In this document: positions 1-64,000 of the stretch, piece by piece | How positions within the stretch are numbered: the first letter of the stretch is position 1 | Layout of the letters: every line of letters begins with the position of its first letter | Assembly (NCBI GenBank): GCA_036170915.1 | Contig: JAVHQC010000015.1 | Coordinates: 32,001 to 96,000, forward strand | Direction of reading: 5' to 3' | DNA: 64,000 nt | From: Cyanobacteria bacterium auto_48_18 | Lineage (GTDB): Bacteria; Cyanobacteriota; Vampirovibrionia; Obscuribacterales; Obscuribacteraceae | Notes under the pieces: generated by a model | Seen by the model: only the letters and a program-made list of their open reading frames with translations | What the model was told of the DNA's origin: nothing | The model's database searches: none | Translations under genes and position numbers: made by a program

Positions 1-28
1 CACCCCATACCTTTGCAGGAATGGGGTG
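1..28 (-). terminator. Probable intrinsic terminator hairpin downstream of the RRM gene
   Basis: Minus strand CACCCCAUUCCU-GCAA-AGGUAUGGGGUG: 12-bp stem with one mismatch and a GNRA loop, 25 nt past the stop. Any U-tract would lie outside the window. Confidence 0.55.
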
Positions 29-53
29 TCGCATGGAAAACTTTAGTGGATTC

Positions 54-314
54 TTAGTAGGCTTTCTCTTTAGGCTTGGATGCGTTGACAACAATTTGTC
101 TGCCATCCACGTCTTTACCGTTCAAGCTGGCAATGGCGGCTTCGGCTTCAGCCTGGCTGCCCATTTCAACAAAAGCGAATCCACGCTTTCTGCCACTGTC
201 TCTGTCGGTGGGGATTGCCACCGAAACAACTTTGCCGGACTCGGCAAATAGTTCTTCGAGGCTTGTTTCGTCCAGGTTGTAGGAAAGGTTACCTACAAAT
301 AGCTTATTCTTCAT
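54..314 (-). CDS. Single-RRM RNA-binding protein (cyanobacterial Rbp type)
   Basis: RNP2 LFVGNL and RNP1 RGFAFVEM; GGAG SD upstream. Confidence 0.95.
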   Translation of the reverse strand: MKNKLFVGNLSYNLDETSLEELFAESGKVVSVAIPTDRDSGRKRGFAFVEMGSQAEAEAAIASLNGKDVDGRQIVVNASKPKEKAY

Positions 315-518
315 CTAATCTCCAGCAGTGCGTCTACACCAACACTATTTGGTGCAGCAGGCTCTCTATTTCGGTAGCCTTAATGGAGGAGTATTGCATA
401 TATTTCACTCTGCTGGAAGTCAATAAATCTCATCGAATCGGCACCGGGATGCTTGGCAAGGCAATTGCGATGTCAGATTCATCCTGTAGACTTGTGTCAT
501 ACCCAGAGGAGATTCACT

Positions 519-740
519 ATGGCCAAAAAAGTTGACACCGATGCGCCTCCAGCTTTAATTATCGAGTTCAAGACCACCAGCGGCGAAGTCTGGGGCACCA
601 TCAAGGCTGATGGCAAAGAATTCAAAACCGGATCCACCGGATTTTATGCCAACGGCAAAATCAAAAATCCTAAAAACGGTTCCGCTTATCAAGTTGGTAC
701 CAATATCATTTTAATAGGCAGCAAAGAGTCAGAGCCTTAA
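519..740 (+). CDS. Small (73 aa) hypothetical protein, predicted beta-rich
   Basis: ATG 519 preceded by GAGGAG SD, so the track start at 453 is too long. Motif KEFKTGSTGFYANGK...YQVGTNIILIGSK. Confidence 0.8.
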   Translation: MAKKVDTDAPPALIIEFKTTSGEVWGTIKADGKEFKTGSTGFYANGKIKNPKNGSAYQVGTNIILIGSKESEP

Positions 741-751
741 GCTTAGCTCGA

Positions 752-1222
752 TCAATCTTTTTGGGCAGCGGCGGCGTTCTTCAGCTTTGTGACCGCACGA
801 TCAAAGGCGCTGGCAAAGCGATGCTTGTCTTTGTCGGTATATTGCTTGGGCCCGCCGGTAATGTCGCCGCTGTCTCTTAGGTCAGTCATCAATGCCCTGA
901 TTGATACTCGTTCGCCGATGTTTTCTTCAGTGAAAACGTGCCCGCGCGGGTCGATTACAGTCACTTCGTTCGGCACAAGTAGCGCAGCCAACAAAATATC
1001 CTGGGTTATAACGAGATCATTTTTGTCGGCCCTTTCAACAATATATTGATCGGCAATGTCTGCGCCTTTTTCTACCTGTACCGCAGTCAGATACGGAGAA
1101 AGGGGTAACACAATTACTTTGTTGGCGACAAAAACTGCGTCGATGGCCTGTCTGTGACAAGCTTTGACTACAACGTCCTTTACTCCAACCGGGCAGGCGT
1201 CGGCGTCAACCCAAACTTTCAT
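752..1222 (-). CDS. yaiI: YaiI/YqxD (UPF0178) family protein
   Basis: N-terminal VWVDADACPV, plus AD(x)YIV and LVITQDILLA motifs. Confidence 0.9.
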   Translation of the reverse strand: MKVWVDADACPVGVKDVVVKACHRQAIDAVFVANKVIVLPLSPYLTAVQVEKGADIADQYIVERADKNDLVITQDILLAALLVPNEVTVIDPRGHVFTEENIGERVSIRALMTDLRDSGDITGGPKQYTDKDKHRFASAFDRAVTKLKNAAAAQKD

Positions 1223-1286
1223 CGTCTTTTTCCTGGTCTACAAAGTCTCAGCGTTTATACAATAACATCACAAAAGGGCGAATATA

Positions 1287-1327
1287 GTCACTCTTGAGTG
1301 ACAGCCATAGAATTCGGGCTGTATAAT
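1287..1327 (+). promoter_or_regulatory. Sigma70-type promoter for uup with an overlapping palindrome
   Basis: GTGACA(1298-1303)-N18-TATAAT(1322-1327). Perfect inverted repeat GTCACTC-TT-GAGTGAC at 1287-1302. Confidence 0.55.
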
Positions 1328-1335
1328 CAGTAGCT

Positions 1336-3186
1336 ATGCCAGTTGCAATCAGTTGCCAGTCTTTAACCAAGTCATTTAGCGCTCGCCCACTCTTCCGCGA
1401 TATTTCGATCACTATTGATGATCGTGAGCGGATTGGTTTGATCGGCCCCAATGGCTCGGGCAAATCTACATTGCTTAAAATTATGGCGGGGCTTTATGAG
1501 CCTGACTCCGGCACCGTCACCACAAGAAAATTTCTCAATATCGCTTATCTGGCTCAAGACAATCCTTATCCGCCTGAGGCAATTCTGCGCGATGTCGTAG
1601 CTGCCTCGCTAGCCGACCAGCATATTGAAGAATCAGAGCTGATTAATCGTGCGGAATATACTCTAAGTACGCTTGGTTTTGAGGAGCTCGATGCTCAGGT
1701 TTCGTCACTATCGGGAGGCTGGCGTAAACGCCTGGCTCTGGCTTGTGCTCTTGTTCGTGAACCTGATTTTCTTTTGCTGGATGAACCAACTAACCACCTC
1801 GATTTAGAGGGCGTTTTATGGTTGGAAGACCTTTTGAAATCTGCCCCCTTTGCTTTCATTCTCGTCAGCCACGATCGCAATTTTCTCGAGAATGTCACCA
1901 ATCGCACGGTGGAATTGAATTCTACTTATAAAGATGGCTATTTAAGCTGCAAGGGCCCCTATAGCTCGTTTCTAGAAGCTCGCGCCGAGTATTTGTCTGC
2001 TCAATCGAACGAGCAGCAAGCGTTGGCCAGCAAAATGCGCAGAGAAGTAGCCTGGCTACAGCGCGGTGCTCGTGCCCGTCAAACCAAGTCGGTGGGTCGC
2101 ATTCGTGAAGCCGGTAAACTCTTCGATGAGTTTGCCGAAGTCAAAGCGCGCAACAATATGACCAGTTCGGTCAATATCGATTTTAGTTCGTCTGGCCGCC
2201 GCACCAAAGAGCTTTTGGTGGCCAAACAAATTGAAAAATCTCTCGGTGGGCGCAAATTGTTTTCCGGCCTTGACTTAGTTTTGAGCCCTAAACAAAAGTT
2301 AGGATTGGTAGGCACCAATGGCAGTGGCAAAACAACTTTGCTGCGCATATTAGCCGATCAGATGCAGCCTGACAAAGGCACCATTAAAAGAGCAGATTTG
2401 CTCAAGATTGTCTGGTTTGATCAAAACCGAGATCAGCTCAATAAAGAAATTACCCTAAAAGAAGCCCTCTGCCCCAGCGGCGATTCGGTTGTTTATCGTG
2501 ATCGACAAATACATGTAATTAGCTGGGCCAAACGGTTTCTCTTCCGCCCCGACCAACTGCCTATGCCTGTCAGTTATTTGTCTGGTGGCGAGCAAGCGCG
2601 AATTTTAATTGCTCGTTTGATGTTGCAGGAAGCAGATTTGCTTATACTCGACGAGCCCACCAACGATCTCGATATTGCTTCGCTTGAAGTTTTGGAAGAA
2701 AGTCTTGAAGATTTCCCTGGTGCCGTTGTTTTAGTCACACATGATCGCTACATGATCGACACTATCTCCACCACTATTCTTGCCCTGGACGGTGAGGGTG
2801 GTGTTTCATTCTTTGCTGATTACGCGCAGTGGGAGTCTACACGGGGCGGCGGCGGAAAAAATAAATCGAAGAATAATTCGAGTTCCGGCAATTCGCCTTC
2901 CAATAGCAATAATAAAATCGGCAGCTCCACTAGTAGTGTGGCTGTAAAAAATCTCAAAGCCTTATCGAATAACGAGAAGAAAGAGCTAGACCAGATCAGC
3001 CTCAAGGTAGAAGAAGCAGAGCACGCATTGCAAGTAGTGCGCAAACGCATGGAAGACCCTAAGGTATCAGCCAATCATGTGAAACTGGCCGAAATGATGG
3101 ACGAATTGCATAAAGCTGAAACTAATGTGGCTAAAGTCTTTGCCCGCTGGGAAGAACTGGAAGCCCGCCAGGCAGCCAATAAGTAA
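1336..3186 (+). CDS. uup: ABC-F family ATPase, Uup type
   Basis: Two NBDs (GPNGSGKST, LSGGW, LLLDEPTNHLD; GTNGSGKTT, LSGGE, LDEPTNDLD), no TM segments, C-terminal coiled coil ending RWEELE. Confidence 0.88.
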   Translation: MPVAISCQSLTKSFSARPLFRDISITIDDRERIGLIGPNGSGKSTLLKIMAGLYEPDSGTVTTRKFLNIAYLAQDNPYPPEAILRDVVAASLADQHIEESELINRAEYTLSTLGFEELDAQVSSLSGGWRKRLALACALVREPDFLLLDEPTNHLDLEGVLWLEDLLKSAPFAFILVSHDRNFLENVTNRTVELNSTYKDGYLSCKGPYSSFLEARAEYLSAQSNEQQALASKMRREVAWLQRGARARQTKSVGRIREAGKLFDEFAEVKARNNMTSSVNIDFSSSGRRTKELLVAKQIEKSLGGRKLFSGLDLVLSPKQKLGLVGTNGSGKTTLLRILADQMQPDKGTIKRADLLKIVWFDQNRDQLNKEITLKEALCPSGDSVVYRDRQIHVISWAKRFLFRPDQLPMPVSYLSGGEQARILIARLMLQEADLLILDEPTNDLDIASLEVLEESLEDFPGAVVLVTHDRYMIDTISTTILALDGEGGVSFFADYAQWESTRGGGGKNKSKNNSSSGNSPSNSNNKIGSSTSSVAVKNLKALSNNEKKELDQISLKVEEAEHALQVVRKRMEDPKVSANHVKLAEMMDELHKAETNVAKVFARWEELEARQAANK

Positions 3187-3215
3187 GGCCAAGAATTAAG
3201 GCCAAGAATTAAGGC
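3184..3215. repeat. 13-bp tandem repeat (TAAGGCCAAGAAT x2.5) starting at the uup stop codon
   Basis: Read directly from the sequence. Confidence 0.85.
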
Positions 3216-3396
3216 ATATAGGTAAAGCGAAAAGCCGGTTCAAGCAGAAGTACAAGCTCATTTTGTAGACGCTTTGCAACAAGTTTATTACCTTTCAAGT
3301 GGCCTTCTGCGGCCACGGGGGAACTTCTTGCTTTGCCAGGCGTCTTTTGGAGGACAACGCAAATAGAAATTGGTGTTTGCAATTGAGGACATTTAT

Positions 3397-4029
3397 ATGC
3401 TGACTCGAAAACTATCCACTGCATCTTTGGCTGTTGCCATTGTAGGTCTACAGATGCTTCCGGCATTCGCCCAAACCACTGTTTTAAGCGGTAAAGTGAA
3501 CAGCAGTGCCGCCATGCCGCAACTAGTGCGTCAGGTGCCGGTATACGACACTAATAGAAATACTGTGAGAGTTGTTACTCCTAATCCAAATTCTAGTGCT
3601 GCTGCAAGTGTGCCTCGGCGCGTGTATTCAAGCGGCGCACAAACCAGAACTGTCTATGTTGAAAAACCTGTTTACCGCGATGTCATAGTGCGTGACAATC
3701 GCACCTATTTCCAGAGACATCCAAAAGTTAAAGCTGTTTCCATCGGTGCTGGCGTTGGTGCTGGTGCCGGCGCCTTAACCGGGGTAATTTCAGGTAGTGG
3801 CGTTGTTCGTGGTGCCGCCATTGGTGCAGGTACCGGCGCTGGCGTTGGCCTCGTGCGCAGCAGTCGAACAATGAAACGTCACCCCATTGCTCGTGATACC
3901 GCCACAGGCACTCTGGCTGGTTTGGGCATCGGTGCCGCTTCTGGTCGTGGTGGCAAACGCGCTCTTACTGGCGCAGGTGTGGGTGCGGCAGTTGGTCTTG
4001 GTGTTGGTCTGTTCAAGCATCTCAAATAA
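3397..4029 (+). CDS. Secreted glycine-zipper protein
   Basis: ATG 3397 with GAGGA SD; signal peptide ending AFA; four C-terminal GxGxGxG-type hydrophobic segments. Confidence 0.8.
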   Translation: MLTRKLSTASLAVAIVGLQMLPAFAQTTVLSGKVNSSAAMPQLVRQVPVYDTNRNTVRVVTPNPNSSAAASVPRRVYSSGAQTRTVYVEKPVYRDVIVRDNRTYFQRHPKVKAVSIGAGVGAGAGALTGVISGSGVVRGAAIGAGTGAGVGLVRSSRTMKRHPIARDTATGTLAGLGIGAASGRGGKRALTGAGVGAAVGLGVGLFKHLK

Positions 4030-4052
4030 GACATTGGAGATTAGGCATTAAC

Positions 4053-5117
4053 ATGATTAAGTCGGCAGGCAGCCTTGCATTAGTTTCAATAGCTATCGCT
4101 TCATTGGCTCTGAGTGGATGTTCGAGCGGTGCAAGTGATATGCGCGCGCAAGCGGAAACGCAAATTAAGGCAAATGATTTTGCTGGTGCGGAAAAGACAC
4201 TGAAGCAGGTTTTAGAGAATCAAGAGCGCTCTAAAAGTGGAAGTGACGTATCAATTGCACCGACACTGAACGCGCTTGGTAATTTGTATATTAAGCAAGG
4301 CAAGTACAGCGAAGCCGATGATTTGTTCAAACGTGCCACCAAATTGCAGCATCAAGCTATGGCACCACAACTGGTGGCCCTGGCCGAATCTCTCAATGGT
4401 CAGGGAGTGTCACTGACTCAACAAGGTAAGTTCGAGGCAGCTGAGCAAACACTGCAACAAGCTTTGTCTCTACGCGAAGATAATCTGCCGGCCGGTGCCT
4501 TACCCATTGCCGAAAGCGAAAACAGTCTGGCACAGGTCTATTTTCAAACCGGTCACTATCCTCAAGCCGAAGCGCTCTATAAAGCGGCACAGTCTATCTA
4601 TGAGAAGACCAGTGGAGTAGAATCAGCCGAGGCTGCCAATGTGCGCAACAATTTGGCCAGTCTTTATTATGCTCAGGGTAAATTACAGCAAGCTGAGCCC
4701 ATCTTTAAGTGGTCTGTGTCCATCTTCGAGCGTGCCTCAGGCAAGGATAGTCTTGAAGTAGCCAATGCTTGCAATAACTTGGCCGAGCTTTATCGCGCCC
4801 AGAAGAAATATGCAGAGGCTGAGCCACTCTATGTTCGCGCCCTGGCTATTTACGAAAAAGCTTCGGGCAAGGACAGCCCGGCTGTGGCTACCGCTTGCAA
4901 CAACCTGGCAATTCTTTACCGCACTCAGGGCCGTTTTGCTGACGCTGAGCCATTGTATAAACGCGCCATTGCTATTTACGACGCTAACAGCGGTGTCTCT
5001 AACCAGCAATTTGCCAACGTGCTCGAAAATTATGCCGAACTGATGCAATCTACTGCTCGGCCAACTGAGGCGCAGGAGTTACGAGCGCGAGCTAGCGCCA
5101 AAATTGCCCAGCGCTGA
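4053..5117 (+). CDS. TPR lipoprotein with ~42-aa kinesin-light-chain-like TPRs
   Basis: Lipobox LSGC; repeated NNLAxLYxxQGxYxxAEPLYxRALxI. Confidence 0.9.
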   Translation: MIKSAGSLALVSIAIASLALSGCSSGASDMRAQAETQIKANDFAGAEKTLKQVLENQERSKSGSDVSIAPTLNALGNLYIKQGKYSEADDLFKRATKLQHQAMAPQLVALAESLNGQGVSLTQQGKFEAAEQTLQQALSLREDNLPAGALPIAESENSLAQVYFQTGHYPQAEALYKAAQSIYEKTSGVESAEAANVRNNLASLYYAQGKLQQAEPIFKWSVSIFERASGKDSLEVANACNNLAELYRAQKKYAEAEPLYVRALAIYEKASGKDSPAVATACNNLAILYRTQGRFADAEPLYKRAIAIYDANSGVSNQQFANVLENYAELMQSTARPTEAQELRARASAKIAQR

Positions 5118-5214
5118 GATAGCGTGGCGATAAGTTTTTAATCTAGATAACCGATGAGGTCGCAACCTTTTCAATCTTTCGGCCTCTTACGCAAATATTG
5201 CAGGCGCCTTAATC

Positions 5215-5361
5215 ATGCCTGAAGATTTACTTTTGGCCATGCTTGTTGAAGAAACAGGCCTCTATTACAACGCCCTTGCGGCTCTGCCACTCAATCTGCC
5301 TGAGATTTATCAAGAGCTCTACATGGGCGAACCCGGCGCCTCATATGTCCAGAGCCATTGA
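5215..5361 (+). CDS. Possible 48-aa small protein
   Basis: ORF MPEDLLLAMLVEETGLYYNALAALPLNLPEIYQELYMGEPGASYVQSH in a 340-bp gap, co-oriented with its neighbours; weak SD. Confidence 0.35.
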   Translation: MPEDLLLAMLVEETGLYYNALAALPLNLPEIYQELYMGEPGASYVQSH

Positions 5362-5460
5362 AATGCTGCTTAACAGCGGTTTATCTCAGACAGTTTAGCT
5401 TCGATTCCAGTAAGCTATGGTTTTCTCATTGAATATTTTTCACCGGATTCCAAATAGCAA

Positions 5461-6657
5461 ATGCGCTGGCGCTACATCGACAATCAGTCTCAGACGGAAG
5501 TACTCTACCGCAAGCGCGTGCTTGATCAGATTGAAAACTGGTGGCTATCTTTTGCCAAGCGTTCTAAAGAATTTGAATCGCACATTCGCGGACGCAGACC
5601 ATTGCCCATCGAAGAACTGGCCAATTGGGTTGATGATGGGTTGAATAAAATCAACGATAATTTGCTCTGGGAATTATGGCCCGGTGATGATGATACTTGT
5701 TTGTTCATTATCACTCCAGAAATGGACCACTATAAAAGGCCACTAGTTAAAACTATTGTCGAAATGGCGCCTCATATTGAAGGCTGGTCGTTTCTGCCGG
5801 TGCGACCGGCCCTGAGCGTAGATGTGCTGCAATCTATATTTGAGTCTCGCACAGGCCTGAGCATTCCCGAAACTAAAATTAGTTGTGTACGTTCTAGCCG
5901 TAATGTTGTTGACGTCACATTCTTCTCAGACTCGTTCAGCGGCGAAAACGATCGCGAAGATATTGAAACTGCCTATTGTTTGTGTGAATATCTGGTTGGC
6001 GAAGATACGCTCAATAAGTGGATTGGCACCATCACCACACAAGTTATAAACACGAGTGCTGGCCGTATTGTCAGTCTGTTTGCCCGTGATAAGCCAATCG
6101 ATATGACACACACTAAATCACTCTCTGAGTTTGCTCAAGCAGTTGATAAAGTGGTGCTCGAAATAAAGCTGCAAATCGATGATGAGCCGCTGCGTTTGCA
6201 AATTCTGCAACCAGCCGAACTTTTGACATTTGAAGATGCCGCCAGTCATTCAGCAGCAACACGGCGCACTTTCGTTTCGGCCAAGAAAGACATTGTTGAA
6301 TCGATTGTGTTGAACGGCCTTTTCTATTCAGAGCGTTTCACCAAACATGGCGAACGTTTTTGCTACCTGAAAATTACAGGTGGCGAGTTGCTTGTGGCTA
6401 CAGAGTGGTTTGTCAAATTACGCGGGCAAGTTGATCAGCAGCTTCGTGCGGCAGAGGCAGGTTGTGTCTTTGGTTTCGGTCACGACGCTGAGCACCTGTT
6501 TATTGATCTGGCTATAGAAAATTTTGATGAAGCGGTTGTGGTGCTTCGAAATGTGGCACAACAGGAGAAGCTGCCGGTCAATTCGTGGCTTCTATTTTTC
6601 GATACCGAGCTCGAGCAAGAGTGGATTGGACTATTTGGCGAAACTGTAGCTCCCTGA
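5461..6657 (+). CDS. Acidic hypothetical protein, resembling DUF695-associated or immunity-like proteins
   Basis: Long ORF; pattern IENWWLSF...FIITPE...APHIEGWSF...LVGE recalled from DUF695-type proteins, not verified. Confidence 0.6.
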   Translation: MRWRYIDNQSQTEVLYRKRVLDQIENWWLSFAKRSKEFESHIRGRRPLPIEELANWVDDGLNKINDNLLWELWPGDDDTCLFIITPEMDHYKRPLVKTIVEMAPHIEGWSFLPVRPALSVDVLQSIFESRTGLSIPETKISCVRSSRNVVDVTFFSDSFSGENDREDIETAYCLCEYLVGEDTLNKWIGTITTQVINTSAGRIVSLFARDKPIDMTHTKSLSEFAQAVDKVVLEIKLQIDDEPLRLQILQPAELLTFEDAASHSAATRRTFVSAKKDIVESIVLNGLFYSERFTKHGERFCYLKITGGELLVATEWFVKLRGQVDQQLRAAEAGCVFGFGHDAEHLFIDLAIENFDEAVVVLRNVAQQEKLPVNSWLLFFDTELEQEWIGLFGETVAP

Positions 6658-6693
6658 TTTTATTGCCATCGAGTGAAGGTGAGATAAGCATTT

Positions 6694-7242
6694 GTGATAG
6701 AGAAGCCGCTTCTAATTCTTGACCTTGATGAGACTTTGATTCGCGGAGTCAACGAAGCACTTGATCGCGCCCCAGAGATGGTCTTATCTCACTATTTTAT
6801 TTACTATCGACCTCATGTGCGTGAGTTTCTCGCCCACTGCGGCGAGCGTTATACCTTAGGTTTATGGTCGTCTGCCACTAGCAACTACATTGCTCCTATT
6901 GCCAAAGCGTTGTGGAAAGATCTACCGCCTCCTCTATTTGTTTGGGATAGAAGCCGCTGCACTGTGCGTTATGATTTTCACAAAGGCGAGGAATATTTTG
7001 TCAAAGATTTGCGTAAGGTGATGGCTAATGGCGTGGACTTGGCTCGGATGATCATGGTCGACGACGAGTTACGCAAAGTCTCACTGCAAAACGCCAATGC
7101 CCTTTGTGTGCGGCCATTCTTAGGTGACACCGACGATGCTGAACTGCAGCATCTGAGTAAGTACCTTGACTCTATATGTGGTGCGCCAGACTTTCGCAAA
7201 GTAGATAAAACTCACTGGCATCAGTTAAGCGGAATATTTTAA
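6694..7242 (+). CDS. HAD-superfamily NIF/FCP1-like phosphatase
   Basis: LILDLDETL (DxDxT), RPHVREFL, WSSA, KDL and MVDD motifs. Confidence 0.88.
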   Translation: MIEKPLLILDLDETLIRGVNEALDRAPEMVLSHYFIYYRPHVREFLAHCGERYTLGLWSSATSNYIAPIAKALWKDLPPPLFVWDRSRCTVRYDFHKGEEYFVKDLRKVMANGVDLARMIMVDDELRKVSLQNANALCVRPFLGDTDDAELQHLSKYLDSICGAPDFRKVDKTHWHQLSGIF

Positions 7243-8088
7243 GTGGCAATTTTAGATATTAATGAAGTGCTGGATAGGCATAGTCTCTCTGAGTTTAAAG
7301 AACTTTTTCAGAATCCCGCTTATTCAGTGCGTTTAAAATTTGCCGCGGACAAAACTGAAAATAACCTTTCTCGGGCAGGCGGCAGACCGAGTTTGCCGCC
7401 TGCATTTGATTGGCCTGTGAGCCGCTCGAAGATTCCACTGGCATTCTTGTGTCAAATTGATTTGAGCCAACTCAAGAGCTTTAAAAATTCGTATGAACCA
7501 CTTCCTGCCAGAGGCGTGCTTTCCTTCTTTTATGATGCTTTTGATGGGCCCTGGGGCAATAACATCGAGGATAGTCAGGGCTTTCGTGTATTTTATTTTG
7601 AAGACCCAGCATTATTGAAAAAGACTGATCCACCAGCTAATTTACCGACGACTTCGATTTTTGCACCATGCGCAGTCAGCATGCATGAAGAACTTTCATA
7701 TCCGGCCATTACTGTGGAAATGGCCACCTTGAGCCCGGGCGGCTATGACTATTTTGACGCGTACCTGGCGGCGGCAGAAGAAATTTATGGTGATAGCGTA
7801 ATTCACAGAATGTTTGGCCATGGCCAGGATATAGCCGGCGATTTCAAATTGGATTGTGAAATTGCCAGCACGGGCCTTGAGCTTGATGATGACTTCGATT
7901 TCTCCTCCGCAGAAGGCGATCGATTAGCCCGTGCCTCAGAGCAATGGGTGCTTTTGTTGCAGCTAGACAGCGATGAGCAAGCACAAATGATGTGGGTTGA
8001 TCAAGGCCGACTCTACTTCGCTATTCGCGCCCATGACCTGGCTGCCCGTCGCTTTCACAAAGTATGGATGATCTGTGAAACTCGCTGA
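7243..8088 (+). CDS. YwqG/DUF1963 family protein
   Basis: SRAGGRPSLP..WP, PLAFLCQIDL, GVLSFFYD, LLLQLDSD..MMWxDxGxLYF, and the ending FxKVW. Confidence 0.85.
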   Translation: MAILDINEVLDRHSLSEFKELFQNPAYSVRLKFAADKTENNLSRAGGRPSLPPAFDWPVSRSKIPLAFLCQIDLSQLKSFKNSYEPLPARGVLSFFYDAFDGPWGNNIEDSQGFRVFYFEDPALLKKTDPPANLPTTSIFAPCAVSMHEELSYPAITVEMATLSPGGYDYFDAYLAAAEEIYGDSVIHRMFGHGQDIAGDFKLDCEIASTGLELDDDFDFSSAEGDRLARASEQWVLLLQLDSDEQAQMMWVDQGRLYFAIRAHDLAARRFHKVWMICETR

Positions 8089-8188
8089 ACCTGAGCGAGC
8101 ATCTTGGCAGCCCTTGCGCTTGGCTGGTCAAGATAGCTGTTTGACCATGGCTGGGGCAGTGTAGAATCAGACTGTCAGGGAGGACACG

Positions 8189-9506
8189 ATGAGTCTCGGT
8201 TTGTATTTAAAAGGGCAATTTGCCTCAGATAGCTCACGGGCGGCCGAGCCTCCTATTTTCGACCGCAAAAAGCTTGAAGAACTTGAGACCTGGCTGACAA
8301 ACGTTGCTTTTGATGAGCTCGAGTGGAGTCAGTGGACAGACGACGAAGAAGGTAACCCATGCTTGATGGTTCTGCTGCACCCTGGTGCCGAGCCGATTAT
8401 GCTGTCGCCCTGTGAAGATGGCTCGTTACTCGTGGCGGCTGCCACTTCTTCGGCGGGACCTGGATACCACATTTTCGTTTGCGACCTGGTGCGCAAACTG
8501 TCGCAAGTGCACGGCATTGAATGGATAGCCGATGATCAAAACGAATTTGTTGATGAAACAGGCTACTTTGATAGCGGCGACAAAGTCAGGCTCTACAGCG
8601 AGTTTGAGTCATGGATTGGTGCGCTTTCCAAAAGGGTAAAAGAGCTCTCTAAAAATGGTGCTAAATTTCATTTGGCCATGCCATTTGATGGACATCAATT
8701 TGATGTGCCTGAGCCGATTCTGACACAGTTGGGGCCACGCACGCTTGAGTGGCTTGATCTCGTTTCGGCAGAGCCACTCAGCGGCCGCGATATTTTTCCA
8801 TGGTGGGAAGACGGTCATGGTGCGGAGTATCACCTTGGTCGCGCGCTCTGCTATATGTGGAACACAGTGCGCTGGCGCGAACCTCTAACAGAAAAAGAGG
8901 CGGAGCTGCTCGAGCGTATTATGGAGCATCTCGACAGCGCTTACAGTCTTGATCCTGACTTAAAGTACCCATGGAAAGAATGGGCGCAAGTGATTGATTT
9001 TCTCGGTTGCGACTACGAGTACGAAGAGCAAATCGAAACCATGGCCGACAAAGCCTTGAACGCAAAATTAGTGGGCTATCGCCGCCAGGGTGTTCGCAAA
9101 AATCTAGGCGGCGGCTGGTCTGTAGCTGTGCCTGGAAATTTTGTTGAAGAGCTGGAAGAAGGCCAAACATTTTTGGCTTTTGACGAAACCAGAAATGTAA
9201 GGGTTACGTGCATGTCCGCAAGTGACAGCAGCGGCCAAAGTCTGGATGCTTTAGATATTTTGCAGAAGATCAAAGTGATTGACGATCCCCTTAAATATGA
9301 ACACGGGCCAGTGCACGGCCGCGCGTTTTTCGAGAGGGTGTCTGACGAAGAGAGTGCTTTCTGGATGCTGCGCGGAGTATCTGCTGCTCATGGAACTTTT
9401 TCGCAAATTACTATTTGTTTTGAAACAGAATCAGAACAGCTCTGGGCCATCGAAACCTGGAAATCATTAGACCACCGTTCCGCTCAACAAAAACCAGGAC
9501 GCACAC

Positions 9507-9514
<8 letters not shown>
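8189..9514 (+). CDS. Acidic hypothetical protein
   Basis: GGAGG SD; 441-aa ORF with LHPGAE, TSSAGPGYH and DETGYF motifs. Confidence 0.75.
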
Positions 9515-12343
<2,829 letters not shown>

Positions 12344-12380
12344 TCATTTCGGTTTCCGTGTACATGTTCCATAAGTTTAG

Positions 12381-12415
12381 GAGGGGGAGTTTGACCGTCT
12401 CTCGGCACTCCCCTC
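12381..12415 (-). promoter_or_regulatory. GC-rich stem-loop in the gatC-pyrG spacer
   Basis: Minus strand GAGGGGAGU-GCCGAGAGACGGUC-AAACUCCCCCUC, with no U-tract after it. Confidence 0.4.
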
Positions 12416-12444
12416 AATTTCGCTGTTTTGTTTTTCATTTCTAG

Positions 12445-12729
12445 CTATTCCCCAATCCTGGGAACTTTGAAAAATGCGCCTTCTTTCAGCGGCGCGTTTT
12501 CCATGAGCACTTCGCGGCCAAGAGAGCTTATGACAACATCGTCTCTCATTACATTAACCACAGGAATCGGATGTGACATCGGTTCTACACCGGTAGTGTC
12601 AACCTGATTAAGTTCGCCGAAATAATCCATAATGCGGCTGAGCTGCTCGGTAAAGCGCTGGCTTTCGTCTGCAGTCAGGCTTAACCTGGCTAATTTGGCA
12701 ACATGTTGTACGTCTTCTACAGTTATCAT
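12445..12729 (-). CDS. gatC: Asp/Glu-tRNA amidotransferase subunit C
   Basis: VQHVAKLARL, VDTTGVEP, NVMRDD, NAP..FFKVPRI. Confidence 0.96.
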   Translation of the reverse strand: MITVEDVQHVAKLARLSLTADESQRFTEQLSRIMDYFGELNQVDTTGVEPMSHPIPVVNVMRDDVVISSLGREVLMENAPLKEGAFFKVPRIGE

Positions 12730-12735
12730 CTGTTT

Positions 12736-12744
12736 AGTATGCCA
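12736..12744 (-). promoter_or_regulatory. Extended -10 promoter candidate for gatC-pyrG
   Basis: TG-G-CATACT ending 6 nt before the gatC ATG; no SD. Confidence 0.4.
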
Positions 12745-12798
12745 GACACTTGAATAGATCTTCTGGTATTCTCGCAGAAAGAGCCATCGGTGTGAACT

Positions 12799-13830
12799 GT
12801 GATCATAGAGTTAGTTAGTTTAGTTTTGACCCTGGTCTTCATTGTCGCCTCTGCAGAGCTCTTTACAAATGGAATTGAATGGCTCGGTCAGCGTCTTCAA
12901 CTCAGTGAAGGGGTGGTGGGAAGCGTCTTTGCCGCCGTAGGCACGGCCCTCCCTGAGACCCTCATACCGGTAGTCGCCCTGGTCTGCTTCAGCCGCCAGC
13001 ACGGTGTGGAAGTGGGCATCGGCGCCATCGCCGGGGCACCCTTCATGCTCAGCACCCTTACCCTTGGCCTCTGCGGTATCGCCTGTCTGGTATTCACAGC
13101 AACCAAGCGCAGACAACCTGGCATTGAGATAAAAAAGGCAGTTATAGGTCGAGATTTGAAGTTTTTCATCTGCTCGTACACGCTAGCTTTGCTGGCTTCG
13201 TTCCTGCCCGCTCATCCTTTGATTCGCTACTTTGTCGCCGGCGCGCTGGTTTTAATCTATCCCTACTATTTATATATCTGCTTTAAGCATGAGGGGGAAG
13301 TTGGTGAATGCCCCGAGGTCCTTTATCTAGATAGACTGTTTAAAAAAGGGTCGCAGCGACTGCATTTGATCATCACTCAGATTGTGCTGGCTTTGCTTGG
13401 TATTGTGGGCGGTGCCTACATGTTTGTTGGCTGCATTCAGAATCTATCAGACGATTTCAATATTTCGCCACTGGTACTTTCATTGATTGTCACTCCCATC
13501 GCCACTGAGCTGCCTGAAAAAATCAATAGCGTGCTCTGGTTGCGAGGCAATAAAGATACTCTGGCCATCGGCAATGTCACCGGTGCCTTAGTCTTTCAAA
13601 GTTGTTTTCCTGTTGCTTTTGGCGTCGCCTTTACCAGCTGGAATTTAGACCACGGCACCCAGTTGTCTGGAGCCGTAGCCGTTGTCTCAGCGGCTATTTA
13701 TTTGGCTTTTCTTAGTTATGGTCGCTTGAAGCCCGAGCATCTGATGTGCGGTGCCTTAATTTACGCTTGCACCATTGCCACTATTATTCAGTGGGCGCCG
13801 GTTATGCCGCTGCACCACCTCCACCACTAA
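12799..13830 (+). CDS. Sodium:calcium antiporter (CaCA family)
   Basis: Alpha repeats AVGTALPE and PIATELPE; about 10 TMs; His-rich C-terminus. Confidence 0.9.
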   Translation: MIIELVSLVLTLVFIVASAELFTNGIEWLGQRLQLSEGVVGSVFAAVGTALPETLIPVVALVCFSRQHGVEVGIGAIAGAPFMLSTLTLGLCGIACLVFTATKRRQPGIEIKKAVIGRDLKFFICSYTLALLASFLPAHPLIRYFVAGALVLIYPYYLYICFKHEGEVGECPEVLYLDRLFKKGSQRLHLIITQIVLALLGIVGGAYMFVGCIQNLSDDFNISPLVLSLIVTPIATELPEKINSVLWLRGNKDTLAIGNVTGALVFQSCFPVAFGVAFTSWNLDHGTQLSGAVAVVSAAIYLAFLSYGRLKPEHLMCGALIYACTIATIIQWAPVMPLHHLHH

Positions 13831-13861
13831 GCTGCAAGATGGGCAAGATAAGATGTGAAGC

Positions 13862-14950
13862 TTAGGCCTGGTCTGTGTTTGGGTCAGGCAGAGCGTCTAA
13901 TTTGGTTGAAGTGGTTCTGGCCAGATGCTCATCGTGAGATGGCAAGTTACTCTTGCTGTCAGGGTGAGAACCGTCGGCTGGGTAAAGGAAATCGAGGATT
14001 TCTTTAATCGATGCTGCCACTGGTATGGCAATTAGCATACCAAGAGCGCCCGCCATTACTTCACCACAAAGTACGGCAAAGATAATTGCCAGTGGATGTA
14101 AGTTAATAGCGTGACCAATGAAGCGCGGCACGATTACATAATCTTCGATCAGGCGTGCAATCCAGTAGCCGAGAATAATTTTGATTGCTATGCCCACACC
14201 ATATTGAGATACACCAACTATGGTGGCAATACTGATAGCAAAAAACGGTCCAAGCACTGGAATGATTTCTAAAAAGCCGCTGAGAATTGCAATCAAGAGG
14301 GCATATTTGATATGCAGCCAGAAGTGCAAAATACCGTAGGCAACGCAAGACATTAAAGCAATGAGAAGCAACTGGCCGCGAACATATTTGCTCAACATCA
14401 CATTCATTTGCGATGACAGCTTAATCACCATTTCATGGTTTTTCTTGGGAATAAATCTGAGGCAGAAAAGGCCTACGCGTCTGCTGTCGATGATGAAATA
14501 AATTGACGATACAGTACAGACAAGGACAGCCAGTAAGCTCTTAGAAAGCACACCACCAATGTGCATCAGCTCTTCGGGAGAGCCGATGTTTTGTTCGAGA
14601 CTTCTGGTAATTTCGCCCGCTGTTTTTACGACATCAAGTTGCCAGTTGAAAGTGTCGGACAATTGCTTGACCATGCTGATCACAATTTCGTCACGCTGCG
14701 TGGCCAGTGCCGTAAATTGTTCGATGATTGATTGGCCAAACCAGCTGCTAGTGGCGATGAGCAAGCCGATCATTGAGACATAAATGAGCAGTACCGATAA
14801 ACCGGGCCGGCATCTAAAAGTACTGCTGAACCAATTTACCAGTGGCAACAGAAGGTAGGCAATAATGCCACCAACTATAAAAGGCGGGAAGACTTCTCTA
14901 ATAAAATAGAGAAACCAGAGTAAGAGAAAAACGCCGGTCAGCTTGAGCAT
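13862..14950 (-). CDS. AI-2E family transporter
   Basis: IAYLLLPLV, YVRGQL, EIIPVLGP and LHPL...GMLIAIPVAA motifs. Confidence 0.92.
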   Translation of the reverse strand: MLKLTGVFLLLWFLYFIREVFPPFIVGGIIAYLLLPLVNWFSSTFRCRPGLSVLLIYVSMIGLLIATSSWFGQSIIEQFTALATQRDEIVISMVKQLSDTFNWQLDVVKTAGEITRSLEQNIGSPEELMHIGGVLSKSLLAVLVCTVSSIYFIIDSRRVGLFCLRFIPKKNHEMVIKLSSQMNVMLSKYVRGQLLLIALMSCVAYGILHFWLHIKYALLIAILSGFLEIIPVLGPFFAISIATIVGVSQYGVGIAIKIILGYWIARLIEDYVIVPRFIGHAINLHPLAIIFAVLCGEVMAGALGMLIAIPVAASIKEILDFLYPADGSHPDSKSNLPSHDEHLARTTSTKLDALPDPNTDQA

Positions 14951-14965
14951 TAATATTCTTCTTTC

Positions 14966-16219
14966 TTAGCCGACTGCAATCGGTTCTTTATTGAGTTCGC
15001 TAAAGTCATGCACTTGAGCACCAACAAGTTTAACCAGTAGCCATGCTGGTCTAAAGCGCTCGCCCTGGGCTTGATGATAGGCCGTGAGTTCTTGCAGGCA
15101 CCAGGCCAGACCTTTTTCTTTAGCCAGGGCCATGAGGCCGATTTTGAACCCGCAACCATTTTGCATAGCAACGTCGATGTCGTCAGCTTCGACGACTTGT
15201 TCTTGCAAACAGTAAATCGACTCGTTGAGCATTGGTAGAATTACACGCAATGCATCAAAGCCATGGGTTTTGGTACCAGATTTAGATGATGGTTGTGCAG
15301 CAGTTTCTTTGTTTGCTTGCGCAATCATTTCTTGCAAAGCTGGATTTATTTTTTTAGCTTCACCCTTAACCGCATTTTTGTCGTGCAAATAGAAACCGGC
15401 ACCCGTTTTTTGCCCCAGCGCACCAGCTGCAACCATTTTGGCCAGCAGTGGTGACGGTGAGAAACGTGGACCATACTGGCTGTACAAGAATTTATTGACA
15501 TGTGCGCATACGTCTATGCCGGTCATGTCGAATAAGGCGAAAGGGCCCATAGGCAGGCCAAACTCAACTACTTTGGCGTCGATTTCTTCTGGTGTTGCCA
15601 AGCCTTCCTGCAAAACATACAGCGCTTCATTCATATAAGTGAAGAGCACGCGGTTAACGAGGAAACCTGGGCATTCCTCAACCTTGACAGGGGTTTTTTG
15701 CATGTCGTGGCAAAGCTCAAGGGCGATTTTTACGGTCTCTTCTGAAGTTTTTACTCCAGGGATAACCTCTACCAGTTTCATAAACTGGGCTGGATTGAAG
15801 AAGTGCATGCCCACAACTTTTTCAGGACGTTTAGTTGCTGCTGCAATTTCAGAAATTGATAAAGCTGAAGTATTAGTGGCAAGAATTGCACGCGCGGGGC
15901 AAATTTCATCAAGAGTCTTGAAAATGTCGAGCTTGACTGAAATTTCTTCGAAAGCCGCTTCAATGACAAGATCGACGTTCTTGAAATCTTCGTAAGAGGT
16001 AGTACCTTTTACAAGAGCAAATAATTTGTCGGCTTCAGGCTGAGCCATGCCTTTTTTTACACGAGAGTCGAACATTTTTTTGATGTTTCCAAGCCCTCTG
16101 TCAACAGCTGCTTGTTCTACATCTTTTAGAAGCACTTCTATGCCGCACTGGCTCAAAACACAGGCAATTCCGCTGCCCATAGCGCCCGCACCGATTACTG
16201 CCGCTCTCTGCACTCTCAT
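14966..16219 (-). CDS. 3-hydroxyacyl/3-hydroxybutyryl-CoA dehydrogenase with a duplicated C-terminal domain
   Basis: GAGAMGSG, DLVIEA, ATNTS, GMHFFNP, PGFLVNR, PMGPF; second 3HCDH-like segment (DIDVAM..G). Confidence 0.92.
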   Translation of the reverse strand: MRVQRAAVIGAGAMGSGIACVLSQCGIEVLLKDVEQAAVDRGLGNIKKMFDSRVKKGMAQPEADKLFALVKGTTSYEDFKNVDLVIEAAFEEISVKLDIFKTLDEICPARAILATNTSALSISEIAAATKRPEKVVGMHFFNPAQFMKLVEVIPGVKTSEETVKIALELCHDMQKTPVKVEECPGFLVNRVLFTYMNEALYVLQEGLATPEEIDAKVVEFGLPMGPFALFDMTGIDVCAHVNKFLYSQYGPRFSPSPLLAKMVAAGALGQKTGAGFYLHDKNAVKGEAKKINPALQEMIAQANKETAAQPSSKSGTKTHGFDALRVILPMLNESIYCLQEQVVEADDIDVAMQNGCGFKIGLMALAKEKGLAWCLQELTAYHQAQGERFRPAWLLVKLVGAQVHDFSELNKEPIAVG

Positions 16220-16333
16220 ACAAAGTCCTCATGATTATGTCACTGGTTGGCGCTATGCTAGCATCTTTAGGTCACAGCCCCGAAAACCGTCAGCCGGAAT
16301 TTAAGAAATTACAGAAGGACAGAAGGTCAGACT

Positions 16334-17713
16334 ATGTTGACAACGCTCATGAGGAAGACAGATTGTTCGCCGGATGCGGCCACAATCGCCGAGACACCAA
16401 AGCATTTGGGTTGGGTGATGCTTTCAGCGCTAGGCATTGGTGCCACCATCGGTGCTGGCATCTTCGCTATGCCCGGTATTATTGCAGGCAAGGCGGGGCC
16501 AGCTGGAATTCTTTCTTTTCTTCTGACTGGATTCGTCATTATGCTGATTGCATTTTGCTACGAAAAGTTTTCCATTCGTGTACCTCATGGTGTCTCAGCT
16601 TACAGTTATGTTTACCACTCAATTGGCGAATTAGTGGCCTGGATTGTGGCTTTTGGTCTCTTTCTTGAATATAGTTTTGGTGCTTCGGCGGTATCAATTG
16701 CCTGGGGCGAATATTTGAAAAACGCTCTGGGTTTTTCTGTGCCTGCTTTCTGGAGCGGTCCAACAATCGACGCTCAAAATCAATTTCATTTTGGCATCAA
16801 TTTTATTGCCATCGCGGTAATAGCTGTGGTCAGTATTGTTCTTATTTTGGGTGGTGTAAAAAAATCAGCCAAGCTCAATTTTGCTCTTGTAGTGCTGAAA
16901 CTGACACTGCTTGTCACTTTCCTGGCAGTAGGCATTCGGCACGTCAATCCTTCCAACTGGTTTCCCTTTATGCCTTTTGGTTTTGAAGGCGTACTAAAGG
17001 GCGCAGCCACTGCTGTTTTTCCTTTTGTTGGCTTTGATGCTCTCTACACTTTTGCTCGCGAATCGAAGTCGCTTAAAGATACAAAATGGGCGACCTATTC
17101 GTGTGTTGGCATTGTTGCTTTCTTATATGTCACTGTGATGGCGGTGGCAACAGGTTTGGCGCCTTGCTTTATCAACGGTCACCCCAACGAGCTCTTTGTC
17201 GGTTCAGAAGCTGCCGCTCCATTAGCTAAATTGCTAACCGCCGCTGGTGAAGGTTGGACGGCCAAGTTCATCTCGTTTGGAGCGGTGCTCGGTATCTTTA
17301 ATGTACTGCTTGTATTTTGTATGGGTGGCCCGCGCATCTTTCTCAATATGGCCGAAGATGGTCTGCTTCCACCAATCTTTAAGAAGATGAATAACGGTAA
17401 TCCTACCGTTGGTATCATTCTCAACGGTGTAGTGGTGGCAGCCATTGCCGGTTTTGTTCCTTTCGGAAAAATTGCCGATATGATGGTGCTCGGCACACTG
17501 GTGGCATTTATTTTCGTTTGCATCGGGGCGTTAAAGCTTAAGCTGGTTAATCCAATCATTGCCATTGCCGGCGGTGTAGGCTGCGCGATTCTCGCCTGCA
17601 ACCTCGAGAAAGAAGTGTTACAGGTTTATTCAGTCACCCTGCCTGTGGGGCTAATCATCTATTTCTTGTATGGATACAAGAATAGTAAATTGCGGAAGGG
17701 GCAGGGAAAATAG
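16334..17713 (+). CDS. APC-family amino acid permease
   Basis: GIGATIGAGIF, AGPAG and FVGFD motifs; about 12 TMs. Confidence 0.92.
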   Translation: MLTTLMRKTDCSPDAATIAETPKHLGWVMLSALGIGATIGAGIFAMPGIIAGKAGPAGILSFLLTGFVIMLIAFCYEKFSIRVPHGVSAYSYVYHSIGELVAWIVAFGLFLEYSFGASAVSIAWGEYLKNALGFSVPAFWSGPTIDAQNQFHFGINFIAIAVIAVVSIVLILGGVKKSAKLNFALVVLKLTLLVTFLAVGIRHVNPSNWFPFMPFGFEGVLKGAATAVFPFVGFDALYTFARESKSLKDTKWATYSCVGIVAFLYVTVMAVATGLAPCFINGHPNELFVGSEAAAPLAKLLTAAGEGWTAKFISFGAVLGIFNVLLVFCMGGPRIFLNMAEDGLLPPIFKKMNNGNPTVGIILNGVVVAAIAGFVPFGKIADMMVLGTLVAFIFVCIGALKLKLVNPIIAIAGGVGCAILACNLEKEVLQVYSVTLPVGLIIYFLYGYKNSKLRKGQGK

Positions 17714-17842
17714 CAGGCTCTTGTGTTGAGTGTTGCGCGCCACTACAAGTGGTGTTGAATTTGCATTAAATGGTCCTGGACGGTAGCGTTACGCCAATCG
17801 GGAACATATAGCGCGTTATCGTAGCACCAGAAATAATGTAAA

Positions 17843-19403
17843 ATGGTCAACAGAGAACCGTGTACAAATAAGTTTCTCTATTTGGTGGTGGACATTTTCC
17901 AGTCTTTCGCCAATACGCAATGGAATCCCGTTCTTCTCAATCTCTTTATAGGCGCCAACCTACTTACCGCGCTGGCCTTCTTGTTTGTGGCAGTTAATCT
18001 CCACAGGCGCAAAGTCGACGAGCGATTAGTTAAGTGGAAGCGCAGCTTGCTCAGCGCAATTATGATTTCTTGCGGTCTCATAGCAATTCTTGAAATCCAC
18101 AACATGGTATCCCGGTCTCTCGCTCACAGCCTGGTTAACTGTAATGAAAGGATTTATTTTTGTTGTCGCAGGGATTTTACTTTCTCGACATTTATTTAAA
18201 ATTGGCTTTCGCCGCAAGACAGATGTGGTCAATGAGATTCAGAATCAGAAAGAGCTGTTTTTGGAGCAGAGAGTGCAAGCTCGTACAGAAAAGCTTGAGG
18301 AGATTCATGCGTTAAGGCTCATCAATGCGGCAAAATTTCGCACTATTTTTGATCAGCAATTCCAACTTACCGGCTTGTTGTCAGCTGACGGAATATTGCT
18401 TGAAGCGAATCAAACAGCTCTGAGTTTTGTCGGCCTGCCCAGGGGGGAGGTAGTTGGTAAGCAATTTTGGCTGACACCATTCTGGACCCAATCTGAAGAG
18501 CAGCATGCTCAACTTAAGGCTGCAATTAAAGATGCGGCTGCTGGTAATTTTGTTCGTTTTGAAACTGAGCATTTTGGCGTTGATGGCCGCATGGACGTAG
18601 ATTTTTCGCTTAAGCCTATCGTTGAAGCAGACGGCACCACTGTTCTCATTGCTGAAGGCCGTGACATAACTGAGCGCAAAAATGCCGAAAAACAGTTAGA
18701 GACACTGGCTCAAGAACTGGCCCGTTCCAACCGCGATCTTCAGCAGTTTGCTCACGCCGCTTCGCATGATCTGCAAGAGCCTTTGCGCACTGTTACGGGC
18801 TTCTGTGCATTGCTGAGCAAAAAATTGGGAAGCGATATTGATTCTGATTCAAAAAAATATTTATCGGTGATTTCCGAAGCCACCGTCCGCATGCAGCAGC
18901 TGATTAAGGCACTCTTACTCTACGCCAGTGTCGGTGCGCAAGACATTGCGTTTGAGAATCTGAACTTAGAAGAGCCATACAAGACTGCTTTGGCTGCACT
19001 GCAAGTATCAATTGACGAATCAGGGGCTGAAATTGTCTGTGATCAGCTGCCGATGGTTCACGGCGATCGGACGCAGTTGACTTTGCTTTTCCAAAATCTA
19101 ATTGGCAACTCAATTAAATTTCGCAGTGCGGCTCCCCCCGAAATTCGAATCAGCGTAAACCAGTTTGCAGACCGGTGGGAACTAATGTTCAGCGACAATG
19201 GTTGCGGGTTTAAAATGGAATATGCTGACCAAATTTTCGTAATTTTTCAGAAGTTGCATTCGCGCGCTAAGTATGAAGGTACTGGAATAGGTCTTGCTAC
19301 TTGTAAGCGAATAATTGAACGACATGGTGGCACAATAAGAGCAGAATCAGAACTCGGTAAGGGGGCTAAATTCATAGTTACCTTCAAAGCAGCAGAGAGC
19401 TAA
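17843..19403 (+). pseudogene. Frameshifted sensor histidine kinase: ethylene-receptor-like 3-TM domain + PAS + Cph1-like HisKA/HATPase
   Basis: ORFs 17843-18199 and 18090-19403 join by a +1 shift at ~18098 (GAA ATC C ACA ACA TGG TAT CCC) into ...SCGLIAILEI/TTWYPG.... H-box ASHDLQEPLR and G-boxes are intact. Confidence 0.75.
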
Positions 19404-19408
19404 GAATA

Positions 19409-21346
19409 ATGCGTACTTTAAAAATACTTCTAGTCGAAGATAATCCCGAAGATGTTTTCCTCATGCAAAATACGCTGCTTGAAGCAAAAGTGCCACACGA
19501 GTTGCAAGTGCTCGAAGACGGCGAGGAGGCAATTGATTATTTACTCGGTTTAGCTGCCGGTGACACTACCATCGCGCTAGACCTGGTGGTTCTCGATTTA
19601 AGTTTGCCGAAGCGCAATGGACATGAAGTACTTTCTGAAATAAGAAAGTGTCATGCATTCTTGCAACTGCCTGTGGTGGTCTTAACCACTTCAGAAGACA
19701 TGGAAGATCGAAAGAAAGTTTTAGAGCATGGTGCAAGCTATGTGACCAAGCCGGCTAATCTTGAAAACTTTTTTCGAGTCTTGGAGATTCTCGAAATTGC
19801 CACATATGATTTTGCTGCCAAGCAAAGCGATTTAGAAATTGAATCACCGTTGGAAATATTGGGACCTGAACGCACTAAGGTTCTAGTGGTTGAAGATAAT
19901 CCAAGCGACGTTTTGTTTTTGCAAGAACTACTTAAAGCGGCAGCTTTACCCATTGAATTGACAGTGGTGGAAACCCTCAAATCTGCATTAAAGTACCTCA
20001 GCAACCACACACCCACTATAATTCTGGCCGACTTAGGATTGCCTGATGCTGACGGTTTAGATGTGCTGCTGGGGCTGCAGTCTACAGCTAAGGACTGTCC
20101 AATTGTTATTCTCACTGGCTGTGACGAAGAAAGCGTCGCTGAGCAAGCGCTGCGTCAGGGTGCACAAGATTATCTGGTTAAAGGGCAGTTTGATGAGCGA
20201 ACGCTTTTGCGTTCTTTAAGGTACGCAATTACGCGCAAGCAAGCAGAAGAAAGCGCGCTACGTGCAATGTCATTTGAAAATGTGGTGCTTCAAGAAATTC
20301 TCGAGCATACACCCATCGGAATTGCACGCTTGGATGCCAAAATGAATGTTGTCACTTGCAACCAGATGTTTTCGGATCTTTTAGAAGTCGATAATGCCGC
20401 CACTGTGGGCACTGATATTGTTAGTTTGATTCCAGTTCTAAGTCCTGAAGTCTGGGCTGGAGTCAAGAATGGCACTCCGTTCCGTCTCAATCAGTGTCCC
20501 TTTAAAAAGCGAGTAACGTCAGAAAATATGGTTCTCGATTTAACAGTGTGGCCTATTCGCAGTCGTGACAATGATACTAAGGGTGGTATTGTTCTTGCTC
20601 TTGATATTACCGAACAGATTAAGCTACTTAAACAGCAAGACGACTTTCTTGCATCACTGGCCCATGATATTAAGAACCCACTGCTGGGTGCTGGTCAGAT
20701 TTTAAAATTTTTGAGCAATCCTTCGCTGTCCAAAGAAGATCAAGCCAGTATGGTTTCACTGTTGGAGCAAAGCAACAGCAGTGTTTTGGTGATGTTACAA
20801 AATCTTCTCGAAATTTATCGCTATGAAGCAAACGCAAAATCTTTAGTTTTTGCACCGGTTCAGATTGGTCAACCTATTAATGATGCAGTTACTTTAATGG
20901 CTGCTGCCGCCTTTTCCAAAAATATCAAAGTTGATGTTAACTTGCCGGTGAAGTTGCCACTGATTCAAGCGGAGTGCACCGGCATTGAACGGTTATTCAG
21001 CAATCTGCTCGACAATGCAATACGCTTTTCAAAACAGGACAGCGTGATAACTATTTCTGCCTCTGAACAGTCATGTGACCATACTTTGACTATAGAAGTC
21101 AGCGACACCGGCTCAGGAATGTCAGCTCAACAGCAGGCCGCGATTTTTCAGCGCTTTGGTGAATCGAGTGCAGGTAAATTTAAGGGTGGAATTAGCTCGG
21201 GGCTCGGCTTGTACCTTTGCAAACAAATAGTCGAGTCCAGTAATGGCAGTATCACTTGCCAGAGCGAGCAAGGCGTGGGCACAAAGTTCATTATTCGTTT
21301 TCCGGTAGTGCTTGAGCCAAATTTAAAAGAGGCGCAGACCTGCTAA
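19409..21346 (+). CDS. Hybrid REC-REC-PAS histidine kinase with an Rcp1-like first receiver
   Basis: ILLVEDN..LDLSLP..LTTS; second VLVVEDN..ADLGLP; LAHDIKNPL; NLLDNA, DTGSG, GLGL. Confidence 0.92.
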   Translation: MRTLKILLVEDNPEDVFLMQNTLLEAKVPHELQVLEDGEEAIDYLLGLAAGDTTIALDLVVLDLSLPKRNGHEVLSEIRKCHAFLQLPVVVLTTSEDMEDRKKVLEHGASYVTKPANLENFFRVLEILEIATYDFAAKQSDLEIESPLEILGPERTKVLVVEDNPSDVLFLQELLKAAALPIELTVVETLKSALKYLSNHTPTIILADLGLPDADGLDVLLGLQSTAKDCPIVILTGCDEESVAEQALRQGAQDYLVKGQFDERTLLRSLRYAITRKQAEESALRAMSFENVVLQEILEHTPIGIARLDAKMNVVTCNQMFSDLLEVDNAATVGTDIVSLIPVLSPEVWAGVKNGTPFRLNQCPFKKRVTSENMVLDLTVWPIRSRDNDTKGGIVLALDITEQIKLLKQQDDFLASLAHDIKNPLLGAGQILKFLSNPSLSKEDQASMVSLLEQSNSSVLVMLQNLLEIYRYEANAKSLVFAPVQIGQPINDAVTLMAAAAFSKNIKVDVNLPVKLPLIQAECTGIERLFSNLLDNAIRFSKQDSVITISASEQSCDHTLTIEVSDTGSGMSAQQQAAIFQRFGESSAGKFKGGISSGLGLYLCKQIVESSNGSITCQSEQGVGTKFIIRFPVVLEPNLKEAQTC

Positions 21347-21380
21347 TTGGCCGCTGCTGATGGTCGAGGCATTGGTGTTC

Positions 21381-21740
21381 TTAAAATACTCGACTGCCTA
21401 GTTCCGAACCATCGTCGGGCTTGAGCAGAAGCACGCCACCAGCGTTGACCGCGCTCCCCAATACAAGTACTTCTGAATTGAAGTCGCCAACTTGTTTGCC
21501 TGGGCAATTCATCACACAGGCCACCAGTCTGTTAGTAAGATCATCTAATCGATAGTGCGCTGTGATTTGCGCGCTTGATTGTTTTACACCCAGATCTCCA
21601 AAGTCAATCCAGAGTTTATAAGCTGGCTTTCTCGCCTGGCCAAAAACTTCCGCTTTGATAATTTTCCCGACGCGAATATCGAGGCGCAGGAAAGTATCGA
21701 GGTCTACATTGTCAGAAACTATATTCAAGTTATTTCGCAT
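21381..21740 (-). CDS. csaA: tRNA-binding protein/chaperone CsaA
   Basis: LDIRVGKI, ARKPAYKLWIDFG, KQSSAQIT, SEVLVLG; overlaps the polA stop. Confidence 0.92.
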   Translation of the reverse strand: MRNNLNIVSDNVDLDTFLRLDIRVGKIIKAEVFGQARKPAYKLWIDFGDLGVKQSSAQITAHYRLDDLTNRLVACVMNCPGKQVGDFNSEVLVLGSAVNAGGVLLLKPDDGSELGSRVF

Positions 21741-24684
21741 CCATCCAGTTTTTGCCAGTACCTAAATCTACTTTGAGCGGCACTTTAAGGGGTTGATCAA
21801 GGGTCATTGCTTTTTCTAAGATTACCTTAGTTGCTTCCAGTTCGTCATCCGGCACTTCGAGTACCAGTTCATCGTGCACTTGCATAGTCAGTTTGGCATT
21901 GCTGCCTGCTGCTCTCAAATCCTGATCGAGCCTAATCATGGCCAGTTTCATCAAGTCCGCCGCACTTCCTTGAATTGGAGCATTGCAGGCAGCCCGCTCG
22001 TCTGCTTTGCGGACATTGTCATTGCGATCGTGCAGATGGGTGAAATATCGTCTGCGACCCCACATCGTGCGCGCATAGTTGTTGTTGCGTGCGTCTTCGA
22101 TGGTACCGTGTAAGAAACCCTGCACTTTGGGATAGCGAGCGAAATATTTGTCTATAAAGCCCTGAGCTTCTTTAGTTGATATACCCAGATCAAGACCAGT
22201 AGAGTACGCACCTTGCTGATAAACGAGAGCAAAATTGAGAGTTTTGCCAATGCGTCTTATTTCAGAAGTGACATCTTCAATGGTTAGTTCGTAAATTTCG
22301 CCGGCAGTGCGAGCGTGAATGTCTTGATTTTTTTCAAATGCATCAATCAAAGTTTCATCGCCGCACATGTGCGCCAGTAGCCGCAGTTCTATTTGGGAAT
22401 AGTCGGCGGAAATCAATGATGAGCCAGGAGCAGCCACAAACGCTCGGCGAATGCGGCGACCAACTTCTGTGCGAATAGGAATATTTTGCAAATTTGGATT
22501 AGAGCTGGAGAGTCGGCCGGTGCTGGTAACGGTCTGGTTGAAGTCGCCGTGCAGACGTCCGTCTCTTTCTAAAATCTGCCCTGGCAGCGCGTCGACATAG
22601 GTTGAACGCAACTTGGAAATGTGTCTATACTCGAGCAATTTGGCGATTATCTCATGCTCTTCCTTAAGAGATTCGAGCACAGATGCATCGGTGGAATATC
22701 CTGTTTTGGTTTTACCTTTAGTCTTGAGACCAAGTTCTTCGAACAAAACTTTTTGCAATTGCTGGGTGGAATTTATATTAAAACCGTGACCAGCATGGGC
22801 GTATATTTCGCTTTCAAGCCGGGCAAGTTCGCTGGCCAGCTCATGGGAGAAATTCTTCAGGTAGTCGAGATCGAGGGCCACTCCGGCTTGTTCCATGCGA
22901 GCGAGCACTTCAGCTAAGGGCTGCTCCATTTCGTAAAGCAAAAATTGTTGCTCATCATCTAATAATGGTGCGTAAAATCTTGCCAGTTCTAAACTTAATC
23001 GACTTTGCTCGATGGCGTAGCCCGCCACTGTATCTAGTGGCGCGTCCACAAGAGCAATCTGTTTGCGACCGGTGCCGATTATTTCATCAAGCCGTGGCAT
23101 TTGATAATTCAATACCCTGTCAGCTTGCTCTCGCAAACCGTGCTTGTCATCAGGGTTTAGAATATAGCTGGCTAACATCGTATCGAATACAACTGGACCA
23201 AATTTGATACCCAAGCAAGAGAATACATTAAGCTCAAATTTGGAATTTTGGGCAACTTTGCCGATTTTGGTATTTTCTAAAACAGGCTTTAGTTGTTCGA
23301 TTACGTAGGCTGCTTCAAGTAGAGCAGCACCAGTATGTTTAACCGGCACGTAAGCAGCCTTGAGAGTAGCTTTGCTCTTGTCGCTGTGTTCAAGCAGATC
23401 CAGACGACCTTCTTTGCTGCCCATCAAAGTGTCCCAGGCAAATGTGTAGCCGATTACTTCAGTCTTGAGGCTGTCACCACCTGTAGTCTCAAGAGAAACA
23501 GAAATGAGGCTTTGCATGGAAAGCTCTTTAACTAAGTCGGTCAGTTGTTCTTGCGAAGTAACTACCAGAGGCTCCGGCGCTTGAGCCATTGTAACTGCAT
23601 GGGTGGCTGCTGGGGCGGCATCTGATGAAGAGTCTGCATCAGTGTGTGTGCCGAAGGATAATTTGAGCTGGCCGAAGACAGGCGCGTCTATTGAAGCTTC
23701 TAAACTGGAACCAGCTGACCCGGCGGCTGCTAGCACTTTCATTTCTACAGCTGGAGCTGCTTTCGGCATTTCAGGGACGGACCCATCAGGTGAAAAGCGA
23801 GCCAAAATCTTAGGCAGTCTCGCAGTCAGTTGTTTGAAATTGAGTTTGTCGAAATAGTCTCGCAAGCCTTCTAGTTGCGGCATGCTTAGCCGGCAATGTT
23901 CAAAATCAAATTCGAGTGGCACATCAAGGCGAATGGTAGCCAATCGCTGGCTAACATAGGCAATTTCTTTGCCTTCTATCAATTTGTTTTTCAGCGAAGC
24001 TGATTTGATTTCATCGATATGCTCGTAAATGCCGTCCAGTGTCTGGTAAGCGGCAAGTAGCTGTTGAGCACCTTTACTGCCGATGCCTTTGACTCCAGGA
24101 ATGTTGTCTGAGCTGTCACCACACAGTGCCTTGAAATCAACAACTTGCTCAGGCCAGATACCCATGCGATCGAAAACTTCCTGACGACGGCAATTGACTA
24201 GCCCGTCGTTGGTGGTCAGGTGAATTTCAATTGGAGAATCGTCGCCGTCGACTAACTGAAAAGCATCTTTATCACCGGTCAAAATGATTACTTTGCGACC
24301 TTGTGCCGCCGCTTGTTTAGCGACGGTACCAATCACATCATCAGCTTCAAATCCGGGCAATTCTAAAAGAGGAATTTCAAAAGCTGTAACGCCTTCGCGA
24401 ATAATCGGCCACTGAGTTTTCAAATCATCAGGCATATCAGAGCGATGCGCTTTGTACTGGTCATATTCTATTTTTCGAAAAGTCGGTTCCGAAAGATCAA
24501 AGCAGACGGCCAGCATGTCTGGCCGCTGTTTTTCAATTTGATCAAACAAAGATGTGAAAAAACCATGCACTGCCCAGGTGGGACGACCGTCTTTAGCTTT
24601 CATTCCAGAACGCATGAGCGCATAGAAGGAACGGAAAGCTAAAGAGCTTCCATCAACTAGTACTAGTGTTTCTTGATCAGCCAT
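21730..24684 (-). CDS. polA: DNA polymerase I
   Basis: 5'-3' exonuclease (LVDG, EADDVIGT, GDSSDNIPGVKGIG); polymerase motifs TGRLSS, PNLQNIP, DYSQIELR, QGSAAD, VHDE. Confidence 0.98.
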   Translation of the reverse strand: MADQETLVLVDGSSLAFRSFYALMRSGMKAKDGRPTWAVHGFFTSLFDQIEKQRPDMLAVCFDLSEPTFRKIEYDQYKAHRSDMPDDLKTQWPIIREGVTAFEIPLLELPGFEADDVIGTVAKQAAAQGRKVIILTGDKDAFQLVDGDDSPIEIHLTTNDGLVNCRRQEVFDRMGIWPEQVVDFKALCGDSSDNIPGVKGIGSKGAQQLLAAYQTLDGIYEHIDEIKSASLKNKLIEGKEIAYVSQRLATIRLDVPLEFDFEHCRLSMPQLEGLRDYFDKLNFKQLTARLPKILARFSPDGSVPEMPKAAPAVEMKVLAAAGSAGSSLEASIDAPVFGQLKLSFGTHTDADSSSDAAPAATHAVTMAQAPEPLVVTSQEQLTDLVKELSMQSLISVSLETTGGDSLKTEVIGYTFAWDTLMGSKEGRLDLLEHSDKSKATLKAAYVPVKHTGAALLEAAYVIEQLKPVLENTKIGKVAQNSKFELNVFSCLGIKFGPVVFDTMLASYILNPDDKHGLREQADRVLNYQMPRLDEIIGTGRKQIALVDAPLDTVAGYAIEQSRLSLELARFYAPLLDDEQQFLLYEMEQPLAEVLARMEQAGVALDLDYLKNFSHELASELARLESEIYAHAGHGFNINSTQQLQKVLFEELGLKTKGKTKTGYSTDASVLESLKEEHEIIAKLLEYRHISKLRSTYVDALPGQILERDGRLHGDFNQTVTSTGRLSSSNPNLQNIPIRTEVGRRIRRAFVAAPGSSLISADYSQIELRLLAHMCGDETLIDAFEKNQDIHARTAGEIYELTIEDVTSEIRRIGKTLNFALVYQQGAYSTGLDLGISTKEAQGFIDKYFARYPKVQGFLHGTIEDARNNNYARTMWGRRRYFTHLHDRNDNVRKADERAACNAPIQGSAADLMKLAMIRLDQDLRAAGSNAKLTMQVHDELVLEVPDDELEATKVILEKAMTLDQPLKVPLKVDLGTGKNWMDAK

Positions 24685-24698
24685 GGTCTTTTACTCTG

Positions 24699-26465
24699 TT
24701 ATTGAACGTCACTGGCAGTGGAGCGCGGACGAGCCGGACCTTGTGATGTAGCCATAGCGCCAGACAAACTTTTACCTTCGCTCAAGCTTGGTGTTTCAAT
24801 ATTGAGCAAGGCTGCAATTGTTGGAGCAATATCAGCTGGGCTGACACTTTCGGTGCGCTTGCCGGGCTCAATTCCGAAACCATGCAAGACTAGAGGCACC
24901 TGACTGTCATATGAGTATGGCGCACCGCTGGCGGTGCCGGAGCTTTCAGAGGAAAAAACATAGCCTGGTTTGGGAATGACATAGCATTCGCCACTGCGGC
25001 CCCAGTAGTAGCTCTTGCGCACGCCTTCAGCGTACGGGCCATTAGGCAATTGATTGGAATAGAGCTGCGCTGATGTGATCACTTCAGCAATTCCAGGTAC
25101 TCCATGGGCAACTTTGGCAGCTAACGCTTCTACATCTGGTTGACGATATTTGTTTTTGTCTATAGCGCTGAAATTGAGATAGAGATTTGGTGGTTCAAAG
25201 GCTTCAATCCAATCGTCTTGGCCAAGGCGATTATCTAATGTGGTATCGAGGAAAGTCTTGAATGATTTGGGATCAATGCGACCCGAATCTAGCCCGCGCT
25301 CTTTGAGAAACTCAGGAATGGCCTGAGCGCCGCGGTTGGCTGTGAAGACAATTAAGCAATTGTTCAATCCGACTTTTTGATCGAGATAACCCAGCAAAGT
25401 GCTCACATCTTTATCCATGCGATAAACGAGATCTTGCGATTCTTGCGAATAAGGACCAAAGTAATTGATCAGTTCGCCGCCTGCCGATAATCCTATGGAA
25501 AGAAAATCAGTGTCACTATGGGTGCCCAGACCTTCTTTTTCAATGGCTTCATGAGCGAGCTCTAGCACCATTTGATTAGCCATAGGTGTCATAGCTAGTG
25601 TCGAGTACGCACCTTCACCGGTGGCAGCACCGCTAATCATGTGCGGAAATGCCTTACCGTCTGACGGTAGCGATTTTTCGTTAGTGAAATCGTCGCGGCT
25701 CGATGCGCCATATGCATTTTCTGGAAGCAGTCTTTGCCATGGCTTGCCAACTAATTTTTCAGCCTGGCGCTGATCATTGTAGGCTTTGACCCAGAGCGGC
25801 AAATCGCGGCTATATTGAGCTGAGCTAACAAAGTTGCCGGTGCGGCTGTCGAACCAGATTGCCATATTGGCCAAGCGTCCACCCAAGAGCAATGCTTGTG
25901 AATCTTTTACTGCCAGCGAAAATACTTTACTTCTACCATTGGTGGCCAATTTCATCTGGTCGCCAATAGTCGTGCCCTGTAGAAACTTAGAGCTTGACCC
26001 GCTGCCATTTGCTCCAGTCAGGGCCGATGCCTCATCAGCAACAGCAGAAATAGCTTTGTCTTTTTTACGATCGAACCATTGATCGGCGACGATGCCGTGA
26101 GCCCATGGGTTGGCTCCCGTAGCGATTGTGGCATCGCCACACGCGCCCTGAGTCGTGGCTTGGTAACGGCAGTTCGTATATGTAGCGCCTGATTCGCTCA
26201 ACCAGCGCAACCCACCCCCTGAAAGTTTGTCCTGAAAACGCATCAAACTGTTATAAGAAAGCTGATCAGCTACCAGCAGTACAACCAACTTTGGTTTGTT
26301 TGCACTTTGAGCCAGAGCTGCAGGTGCGGTGGAGTTAAGCTGAAAAATCCCGGGGGCTCCAAGCGGGACAATTTGAGCCGCAAGCAAAACCGCCAATAAC
26401 GACAGGGGTCTAGCCAGTCGCGACATTAGACCACTCTGTTTTTTATCTTTGCTCAAAGCTGCCAA
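24699..26465 (-). CDS. Secreted alkaline-phosphatase-superfamily (PafA-like) protein, catalytic residues substituted
   Basis: Signal peptide; PKLVVLLVADQL, TTIGDQMKLA, YDSQVPLVL and DIAPTIAALL framework; TTG start with AGGAG SD. Confidence 0.85.
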   Translation of the reverse strand: MAALSKDKKQSGLMSRLARPLSLLAVLLAAQIVPLGAPGIFQLNSTAPAALAQSANKPKLVVLLVADQLSYNSLMRFQDKLSGGGLRWLSESGATYTNCRYQATTQGACGDATIATGANPWAHGIVADQWFDRKKDKAISAVADEASALTGANGSGSSSKFLQGTTIGDQMKLATNGRSKVFSLAVKDSQALLLGGRLANMAIWFDSRTGNFVSSAQYSRDLPLWVKAYNDQRQAEKLVGKPWQRLLPENAYGASSRDDFTNEKSLPSDGKAFPHMISGAATGEGAYSTLAMTPMANQMVLELAHEAIEKEGLGTHSDTDFLSIGLSAGGELINYFGPYSQESQDLVYRMDKDVSTLLGYLDQKVGLNNCLIVFTANRGAQAIPEFLKERGLDSGRIDPKSFKTFLDTTLDNRLGQDDWIEAFEPPNLYLNFSAIDKNKYRQPDVEALAAKVAHGVPGIAEVITSAQLYSNQLPNGPYAEGVRKSYYWGRSGECYVIPKPGYVFSSESSGTASGAPYSYDSQVPLVLHGFGIEPGKRTESVSPADIAPTIAALLNIETPSLSEGKSLSGAMATSQGPARPRSTASDVQ

Positions 26466-26681
26466 GCTTGCTCTCCTTCTGTGTTGCCGTTCCGGTCATC
26501 TATTTTACCGGCAATGCTGCTGACTATGGTTACTTCAAAGGTTACAGTTTGGATCTCTATCTAGCTTGCATTTGTAACGCTCTATCTTGAGATCATTGTA
26601 AATATTGCGAGGCTGGAGCCAACGTTCAATACAATGTAGCCAGGCAGCAAGCTATCAATTTTTCCATCTCAGGAGTTACAC

Positions 26682-27143
26682 ATGAGCGACCGTACCAAAC
26701 TACTGAAAAAAGCTGTATTGACAGGAGTCGGAGCAACCTCCAGCGTCGACCGTGTTAAAGATGCACTTAAAGACGCCATGCAAGACCTTGTCAAAGTAGG
26801 GCAAGATTTGCTGGATGATCTTGAAGAAAAAGGCAAAGTAAAAACTGACTCGGCAGAATCCTTTTTGAAAGGATTTAAAGATGAAGCTGTCAAGCGCACC
26901 GAGGATATGGAGAAGCAAGTTACCTCCAAATTTTCCAAAACTATGAAGAAAGCCGCCAAAGAGTTTGGCTTTGTTACCATGGAGCATTACGAGCAACTGT
27001 TAGAGCGTCTGGCTGTGCTTGAGCATCATGCTGGTATAACTACACCTGAGCACATAGATGATGCTGAGCATGAAGAAGAAAGCGAGCACACCGATACTGA
27101 AACTTCGAGCAAGAAAAAGAAAAGTAAGCGCGCTGACGCGTAA
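26682..27143 (+). CDS. Phasin-like / PHA-granule-associated protein (COG3937-like)
   Basis: LLKKAVLTGVG...DDLEEKG...FGFVT..LLERLAVLE; acidic His-rich tail followed by a Lys-rich tail; AGGAG SD. Confidence 0.65.
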   Translation: MSDRTKLLKKAVLTGVGATSSVDRVKDALKDAMQDLVKVGQDLLDDLEEKGKVKTDSAESFLKGFKDEAVKRTEDMEKQVTSKFSKTMKKAAKEFGFVTMEHYEQLLERLAVLEHHAGITTPEHIDDAEHEEESEHTDTETSSKKKKSKRADA

Positions 27144-27166
27144 TTTAAATTCTTAAATGCTTTTTT

Positions 27167-27210
27167 GAAGGAGCGCTTTTTATGAGCGCTCCTTCTTTGT
27201 TTTTTCTTTT
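27167..27210 (+). terminator. Intrinsic terminator
   Basis: 11-bp stem GAAGGAGCGCT/AGCGCTCCTTC followed by TTTGTTTTTTCTTTT. Confidence 0.85.
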
Positions 27211-27293
27211 GTTCTGTAATCTTGGTGGAGGCCGCCGTTGGGACTGCCTTCGCTTTTTCTCGATTGAAGTTGTAGTGGGATTTTCTGCGGTTT

Positions 27294-27337
27294 TTCTGAC
27301 AAAAATTAGAGAATTGCCAAATTTATTTTTGTCAGAA
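27294..27337. promoter_or_regulatory. 13-bp perfect inverted repeat, operator-like
   Basis: TTCTGACAAAAAT-N18-ATTTTTGTCAGAA in the AT-rich region upstream of the AbiEi-like gene. Confidence 0.55.
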
Positions 27338-27450
27338 TTTCGTCTGAAAATTCCCCTCTGGAGAAAAAGTTTTTTTTCAAACCATTGAACTTTTTCCCGA
27401 AAAATTACGTTGTACATAGAAGCACCTTTTTGAATTGAAGGAGGTTTCTT

Positions 27451-28101
27451 ATGAATTGCTGCCGCGCTTTTATCGTCAGATCATTCCGCTCTCTGCCGCC
27501 AGGCACCATATTTACGACCCGCGATTGTCTGGGCTTCGGTTTTCGAAGAGACAATGTTGATCAAACACTGGCCAGACTTGTTAAAGAAGGAGTTTTGATT
27601 CGCCTGGTACGCGGCGTTTTTGTTGATGCTGCCACAGCGAGGCCGACATATTCGATTCTTGAAATTGCAACAGTAAAGGCAAGTTCTTTTGGAAAAAAAA
27701 TACGCCAGCATAGTGCTGATTCAGCGGCAGAAATTGGCCTGCCCGCTGAAATGAATAAGCACGATACTTTTATTGTCGACGGCGCGACCAGCAGATTTCA
27801 TGTGATTTCAACAGGTAAGAGAGTTGTGTTTCGTATTGCCTGCGAAAAGAAAATGCATCTGGATGATGACAAAGTGGGCAAGATTGTAAGAGGCCTCTGG
27901 CATCTTGGCGAAGAACGAGTGCAATTGCAGATGATCGCAAGGGCCGTGATAACACTTAATCGTGCCGAGTGTAGAAAGATTGTCACTTCAGGAGCCTGGA
28001 TGCCTTACTGGTTGATGAATGCATTCGAAGAAATTTTTGGTCGGAGATTTCTTCCGCCGATGTGGCCAGTACAGCCTTCAGGTCCCCCCGCTGCCATCTA
28101 A
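27451..28101 (+). CDS. AbiEi/DUF6088-like winged-helix protein (type IV antitoxin-like)
   Basis: GTIFTTRD..NVDQTLARLVKEGVLIRLVRGVF wHTH; AAEIGL; C-terminal MPYWL; AGGAGG SD. Confidence 0.75.
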   Translation: MNCCRAFIVRSFRSLPPGTIFTTRDCLGFGFRRDNVDQTLARLVKEGVLIRLVRGVFVDAATARPTYSILEIATVKASSFGKKIRQHSADSAAEIGLPAEMNKHDTFIVDGATSRFHVISTGKRVVFRIACEKKMHLDDDKVGKIVRGLWHLGEERVQLQMIARAVITLNRAECRKIVTSGAWMPYWLMNAFEEIFGRRFLPPMWPVQPSGPPAAI

Positions 28102-28106
28102 ATCAG

Positions 28107-30686
28107 TTACATCAAAGTGACGTCCACCGGCGGGATTTGCGGAATCCGTTGCCCAGTTTTAGGGTCGGTTAATGTGGCTCCTTGAAGAGCATTTTTCAAC
28201 TGCTCGTCGAGTAGAACCACTGGTGCACGCAGCTGCCATTCACAGGCTAGACTCGGACACTCAGCGTCTGTTTCTTTGTCTTCTTTGGGCTGACACCACC
28301 GCCTGATGTTTGATGCTACAGCTTGCCCTCCGCGCCCTGGTTCACGGCAAGCGACATAATCGCGAGCGAGCACCGACCAACTAACTAAATTTGTGCTGAA
28401 AGCTTTTTGCGCATAAAAGAGCAGTTGGTTTTCACTGACAGGCAGCCCCTTAAACGGATACTCTGCATAACTCTGAGGTGTGGATGATTTTGTCGCACTT
28501 TCAAAATTTGTCGTGTGCAGCGCACGTGAGTCGTAAACTATTGTTTCCGGTGCTGCGGGTAGCACAGGTAGTTCCTCTGCGAGCAGATCTGAAATCGGGC
28601 GACCTTCGGCAAATATTTGAGTGTCAGGCAGTTTTGTGAAGTCGTGTACTCGGCCGAAAACCAATAACTTATCCTGCAGCCATCCTGATTTTGCTGACTT
28701 GCCACTACCCGGAGTTTCCACTTCAAGATCGGCCTGTGCAAAAATTTCTGCTTCCGATAGTGCCACTAAACGCGGTGCAAAGATAAAGCGTTTGCCCAGT
28801 AGAAAAGCCCCCTGTAAACTGGTCGAGTCCATTCTATAAATTCCTGAGCTGCATACTTGCATCAAGCGGTTGCTAAGATCAAATGATTGCCTGGCTGCAG
28901 AAATAGCATTGTTTCTGGCCGTGTGTGCAAATGATAAAACAATCGCCAGCCGTTTTTGTTCAGCCTGTTCATACTCAAGACTTGTTTCCAGGGCGGCAAT
29001 ATCGTCTTTTAGAATTTTGTTTTTAGCTGTTTGTGTTTCTTTGCGCATGCTGTCTTTCATCGACGAAAGATCTGCTTGCTTAAGCACAATGCGATCTCGC
29101 GTGTCGCGAAAAGCTTTATGAGCTGCCAGCTCAACCAGGCGCGCGGTAGCCATGGTATCTTGCGCTGCTAGATTCGTGCCATAAATTTCAGTCAAAAGGT
29201 CGGTGGTCAGCACTCTTTCAAACTTATTGCGACCTGGGGTAAATGCATCGCCTTTACTGTCGACAATCAGTGGCAGCGCTGAAGATGGGTAATTAATGGC
29301 CTGTTCCGAAAAGCAATTGCGCAGCGCTTTTTGACCGGCTTCCTGTGGTCCTGTTTGATGTAAAAATGCCAGCGCACGAGCATCTGTGTCTGAAACCAGA
29401 CAGCTATTAACCGATGATTGCCAGCCAACATTTTCTTCATTGTCGTCACTATCGCTTGCAGCTTTATTGCCGGAGTTAGGCCGACGGGCCTCTAATTTCG
29501 CCCAGGGTGCTTTAACAATCTCGGCTAACCGCTGGGGGTTCACAGGCTCGTTCAATTGCCGCAGCCAGTGATAGAAGGCAATGCTGAGCGCGTCGCGTCC
29601 ATCCATATCAATTAGTACTGGCGCTACAGGCGGTGCTAGTGAACCAGTGCCAGGCACCGGTCCTTTATTGGTTTGTTGCCATTCTCCGTGGCCCGTAAAC
29701 TGGGAGCTCTTAAACAAATCGGCCAGGCAAGTAAAGGTCTGCGGCCTGCCTTGGGGAAACGTTAAAACCAAACAGGTGGGTGCGCCTCTGCTGCCTGTGG
29801 GTACGGTCTTATTAATTGTTTTTGCAAAGCGAAAAGTATCATTACCGCATAATAGACAAAGGCGACGGCGGCTGAGCAGCTTGGCTCGATTCTTACCGGT
29901 GCTGGTTTCGTATTCGGCGGTAATTAAAATTGCCGTAGGCAGCTGCTCTGCTGTGGCCGGGGCAAATTTCTCGACTGCTACCAGCGTGGTGGCATTGGCT
30001 TGCTGATGAAATACTAGCGGTTCATTCTCTGGTATCGGTACTGGTGCCAAAGCGAGTATTGTGCCGTTGCGCACATAGGGTGATTTTAGTTCATTGGGCG
30101 CTGCCGGGATGGTGGTAGCAGAATAGGTCTGCCCCGCCTGGTCAACTATGCCTAGATTAAGTGTTAGTGCCGTTAAGTGACTGCCAGCGCGCGTGTGGTG
30201 CGCCAGGAAGTTTTTAATTTGCAAATAGGTAGAGCCGCCGTGATCTACTTCGGCATTGAGCAAGGCTTTCAACTTATCATTGAGCTTACGCGCCGTGGTT
30301 AAATCGGCCGCGGTTTGTTTACTCATTGCTGAAAGCTGATATTGGTGGCTCACAAGAGCGGCCTGACGCAGCAGTGAAAATACAGTGTTAACGCTGCGAA
30401 TTTTGCCTGCACCGCCGGCGCTTGCAATCGGTTTATCTTGAATGCCGATAGTTCCGAAAGCCGAATCGAATACTGTGGTCGCTGTGAGGTTGTTAACCGC
30501 TATTTCGCCGGCTTTTTCGAGGGGGTCAGCTTCGACATTGTCGATGTTAAACCAGGCCAGGGTCAACACATAAGCGCTGATAAGCCCGCTGGCTGCCAGT
30601 GTCGAAAACCATAAAACGCCTATGGAGCCCCAGTCTATGGTTTTGCTAACAGCCGCAGTTTTATCGTTTGTTTGAGTCTTAACCAA
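28107..30686 (-). CDS. Large hypothetical protein with one N-terminal TM and a central coiled coil
   Basis: 859-aa ORF with a hydrophobic segment near residues 20-45; no family recognised. Confidence 0.75.
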   Translation of the reverse strand: MVKTQTNDKTAAVSKTIDWGSIGVLWFSTLAASGLISAYVLTLAWFNIDNVEADPLEKAGEIAVNNLTATTVFDSAFGTIGIQDKPIASAGGAGKIRSVNTVFSLLRQAALVSHQYQLSAMSKQTAADLTTARKLNDKLKALLNAEVDHGGSTYLQIKNFLAHHTRAGSHLTALTLNLGIVDQAGQTYSATTIPAAPNELKSPYVRNGTILALAPVPIPENEPLVFHQQANATTLVAVEKFAPATAEQLPTAILITAEYETSTGKNRAKLLSRRRLCLLCGNDTFRFAKTINKTVPTGSRGAPTCLVLTFPQGRPQTFTCLADLFKSSQFTGHGEWQQTNKGPVPGTGSLAPPVAPVLIDMDGRDALSIAFYHWLRQLNEPVNPQRLAEIVKAPWAKLEARRPNSGNKAASDSDDNEENVGWQSSVNSCLVSDTDARALAFLHQTGPQEAGQKALRNCFSEQAINYPSSALPLIVDSKGDAFTPGRNKFERVLTTDLLTEIYGTNLAAQDTMATARLVELAAHKAFRDTRDRIVLKQADLSSMKDSMRKETQTAKNKILKDDIAALETSLEYEQAEQKRLAIVLSFAHTARNNAISAARQSFDLSNRLMQVCSSGIYRMDSTSLQGAFLLGKRFIFAPRLVALSEAEIFAQADLEVETPGSGKSAKSGWLQDKLLVFGRVHDFTKLPDTQIFAEGRPISDLLAEELPVLPAAPETIVYDSRALHTTNFESATKSSTPQSYAEYPFKGLPVSENQLLFYAQKAFSTNLVSWSVLARDYVACREPGRGGQAVASNIRRWCQPKEDKETDAECPSLACEWQLRAPVVLLDEQLKNALQGATLTDPKTGQRIPQIPPVDVTLM

Positions 30687-30760
30687 AGGTTGTACGCTTT
30701 AAATTATGCTTGAACCAACTGATTTAATCCTAACACTAAAGGCCCGCCACAAAGAATGGT

Positions 30761-30839
30761 ACTCTGATATTTGAGACTCTGATACCTGGTCCTCTGATAT
30801 TTGATATTGATATTTGATATTGATATTGGTATTGGTATC
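30761..30839. repeat. Degenerate tandem repeat: three 15-bp units (CTCTGATA core) decaying into (TGATAT[T])n and TGGTAT
   Basis: CTCTGATA at 30762, 30777 and 30792, then GATATT iterations up to the ATG at 30840. Confidence 0.75.
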
Positions 30840-31847
30840 ATGCCTGGTGTGGTTATTCGCTTGAAATCATTTCCGCTATTAGCTTTTTGCCTGGCCGCTT
30901 TGTTGACAGCGGCTCCTGCGGCGGAGGCTCTTGGCCAGGTGGACGGCAAGCAGCAAGAGAGCCTGGGCGCGAGGCTGAAAGCGGTAGATTTGCTGATTAA
31001 AGAAGGCTCGCTTTTGCCTGCTCGGTCGGCTGTGGAAAATTTGCTTGGCCAATATCCAGATGATACCGATGTGGCCCTGAGCGCGGCAAGGCTCTACGAA
31101 AAAATGGGCCTGTCCGCTTTCGCTATTATGCAATTTGAAAAGGTCAGGCAGGTGCGGCCACTTTTGGTGGAGCCTCTGGTTGCCCTGTCTAAACTCCATC
31201 TAGAAAATCTCTCCACCGAATTAGCGGTGCGTTTGGCTAGTGAAGCGGTGTCTATGGAGCCAAAATCGAGGGAGGCTCAACTTGCTCTGGTGACCGCTTT
31301 ACTCGCGGCACAATCTGTCAAGCAAGCGCAGAAACAAGCGGTCATTTTAGATCGAATGTACCCAAACGATCCGCGCGTTGAGCACGTTTTGGCCAATGTC
31401 GCTCAAGCTTTTGGTGAAAATAAAAAGGCCATCGCTTTGATGCGCAAAGCATGCGAAGCGCGTCCGGCAGAGCAATCGTGGTGGCTGGAGCTGGCCGAAC
31501 TTTATAGCGCCAACCAAGATTATGAGAAGGCTCAGGAAGTTTTAAAAGGCGTCTTGAGTCGCGATTCTCAATCTTTGAAAGCCTTAGATCGCTTGGCCCA
31601 CTTGAACGAATTTGCTTTACACGATTATATGGCGGCGCGTGCCAATTACGGCCAAATCAAACAGCTGCTGCCAGATTCTACTTCAGCGCAGGCCGGCATG
31701 AACCGCTGCTTGACGAAACAGGGTGACCTGGCGCTCAATTTGCGCAATTTCGTGCGCAGGCTTTTTCGCCTGCGGGCTAATGAGTTTAAAGATGAAGAGG
31801 GCGCAAGCGATTTGCCTGCGCCCGATACTTCATACGGTGCTCAATAA
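30840..31847 (+). CDS. Secreted TPR protein
   Basis: Signal peptide ending AEA; repeated helical TPR units. Start moved to ATG 30840 because the upstream extension is repeat-derived. Confidence 0.82.
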   Translation: MPGVVIRLKSFPLLAFCLAALLTAAPAAEALGQVDGKQQESLGARLKAVDLLIKEGSLLPARSAVENLLGQYPDDTDVALSAARLYEKMGLSAFAIMQFEKVRQVRPLLVEPLVALSKLHLENLSTELAVRLASEAVSMEPKSREAQLALVTALLAAQSVKQAQKQAVILDRMYPNDPRVEHVLANVAQAFGENKKAIALMRKACEARPAEQSWWLELAELYSANQDYEKAQEVLKGVLSRDSQSLKALDRLAHLNEFALHDYMAARANYGQIKQLLPDSTSAQAGMNRCLTKQGDLALNLRNFVRRLFRLRANEFKDEEGASDLPAPDTSYGAQ

Positions 31848-31863
31848 ATTCAACCTGCTCAGA

Positions 31864-33198
31864 TTACTGGCTGGCTTTGCTCAAGACTCGTTTTGGACCG
31901 TGAATCGGATCTTCAATGACAACGGTTTTGTCGCGAGTTGGTCCTACGCTGACGATTGCCACTGGGCAATCTAATTCTTCAGCGATAAAGTCGAGATAAC
32001 GTTTTGCTTCTAATGGCAATTCGTCGAAGCTCGTGATTTTATAGGTTGGTGTTTTCCAGCCCGGGAAGACCTTGTAGACAGGTTCCATGCGTTTGAATTG
32101 TGAGCCGATAGAAGGCAATTCTTTGTGAATGGTGCCATCTTTTTTGTCTTTGTAGGCGACGCATATTTTGATTTCGTCGAATTCGTCCATTACATCGAGC
32201 TTTGTGATCGCCAGGCAATCCAGACCATTGATGCGCACGGCATAACGACCGATGACGGTATCAAACCAGCCGCAGCGTCTTGGGCGCCCGGTGGTCACGC
32301 CAACTTCAGCCCATGGTTTGCCGGTTTGACGCAACATTTCGCCTTCGGCACCATCTTGTTCAGTAGGGAATGGACCTTCGCCCACTCTGGTCATGAATGC
32401 TTTGGAGATGCCAATAACACGGTCGATAATGGTTGGTCCGATACCGGCTCCGATGCAGGCACCACCGGCGGTGGGGCTGGAGCTGGTGACGAATGGATAG
32501 CTGCCATGATCTAGATCGAGCATGGTGCCTTGCGCGCCTTCAAACAAAATGTTCTTTTTGTTTTGTACGGCATTGAAAATAAGCTCTGAAGTATCGCAAA
32601 CATATTTGCGCATTTGATCGCCGTACGATGCGTACTCTTCCAAAATTTCGTTAAGATCAAATGGTGGATGATTGTACATGCGCTCAAGCAGCACGTTTTT
32701 GCGAGGCACCATCCACTCTAATTTTTCTTTCAAGACTTCTCTGTCGAGCAAGTCTTCCATGCGAATGCCTGAGCGTGCGCATTTGTCGGCGTAGGTTGGT
32801 CCGATACCACGTTTGGTGGTGCCGATTTTATTATCGCCGCGGCTTTCTTCTTCAGCAGCATCGAGTGCCAGGTGATAAGGCATGGTGACGTGGGCTGAGG
32901 CCGAGACTTTCAGTTTCGAATCATCGAGACCGCGCTCTGTCAGCGATTTCACTTCTTTAATGAATGCTTTGGGGTCAATAACCATGCCCGGTCCGAGCAC
33001 GCAGATTTTTCCCGGATAAAGAATCCCGGAAGGAATAAGGTGGAATTTGTAGGTTTCTTTACCTACAACCACTGTGTGACCGGCGTTGGCGCCGCCCTGA
33101 TATCTCACCACGATGTCGGCATTATTGGCTAAAAGGTCAGTGACTTTTGCCTTTCCTTCATCTCCAAATTGTGCTCCGACGACAACTACATTAGCCAA
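31864..33198 (-). CDS. purA: Adenylosuccinate synthetase
   Basis: [48 protein letters not shown] start. Confidence 0.99.
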
Positions 33199-33452
33199 GG
33201 TTCTTTTCTCTCCAGACGAGACCGATAATTAAGCCAAAATGCAGCAGGAGGTTGCTTTGCGTTTCGAACGTTTTGCCGGCCACCTTTGTTTAAGGCAATC
33301 AACTAAAACCTTCGATTTCCGCAAAAAGGCACAGGGACCTGATCTCAGTAGTCAGTATTTTCCCGCGCACGTTTTTTTTGACCCGAGATAGTGTAGGCGA
33401 CTCGCCAAGAGCTGTCAATTATTCGAAGCCAATAGACGATAATATTACTTAC

Positions 33453-34493
33453 ATGCAAATGCTCTTTACTCCTGAACTGATGGCAAGACAAACGGTGGCC
33501 GCTCGTTTGCTGGCCAGTGGCGTGGCTCAAGAAAAACTGGCCCATGCACTACTTTTGACCGGTCGCGCCCACGAAGACAAGTGGTTGATCGCCCGCCAGC
33601 TCACAGCTTTTCTTAATTGTAGTAAGGAAGACAAACTTCATCGCGGCGCCTGCCTGCTCAAGTGGCAAGAGACCTGTGTCGAAGAAGATGGCACTGCTGC
33701 TGCCGACCTCTCAGCGGCGGTCTTGAGCGATTTAGCTTTAGCCTGTCAGAATTGTCGCTGGCTCTTTCAAGATCAGCATCCGAAAGCCTGGATTGTGCTT
33801 TCGGCAGATGCCGGCAAGAGCGGCAAGATTCCCGTGGAGTCTGCAAGGCTGCTATCTGAAGAACTGGGCCGCACCTCCAACTATTTCCGCATAGTAGTAG
33901 TTGAAGAGGCTAAGGAAGCCGCTTTCCATCGGCCAGCCGCTAATGCTTTGTTAAAAACTATTGAAGAGCCCAAGTCACCTTCTTTGTTTCTCTTGTTTAG
34001 CCAGACTGCGGATGATGTACTGACGACTATTGTCAGTCGCTGTCAGGTCGTTCCTTTAAACAATCGCATTGCCGATAATGTCGGCCCTGTGGCCAAATTG
34101 GTCATTAGAGATAGCTTGCAAATTGCTGCCGGTTCGCTCAAAACCCAGGAAGTCAATCGAGAACTGGCATTGAAACTAGCTGAAATGCCGTTTTTGCAAA
34201 AAAACAAAGCCAATGCCAGGCATGCACTTAACCTTGCTTCATCGCTTCATCAGCTGCTTGATGAAGATTTCGAAGCTGATCAAATTATTGACGCATTAGT
34301 CAACCATGAGTTAAAAGCCCTTACTACGGCCAGTTTGACCGACTCACGCTCTACGGCATACTTGGCAAAACTGTTGAAAATCAGCGAAGATGCCAAGCGT
34401 CAGATTGATCAATATGTGTCAAAGAAGGCAGTTTGCGAATCTTTTGTTTTAACTTGGCACGATTTGAGGCAAAATTTTAATAGCAGGTTTTGA
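33453..34493 (+). CDS. holB: DNA polymerase III delta' subunit
   Basis: LAHALLLTG, Zn module C...C...CQNC, AANALLKTIEEP, TIVSRCQ; start position uncertain. Confidence 0.85.
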   Translation: MQMLFTPELMARQTVAARLLASGVAQEKLAHALLLTGRAHEDKWLIARQLTAFLNCSKEDKLHRGACLLKWQETCVEEDGTAAADLSAAVLSDLALACQNCRWLFQDQHPKAWIVLSADAGKSGKIPVESARLLSEELGRTSNYFRIVVVEEAKEAAFHRPAANALLKTIEEPKSPSLFLLFSQTADDVLTTIVSRCQVVPLNNRIADNVGPVAKLVIRDSLQIAAGSLKTQEVNRELALKLAEMPFLQKNKANARHALNLASSLHQLLDEDFEADQIIDALVNHELKALTTASLTDSRSTAYLAKLLKISEDAKRQIDQYVSKKAVCESFVLTWHDLRQNFNSRF

Positions 34494-34524
34494 TAGCACA
34501 TAGATTGGGAAAATTTTGAGGCTT

Positions 34525-35835
34525 ATGTTTAAGAAGAAGAAAGACGACGCTAGTAGAAAACCTGGTACTCCACAAACACCGGGACAGGCCTTGGGGCAAA
34601 ACCAGCCATCTACACCTGCACCGACGCCTACAACGACACCGACCCCTCCAATAATGTCTGAAAACAGCATTCCGCCAGGTGGTTTAGCGCCTCTGCCTGG
34701 GAGCATCACTGAGAGTGGACGAGTCCCAGGCGGTTTGAAAGCCTCGTTTTCCAATATGCCGGCTGCCGGTTCAGAGGCTGAGCAAGCGGCTCAAGCTGCT
34801 GGGGTGGGGAAAAATCAAAGCAAGACCAGTGTGCTTTTCGACCTGATTATCCCGGTGATAGTGGCGGCTGTTTGCTGCACTGGTTTTGCCTTTACTGTGA
34901 CGCAGGCTAAAGATAAGACCGGCGTTTATGGCCTTACCGCTGAACAACACGATCTTGAAATTCCTGCAAAAGGAAAAGAATTGGCCGAAGAGAGCGTAAT
35001 TGCCGAAATTAACAAATTGCCGCCCTTGAAATTGCTCTCTCAAGGTGAGGTACAACCAGCTCTGGAAGCCGCTAAAGCCCTGGTGGCGAAAAAACCTAAT
35101 GACGTCAAGTCGCTGATGGCGGCCGGTATGGTGATGGTAGAAGCTGGTAGCAAGGCCGATCGAGAAGCTGGTATCAAATATTGCCAGAAAGCTTTCGATC
35201 AGGCTAAGTTCAGCAAATACATTCGCCTGCTTTATGCTCGCGCGCTCACAGTTATGCGGCGCGACGAAGATGCTATTGCCGTATACGAAAAAATTATCGA
35301 GCTTTTCCCAGTAGCCTGGTCCGTGCCCCACAAAGAAATTGCCGTGCTTTACATGAGAACCAACAGCTCGGCTCTGGCGGTTAAAGAATTAGAAGCGCTA
35401 ATCAAGTCTGATAACTCAGATCCCGGCGCTCAAAGAGAACTCGGTTTAGCTCTGGCTCAAGATGGCAAGCAAGAAGAAGGATTTGAAGAGTTTCAAAAAG
35501 GATTCACCCGTGAGCAAGATCTGCTCGGCTATCCCTATGCCGTTAAAGGAATTGTGGAGGCGCACGCTGGTATCGTATCCAGTGCTTTGAAAGACACCGA
35601 AAAACGTTATGCTAAAAATCCTGACGACGTTGAGACCATGCTTACTTTGTCTCGACTCTATATAGCCAGCAATAAGTTCAAAGAAGCGCGCGAAGTGATG
35701 GAAAAGGCTATTAAGCTGAGAGAAAACGACCCAGACGTGCACGAAGTTATGTCAGAGGTTATGTGTCGCCAGAATCAATCGCAATCTGGCTACGACGAGT
35801 TTAGAGCTGCCGCTTCGCATTTGCACTTGAAATAA
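34525..35835 (+). CDS. Membrane-anchored TPR protein with a Pro-rich N-terminus
   Basis: Disordered N-terminus, one TM (LIIPVIVAAVCCTGFAF), multiple TPRs. Confidence 0.82.
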   Translation: MFKKKKDDASRKPGTPQTPGQALGQNQPSTPAPTPTTTPTPPIMSENSIPPGGLAPLPGSITESGRVPGGLKASFSNMPAAGSEAEQAAQAAGVGKNQSKTSVLFDLIIPVIVAAVCCTGFAFTVTQAKDKTGVYGLTAEQHDLEIPAKGKELAEESVIAEINKLPPLKLLSQGEVQPALEAAKALVAKKPNDVKSLMAAGMVMVEAGSKADREAGIKYCQKAFDQAKFSKYIRLLYARALTVMRRDEDAIAVYEKIIELFPVAWSVPHKEIAVLYMRTNSSALAVKELEALIKSDNSDPGAQRELGLALAQDGKQEEGFEEFQKGFTREQDLLGYPYAVKGIVEAHAGIVSSALKDTEKRYAKNPDDVETMLTLSRLYIASNKFKEAREVMEKAIKLRENDPDVHEVMSEVMCRQNQSQSGYDEFRAAASHLHLK

Positions 35836-35863
35836 GACTTGAAGATCAATAATCAAGATTCAG

Positions 35864-35899
35864 AAATCAATAAATCAATAAACCAATAAACCAATAAAC
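35864..35899. repeat. 8-bp tandem repeat AAA(T/C)CAAT x4.5
   Basis: Read directly, between convergent stop codons. Confidence 0.8.
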
Positions 35900-35911
35900 A
35901 GTAATCGATAA

Positions 35912-36916
35912 CTAATTACGTTCAGCTGTCTCTTTTTCTAACTGAGCCAGTTGTTCGTAAAGTACTTTTTCTTTGTCGCTAATTTTGGTCGGAATGGTAA
36001 TTTTGCAGCGCACTAGTTGATCGCCTTTGTGCACATCTCCGCTTGCACCGGCTGCAGCAACCGCCGGCAAACCCTTGCCTTTAAGCCGCAGTAGACGCCC
36101 GTTCTGACTGCCGGCCGGCACTCTAATTTTCACAGGGCCTTCAATTGTTGTAACAACTGCTTCCGAACCAATAACTGCTTGAGCTGGTGTCATTTCCAGT
36201 TCGCAAATAAGATTGTCACCGTCGATGGTGAAATAATTGTGCGGTTTAGCTTTAACTCGCAGGTAAAGGTCGCCTTTTTGTGCGCCACCATTGATAGTGG
36301 CACCTTCACCGGCAATTCTTACTTTTTTGCCTGGGCGAATTCCTGCTGGAATTTTCACTTCAATAGTCTTAGGTTTACCGCCAGGACTGCTTACTTGCAG
36401 CGTTCGGCGGGCACCCTGAGCCAGTTCTTCTACTGTTAGCTCAATATCGGCTTCTTGATCAAGGGTACGCCTCTTGCCACCACCAGCAGGGCCAGGTTGG
36501 GGGCGTCCTTGCTGCCCAGGAGCTGGGCCACCACCCTGCGCACCGCTGCCAAAAGTTTGGCCGAAAAGACTATCGAAGAAATCAGAAAAGGCGCTATTGC
36601 CGCGCAAATCACCAAAATTACCAAATTCAAAGCCGAAGCCACCGTCATTGGCACCACTGGGCTGGGGCGGCGGTCTGAAGTTATCGCCGGCTTTCCAGTC
36701 GGCTCCTAGAGTGTCGTAACGCTTGCGTTTATCTGGATCTTTTAAAACTTCGTAAGCTTCAATCAGTTCTTTGAATTTTTCTTCGGCCGTAGGATCATTT
36801 TTATTAGCGTCGGGGTGTGTTTTTCGCGCCAATTTACGATAGGCGGCCTTGATATCAGCGGCGCTCGCTTTTCTATCAACGCCTAGAATGTCGTAATAGT
36901 CCTTGAACTTGACCAA
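35912..36916 (-). CDS. Class-B DnaJ / CbpA-like chaperone
   Basis: J domain (DYYDILG, HPD), G/F region, no Zn finger, C-terminal domain ([17 protein letters not shown]); TTG start. Confidence 0.93.
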
Positions 36917-36925
36917 GTGTTCTCT

Positions 36926-37552
36926 CTAAACCGAAATAATTGGGTAGCTGTGACACACTATTATAGCGATCAAGGCTGCTAAATCACGCGACCTGCTGTC
37001 CATAGAAATTGCCTCTGAGTGTTCGACCGCTCTGTGTGCAACGGTACGCACGGTGGCAGGCACTCCTATCAATGGAATGCCGCCGATCCATGGCACCAGG
37101 CCGAGACTGATGAATGGGCCGACATTGAAACTAGTGCGAATCGTGTACTCGTAGATTTTGTTGTTAGGGTCATATGAACCAGTCTTGGGTGTATTGGGTC
37201 CATATTCAACGATAGCTTTTGTGTTGACATCGGTCTCGGTAATGAAAACATTGACTCCGCATCCATTGAGGCCACCCACCGGTGCGAGTCTGGCAAACTG
37301 TCCCATACCGGAAGCTGTGACGGCGTTCGCTTTGGTCTGCACCTTGGTCAGGGCGTCAGGATACGAGCCGGCGTTGGCAGCGTCCACAGCGCACTGTGTG
37401 CCTAGCAAAGCCACGTTGGCGTAACCCATGCCGAAACTGAGAAGGTTGATTAGGGGCAAAGCGATGATAAATAGAAAAATGAAAAGGGCCGGTACAAATT
37501 CGGCCAGTCCCATGCCTCGCTTCCGTCCTGATAAAAGTCTGCACCGAAGCAT
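36926..37552 (-). CDS. TadE/TadG-like minor pilin
   Basis: Basic leader RKRG|MGLAE (Gly-1, Glu+5) followed by a hydrophobic helix. Confidence 0.7.
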   Translation of the reverse strand: MLRCRLLSGRKRGMGLAEFVPALFIFLFIIALPLINLLSFGMGYANVALLGTQCAVDAANAGSYPDALTKVQTKANAVTASGMGQFARLAPVGGLNGCGVNVFITETDVNTKAIVEYGPNTPKTGSYDPNNKIYEYTIRTSFNVGPFISLGLVPWIGGIPLIGVPATVRTVAHRAVEHSEAISMDSRSRDLAALIAIIVCHSYPIISV

Positions 37553-37811
37553 CGAACCCCTCCTTACTTAAATCTGAAATTAAAGGCCCCCATACTCTCT
37601 ACCCCAAAATCACCATTCTCAAGCGGCGGCGAGCTGGACAGCTCAACAGTAAAATTGACATCACCCCTGGTGGCGTGGCGAAAACTGCAGTGTGATAGCA
37701 GTTTGTTTGCGCTGTGATAGAAGATTGATAAGGGTTTGGCTTTGTCTGGGTGGGGAATAAATTAAATGAGATCCAGAAACTTTCTCTGACGGTGGTAAGT
37801 AGCCTGTGTTT

Positions 37812-38294
37812 ATGACTTTGGCGGCTGGACGGACGCGTTACGGCAAAAGACGGCGTGGGCAATCGCTAGTCGAGCTCTGTTGCGGCATTATGGTTTTAGT
37901 GCCGATTGTCTTGGTGCTGTTTGATTTGACCGTTATCGTTCTTGGTGTTCAGCTCAATGACTCCACCTGTCGTGAAGCGGCCCGGGTAGCTTCACTTGGA
38001 GATCCGACCACCTGTACTATCAGGGCCCAGGCTGTCATTAACCGTGCTAATACCAGCGGCAGCTCAATGCTCAGTAACTTCGTTCTCGTTCAATGCAACA
38101 GCACAGTTTCAGCCGGCGATATTACCGCCATGCAACCGTACGGTGGCCCCATCAGCGGCACTGTGTCGGTGGTTACCGAAGTCGATATCAGGCCTTTCGT
38201 AGTTCAATACGTCTATCAAGGCACGAGCCCTCTGAAATTCAGATCGTCCCAGTCCTATCCGTTTACCTATGTCGTTCCAAATACGGCCAGTTAG
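37812..38294 (+). CDS. TadE-like minor pilin
   Basis: RRRG|QSLVE, hydrophobic helix and REAARVA motif typical of TadE. Confidence 0.82.
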   Translation: MTLAAGRTRYGKRRRGQSLVELCCGIMVLVPIVLVLFDLTVIVLGVQLNDSTCREAARVASLGDPTTCTIRAQAVINRANTSGSSMLSNFVLVQCNSTVSAGDITAMQPYGGPISGTVSVVTEVDIRPFVVQYVYQGTSPLKFRSSQSYPFTYVVPNTAS

Positions 38295-38336
38295 TCAGGG
38301 CGCCAATAGCAAGTTCAAAATGAAATTCAAAATACA

Positions 38337-38365
38337 AAAAGGGTAACGCCAAGCGTTACCCTTTT
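38337..38365. terminator. Bidirectional intrinsic terminator between tadE-like gene and rplA
   Basis: AAAA-GGGTAACGC-CAA-GCGTTACCC-TTTT. Confidence 0.9.
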
Positions 38366-38397
38366 AATTGATTTGGTTTTGAACCAAGTGTTTAAGC

Positions 38398-39129
38398 TCA
38401 GGCTTTGATAGCTGCTGGAGCTTTAGCCAGATCTTGCAAAGCGCTGATGTCCATTCTGATGCTTGGGCCCATGGTGGTGCTCAAGTAAACAGTTTTCATG
38501 TAAGCGCCCTTAACGGATGGCGGTTTGATTTTTTGAATTTGATCAACCACTGCAGCCAGGTTTTGCAACAAGCGGCTGTCATCAAACGAAAGTTTGCCGA
38601 TTGCCATTTGCACAACGCCGCCGTCTTTTTCAGCACGGAAAGAAACTTTACCGGCTTTGAGATCCTTAACAGTCTTGCCGACATCAAAAGTCACTGTGCC
38701 ATCTTTCGGGTTAGGCATAAGACCTTTGGGTCCAAGGATTTTACCCATTTTTGAAAGCATGGCCATGGCATCTGGAGTGGCTACTAGTTTGTCGAAATCA
38801 AGCATGCCTTCGCCAATTTGAGCAACCAGTTCATCAGATCCGACAATGTCGGCGCCGGCGTCTTTCGCTTCTTGCACTTTCTCGCCTTTGGCGACTACTG
38901 CAACGCGAACTGTTTTACCGGTACCACCAGGCAATTGCACTGTGCTGCGAATTTGCTGGTCATTCAGCTTAGGATTAACTCCCAGTCTGAAGTGCACTTC
39001 AACTGTAGGATCGAACTTCACTGACTTTTCAGCTTTCAACAATTTGAGCGCTTCTTCTGCTGTGTGGGCAGTATTGTGCTCTGTGTAGAATTTGCCTAAA
39101 GTCTCTTGTCTTTTTGTTAGCGTAGCCAT
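38398..39129 (-). CDS. rplA: 50S ribosomal protein uL1
   Basis: [31 protein letters not shown]. Confidence 0.99.
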
Positions 39130-39169
39130 TTGCGACTTCCCTTGACTCTTGTTCTTAATTACTGAGTAT

Positions 39170-39592
39170 TTAGTCGACGACTAAAATGCCCATGTTTCTT
39201 GCGGTGCCCACAATCATTTTCTCAGCTGCTTCAATGGTGACAGCGTTGAGGTCGGGCATTTTGATCTTGGCGATTTCGGTGACTTTTGCCTTGGTCAAGC
39301 TGCCAACTTTTGTTTTGTTGGGAGCTGCGGAGCCTTTCTCCACATTGGCTGCCTTCTTAATCAGTTCGGCAGACGGAGGTGTTTTCAACACGAAAGTGAA
39401 AGAACGATCCTCGTAGACGGTTATTTCTACTGGGATGATTGTTCCAGCTTTGTCCTGAGTCTTAGCGTTGTATTCTTTGCAAAATTGCATGATGTTAACG
39501 CCGTGTTGACCCAGTGCAGGACCAATGGGCGGTGCTGGATTGGCTTTCCCAGCGGTAATTTGCAATTTGATTTTTCCAACAGCCTTTTTCAC
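39170..39592 (-). CDS. rplK: 50S ribosomal protein uL11
   Basis: [36 protein letters not shown]. Confidence 0.99.
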
Positions 39593-39710
39593 GGTTTTCT
39601 CGGTCCTATTCTAATTAAGGTGGTTAGCGCCGGTCTCTTGAAGAGGCCGTTTCGATGGAAATGCGCGAAATATCGATCATATGGTAGATGGGAGCGTTAG
39701 TCCATCACAT

Positions 39711-40271
39711 TTACACTTTTATAACCTGGTTGAACTCCAGTTCTACTGGTGTGGCCCGGCCGAAGATGATGACAGAGGCCTTGATTCGCTCTCTTTCAAG
39801 GTTGACTTCTGTAACCTCTCCTGTAAAGTCTGCAAACGGTCCGCCTGTGATGCGTACGTAGTCGCCGACCTTGACGTCGATGGCGGCAGGTTTCTTGCCT
39901 TTGAGGCCGGTCATGGCCATTTGACGTCTCAAAATTTTGCGCATTTCAGCGTCTTGAACAGGCGTTGGTTTCTTTCCAGCGCCCACATATTTCGTTACAC
40001 CAGGAGCTTCACGAACTACACGCCAGGAGTCGTCGTCAAGGATCATTTCGACAAAAACGTAACCGGGATATTCGCGTTCACGCTTTTCGATGCGCTTGCC
40101 GTCTTTGACTTTCGTCACCATTTTTTCAGGCACGATTACGCCGAAGATGCGGTCTTGAGCGCCCATAGTAACGATGCGCTTTTCGATGTGCTCCTTCACT
40201 TTATTTTCGTGACCGGAGGCCGTCTGCACTGCGAACCAGCGTCTTTGCCCGTCTGTCTTTATGAAAGCCAT
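39711..40271 (-). CDS. nusG: Transcription elongation factor NusG
   Basis: WFAVQTASGHE, YPGYVFVEM, KOW motif GDYVRITGGPF, IFGRATPVEL; start placed at ATG 40271, after secE. Confidence 0.97.
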   Translation of the reverse strand: MAFIKTDGQRRWFAVQTASGHENKVKEHIEKRIVTMGAQDRIFGVIVPEKMVTKVKDGKRIEKREREYPGYVFVEMILDDDSWRVVREAPGVTKYVGAGKKPTPVQDAEMRKILRRQMAMTGLKGKKPAAIDVKVGDYVRITGGPFADFTGEVTEVNLERERIKASVIIFGRATPVELEFNQVIKV

Positions 40272-40287
40272 TTTGCCATCCCTATTG

Positions 40288-40614
40288 TCAGTGGCCCACG
40301 CCGGCGCCAAGCATTTTTGCCCAGTGATCAAGTGGTCCGAAGATCAGGTTGCCCAGCACCCAGTCGATGCCAAGCACAATCAAAGTTATTGCCGTTACCA
40401 GGAATAAAACACTCCTGGTCTCGCGCAATACTTGCTTACGATCGGGCCATGTAATCTTGCGATGCTCGATGGCAACTTCTTTAAGGAATTGACCCACACC
40501 TGTTACCAGAGAGTGTTTCTTGTCTTCTTGCTTTTCAGGTTGAGTGGTAGACACGGATTGCTCCTGCGTTTTGACCGCTTGGCCCGTCGAGCTGTCCTTT
40601 TCCTTATTTGCCAT
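40288..40614 (-). CDS. secE: Preprotein translocase subunit SecE
   Basis: FLKEVAIEHRKITWPDR followed by one TM; lies between trnW and nusG. Confidence 0.93.
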   Translation of the reverse strand: MANKEKDSSTGQAVKTQEQSVSTTQPEKQEDKKHSLVTGVGQFLKEVAIEHRKITWPDRKQVLRETRSVLFLVTAITLIVLGIDWVLGNLIFGPLDHWAKMLGAGVGH

Positions 40615-40646
40615 CTATATCAAGCCGGCTCCGCTTATATTGAATT

Positions 40647-40717
40647 CGCGCCCTGAAGGAGTCGAACCCTCAACAAAGGTTTTGGAGACCTTCGTTTTAC
40701 CATTAAACTAAGGGCGC
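40647..40717 (-). tRNA. trnW: tRNA-Trp (CCA), 3'-CCA not encoded
   Basis: Acceptor GCGCCCT/AGGGCGC, D loop with TGG, anticodon arm AAGGT-CTCCAAA-ACCTT, T arm GAGGG-TTCGACT-CCTTC, discriminator G. Confidence 0.97.
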
Positions 40718-40770
40718 GTGGGTGGCCGATAACGGCCGTGCAGCGAATTTAGTAGAACAAAGCGCGAGCT

Positions 40771-40938
40771 TTATTTTTTAGTTTCTTTGTGTTCAACGTG
40801 CTTGCGACAGAATTTGCAATATTTTTCCAAATTCAATCTTTCCGGATCATTCTTCTTATTTTTCATGGTTGTGTAGTTGCGTCTTTTGCAAGTTCCACAA
40901 GCCAGTGTGATGATGATACGGTCGTCTTTCTTGGCCAT
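40771..40938 (-). CDS. rpmG: 50S ribosomal protein bL33, Zn-binding C+ form (missed by the ORF track)
   Basis: [55 protein letters not shown], 55 aa; GGAG SD. Confidence 0.98.
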
Positions 40939-40989
40939 GACAAATACTCCAAACTTGTTTGAGAGATTTCAGTCTCTAAAACAAGACAG

Positions 40990-41012
40990 AAAAAAGAAGC
41001 CTCCTCGGAGGC
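40990..41012 (-). terminator. Terminator-like hairpin in the rpmG leader
   Basis: GCCUC-CGAG-GAGGC followed by UUCUUUUUU. Confidence 0.5.
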
Positions 41013-41022
41013 GTCAATGGAG

Positions 41023-41052
41023 AGTATATCCAAGAGTTAGAAAAACTGTCAA
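41023..41052 (-). promoter_or_regulatory. Near-consensus sigma70 promoter of the rpmG operon
   Basis: TTGACA(41052-41047)-N18-TATACT(41028-41023). Confidence 0.75.
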
Positions 41053-41071
41053 TAAAGCTAAAATAAAGGCG

Positions 41072-42727
41072 ATGAGAAATATTGGCGATGACAGGTATTT
41101 AATTTCGGCGTTCGCCAAGAGGCTCGGGCACTGCTTTTTAGCAATGCTGCTATTGATAAGTGTTCTTTCACTTTCGGCCTGCACCCGCCCCAGAAGCCGC
41201 TTTGAGACAGGTGTGCTGCGTGTCAACTTAGGCACGGAACCCCCTGGTCTTGACTGGCATACTGCTACTGATTCCACATCCTTTGATGTGGTTTCCAATC
41301 TCATGGTCGGCCTTACCCAGTACACCAATAAGCTTACCTGCGCCCCTTCCTGCGCTAAAAGCTGGGAAATTCTTGATGGTGGCAGGCGTTATGTTTTCCA
41401 CTTAAGAGACGATTTGCGCTGGACTGATGGAAAACCCGTCACAGCCTACGATTTCGAATACGCATGGAAACGCCTGCTCAATCCTGTCACCGCCGCTCAA
41501 TACGCATTCTTTCTTTACGATGTGGTCAATGCCCGAGAATACAACACCGGTAAATTGAAAAGCGCAGATACTCTTGGCATCAAAGCGGTCGATGATCACA
41601 CTTTTGAAGTGCGTCTGCGCAAACCGGCCGCGTACTTTATATATCTCACTGCATTTTGCGTCAGCTTCCCCATGCGCAAAGATGTGGTGGAAAAGTGGGG
41701 CGATCGCTGGACGGAGCCTGAACATTTTGTCACTAACGGTCCGTTCAAGCTGACCAAATGGCAACACGAATACAAAATGGAACTGGCCGCCAACGAGAGT
41801 TATTTTGACCGTGTGCCCCAGGTCAAGCTAATCAAAATGTTTATGGTGCCGGAAGCGTCTACTGCTTTTGCCCTGTACGAAAACGATGAGCTCGACTTCA
41901 TCGACAACCGCAGCTTTGCTACTCCTGATGTAGAACGTTATCGAAATTCGCCTGAGTATAAAAACTTTCCCCTGCTGCGCGCCAACTATTTAGCTTTCAA
42001 CGTCAGTAAAAAACCTTTTACCGATGTACGCATCAGAAAGGCCGTGGCAATGGCTATTGACCGCTCTATTTTTCCACGCATTTTAAGACGCGGAGAACGT
42101 CCTGCCACCAGTTGGATACCACCGGCGCTACCAGGTTATTCACCTGATTCTGGTACAAAATTCGACCCTGCCGCTGCTCGCGCTTTGCTGGCCGAAGCCG
42201 GATACCCGGGCGGAAAAGGTCTACCCAAAGCCGAATTGCTGTATCCGAACCGCGATGATGTGCGCTTAACGGTTGAAGCCACTCAAGATCAATTGAAACG
42301 CAATTTAGGCATGGAAATAGAACTGGTTAATCAGGAATGGAAAGTTTATTTGGCCACTGTGCGCAAAGACGCGCCGCCAATGTTTCGCAATTCATGGGGA
42401 GCCGATTTTCCCGACCCCGAAACTTTCATGAATTTGTTCACTAAAGATTGCGGCAACAACGACACTAAATGGTCTGATCCGCGTTACGATGCCTTAATCG
42501 AAGCCGCTCAAGGTGAGCTCAACGCAGCCAAGCGAGCCGATCTTTATCGTCAGGCCGACGTAATGCTTTGTCGCGAGGCGGTGCCGATCGTGCCGACATT
42601 TTTAGCCACGCAGAATATCATGATCAAACCATGGGTGACCGGAATTGCCATCAATCCGCTCGATTTGCAGTTCTTTAAAGATGTTGTGGTGAGCGACTCT
42701 CAAGCCAATCAAAGAGAAACAAGATGA
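41072..42727 (+). CDS. oppA: Oligopeptide ABC transporter substrate-binding lipoprotein
   Basis: Lipobox LSAC; WTDGKPVTAYDF.YAWKR..P, NGPFKL, WGADFPDP. The track start at 40877 overlaps rpmG and is rejected. Confidence 0.92.
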   Translation: MRNIGDDRYLISAFAKRLGHCFLAMLLLISVLSLSACTRPRSRFETGVLRVNLGTEPPGLDWHTATDSTSFDVVSNLMVGLTQYTNKLTCAPSCAKSWEILDGGRRYVFHLRDDLRWTDGKPVTAYDFEYAWKRLLNPVTAAQYAFFLYDVVNAREYNTGKLKSADTLGIKAVDDHTFEVRLRKPAAYFIYLTAFCVSFPMRKDVVEKWGDRWTEPEHFVTNGPFKLTKWQHEYKMELAANESYFDRVPQVKLIKMFMVPEASTAFALYENDELDFIDNRSFATPDVERYRNSPEYKNFPLLRANYLAFNVSKKPFTDVRIRKAVAMAIDRSIFPRILRRGERPATSWIPPALPGYSPDSGTKFDPAAARALLAEAGYPGGKGLPKAELLYPNRDDVRLTVEATQDQLKRNLGMEIELVNQEWKVYLATVRKDAPPMFRNSWGADFPDPETFMNLFTKDCGNNDTKWSDPRYDALIEAAQGELNAAKRADLYRQADVMLCREAVPIVPTFLATQNIMIKPWVTGIAINPLDLQFFKDVVVSDSQANQRETR

Positions 42728-42758
42728 GAATACTTGCAAATTTGCTCAGGAATAATCA

Positions 42759-43679
42759 ATGCTGGCCTTAATCATCAAACGAATATTGCTGGCCATTCCA
42801 GTGCTACTGGTGGTGGCGTCGCTTACATTTGTGCTGGTGCGCATTGTTCCTGGCGGGCCGTTCGACGCCGACAAAAATTTGCCCCCGGAAATTATTGCTA
42901 ACCTCAATGCCAAATATCATTTAGACAAACCTGTGCCTGAGCAATATTTGCTTTATCTAGGTCGCCTGGCCCAGGGCGATCTTGGTGTCTCATACAAATA
43001 TGTCAATCGCACAGTCAATGATATTCTCGCTGACGCCTTTCCTGTGTCGCTACAACTGGGCACCATCAGCTTGACTCTAGCAGTGCTTGTGGGTGTGCCT
43101 TTAGGAGCTATCGCTGCAGTCTGCCGTGGGCGCAAAGAAGACGTTATTGCCATGTTTCTTTCCACCCTTGGTATCTCAGTGCCGGGTTTTGTTATTGGTG
43201 CCACACTGATTTTTGTTTTTGCCATCAAGTTGCGTGTTCTACCGGTTGGCTTATGGGAATCACCCTGGCATGTGGTATTGCCCGCAGTGACTCTGGCTTT
43301 TTCGCCTGCTGCTTATTTAGCCCGGTTAACGAGAGCATCGGTTCTTGAAATTGTCGAAAAAGACTGGGTGCGCACCGCACGCTCGAAGGGGCTATCACAG
43401 TGGAATACGGTCCTGAAGCACATATTGCGTAATTCTCTGATTCCAGTTGTCACAGTGCTCGGCCCGCTAACAGCGATTGTGATCACAGGCTCTTTTGTGG
43501 TGGAATATATTTACGCTATTCCCGGAATGGGTCGCTTTTTCATCACCGCCGTAATGAACCGCGATTATGATTTGATTTTAGGCACCACTCTGGTGTTTGC
43601 CGTGCTTTTAATTATCGCCAATACTTTTGTCGATCTGGCTTATCAGTTCCTTGACCCCCGCATGCGCATTGAGGATTAA
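42759..43679 (+). CDS. oppB: Oligopeptide ABC transporter permease
   Basis: PGGPF, GDLGVS, TARSKG (EAA loop), PGMG, DPR. Confidence 0.93.
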   Translation: MLALIIKRILLAIPVLLVVASLTFVLVRIVPGGPFDADKNLPPEIIANLNAKYHLDKPVPEQYLLYLGRLAQGDLGVSYKYVNRTVNDILADAFPVSLQLGTISLTLAVLVGVPLGAIAAVCRGRKEDVIAMFLSTLGISVPGFVIGATLIFVFAIKLRVLPVGLWESPWHVVLPAVTLAFSPAAYLARLTRASVLEIVEKDWVRTARSKGLSQWNTVLKHILRNSLIPVVTVLGPLTAIVITGSFVVEYIYAIPGMGRFFITAVMNRDYDLILGTTLVFAVLLIIANTFVDLAYQFLDPRMRIED

Positions 43680-43694
43680 ACTAATGGAAATTAA

Positions 43695-44591
43695 ATGGAA
43701 ATAGTCGAGAAGGCACCAGTGCCGGTGGCAGCGCCATTAGACCAAAGTGTGATGGCGCGCATCAAACGCATTCCCACCGCATATCTGGCCTTGTGGATAA
43801 TCGGTGCTATTTGTGTGGTGGCACTGCTCTCATTTATGGGATGCAGTCTCTGCCAATATTCTTTTGATCAGACCTCAAGCGATTTTCTTGCCGGGCCCAG
43901 TACTGAGCACTGGATGGGCACCGACGAGCTGGGTCGCGATTTGTTTTCGCGCATTGTTTATGGTGCCAGGTTATCCATTGCCATCGGTTTGACTACGGCC
44001 GCGGTGGCTTTTGTCATTGGCACTCTCTATGGTGCGCTTTCCGGATACCTGGGCGGCAAAGTTGACACTCTGATGATGCGCGGCGTTGATATTGCTTACT
44101 CATTGCCCGATTTGCTGGTGATGATTTTGATTGGAGTCTTACTCGGTCGCGGCACTGTTGGCATACTTATTGCACTGGGCCTGGTTAGCTGGATGGGCAC
44201 TGCACGCCTGGTGCGGGCACAATTTTTGCAACTTAAAAATGAAGAGTTTATCGAAGCCGCTCGGGCTCAAGGGCAATCAGGATGGAACATTGTTTTCAAA
44301 CATCTTCTGCCCAATGCGCTAGGGCCGATTATTGTCGCCCTGACATTTACCGTGCCGTCAGCAATTCTCTCTGAGTCTACTTTGAGCTTCATCGGTTTGG
44401 GGCTCTCACCACCCGCATGCAGCTGGGGCACGCTGGCCTCAGACGGATGGCGCTCGCTGCGAGCTCACCCGCACCTGATATTTTTCCCCTCACTTTTTAT
44501 TTTCATAACCGTACTTTCGTTCAATTTTCTTGGTGACGGCCTGCGCGATGCGCTTGATCCACGTACAAGACTGGGCAAAAAATCACATTAG
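43695..44591 (+). CDS. oppC: Oligopeptide ABC transporter permease
   Basis: HWMGTDELGRD, EAARAQG, HLLPN, SWG, GDGLRDALDPR. Confidence 0.93.
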   Translation: MEIVEKAPVPVAAPLDQSVMARIKRIPTAYLALWIIGAICVVALLSFMGCSLCQYSFDQTSSDFLAGPSTEHWMGTDELGRDLFSRIVYGARLSIAIGLTTAAVAFVIGTLYGALSGYLGGKVDTLMMRGVDIAYSLPDLLVMILIGVLLGRGTVGILIALGLVSWMGTARLVRAQFLQLKNEEFIEAARAQGQSGWNIVFKHLLPNALGPIIVALTFTVPSAILSESTLSFIGLGLSPPACSWGTLASDGWRSLRAHPHLIFFPSLFIFITVLSFNFLGDGLRDALDPRTRLGKKSH

Positions 44592-44663
44592 TTTCGGTAT
44601 TTTTGTGCCACTGGTGGAACTACCGAGCAGTTGGGTACATAGTCTTGTATCTAATGGTCTGCT

Positions 44664-45086
44664 ATGGCTAATAAACCCACTTTTGAAATTGGACGCAAAG
44701 GGCTTGTAATAGTCCTGGTGCCGCTTGCCTGCAATCTGGCATTTCTCTTTGCTTTCGCCATTTTGCTGCAACAGTCTGAAGCTGAAGTACAGAGGCATAT
44801 TCGCTCAAAAGCAATTATTGCTCACGCTAATGTACTCTCTAAGAGCTTTTATGACTGCGGCATTGCCATGGGCGGATACAGTATTACCAAAAGCCCTCTT
44901 TTTGCTGATCGGTTTGAGAAAATAAAAACGGAAATTCCTCGAGAGTTGCAAGAACTGAAGATAATTGTGGGTAGTGACAATGAAAAGCAGTCACGCACCA
45001 TGGTGCGACTAGAGCGCATAACAGCTCAAGGGCTTGAGATTCTCAATAGCGCTAAAGCCGCTATCGATGATAATCGCCTAGAGTGA
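44664..45086 (+). CDS. Truncated paralog (TM1 + helical sensor domain only) of the kinase at 46942
   Basis: Hand alignment gives 82/140 identities, including an identical AMGGYSITKSPLF. It may be a functional fragment or a pseudogene. Confidence 0.75.
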   Translation: MANKPTFEIGRKGLVIVLVPLACNLAFLFAFAILLQQSEAEVQRHIRSKAIIAHANVLSKSFYDCGIAMGGYSITKSPLFADRFEKIKTEIPRELQELKIIVGSDNEKQSRTMVRLERITAQGLEILNSAKAAIDDNRLE

Positions 45087-45156
45087 GTGCCCTAATTTAG
45101 ACGATAGAAAGTACTATCGATTTGGGCACAACACAATTATCAGTCTCGAGGGTTCT

Positions 45157-45804
45157 ATGAGCGCCTTAATTTTTCGCAAAAACGCTGGTGCCGCAAGCTA
45201 CCTTGCTATGGTCGTTTTATTGACTGCCGGCACGCTACATCTGCGTCAGCATCAGCACGCCAGGTTGGGTTGTTGCGATTACAGAACTTATGTTGCCAGT
45301 CAGGTGGACAACAGAGATATGGACTTGCAGCTGTACAGGAGCGTAGTCCACTTTCGCTCAATTGGTTTCTACAACGAGTCGCGCGAGCGTTGCCTTGAAA
45401 TTATTGAGACAAACCACAATCAGGAAATTGTAGGTAAAGCTCGCGAGTACCTTGAGACTGGCTTGCTTGACCATAAACTTGATGATGCGGTGCAGCTAAA
45501 ATATAACACCGCAATGAAGGAATTTCGCGACAACCCCGAGCTGGCAGAAAAGCTGGTGCGTCAATGCCTCAACCAAGATCCTAAATTCTTCCATGCCAAA
45601 GGCTCGCTTGCCCTGATGCTTAGTTGTAATGGTCAATCCAGGCAAGCGATTTGCCTCTTAGACGAAGTTTTGAGGCAAAACCCTAAATATGCGAGAGGCT
45701 ATTTTTTCCTTTCTCAAATTTATGATCAGCTTGGTGAGGCTGACCTTGCTTCCACAGCAAGACTCAAAGCAGCTAAGCTCGATCCTGATTCGATGTTCTA
45801 TTGA
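45157..45804 (+). CDS. Exported TPR protein
   Basis: N-terminal hydrophobic segment; TPRs ending QDPK, QNPK and LDPD. Confidence 0.78.
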   Translation: MSALIFRKNAGAASYLAMVVLLTAGTLHLRQHQHARLGCCDYRTYVASQVDNRDMDLQLYRSVVHFRSIGFYNESRERCLEIIETNHNQEIVGKAREYLETGLLDHKLDDAVQLKYNTAMKEFRDNPELAEKLVRQCLNQDPKFFHAKGSLALMLSCNGQSRQAICLLDEVLRQNPKYARGYFFLSQIYDQLGEADLASTARLKAAKLDPDSMFY

Positions 45805-45924
45805 CGCCACGGTTCAGCGATTTTTGTAAGATTGGCACAGGTTCTGATAAACCTGTTTCTAATGCCGCCCCAGCGGGTATGAACATCAGTGGATGGGGCT
45901 CTCGGCCAGAAAGCGGAATTATTC

Positions 45925-46920
45925 ATGCGCTCACTATCGCCTTTTATAATTGCACTAACAGTCGCATTTTGCGCCACACTTTGCGCCGGGCCCGCTCTGG
46001 CCGATGATAAGGGTTGGGTTCTGACTCAGCGTTCGGCCAATTTTGGCGATCAGTATGTCTATATCAGCCCCACGGGTTTGAAGCTGGTTAGTCCTAAGCA
46101 AGGTGTCAACATCGTCACCAGCGCTCCTGATTGGAACGTTGCCCTGTACAACGATAAAACTCGCATGTATTACAGCACCAGCTTTGCCAAATGGATGCAA
46201 GATTTAGATCGCAAGCTGGCTGGCCGGGGTCAAGACATGTCCCAGCGAAAATGGACTAAATCCGGTTCACATAATATTGCTGGTTTGCAAGCCACTCAGT
46301 ATGTCGTAGAAGGCGGCACAGCCCAGATGGCTGCCAAACATTCAGCAGGTATTCGGCACGCCGATTGTTGGATTTCTGACGATATTGCCGTACCTCCGCA
46401 AATTTCACAAATGCTGGCCAAAGTTTATGGTCTGCCAGATACCAGAACTTTTCCGTTGAAAGTAAGCACTGTTTCCACTTCCGGTACGCTTACTAACATG
46501 CTAGATACTTACCGCACCCAAGTCTGTCCCATTCCTGCTCATTATTTCGGTCTACCTCAAGGCTATCGTCGTGCCGACAGCGAAGCTGAGGTGATGGTTG
46601 ACGATGAGACCAGGCAAATTCTTAATGACCTGGCTTCGGATCAACCTAATAGGCAGACTCCTTCGCCCACGCAAACTTACGCACAACCGACTTATCAACC
46701 GCAGCCAGCATTCAGGCCAACGGCTCAGCCAGCTGTTGTGCCGGTCCAGCAAGGCAACAATCCAGTTACACCGCCGGTGGCATCCACCCCTGCTCCTTTG
46801 ACTCCATCTGTAGGTCCAAACGGCGAACCGTCCATCAACCTTGGTGGCGGCTACAGTCTTGACCGCGAAAAATTGCAGCGCATTAAAGAAGCACTGCTGA
46901 ATCCCAACAAGAAACCCTGA
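45925..46920 (+). CDS. Secreted protein (DUF4412-like beta domain) with a Pro/Gln-rich tail
   Basis: Signal peptide ending ALA; IAGLQATQY..CWIS pattern; F.LP.GY; family assignment tentative. Confidence 0.7.
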   Translation: MRSLSPFIIALTVAFCATLCAGPALADDKGWVLTQRSANFGDQYVYISPTGLKLVSPKQGVNIVTSAPDWNVALYNDKTRMYYSTSFAKWMQDLDRKLAGRGQDMSQRKWTKSGSHNIAGLQATQYVVEGGTAQMAAKHSAGIRHADCWISDDIAVPPQISQMLAKVYGLPDTRTFPLKVSTVSTSGTLTNMLDTYRTQVCPIPAHYFGLPQGYRRADSEAEVMVDDETRQILNDLASDQPNRQTPSPTQTYAQPTYQPQPAFRPTAQPAVVPVQQGNNPVTPPVASTPAPLTPSVGPNGEPSINLGGGYSLDREKLQRIKEALLNPNKKP

Positions 46921-46941
46921 TCACCGAGTATAGGACGTCGC

Positions 46942-49209
46942 ATGCGACTCAATCTTCAACTTAAGATTTCGCATAAGGGATTTATTCTCGTATTAGTTCC
47001 GCTCGTTTTCGAACTTGTGTTTTTGATTGTGCTCTCGGTACTTTTGCAACAAGCCGAAGTTGAAGTGCAGCGACAGGTGCGTTCAAAGGCAATTATTTCG
47101 CAGGCCAATGCTCTTTCCAAATTGTTCTATGATGCAGGCGTAGCCATGGGTGGCTACAGTATTACCAAGAGCCCGTTGTTCTCAGATCGTTATGACAAAA
47201 TCGTGCGCCAGATTCCCCTCGATTTAGCCGAACTTAAAGGGCTCGTTGGCGACAATGATAAACAGCAGTTGATTTTAGGACGACTGCAGACCATTACATC
47301 AGACGGTTTGAAAATTTTAGGTGAAGCTAAAGCGGCCATTGACGACAACCGTGTAGACGTGGCGCAGTTCCGTGCCAGACACATGTACAAACAAATCAGG
47401 CAGCTGGCTGACCAGTTGCAAGACGAGTTGAAAGGGCTGACTGAAGACGAAAGGAAAATTGAAAGCGAGAGTCCGGAACAACAAAATAGATCCCGGGCGG
47501 CGGTAAAGATGTTCCTGGTCTTTGGTGTCGTACTGAATATTGGTATAGCCTTCTTGCTCTTGTATTATTTCTTGCGCAGCATTTCTACTCGTCTAAATAC
47601 AGTGACAGACAACTCATTTAGATTGGCTCGTGGTCAGAAATTGCGGCCGCCTCTCAGTGGCAACGATGAAATCGCGCAGCTCGATGACGCATTCCGTAGT
47701 ATGGCTGAAGCACTGGCAGAGGCCAGCCGTAAAGAACGAGCCGTAATCGAAAATGCTGCTGATGTAATTTGTTCTATTGATATGGATGGCAAATTCGTGG
47801 CCGTTAACCCCGCATCTTACGAGAGCTGGGGCTTCTATCCTGATGAGCTGATGGGGCGCCGCTTTATCGAAGTGATCATGCCTGAAGATGTGCCTGATAC
47901 CATCCGCGCCGTGCGCTCCGTGCGTGGTGCCACTAGTAAAGTCAACTTTGAAAACCGCGTCAAGAAACGCGATGGCAGTATGGTTAACGTCTTGTGGTCG
48001 GCAGACTGGTCCGAAAAAGACCGAGCATTATTCTGCGTTGCCCACGACATTACTCAGCGTAAATTAGTAGAAGAAGCGATTAAGGCTAACGAAGCTCGCA
48101 TTCGCAACATCATCAATAACATGATGGTGGGCCTGATTATTGTCACCCGCGATGGTTTAATCGAGTCAATCAACCCGCGCACAGAGTCAATGTTCTCCAC
48201 TCGCAGCCATGAAATGCTTGGCCGCCACATGATGTCGCTCTTTGCTGACGCTCGCCATTTCTCAGTCAACGACCCCAGTGATCGCCAGGCCTTTATGGAA
48301 ACATTGTTCACTAAAGCCTTGAATCGCATTGGTGAATTTGACTGCTTGTCCGCCAATGGCGAAGATTTCCCTGTGGAAATTTCATTGACCGAATTCGTTT
48401 CTCCAGATGGTGCGGTGCGCTTTATGGCTAACGTACTTGATGTGTCTGAGCGCAAAGAAGTAGAGCGCATGAAGAAAGAATTCGTTTCTACTGTGTCACA
48501 CGAGCTGCGCACGCCTCTCACATCTATTCGTGGATCGCTCACACTGTTGGCTGTGGGTGCCATGGGCTCGCTGCCTGAGCAGGCGAAGAAAGTAGTGACT
48601 ATTGCCGAACGCAACACCATAAGATTGATTGGCTTGATTAACGATATTCTCGATGTTGAAAAACTCGAAGCAGGCAAACTCGACATGGAGCTGGCAGACG
48701 TAGGCGTGGCTTCAATTTTCGAGCGTTCAGAACAAGCGGTCAATACATTTGCTGCTAACAATGGTGTTCTACTCGAGATGCAACCCAGTGGCGAAATGGT
48801 GCATGCCGATGGCGACCGTCTGGTGCAGGTGCTCGTCAACTTGATTTCCAACGCCGTTAAATTCTCGCCCAAAGGTGCGGCAGTGACCGTAAGCTCGGCT
48901 GAAATTCCTGGCGGATTTATTGAAGTGCACGTCACTGATAGAGGCCGCGGTATTCCAGAGAGCTTTAAAAACAGATTGTTTCAAAGGTTCCAACAAGTTG
49001 AAGCATCAGATGCTAAGAAGAAAGGTGGTACCGGTCTTGGTCTGGCCATCTGTAAGGGTATCGTTGAGCAACACGGTGGCACCATTGGTGTCGAATCGGA
49101 AGAAGGTAAGGGTTCCACATTCTGGTTCCGCATTCCGAAGGCGCACAATGTCCCAAAGCACCAGGTGCAGGTGCTTGAGCCTGCCGCTTTGCAATCGCGT
49201 CCTTTCTAA
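46942..49209 (+). CDS. Membrane sensor histidine kinase: TM-helical (CHASE3-like) sensor-TM-HAMP-PAS-PAS-HisKA-HATPase
   Basis: Two TMs, DEIAQL HAMP, two PAS/PAC (HDIT, LDVS), VSHELRTPL, NLISNA, GTGLGL. Confidence 0.95.
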   Translation: MRLNLQLKISHKGFILVLVPLVFELVFLIVLSVLLQQAEVEVQRQVRSKAIISQANALSKLFYDAGVAMGGYSITKSPLFSDRYDKIVRQIPLDLAELKGLVGDNDKQQLILGRLQTITSDGLKILGEAKAAIDDNRVDVAQFRARHMYKQIRQLADQLQDELKGLTEDERKIESESPEQQNRSRAAVKMFLVFGVVLNIGIAFLLLYYFLRSISTRLNTVTDNSFRLARGQKLRPPLSGNDEIAQLDDAFRSMAEALAEASRKERAVIENAADVICSIDMDGKFVAVNPASYESWGFYPDELMGRRFIEVIMPEDVPDTIRAVRSVRGATSKVNFENRVKKRDGSMVNVLWSADWSEKDRALFCVAHDITQRKLVEEAIKANEARIRNIINNMMVGLIIVTRDGLIESINPRTESMFSTRSHEMLGRHMMSLFADARHFSVNDPSDRQAFMETLFTKALNRIGEFDCLSANGEDFPVEISLTEFVSPDGAVRFMANVLDVSERKEVERMKKEFVSTVSHELRTPLTSIRGSLTLLAVGAMGSLPEQAKKVVTIAERNTIRLIGLINDILDVEKLEAGKLDMELADVGVASIFERSEQAVNTFAANNGVLLEMQPSGEMVHADGDRLVQVLVNLISNAVKFSPKGAAVTVSSAEIPGGFIEVHVTDRGRGIPESFKNRLFQRFQQVEASDAKKKGGTGLGLAICKGIVEQHGGTIGVESEEGKGSTFWFRIPKAHNVPKHQVQVLEPAALQSRPF

Positions 49210-49328
49210 GCGTTAATTTAAAGCCAAAATGGTTTTCACCAGGCATTTTTGGTGAACACTTTTAAGTGTATTGTTTTAGATATTCATTTGGATCAGGGAT
49301 CAAATTTAGTCTTTGGGGAAATTGTTAA

Positions 49329-49736
49329 ATGAAGGTTCTCATAATTGATGACGAAGAGGACTTTCGCACGGTGGCCAGCTCATGCTTGGGCCTGCTGGGC
49401 GGAGACACTGTGCGGGAAGCCTGCTCTGGTAAAGAGGGGCTTGAGATGGCCAGAGAAGAGGTGCCTGATGTAATTCTTCTCGACCTGGTGATGGAAGGCA
49501 TGGATGGTATGCAAACTCTGGCCAATCTGCGTGAAATTCCGGAAGCTGCCACTGTGCCAGTGATTTTTTGCACCACCAAAGGCATGTTTCCTGAGTTCGA
49601 AGAAATGAAAAAGCTGGGTGCCCTGGCGGTGATCACCAAGCCTTTCGATCCTCTAAAGCTCTCTGAGCAGATCAAAGATATCCTCAAAGGTGCCGGTTTT
49701 GCGGCAGCTAGTGCCACCAATGCGGCGGGAAACTAG
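49329..49736 (+). CDS. Single-domain response regulator
   Basis: VLIIDD, ILLDLVM, FCT, TKPF. Confidence 0.93.
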   Translation: MKVLIIDDEEDFRTVASSCLGLLGGDTVREACSGKEGLEMAREEVPDVILLDLVMEGMDGMQTLANLREIPEAATVPVIFCTTKGMFPEFEEMKKLGALAVITKPFDPLKLSEQIKDILKGAGFAAASATNAAGN

Positions 49737-49828
49737 CTACAAAGAAACAGGGGAACTAAAGCAATACTGGGTATTAAGTGTGTAATGGCGATTTTGGCGT
49801 TTAGAAAGAAGAAAATTTAGGAGAGACA

Positions 49829-50206
49829 ATGAGAGTTCTCATCATTGACGATGAAGAAGATACCCGTTCGATTGCCAGTATGAGCCTAACTATTCTTGGC
49901 GGATTGGAAGTAATCGAAGCAGAAAATGGACAGGACGGCGTGAACAAAGCGGCGGCAGAACAGCCTGATGTGATCTTGCTAGATATGATGATGCCCATCA
50001 TGGACGGACCAAGCACTCTCGAAGCGCTGCGCAGCAATGATCGCACTCGCAATATTCCTGTAATTTTCCTCACCGCTAAAGCTATGACTTCAGAAATTGA
50101 AAGACTGAAACGCATGGGCGCGCGCGGCATTCTTACTAAGCCTTTTGATCCTACGGTTCTGGCTACTCAAATGAAAGCCATACTTGACACCACATCACCA
50201 AGCTAG
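49829..50206 (+). CDS. Single-domain response regulator, tandem paralog
   Basis: VLIIDD, ILLDMMM, FLTA, TKPF; AGGAG SD. Confidence 0.95.
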   Translation: MRVLIIDDEEDTRSIASMSLTILGGLEVIEAENGQDGVNKAAAEQPDVILLDMMMPIMDGPSTLEALRSNDRTRNIPVIFLTAKAMTSEIERLKRMGARGILTKPFDPTVLATQMKAILDTTSPS

Positions 50207-50255
50207 CAAGAATACGCCTGCAAGAACACTAAGGGTACAAGGGGTTAGATAAGGC

Positions 50256-51914
50256 ATGGCTTCCTGGCAGGAAACCTTCTCGGAACTTAAGAGTCAATAT
50301 GTGCAGCGCTCAACTGATAGGCTTGCACAAATCATTGAGTTGTTCACAAAACTGCTGTCGAACCCATTGAACAAAGACCTGGCTAACCAACTCAGTCGCC
50401 ACTACCATTGGCTGGCTGGCTCCGGCAGTATGTACGGTTTTCAGAGAGTATCAGCGCTGGGTGTGGAAGGCGAAAAATTGTGCGAAACAATTATGCGCCA
50501 GAACGGGCCGGCTTCGCCTGCCGATCTCGAGCGCATGAAAGCGCTTTTGCAAGAACTTTCAACTCAGTTTACCGGGGGCGATGAAGCACCGGAAACTACT
50601 AATTTAGGCAAAGTCAGAACTGTTGCTCATTCAGGCCGGCAGGAAGTGCTGGTGATTGACGATGATCAAAAAGATCTGGAATCTTTGAAAAAGTTGGTGG
50701 AAGAAAACGATTTTGGTTTTCGCAGTGCCAGATCTTTTGCCACCACTATTGGTGAATTAGAAAAGCGCATGCCCGAAGGCATGATTTTAGAGATACCCTT
50801 GCCTGACGGTGATGCATATGAGCTGGTGGAGCGCATTCGCGCTATGCCCGGCGGTGACGAGATGGCCATTATTATCGTCTCTAAGCAAACCGGATTTTTA
50901 GACAAAGTGCGATCGATTCATTGTGGTGCTGATGCTCACTTTGAAAAACCAATTGATGCCAAAGCGATGTTTCGTCGTTTGCGTTATTTACTCGACAAAC
51001 GCTACCAAGAAACTCCTCGCATTCTTTCTGTTGAAGATGATCCTGATCAAGCTGCCTTTATTCGCGCTTTTCTCGAATCGGCCGGCTATCAGGTGCGCAC
51101 TTGCACTGATCCTAAAAATTTCGAATCATACATGTCGGCCTTCCAACCTGATCTGGTTTTACTAGATGTGATGTTGCCTGGCATGACCGGCTATGAACTA
51201 GCGCGCTACGTGCGTCAAGACGAAAGGCATGCCACGTTGCCTATTCTCTTTTTGACTACTCAGGGTCAAATCGATGCCCGCATCGAGAGCGCCAGGGCTG
51301 GTGGCGACGATCACCTGGTCAAACCTGTGCCGCCGGCTTTGCTATTGAGCTCAGTTTCTTCACGGCTCGAACGAGCAAGATTTCTCAAAACACTTCTGCA
51401 CAGAGATGGTCTGACCAGTTTGCTCAACCATACTTCTTTCATGGAGCAGGCCAATACTGTTATTGCTCAGCGCAAAAGACATGCCGGCTTTACAGTTTTG
51501 ATGTTGCTCGACATTGATTATTTCCGCTCTATAAATGAACGGCACGGCTACCCTGGAGGGGATAAAGTGCTGGTCGCCCTTTCGCTGCTTCTAAGGCGGC
51601 GGCTCAGGCAGTCAGATATTATCGGACGCTATGCTGGAGATGAATTTGCCATCATTGCTGAAGGTCTCGACGAAAAAGAAGCACTGGCATTATCGTCGCG
51701 CTTGATTGCAGATTTTGCCGCCATTCAACACTCGACCCTTTCGCACGCCGGATTTTACGCCACCTGCTCGTCTGGCATTGCCGTGCTCGATGCCAAAACT
51801 ATGACAGTAGAAACCTGGGTCAAATCAGCCTTTCGCGCCTTGCAAGAAGCAAAGGCAGCCGGCCGCAATTGCGCCGTTACATTCCACGAAGAGATGAACT
51901 CTGTTTCTAAGTAA
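50256..51914 (+). CDS. Hpt-REC(pseudo)-REC-GGDEF protein
   Basis: HWLAGSG Hpt; REC1 MILEIP; REC2 LLDVMLP; DGLT..LN, DIDYF, RQSD, RYAGDEF. Confidence 0.92.
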   Translation: MASWQETFSELKSQYVQRSTDRLAQIIELFTKLLSNPLNKDLANQLSRHYHWLAGSGSMYGFQRVSALGVEGEKLCETIMRQNGPASPADLERMKALLQELSTQFTGGDEAPETTNLGKVRTVAHSGRQEVLVIDDDQKDLESLKKLVEENDFGFRSARSFATTIGELEKRMPEGMILEIPLPDGDAYELVERIRAMPGGDEMAIIIVSKQTGFLDKVRSIHCGADAHFEKPIDAKAMFRRLRYLLDKRYQETPRILSVEDDPDQAAFIRAFLESAGYQVRTCTDPKNFESYMSAFQPDLVLLDVMLPGMTGYELARYVRQDERHATLPILFLTTQGQIDARIESARAGGDDHLVKPVPPALLLSSVSSRLERARFLKTLLHRDGLTSLLNHTSFMEQANTVIAQRKRHAGFTVLMLLDIDYFRSINERHGYPGGDKVLVALSLLLRRRLRQSDIIGRYAGDEFAIIAEGLDEKEALALSSRLIADFAAIQHSTLSHAGFYATCSSGIAVLDAKTMTVETWVKSAFRALQEAKAAGRNCAVTFHEEMNSVSK

Positions 51915-52019
51915 AGCCAAGAGGCTATTATTACTGTGCCAGCACTTCTTTCGAGAGGGGTTCTGGCCCGAGTGGCGCTTCTGGCCATCGTCTGTGGCCA
52001 TGCTTTATCGTTCTACTGT

Positions 52020-52048
52020 CTCGTTCTCGGCCTCGTTCTCGGCCTCGT
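52020..52048. repeat. 12-bp tandem repeat CTCGTTCTCGGC x2.4
   Basis: Read directly, upstream of gpsA. Confidence 0.8.
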
Positions 52049-52078
52049 CCGTACCAAATGACATGATTTGCGGAGACC

Positions 52079-53119
52079 ATGGAAAACCACGCCGAAAAAC
52101 GCGCAGTTACCATTCTCGGAGCCGGGTCCTGGGGCCTGACCCTGGCCAACCTCTGGTGCCACAGCGGCCGCACAGTAAAAGTCTACTGCCGCAATGAAGC
52201 CAACGCTTTGAAACTGTCCACAACCAAACTGATGGAAAAACCCCGCGCTCAGCAGATTGCCGCCGAAGTTTTGATTACCAGTTCTCTCGAAGAATCGCTC
52301 AGCGACACCAGCCTGATTGTTTTTGCCTGCACCTCACAAGCAATGCGCGAGCTGGCCGGTCGTGTGGTGCAATGTCAGGCTCTCAGCAAAAATGGCAACA
52401 TTGACAAAGTAGTGGTCAGTGCCACGAAAGGCCTGGAGTTAGGCACACAGCTGCGTATGAGTGAAATCTTGGCCGCTACTTTTGGCTCAGGCGAGTCAAA
52501 TATTGAGGCAAAAGTGGCATCACTATCAGGTCCTAATCTGGCCGATGAGGTGCTAAGCGGACTACCCACAGCCTCAGTGGTGGCGTCTGCTGATTTTGAG
52601 CTGGCGCGATCTTTGCAAAGTCAGCTGTCGGCGCCGAAGTTTCGTGTCTACGCCAGCGATGACCCGGTTGGTGTCGAACTGGGCGGCACTTTGAAAAACG
52701 TAATAGCCATTGCCGCCGGCATCTGTGATGGATTATCTCTTGGTGTCAACGCCAAAGCCTCGCTTCTTACCCGTGGTCTGGCCGAAATTACCAGGCTGGC
52801 TGTGCGTCTTGGTGCTAAACCGCATACAATGGCTGGTCTGGCCGGAATGGGCGATCTCTTTGCTACATGCTCCGGGCCACTTTCACGAAATTATCGAGTT
52901 GGTTACGAGATGGCACGCGGCCGCCCCCTCAGTCTCATTCTCGACGAGCTCGGCTCAGTGGCTGAAGGGGTGACCACTACCGAGTCTGTTTGTGAACTTT
53001 CTCAAAGACTGGGGCTGGAGCTGCCCATAGCCTGGCAAGTGGAGTCCACACTTAAGGGAAAATCAACACCGGCAGGCGCTATCATGGCACTCCTGAGCCG
53101 ACCACTAGCCAAGGAATGA
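52079..53119 (+). CDS. gpsA: NAD(P)H-dependent glycerol-3-phosphate dehydrogenase
   Basis: GAGSWG, TKGLE, LSGPNLA, GVELGGTLKNVIAIAAG, GDL..TC...SRN, AEG. Confidence 0.97.
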   Translation: MENHAEKRAVTILGAGSWGLTLANLWCHSGRTVKVYCRNEANALKLSTTKLMEKPRAQQIAAEVLITSSLEESLSDTSLIVFACTSQAMRELAGRVVQCQALSKNGNIDKVVVSATKGLELGTQLRMSEILAATFGSGESNIEAKVASLSGPNLADEVLSGLPTASVVASADFELARSLQSQLSAPKFRVYASDDPVGVELGGTLKNVIAIAAGICDGLSLGVNAKASLLTRGLAEITRLAVRLGAKPHTMAGLAGMGDLFATCSGPLSRNYRVGYEMARGRPLSLILDELGSVAEGVTTTESVCELSQRLGLELPIAWQVESTLKGKSTPAGAIMALLSRPLAKE

Positions 53120-53220
53120 GAGCATTAATATTTGTCAGAAAAACATCTGATAATCCGATTTTTAACCAGTGACCATTGAACATATCAGAGTAAACAAAGC
53201 CAGACTAAACAAAAGAGGGA

Positions 53221-54516
53221 ATGCCGGTGCCGAAGCGAGTTTTAATGCTGTCCTGGGAGTATCCGCCAAGAATCATCGGTGGTTTAGCTCGGGTAGTTTG
53301 GGCCCTCTCTCGCGAGCTAGTCAAGCGCGGCTGCGAAGTTCACGTAGTAACAGCTGACCACCCGGGCCAGCCTGAGCACGAAATGGCTGACGGCGTGCAT
53401 GTGCACCGTGTCAAAACTCAGACTGATACCACTCCAGATTTTCTTACTTGGGTCAATCGCCTAAATTTTGGCTTGCTGCAATACGCCATTCAAATTCATC
53501 GCAAGACTCCTTTTGATATTATTCACGCGCATGACTGGATGGTGGCAGACGCTGCCTGGGTGATGAAGAGTGGTTTCGGCATCCCTTTTGTTGCCACCAT
53601 GCACGCCACTGAGTCTGGCCGCATGCACGGTATTCATGGTGATTTGCAAAGCTACATTCACCAGATGGAATGGCGTTTGACCTTCGAAGCCTGGGAGGTA
53701 ATAGTCAATTCCAACTCTATGCATGATGAGCTGCAGCGTTCGTTTAAAATGCCGTCCGACAAGATTGTAATTATTCCCAACGGTACTGATCCCGAGACTT
53801 TCAATTTTCCTTTCACCAATCATGCCATTCGCAGTAATTATGCTCGCGATCAAGAGCAGATTATTCTTTACGTCGGTCGTATGGTGCGCGAAAAAGGTGT
53901 GCAGGTTCTGCTTGATGCTGCTCCTCGAGTGCTCTCTGAACGGCCCGGCACGCAGTTTCTTATGGTCGGCACCGGCTATTATCTGGAAGATTTAAAACGT
54001 CAGGCCTGGAGCAACGGTGTCGGTGAGAACGTACATTTCCTTGGTTATATTGGTGACAGCGAGCTGCTCGATCTCTATAAGGTTGCCGATGTAGTTTGCA
54101 TCCCCAGTCTTTACGAGCCATTTGGTATCGTCGCTTTAGAAGGCATGGCCGCTAAAGTTCCGGTGGTCACTTCAGATGTTGGCGGGCTGAAAGACTTTGT
54201 AGAAAATATGGTCACTGGTGTCACCACTTATGCCGGCGACTCCACCTCGCTTGCCTGGGGCCTGCTGCAAGTCTTACGCAATCCGGAGCTGGCACAGCGC
54301 TTGCGCGAAACCGCTTACGACAAAGTCACCCATATTTACAACTGGAAAGTAATTGCCAGTCGTACTTATGAGGTCTATGAAAAAGTTCTCAATGAGGCCA
54401 ACATGCAAAAAGCCAATCAAGAAACTTCACCAGATGCGGTGGCACCTGCCGAAGTAATCGGTAAGACCATGGCACAATTGCCTACCGCCGCTAAAGCGGG
54501 AAAGACTAAAAACTAG
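53221..54516 (+). CDS. GT4-family glycosyltransferase
   Basis: MLSWEYPP..GGL, HAHDW, YVGR...KG, PSLYEPFGIVALE. Confidence 0.93.
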   Translation: MPVPKRVLMLSWEYPPRIIGGLARVVWALSRELVKRGCEVHVVTADHPGQPEHEMADGVHVHRVKTQTDTTPDFLTWVNRLNFGLLQYAIQIHRKTPFDIIHAHDWMVADAAWVMKSGFGIPFVATMHATESGRMHGIHGDLQSYIHQMEWRLTFEAWEVIVNSNSMHDELQRSFKMPSDKIVIIPNGTDPETFNFPFTNHAIRSNYARDQEQIILYVGRMVREKGVQVLLDAAPRVLSERPGTQFLMVGTGYYLEDLKRQAWSNGVGENVHFLGYIGDSELLDLYKVADVVCIPSLYEPFGIVALEGMAAKVPVVTSDVGGLKDFVENMVTGVTTYAGDSTSLAWGLLQVLRNPELAQRLRETAYDKVTHIYNWKVIASRTYEVYEKVLNEANMQKANQETSPDAVAPAEVIGKTMAQLPTAAKAGKTKN

Positions 54517-54559
54517 TTTAGCTCGTTGTTTTAATTCGTAGATAGCTCAGGAGAAATGT

Positions 54560-57127
54560 ATGAAAGCGGTAATCATGGCTGGTGGTTCCGGAACACGTCT
54601 GAGACCCCTAACTTGCAATCTACCTAAGCCTATGGTGCCGGTAGGAAACAGGCCCATGGCTGAGCATGTGGTGAACTTGCTGAAAAAGCATAATTTCCGC
54701 GATATAGTTTTTGCTCTGCACTATCTACCTGATGCCATTCGTGATCACTTTGGCGACGGCAGCGATTTTGGTGCCAATATCAGCTATTCCATTGAAGAAG
54801 GCAAACCCCTTGGTACTGCCGGTTGCGTCAAGATGGTGCAAGACCATCTTGATTCTACTTTCGTTGTGATTTCGGGCGACAGTTTAACTGACATGGACCT
54901 CTCTGCCGCTCTTAAATTCCACAAAGAGAAAAAATCGAAAGCTACCCTCATTCTTAAAAGGGTAGAAAATCCTCTAGATTATGGCGTGGTTATTTGTGAC
55001 AACGATCAGCGCATTCAGCGTTTTGTGGAAAAGCCTGGTGCCAGTGAAATCTTTTCCGACACTGTAAATACCGGAACCTATATTTTAGAACCTGAAGTTC
55101 TGCTCTACATTGTTATGGGCCGCGAACAAGATTTTTCCAATGACCTCTTCCCTCTGCTCTTGCTCAGAAATGAGCCTATGTATGGTTACGTAGCTGACGG
55201 TTACTGGTGCGACATCGGCAACTTGGCTGTATACCGTCAGGCTCATAAAGACGTGCTCGACGGACTTGTGGAAATCGAGTGCGACTTGCCGCAGATTCAA
55301 CCGGGCGTGTGGGTTGGTCAGGGCACGCAGATAGACTCTTCCGTTAAGCTTGAAGCACCGGTAATGATCGGCAAGAATTGTCGCATCGGCAGAGAGACTA
55401 TGATTTCTCCTCACACCACCCTTGGTGACAATGTGGTAGTGCAAGAGAAAGCTTCTCTCAAGCAACCGGTTGTCTGGTCAAATGTCTATGTTGGTGCAAA
55501 GGCAGAATTGCGTGCTTGCGTAGTCTGCAACAACGCCACCATCCATAGTTCCGCTTCACTGCTGGAAGGGGCGATCATCGGCGACAATTCTTCCATCGGT
55601 CAAGAAGCGTCAGTCAACCCTGATGTGCGCATCTGGCCTGACAAAAATGTAGACTCCGGCGCTAAAGTGCTGACGTCTCTGATTTGGGGCACTAGAGCAC
55701 CCCGCACCTTATTTGGTGCCCACGGTGTGCGTGGTCTCGCCAATGTAGAAATCACTCCTGAGTTTGCCGTTAACCTTGCCGCCGCATATGGTGCAACTTT
55801 AAAAGGTGGGCCAGTGCTGGTTAGTCGCGATTACTGGAAAGTCAGCCAGATGATCAGTCGCACCATTGTCTCTGGTCTTGTATCAGTGGGCATCGAAGTG
55901 CAAAATCTAGAATCTATGTCGTTGCCGATTTCAAGACACTACGTCAAGACACAACGAGCTGCTGGCCTGGTTCACGTGCGCGTTTCACAAAGAGAAATCG
56001 AAAAAATCACAATCGAATTTTTCGACAATCAGGGTGTGGCGATAACTAAATCGATGGAGCGCAAAATTGAAAGCACCTTCTTCAAAGAAGACTTCCCGCG
56101 CTGTTCTCCAGCTGATGTAGGCACCATCTCCTTCCCCAGTCGCGTGCGAGAGTACTATGTTGACGAGTTTCTCAACCATGTTAAAGGGCAGGTCTTCGAA
56201 GAAGACAAAGTGCCTTTCTGTATCGTACCGGGCACAAACTACACTCGGGTAACAAAAACCGGCAACCTGGCCACACACGCTCCAAAAGCTGTGATTGACT
56301 ATGCCATGGCTGAAACCGGTGTGCTGCTGCCAGACTTGTTGGGGCAACTGGGCATTGAGACAGTGGTGCTCAATTCATCCATTCGCAACACCCCGCCTAA
56401 ACAAGAAGAGCGCATTACTATGCGCAAACAACTGGCTGATGTGGTCAAGGCGCTAAACGCCGATCTCGGCGTGCAGATTGGTCGCAATGGTGAACAGATG
56501 ACTCTGGTTGACGAAACCGGTCAGGTGATTCGCGGCGAGCTACTTTTGGCTACAGTGGCCGATATTATTTTGCGTGACAAGCCGGGTCGTTCTATTGTTG
56601 TGCCGGTAAATTCAAGTTCTATTGTTGAGCGCATTGCCTCCCGCTACAACTGCAAAGTTGTTCGCTGCAAAGCATCTGAAACTGAGATTGGTAGTACTAC
56701 TGCGCGCATGGAAGACGCAGTGGTGGGTGGCAGCGCTAATGGCTGCTTTATTTTCCCAGAATTCCAAAACGGCTACGATGCCATGTTTGCAGTGGGTCAG
56801 GTGCTTGAACACCTCACCTACCAGGGTCGCACTCTTCATCAAGCAGTGACTGACTTGCCGCCACTGTTCTATCAGGTTGATTCAGTACATTGCCCGTGGG
56901 AGCGCAAAGGGCGAGTGATGCGCTTGCTTGTGGAAAAACACCACGACCGGCCCATGGAGCTTCTGGACGGTGTCAAAATTCAAACCAGACCTGACCACTG
57001 GATTTTGATTTTGCCGGATGCCGTAGAACCTTTGGTGCACGTTTATGCTGATGGTGCTGATTTGCAACAAACGTCAGCGGATCTCAACGAATATACGCAG
57101 ATGGTGCGATATTTGCAGCGCGCTTAG
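54560..57127 (+). CDS. Mannose-1-phosphate guanylyltransferase-like NTP transferase + left-handed beta-helix + degenerate phosphomannomutase-like domain
   Basis: AGGSGTRLRPLT...PKP, LGTAG, FVEKP, YWCDIG; hexapeptide repeats; LFG..GVRG.AN start of a PGM/PMM fold. Confidence 0.92.
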   Translation: MKAVIMAGGSGTRLRPLTCNLPKPMVPVGNRPMAEHVVNLLKKHNFRDIVFALHYLPDAIRDHFGDGSDFGANISYSIEEGKPLGTAGCVKMVQDHLDSTFVVISGDSLTDMDLSAALKFHKEKKSKATLILKRVENPLDYGVVICDNDQRIQRFVEKPGASEIFSDTVNTGTYILEPEVLLYIVMGREQDFSNDLFPLLLLRNEPMYGYVADGYWCDIGNLAVYRQAHKDVLDGLVEIECDLPQIQPGVWVGQGTQIDSSVKLEAPVMIGKNCRIGRETMISPHTTLGDNVVVQEKASLKQPVVWSNVYVGAKAELRACVVCNNATIHSSASLLEGAIIGDNSSIGQEASVNPDVRIWPDKNVDSGAKVLTSLIWGTRAPRTLFGAHGVRGLANVEITPEFAVNLAAAYGATLKGGPVLVSRDYWKVSQMISRTIVSGLVSVGIEVQNLESMSLPISRHYVKTQRAAGLVHVRVSQREIEKITIEFFDNQGVAITKSMERKIESTFFKEDFPRCSPADVGTISFPSRVREYYVDEFLNHVKGQVFEEDKVPFCIVPGTNYTRVTKTGNLATHAPKAVIDYAMAETGVLLPDLLGQLGIETVVLNSSIRNTPPKQEERITMRKQLADVVKALNADLGVQIGRNGEQMTLVDETGQVIRGELLLATVADIILRDKPGRSIVVPVNSSSIVERIASRYNCKVVRCKASETEIGSTTARMEDAVVGGSANGCFIFPEFQNGYDAMFAVGQVLEHLTYQGRTLHQAVTDLPPLFYQVDSVHCPWERKGRVMRLLVEKHHDRPMELLDGVKIQTRPDHWILILPDAVEPLVHVYADGADLQQTSADLNEYTQMVRYLQRA

Positions 57128-57267
57128 TGATCTCAAGGCAAAAGCTACAATTAATCAAAAGTCGGTGTGATTTCCGGTACTTGAGGCTATTAAGCTACTA
57201 TTGAAGAGATTTAAATTGCGCCAATCTGGGCATACCAGACTTGGCTGGCAAGGAGGCCTTGTTTGTT

Positions 57268-58077
57268 ATGTTCGGAAAAAATGATGGTAGACAGCAACCC
57301 AATAAGTCTGGAAAAGAACGCAAGTTCTTAGACGGTAATCCGGGTAACCCAACGCAGCAAGCGCAACAAGGGCCTGGTCGTCAGGTCGACCGCTCCATGT
57401 TTTCCAACGGTGCCATCGCTCCTCAACCTGGTCAGCAAGCTGATTGGTCAATGGCGGTGTCAGAGCAGATTCTCGTTTATCATGAGTCTGAGCCGGTTGC
57501 CCATGGTCAAGACTGGATGTCGCAGCTCAAGCAAGAATCGTTGCAATTTCTCGCTGATCAGCGTGGCGTGCATCTGCAAGAAGTTTATCGAGAGTCAATC
57601 TACAAGTCAGGCATCGCCATCCTTGTTGACAAGATTTATGGCCTGCTGCAGCGCTACATGTATGAGTTTAACCAGGTGGCTAACGGCACCGAGTTGCATG
57701 TCACCGGTTCGATTTCAGGAGATGTAACTGAGGTCACTCGCTACAATCGTTTCAGAGAAGCCGAAGAAACCAAAACCTATTTCCGCTGTCGCTTTTCCAC
57801 CAAGCTCTGCTCACTTTGTGTGCGCGGTTGCGACGACATTGTCGAAGCATTTATCGTGCCTACCAGTAAAGTCATGGCTTTGAGTCGCACCGAAAATGAT
57901 TATCCGCCGCTGGCAACCATTCAAGTACGCATCACCGAACAAGGCATGATGTGGCGTATGCAAGACAGCAATCCGCCGGTAGAAACACTTGATCAGCTTT
58001 GTATGTGGTTATTTTCGGCTATGGTGCAAGAAACCAAGAATTATGCCCGTCTAAATGGCGACGAGGCCGTCGGATAA
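57268..58077 (+). CDS. Hypothetical protein with a Q/P-rich N-terminus and a globular C-terminal domain
   Basis: AGGAGG SD; long ORF co-oriented with its neighbours. Confidence 0.75.
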   Translation: MFGKNDGRQQPNKSGKERKFLDGNPGNPTQQAQQGPGRQVDRSMFSNGAIAPQPGQQADWSMAVSEQILVYHESEPVAHGQDWMSQLKQESLQFLADQRGVHLQEVYRESIYKSGIAILVDKIYGLLQRYMYEFNQVANGTELHVTGSISGDVTEVTRYNRFREAEETKTYFRCRFSTKLCSLCVRGCDDIVEAFIVPTSKVMALSRTENDYPPLATIQVRITEQGMMWRMQDSNPPVETLDQLCMWLFSAMVQETKNYARLNGDEAVG

Positions 58078-58290
58078 TACACCTGAGCAAACCGCAGAGA
58101 AGGCCACCAGGTCTTCTCTTTCGCTTTGTAAGCACCAGATTGATGACACCATCTCTGGTATTATTTTGAGGAAAAATGCCTTTTGCCATGTTTTAATACA
58201 TGTAGATTTAATTCTCATACAAGTGGTAATAACTTGATAGTAAGAGTTGTTTTTCCTCAAGTCTCTTGAAAATCTAGGAGCTAATTTTCT

Positions 58291-60057
58291 ATGGTTGCTA
58301 TCAATCCCGAGATGTTGCGGGAGCTTCTCGAAGAGTTCACCGAGAAGGAAGAAGTTACTCGCGAAGAGATGAATGCTATCAACCAGCAGATAGCGGAGTT
58401 AGAAAAACGCATCGAATCAAGTAAAGCAAAGCTTGCCGGGCTGAATAAAGATCGCGACAAGATTATAGCCATGAGAGAACGCTATCTTTCAGGCAATTGG
58501 AAACTGCAGCTCAGCAACATGGCAGAAAATCATGGCGCTGCCGCGATTCATACTGGTGCTCAATCTTCAAATAATCCAGTTGCAGCTGTACCTGCCTCTG
58601 CACCTGCAGCGGAACCTGCAACTACTCCTAGTGTGGCGGCTCCTACGCCTGCGGAAGGCAGAGCGGCTCGCCGTGCTGCACGCGAAGCTGCTAATGCAGC
58701 GAATCAAGCTCAAGCTCCAGCGGCCCCTACACCAGTTGAAGCTCAAGCTGTTCCACCTGTAGCTACAGCTGCTGAAGAGCAATCTGCTCCTGCTCCTACT
58801 CCTGATCTTGCTCCTGCTCCTGCATCTGATGTGACTCCAGTAGTGGAGGCGCCCCCAATAGACCAACCATATGTGCAGGATGTCTCCAGTCAGGCTGTCG
58901 AGCCGGAACAGCCCTATTTCGAAGATGAGGACACCGCTACTTTTGGTGTTGCAGACCAATCAGATACGGCAATCGAACATGCGCCGCCTGATGATCCGAT
59001 CATGAGTTCCTTTAATATGGCTGCCAGTGCTCCTGATCTTTCCTCTTCTTTTGCGCAAACTGTTCCAGTTTCAGCTCCAGCTCCTGCTCCGGCAGCAGAA
59101 CCAGCCGCTGAATTGGAAAACTCTGGATTTTCGTGGAGTTCCACTGCTATTAATGCGGTGGAGGCGGCACCTAGTCCCGTTATGTCTAATCCAGTAGTAT
59201 CAGCTCCCGCCATGCCTGCTAATCCCTGGGGAGATCCTCCACAGGCGGTAGCAGCGCCTCCTGTTGATCAACGCCAGAGCCCCGCCGACATCTGGGGGCA
59301 CCCAGAGGCAGTTCAAACCCCTCCTCAAACCCCTCCTCAAACACCATCTCCTGCGGCTCCTGCCGCCGGAGGTTGGGGCGATTTTGGTGAAGATTGGCAA
59401 ATAGCTGAGGCCCAAAAAGCTACAGGCAACAAAATACCCACTGTCACTCAGCCAGTCAGCGAACCTCCAGCTGAGAGCACCGGCGGCGGATGGGGGCAAC
59501 CGGCCTCACCATGGGGCTCACCTCAAACACCTGCTGCCGATACTGGTGGTGGCGGATGGGGGCGACCAACGGCCAGCCGTCAGAATATGCCCGCAATGGC
59601 ACCACCTGGAATGTTACCTGGACCGGCCATTAATCCTAATCCCGCTTCTAGTGCGCCGGTTGAAGCACCACCTGTGGCCGACGCCTGGGGTCGCAGCTCG
59701 CAATCTACAGCAGGGTGGGGAACACAAACCAGTCCATGGGGCGATCCTGCAGCCCAGGCCCAAGCTCCTCAAGCGCCTCAAGCGCCGACACCAGCCCCGG
59801 CACCGGCACCAATGCAGCCAACCAGTTTTGAACAGCCACCAGCAAGCGAAGCCGCACCGTCCAGTTTAGCCAGAGCAGCTGATGGGGCTTTGATTAGTCC
59901 TGTTAAAGGTCGTCGTCGTTCAACCGGCGCTCCGGCAGCATTCGATTGGGGCTCTTCTGATTCCAGCGGTGCTGCAGATCCCAATCAGGCGGGCGGTTCA
60001 GAAGATCCAAACGACAACAAAAAAATCGACGACGTCCTCAAGGGCCTTTTTAAATAG
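58291..60057 (+). CDS. Coiled-coil + intrinsically disordered WG-repeat protein
   Basis: AGGAG SD; heptad N-terminus; Ala/Pro/Ser/Gln-rich body with 10 WG dipeptides; C-terminal KKIDDVLKGLFK. Confidence 0.85.
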   Translation: MVAINPEMLRELLEEFTEKEEVTREEMNAINQQIAELEKRIESSKAKLAGLNKDRDKIIAMRERYLSGNWKLQLSNMAENHGAAAIHTGAQSSNNPVAAVPASAPAAEPATTPSVAAPTPAEGRAARRAAREAANAANQAQAPAAPTPVEAQAVPPVATAAEEQSAPAPTPDLAPAPASDVTPVVEAPPIDQPYVQDVSSQAVEPEQPYFEDEDTATFGVADQSDTAIEHAPPDDPIMSSFNMAASAPDLSSSFAQTVPVSAPAPAPAAEPAAELENSGFSWSSTAINAVEAAPSPVMSNPVVSAPAMPANPWGDPPQAVAAPPVDQRQSPADIWGHPEAVQTPPQTPPQTPSPAAPAAGGWGDFGEDWQIAEAQKATGNKIPTVTQPVSEPPAESTGGGWGQPASPWGSPQTPAADTGGGGWGRPTASRQNMPAMAPPGMLPGPAINPNPASSAPVEAPPVADAWGRSSQSTAGWGTQTSPWGDPAAQAQAPQAPQAPTPAPAPAPMQPTSFEQPPASEAAPSSLARAADGALISPVKGRRRSTGAPAAFDWGSSDSSGAADPNQAGGSEDPNDNKKIDDVLKGLFK

Positions 60058-60215
60058 CGCTTGAAATCAATTGAGACGGTTTGCCGGCGGGTGCTGATAA
60101 GACAGCCGTCATACAGTTCGTAAAGCTGTTTGTTAACATATGCTGCGTTGATAGCGGTTTCGCCGCTGCTTTTTGCTTGGACAGAGCCGACAGGCTGCTT
60201 TTGATGGGAGACGCA

Positions 60216-60428
60216 ATGAAACAAGTTTGTTCAATGATGGCGGGTGTGGTAATTGAAATCCTCGTCAAGCCAGGCGACCAGGTTAGCGAAGGCACTGACG
60301 TAGCCATTCTTGAATCAATGAAAATGCAATTGCCAGTGGCTTCCACTGAGGCCGGCAAGGTTGAAGAAGTCAAAGTTACCGGCGGAGATTTTGTCAACGA
60401 AGGCGACTTGATCATCACGCTGAGCTAA
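60216..60428 (+). CDS. Stand-alone biotin carboxyl carrier protein (YngHB-like)
   Basis: ESMKM biotinylation motif, VKPGDQV, GDFVNEGD; ATG 60216 with GGGAG SD. Confidence 0.92.
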   Translation: MKQVCSMMAGVVIEILVKPGDQVSEGTDVAILESMKMQLPVASTEAGKVEEVKVTGGDFVNEGDLIITLS

Positions 60429-60449
60429 TCTATTTATTAGTGGTTAATT

Positions 60450-61388
60450 ATGTTCGAAGCATTGCCAGCCAGCATTCAAGTATTTGAAGTCGGCCCCCGC
60501 GACGGGTTGCAGAATGAGTCGGCTATGGTCGCAACTGCCGATAAAATCAAGTTGATAGAAGCAATTGCTGCCGCCGGTCTCAAGCAAATTGAAATCACTT
60601 CTTTTGTCTCGCCCAAATGGATACCACAATTAGCTGATGGTGCGGCTCTTGCCAAAGAGTTGCACTTAGCTCCGTCGCTTGGTGTGCGCACCTCTGCCCT
60701 GGTGCCAAATTTAAAGGGCTATGAAGCTGCCGTGCAGGCCGAGCTCAAGCAAATCAATTTGTTCATGTCGGCTTCGCAGTCGCACAGCAAGAAAAATATC
60801 AATAAAACTATCGACGAGGCAGTGGCTGCCATGGCTGAAGTGGCCACAGTTGCTAAGGCTGATGGCAAGCGGGTGCGCTGTTATCTTTCTACGGTTTTTG
60901 CCTGCCCTTATGAAGGAAAAATTGCACCCAGCGCGGTTTTTGAAATTGTGCAGAAACTTTTGGCAATGGATGTGGACGAAATTTCGCTGGGTGACACTAT
61001 TGGCGCGGCCACACCGAAAGAGGTCTTTCAGATGGTCAAGGCACTTTCTAGAGATGTATCCCTGTCAGCACTGGCTCTGCATTTTCATGATACGCGCGGT
61101 ACAGCACTGGCTAATGTGGTGGCAGGGTTGGAGAGCGGCGTCACTATTTTTGACAGCAGTCTGGGCGGCCTTGGTGGTTGCCCTTATGCGCCGGGTGCTT
61201 CGGGAAATCTAGCTACTGAAGATCTCGTCTATATGCTGCATGGTATGGGCATTAACACTGGCATTGATTTAGAAAAACTAGTAGATGCCGGCCTATTGGC
61301 ACAAAGAATCTTGGGCAAAAAATTGCCAGGTCGTTATTTGATGGCTCGGTTGGCGGAGCGCGAACAGTCTATTAAAGCCAGCGCTTGA
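60450..61388 (+). CDS. Hydroxymethylglutaryl-CoA lyase
   Basis: EVGPRDGLQNE, SFVSPKWIPQ, LHFHDT, GLGGCPYAPGASGNLATED. Confidence 0.96.
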   Translation: MFEALPASIQVFEVGPRDGLQNESAMVATADKIKLIEAIAAAGLKQIEITSFVSPKWIPQLADGAALAKELHLAPSLGVRTSALVPNLKGYEAAVQAELKQINLFMSASQSHSKKNINKTIDEAVAAMAEVATVAKADGKRVRCYLSTVFACPYEGKIAPSAVFEIVQKLLAMDVDEISLGDTIGAATPKEVFQMVKALSRDVSLSALALHFHDTRGTALANVVAGLESGVTIFDSSLGGLGGCPYAPGASGNLATEDLVYMLHGMGINTGIDLEKLVDAGLLAQRILGKKLPGRYLMARLAEREQSIKASA

Positions 61389-61401
61389 GGTGGAATTGAC
61401 G

Positions 61402-62265
61402 ATGATAACTAAGGAAAGCGTTGCTATGACTGATGAAGTGCTCACTATAGAAAGAGAAGGCTCGATTGCCTGGCTTAAACTCAATCGTCCTAAAGTGATG
61501 AATTGCCTTAACCGTCCGCTATTGAATGCACTTTTGCAGGCCTGTAGTGAACTGGCCAACGATCGCCAGATTAGAGTCGTGGCTATCATCGGAGCCGGCA
61601 GCAAGGCTTTTTGCGCTGGCGCTGACCTGGCTGAGCGTAAGGGCATGACTCAAGGCGACACCCTCGATTATCTAGCTTTAATTCAGCGCACCATGCGAGC
61701 TATTGAAACATTACCGCAGGTGGTAATTGCAGCAATAAATGGCTCAGCCTGGGGTGGCGGATTTGAACTGGCACTAGCTTGTGATCTTAGAGTTATGGTT
61801 GACACCGCTCAGATGCGTTTGACTGAGGTCAAGCTTGGTATCATCCCTGGTGCTGGTGGCACTCAGCGCTTACCTCGCCTGATTGGTAAATCAAGAGCGA
61901 AAGAATTGATTTTGACTGCTGCACCTGTAACTGCTGAAAATGGCATGGCCATTGGCTTGATTCACCGGGTGGTCGAGCTAGAAGAGGGTTATATGAATAG
62001 CTCCGCCGGTAAAGCAGTGAGCGAAGGTGGTTATCTTGAACCTTTAATGGCTCAGGTAAGAACTTGGGCTGCAGAAATTGCTACAGCTGCACCACTCTCT
62101 TTGAGGCAAGCGAAAATAGCAATTGATCAAGGCTATGACCGCGATCTGGAAGCGGGCCTGGCTCTCGAAACTCGCGCTTATCTAGAGCTGGTTAATACAA
62201 AAGATCGACTGGAAGGTCTTTCGGCGTTTGCCGAGAAACGCTCACCTGTTTTTCTCGGAGAATGA
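61402..62265 (+). CDS. Enoyl-CoA hydratase (methylglutaconyl-CoA hydratase-like)
   Basis: FCAGADLAER, GGGFELAL.CD, EVKLGIIPGAGGTQRLPRLIG, AFAEKR; start at 61402 or 61426. Confidence 0.93.
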   Translation: MITKESVAMTDEVLTIEREGSIAWLKLNRPKVMNCLNRPLLNALLQACSELANDRQIRVVAIIGAGSKAFCAGADLAERKGMTQGDTLDYLALIQRTMRAIETLPQVVIAAINGSAWGGGFELALACDLRVMVDTAQMRLTEVKLGIIPGAGGTQRLPRLIGKSRAKELILTAAPVTAENGMAIGLIHRVVELEEGYMNSSAGKAVSEGGYLEPLMAQVRTWAAEIATAAPLSLRQAKIAIDQGYDRDLEAGLALETRAYLELVNTKDRLEGLSAFAEKRSPVFLGE

Positions 62266-62377
62266 CAAAGCAGTGACAAATCGATTTTCAAAACAAGCTC
62301 AAGATTTGGAAGCAATCTGGCAAAAGACAATTTCAAATAAGAACGATTTTCCCAGTTTTTCTGGATACAAAGAAAAG

Positions 62378-63049
62378 ATGAACGGCAACGGTAGTAAACA
62401 TAATCAAATCATCGAAACTCCAACCAGAGAAACATTGCCTCTGCCGGTATCTGCTTTGATTCTCTGCGGCGGTAAATCGCAGCGAATGGGCAGGCCTAAA
62501 GCTTTCTTGCCATACGGTGGCACCACGATGATCAATCATATCTTGGGAGTAGTGAAGGACCTTTTTGCTGAGACTTTTTTGATCGCTAACGAACCGGAAG
62601 CTTTCGAAGATTTCGAAGTTGATGTGGTCAAAGATATTCTTCCTTATCGTGGCCCTCTGGGCGGCATACTTTCAGGGCTGCTGGTGGCACAGCATCCTCA
62701 CGCTTTTGTCATTGCCTGTGATATGCCTCTTGTAGAGCCTAAATTGATTAGGCAGCTAGTCAGTCAGCGCCACGACCATGATGTTGTGGTGGCATCACAC
62801 GAAGATGGCATTGAGCCGCTGCTGGGCGTATATTCTAAAAACTGTATCAAACCTTTAGAAGAGTCGTTATTTAACGGTGATCTCTCACTAAAAGATTTTC
62901 TTTCTGGTCTCAATTCAGCTACTTTTGAAATTGACGAGAGTAAAGAAGAGTCTGGTTTACCAGCTTATTTCAATGTCAATACGCCGCAAGATTACAGCCG
63001 CCTGGTAACTGGCGGTGCTATTCAAATATTCCCCAATAAACGTAACTAA
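62378..63049 (+). CDS. mobA: Molybdenum cofactor guanylyltransferase
   Basis: LCGGKSQRMGRPKA, D...GPLGGI, ACDMP, EPL..Y, FNVNTP. Confidence 0.92.
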   Translation: MNGNGSKHNQIIETPTRETLPLPVSALILCGGKSQRMGRPKAFLPYGGTTMINHILGVVKDLFAETFLIANEPEAFEDFEVDVVKDILPYRGPLGGILSGLLVAQHPHAFVIACDMPLVEPKLIRQLVSQRHDHDVVVASHEDGIEPLLGVYSKNCIKPLEESLFNGDLSLKDFLSGLNSATFEIDESKEESGLPAYFNVNTPQDYSRLVTGGAIQIFPNKRN

Positions 63050-63143
63050 AATCTCCTTGCGCACTCGCTCCAGCGGCTTAGTGTCCCGGTTTGACATACA
63101 GTCTCCTGGCAACCTGTTAAGATTGAATAACAAGCGAGGACGT

Positions 63144-64000
63144 ATGACAGAACCCAAAAAACTGATTTCTCTGCTACGTACTTTTGAGGAACAGGCCGCC
63201 GAGCGGGCCACAAAGCTAATTGCAGAACAGAAAGGCATCGAACTTGCATCTTTGAGCGCGCGCGCCGACAAAGATTTGGTGCAGGCACTGAAAGCACAGG
63301 CCCAGGCGGAACTGCTCAGTGAGCAGGAATTGCACCTGGTCGAAAGTGCCACGAAACTGGCTGAAGCTCTAGCCTCTCTGGCGGTACAAACAGTGGAGAT
63401 CGAGGCAGCCAAACTGTTGTCTTTGCAAAGGCAAGATTTTGTTGCCACGCTCACCCATGATTTGAAGAATCCGCTTATAGGGGCTAATCGTCTCTTGGAG
63501 TTGTTCATTGCCGGGCAACTTGGTCCGATAAATGATCAACAGACAGAGTTATTGACTGAGCTGAGAAAAAGCAATAGCGAATCGCTGACTTTGATAAACA
63601 CTCTCAGTGATGTCTATCGCTATGAAACGGATCCTGGTGAGATCTCCCGGGAAGAAGCACCACTGATTCCTATTGTTGAAGCATCTTATCGAGAAATACA
63701 GAACTGGGCACATGTGAATAATGTGCAGACAAGTCTGGTAGTTCCGGATGAGATGAAGCCTTGTTATGTGGATAGTTCGCCCATTCGCCGTTTGCTTGAT
63801 AATTTGCTGGGCAATGCCATGAAGTTTGCCGGCCCTGATGGTTGTGTTGACGTTAGCGTGACAAAGGCCGATGGCGAAGCGATTATCGAAGTGCATGATG
63901 ATGGTGTAGGCATTCCTAAACAGGAGAGAATACATCTCTTTAAGCGATTTTCTCAAGGTGCTTTAGGCAAGCGTTACAGTGGTGGCAGTGGCTTAGGTCT
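63144..64000 (+). CDS. Cytoplasmic histidine kinase with a helical N-terminus (runs off the window; absent from the ORF track)
   Basis: ATG 63144 with GAGGA SD; my translation gives QDFVATLTHDLKNPL, NLLGNAMKF, DDGVGIP and GSGLG. Confidence 0.9.
   Translation, partial: MTEPKKLISLLRTFEEQAAERATKLIAEQKGIELASLSARADKDLVQALKAQAQAELLSEQELHLVESATKLAEALASLAVQTVEIEAAKLLSLQRQDFVATLTHDLKNPLIGANRLLELFIAGQLGPINDQQTELLTELRKSNSESLTLINTLSDVYRYETDPGEISREEAPLIPIVEASYREIQNWAHVNNVQTSLVVPDEMKPCYVDSSPIRRLLDNLLGNAMKFAGPDGCVDVSVTKADGEAIIEVHDDGVGIPKQERIHLFKRFSQGALGKRYSGGSGLG

Follow-up and report, generated by a model that had tools for sequence, protein, structure and literature searches.

A predicted rod, linker and probable docking helix in Obscuribacterales, and their possible Trp-Gly connection to a proposed MglA polarity compartment

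What does a bacterial protein do with ten Trp-Gly (WG) motifs set in a long region of predicted disorder between two helices? The question is raised by an open reading frame for 588 aa in a 64,000-nucleotide stretch of Cyanobacteria bacterium auto_48_18 (Obscuribacterales, a non-photosynthetic order related to the cyanobacteria; contig JAVHQC010000015.1, positions 32,001 to 96,000), which we call the window. An earlier note, made from the sequence alone, had described the product as a WG-repeat protein with a hub- or condensate-like architecture. We compared the gene, its protein and its neighbours across the order, and asked which other proteins of the host genome share the motif. The features discussed are collected in Table 1.

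The reading frame encodes 13 Trp, of which 10 are followed by Gly, all between residues 313 and 553 and in exactly the contexts given in the earlier note; the binomial probability of this is about 1e-10, whether the expectation is taken from the Gly fraction of the protein or from the rate at which Gly follows Trp in the genome (6%). The helix–disorder–helix layout described there is also what AlphaFold2 predicts from an alignment of 22 rows, with pLDDT above 90 for helix 6-66, 75-86 for helix 573-587, and below 50 for 413/588 residues in the middle of the protein. The linker (residues 88-572) has a net charge of -34 and contains 17.7% Pro; its more acidic first part (88-305) contains 1 Trp, and the second (306-560) holds 11 Trp and 11% Gly. 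Inspection of the sequence revealed no long hydrophobic run, and searches with the protein returned no match above cut-off in Pfam, none in NCBIfam and no usable feature match in the ESM Atlas; Rfam had no match at window positions 54000-64000. In an RNA run (6% of words), contigs of relatives cover the upstream gene and the 5' end of this one, which is not proof of transcription.

Table 1. Features in the window (first nine rows, window positions) and elsewhere in the host genome, G000 (last three rows)
Feature	Position	Strand	Basis or remark
Gene, 588 aa	58291..60057	+	Open reading frame; family spans the order, one long copy per genome
N-terminal helix, residues 6-66	58306..58488	+	Predicted antiparallel coiled coil; homologue is the tail-less 74-aa paralog
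Linker, residues 88-572	58552..60006	+	Acidic, Ala/Pro-rich, predicted disordered (AlphaFold2, composition)
Conserved Arg-rich island GRAARRAARE, residues 123-132	58657..58686	+	Genus level only, 11/89 rows
WG sticker zone, residues 313-554, 10 WG	59227..59952	+	Clade-specific
Conserved island, residues 524-554 (SSLARAADGAL, Arg run, AFDWG)	59860..59952	+	WG-clade marker; present in 25/89 rows (duplicates included)
C-terminal amphipathic helix, residues 573-588	60007..60054	+	Consensus D-D-T-V-K-S-I-N-D-A-L-R-G-L-F, 115/148 representatives
Upstream 278-aa gene	57241..58077	+	Adjacent in only some members of the order
Downstream block: biotin carrier, HMG-CoA lyase-like, enoyl-CoA hydratase, MobA-like	60201..63049	+	Most stable neighbours
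Roadblock protein, 1,547 aa	G000:C35:117455-122098 (L134:2455-7098)		46 Trp, 21 WG; top WG count in genome
MglA GTPase	G000:C29:43975-44550 (L147:1477-2055)	minus	E 2.9e-79 against the solved Myxococcus protein
Tail-less 74-aa paralog	G000:C35:176513-176737 (L135:1513-1737)		Helix alone, homologous to the N-terminal rod

To delimit the family we searched with a profile built from the first 76 residues. It matches 104/107 Obscuribacterales genomes, including 39/39 near-complete ones, and returns two weak matches (E ~3e-4, in long coiled-coil frames) from 300 other genomes of the phylum; the two genomes of family f41 have no match to the rod–linker–helix family. The records behind the 30 related loci are mostly titled Obscuribacter, Obscuribacterales or Melainabacteria; two, L004 and L023, are titled Flavobacterium and Bryobacterales on gene content of the Obscuribacterales type, and are probably mislabelled bins. 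Among the papers searched, none deals with such a family, as judged by title or the start of the abstract. It is an undescribed family that hardly extends beyond the Obscuribacterales.

Among representatives at 50% identity (150, reduced to 148 by dropping two giant repeat proteins as coiled-coil noise), two elements make up the conserved core, an N-terminal helix of 65 aa and a C-terminal helix that is near-invariant. The columns of the latter are conserved at K 96, S 72, I 93, N 90, D 83, A 95, L 97, R 82, G 71, L 100 and F 100% (115/148 representatives), with an acidic patch preceding it. The linker between them ranges from 37 to 655 aa. Because the first helix is order-wide, the end helix is kept and the linker is variable, we read the conserved protein as a rod, a leash and a docking helix. 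The earlier description of a new helix–disorder–helix protein is upheld, and the ends of the protein are strongly conserved. In some Phe-rich members the terminal motif recurs internally in degenerate form, linkers in some other members are Phe-rich or Tyr-rich, and genus g20 keeps the WG motifs and lacks the terminal helix.

In 92/107 genomes the N-terminal profile matches at least twice, the second match being a protein of 69-80 aa that consists of the helix alone, without a tail (HHalign probability 98.9 for rod and paralog). Upstream of the paralog gene lies a serine acetyltransferase-like gene in 20/20 loci; on its other side, 15/20 have a gene for a zinc-ribbon membrane protein. Complex prediction for the N-terminal helix with the paralog scored 0.65, against 0.00 for the best of three controls, which were chosen irrespective of coiled-coil nature; the mark is one that 116/157 solved pairs and 2/215 mismatched pairs reach, rates that are roughly applicable to a prediction from our own alignments. 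At least 92% of contacts are shared between runs, the partner pLDDT is at least 83, and the predicted contacts 24-48, 45-23 and 59-13 describe an antiparallel arrangement along the whole length. Antiparallel pairing is also suggested by the charge of the rod helix, since its first half is acidic and its second half basic. Rod and paralog are predicted to pair as an antiparallel coiled coil. A rod homodimer would explain the pass equally well: close cousins also reach the mark (10/12 colicin pairs), so that the prediction treats heterodimer and homodimer alike.

Upstream of the rod–linker–helix gene, the 278-aa gene is adjacent in all 31 loci compared first and in 32/60 wider loci, and an 855-aa gene replaces it in many distant genera; because it is a neighbour in part of the order only, we rejected it as an obligatory partner. 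Its product is modelled at a pLDDT of 82.6, with no Foldseek match and a weak frataxin/CyaY-like fold at a common level of similarity (Z 7.0-7.7). The same domain forms the N-terminal part of 510-aa histidine-kinase-like proteins encoded upstream in L021, L023 and L025. Elsewhere in the window, positions 46942-51914 hold an ordinary-looking signalling cluster comprising a PAS histidine kinase, two single receivers and an Hpt-receiver-receiver-GGDEF protein. On the downstream side, genes for the biotin carrier, the HMG-CoA lyase-like protein and the hydratase follow in 29-30/31 loci, and the lyase-like gene has 42 matches over 60 short loci, the other family included, as would be expected of a scaffold for the biotin-dependent leucine/acyl-CoA enzymes encoded there. 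However, upstream genes are syntenic too in much of the order, so slow rearrangement may explain the linkage; terminator-like hairpins flank the gene, although at chance frequency (5 found, 3.7 expected), as are the promoter and terminator counts around it; and there is no family match to carboxylase subunits. We consider an enzyme scaffold very unlikely.

Contrary to the earlier note, the WG motifs are not the essence of the family: 129/148 representatives have none, and 7/148 have at least five. Among the related loci, 19 have 8-12 WG and 10 have none (one truncated locus excluded), and 6/60 further genomes are WG-rich. We built a tree of 39 rows from the conserved helix and the Roadblock domain of a second protein described below, with linkers excluded; in three rows the two proteins were joined on the premise that they come from one assembly. 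The WG-rich rows (genera g1, g20, g31 and g35) form one clade with support of 100/99, and the sequences indicate that WG motifs were gained once, in this clade. Two g25 genomes have a separate Trp expansion (17 and 15 Trp, mostly without Gly, the contexts being WA, WQ and WT), and a tree that joins them to the WG clade is rejected (p-AU 3e-126). None of the 12 linker Trp varies among nine close homologs of the genus, compared with invariance at 120/481 linker columns overall, and within the genus Gly is kept at 0.88 after Trp against 0.66 elsewhere. Between genera, whose linkers are 32-40% identical, 7-10 of the 12 Trp can still be aligned, and their total remains 12-14. Selection on the linker Trp is very probable. 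Conservation of WG number across diverged spacers, which the earlier note had asked of the orthologs, is therefore found inside one clade and is absent from the rest of the family. The Trp of the 588-aa protein are spaced no more evenly than in shuffles, 31% of which are as even.

Reiterated WG motifs brought the eukaryotic Argonaute hooks to mind in the earlier note, which proposed a search of the genome for a prokaryotic Argonaute (pAgo). As a bacterial hook resembling GW182 would demand, the host does encode a long pAgo of 761 aa (G000:C34, L136:15-3472; PADLOC pAgo_II), at a contig end. However, this pAgo adjoins a partner of its own, an Aga helical-REase gene, and it is sporadic in the order: Piwi matches occur in 6/107 genomes, 3/39 near-complete ones and 1/14 others in the genus (the genomes being incomplete), whereas the WG form is fixed in its clade. 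PMC12477606 describes Trp pockets as conserved in animal AGOs, as having arisen in the eukaryotic AGO clade and as highly variable in pAgos. Because only 6/107 genomes have a pAgo, we rejected the hook on its distribution and give this reading almost no chance.

The motif is not a genome-wide quirk of disordered regions either. A disorder-like window is found in 44 open reading frames of the genome, and two of these have at least six WG inside 150 aa: the 588-aa protein and a Roadblock protein of 1,547 aa. Gly follows 81% of Trp in the former, 59% in the latter and 6% in the proteome. The Roadblock protein has a linker of ~1,100 aa with 45 Trp and all 21 WG, and its Roadblock domain is C-terminal. 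A degenerate ECF-like sigma gene directly precedes its gene, and its N-terminus, which Pfam does not match, has what we take to be a zf-HC2 anti-sigma-like pattern. The WG-rich Roadblock protein occurs in 100/107 genomes of the order; 25/35 complete copies have at least 10 WG (maximum 58), and a genome from the other family has a copy with 20. Trp spacing in the 1,547-aa protein is more even than in all 5,000 shuffles, an evenness that repeat expansion could also cause. Of the two proteins, this one is the stronger candidate for a WG scaffold.

The Roadblock protein also carries D-x-D-[ILM]-D-x-[IL]-F repeats. In Myxococcus, the C-terminal helix by which MglB binds MglA contains D150-D152, D154, L156 and F157 (PMC6785124), and the repeats fit these residues, a match that rests on those named in that paper; a PDB sequence search with the repeats gave no relevant match. 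The host genome encodes MglA, three Roadblock proteins and pilus-type ATPases. Its MglA keeps K181 and K185 of the pocket for the MglB helix, and does not adjoin a Roadblock gene in this genome. MglA occurs in 103/107 genomes of the order, the best copy being 83-100% identical and further copies being present in many, and in 35/151 sampled genomes of the class, namely all Obscuribacterales and two of f41. A second giant Roadblock protein, of 1,075 aa (G000:C20:82315-85542, minus strand; L138:1315-4542), has hydrophobic N-terminal segments, an acidic linker, four D-x-D-I-D-x-[IL]-F repeats and a Roadblock domain; it was matched in 4/5 genomes tested and is possibly a membrane-anchored multivalent regulator of MglA. 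DUF4388 has 14 matches in the 4.9 Mb genome, one of them close to the WG Roadblock gene.

The best reading of these observations, to which we give a probability of about 0.4, is that the 588-aa protein is a cytoplasmic tether, brought into an MglA polarity compartment by its WG stickers. The N-terminal helices would dimerise in a predicted antiparallel coiled-coil rod, and each near-invariant C-terminal helix would dock on a conserved protein partner. In a homodimer, each end of the rod would then carry a docking helix on a long leash, so that partners would be cross-linked, and pairing with the tail-less paralog would halve its valency. The clade-specific Trp-Gly motifs would act as weak stickers that admit the protein to the WG-rich Roadblock scaffold of the MglA compartment, which would probably be polar. 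Because their linker WG motifs are alike, the 588-aa protein and the giant Roadblock protein, itself a likely regulator of cell polarity, would likely gather in one compartment. In favour of the tether, the shared motif grammar is confined to these two proteins, WG is older in the Roadblock protein, and Myxococcus RomR offers a precedent in a disordered linker that ends in a Roadblock-binding helix (PMC12719032). Linker length and Trp density co-vary between the two proteins (rho 0.59 and 0.48 over 35 genomes that, as kin, are non-independent). Against it, most of the order pairs the WG-rich Roadblock protein with a WG-free version of the 588-aa protein, WG densities are uncorrelated (rho 0.19, p 0.28, 35 genomes), Trp spacing in the 588-aa protein is no more even than in shuffles, no MglA or Roadblock gene lies near the 588-aa gene in the loci compared, f41 has MglA and Roadblock genes without the rod–linker–helix family (0/2 genomes), and g20 has lost the tail helix.

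Sticker-driven co-assembly with the Roadblock protein at a polar location is on the unlikely side, and the net charge of -34 and 18% Pro would be expected to oppose self-condensation. A larger and somewhat less likely proposal is that the MglA switch of Obscuribacterales runs inside a Trp-Gly sticker condensate. Its scaffold would be the Roadblock protein of 1,200-1,850 aa, in which an anti-sigma-like N-terminus is fused to dozens of WG at even spacing, to putative GTPase-binding helices of the MglB type in tandem and to a Roadblock domain; the tether, built like PopZ in reverse, would have entered through one WG gain, with its valency set by the tail-less paralog.

The same protein could instead act at a membrane in the manner of MinD and FtsA, which the earlier note had mentioned, with the end helix in the inner membrane and the rod linking a division or cytoskeletal partner. 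The helix has the hydrophobic moment (0.75), the net charge of +2 over the last 12 residues and the Leu-Phe-basic end for this. However, known membrane-targeting helices keep their pattern more than their sequence, whereas here N, D, K and R of the polar face are 82-96% conserved and an acidic patch precedes the helix. Because the polar face is also near-invariant, we favour docking on a protein over docking on a membrane as the somewhat more probable role of the helix, and a membrane tether seems to us quite unlikely. The partner is probably not MglA through its MglB pocket, because the terminal helix has Arg or Lys at the place equivalent to the MglA-binding D154 of MglB. We also rejected a CheZ-like phosphatase, which we take the tail to resemble, as the coiled coil lacks a conserved D-x-x-x-Q, and a microcompartment encapsulation peptide, as the genome has no BMC shell gene.

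There are two further rivals. One is a self-sufficient scaffold built like PopZ in reverse, in which the coiled coil would form polymers, the end helix would bring in clients, the linker aromatics (Trp, Phe, Tyr) would do no more than adjust material properties, and MglA would play no part. The three modules of PopZ in reverse order (PMC12999525) would suit it, as would the absence of a DUF2497 match from the host genome (86% complete; 0 matches, Caulobacter control positive), the wide range of linker lengths, the independent, mostly Gly-free Trp expansion in g25 and the Phe-rich and Tyr-rich linkers elsewhere. We nevertheless think it unlikely, given that the predicted rod is made of two antiparallel chains with the whole helix as interface, and that position-specific Trp conservation and the preference for Gly suggest more than bulk stickiness. 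Alternatively, the WG motifs could serve as short linear motifs for a folded reader domain, as the DPW repeats of epsin bind the adaptor appendage, and the protein an adaptor that works without phase separation. The preferred context [SGDN][PADG]WG and the invariant Trp positions speak for such an adaptor, and the same type of motif recurs in a second, order-wide protein, so that a shared reader is possible. Yet we identified no reader domain, the flanks vary widely and g25 has WA, WQ and WT in place of WG; we rate an adaptor as improbable as a membrane tether, and return to the tether of the MglA compartment as the preferred reading.

Few bacterial condensate scaffolds are known, most of them assembling by helical polymerisation or charge, and aromatic sticker-spacer designs are known mainly from eukaryotes. 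The family offers a natural series in which the same conserved ends flank linkers of 37-655 aa with no stickers, Phe, Tyr, Trp or WG, on known branches, and it makes testable how proteins acquire entry to a compartment. If the Trp-Gly condensate reading is true, bacteria would use a GW182-like sequence grammar free of Argonaute, and the evolutionary gain of client status would be visible. The work also brings to light the MglA polarity system of a lineage for which we found no paper on such a system: among the mostly open-access sources searched, none treated disordered proteins of Obscuribacterales or MglA in Melainabacteria, and supplements of the MglA surveys PMC4316618 and PMC6785124 (S5 Fig) may list these genomes. 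Other Ala/Pro-rich linkers with Trp motifs occur in the host at L139:3380-4630, L140:117-1682 and L137:4145-6412; these comprise a receiver-like protein that has four W-G-[DE]-L-D repeats and ends in a hydrophobic segment, an HD-domain protein that shares the W-G-[DE]-L-D motif, and a protein of 755 aa that contains 18 Trp and matches no family.

Set beside known systems, the 588-aa protein resembles several in part. MinD and FtsA end in an amphipathic membrane-targeting helix after a linker, and its tail is likewise amphipathic, with a hydrophobic face and a basic flank, but it has no ATPase domain and the polar face is near-invariant. With the Argonaute hooks of GW182/TNRC6 and NRPE1 it shares reiterated WG in a disordered region, without a co-occurring Argonaute (6/107 genomes) or, according to PMC12477606, conserved Trp pockets in pAgos. 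PopZ of Caulobacter combines a helical oligomerisation domain, an acidic Pro-rich disordered linker of variable length and a short terminal helix (PMC12999525). The 588-aa protein has the same kind of linker between two helical ends by AlphaFold2 and composition, but its module order is reversed, there is no homology, and with no Pfam match it lacks the C-terminal DUF2497 (PF10691); PopZ forms trimers and hexamers, whereas an antiparallel dimer is predicted here, and the tail-less paralog and the Trp stickers of one clade set the family further apart. RomR, of the MglA/MglB/MglC module of Myxococcus, has a long disordered Pro-rich linker and a conserved end helix that binds the Roadblock-fold protein MglC and needs a Trp to do so (PMC12719032). 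Unlike RomR, which begins with a receiver domain, the 588-aa protein has no Response_reg match, a putative oligomerising N-terminal helix in that place and no sequence match to RomR; like RomR, it has a long disordered Pro-rich linker and a conserved end helix, in a host that encodes MglA and three Roadblock proteins.
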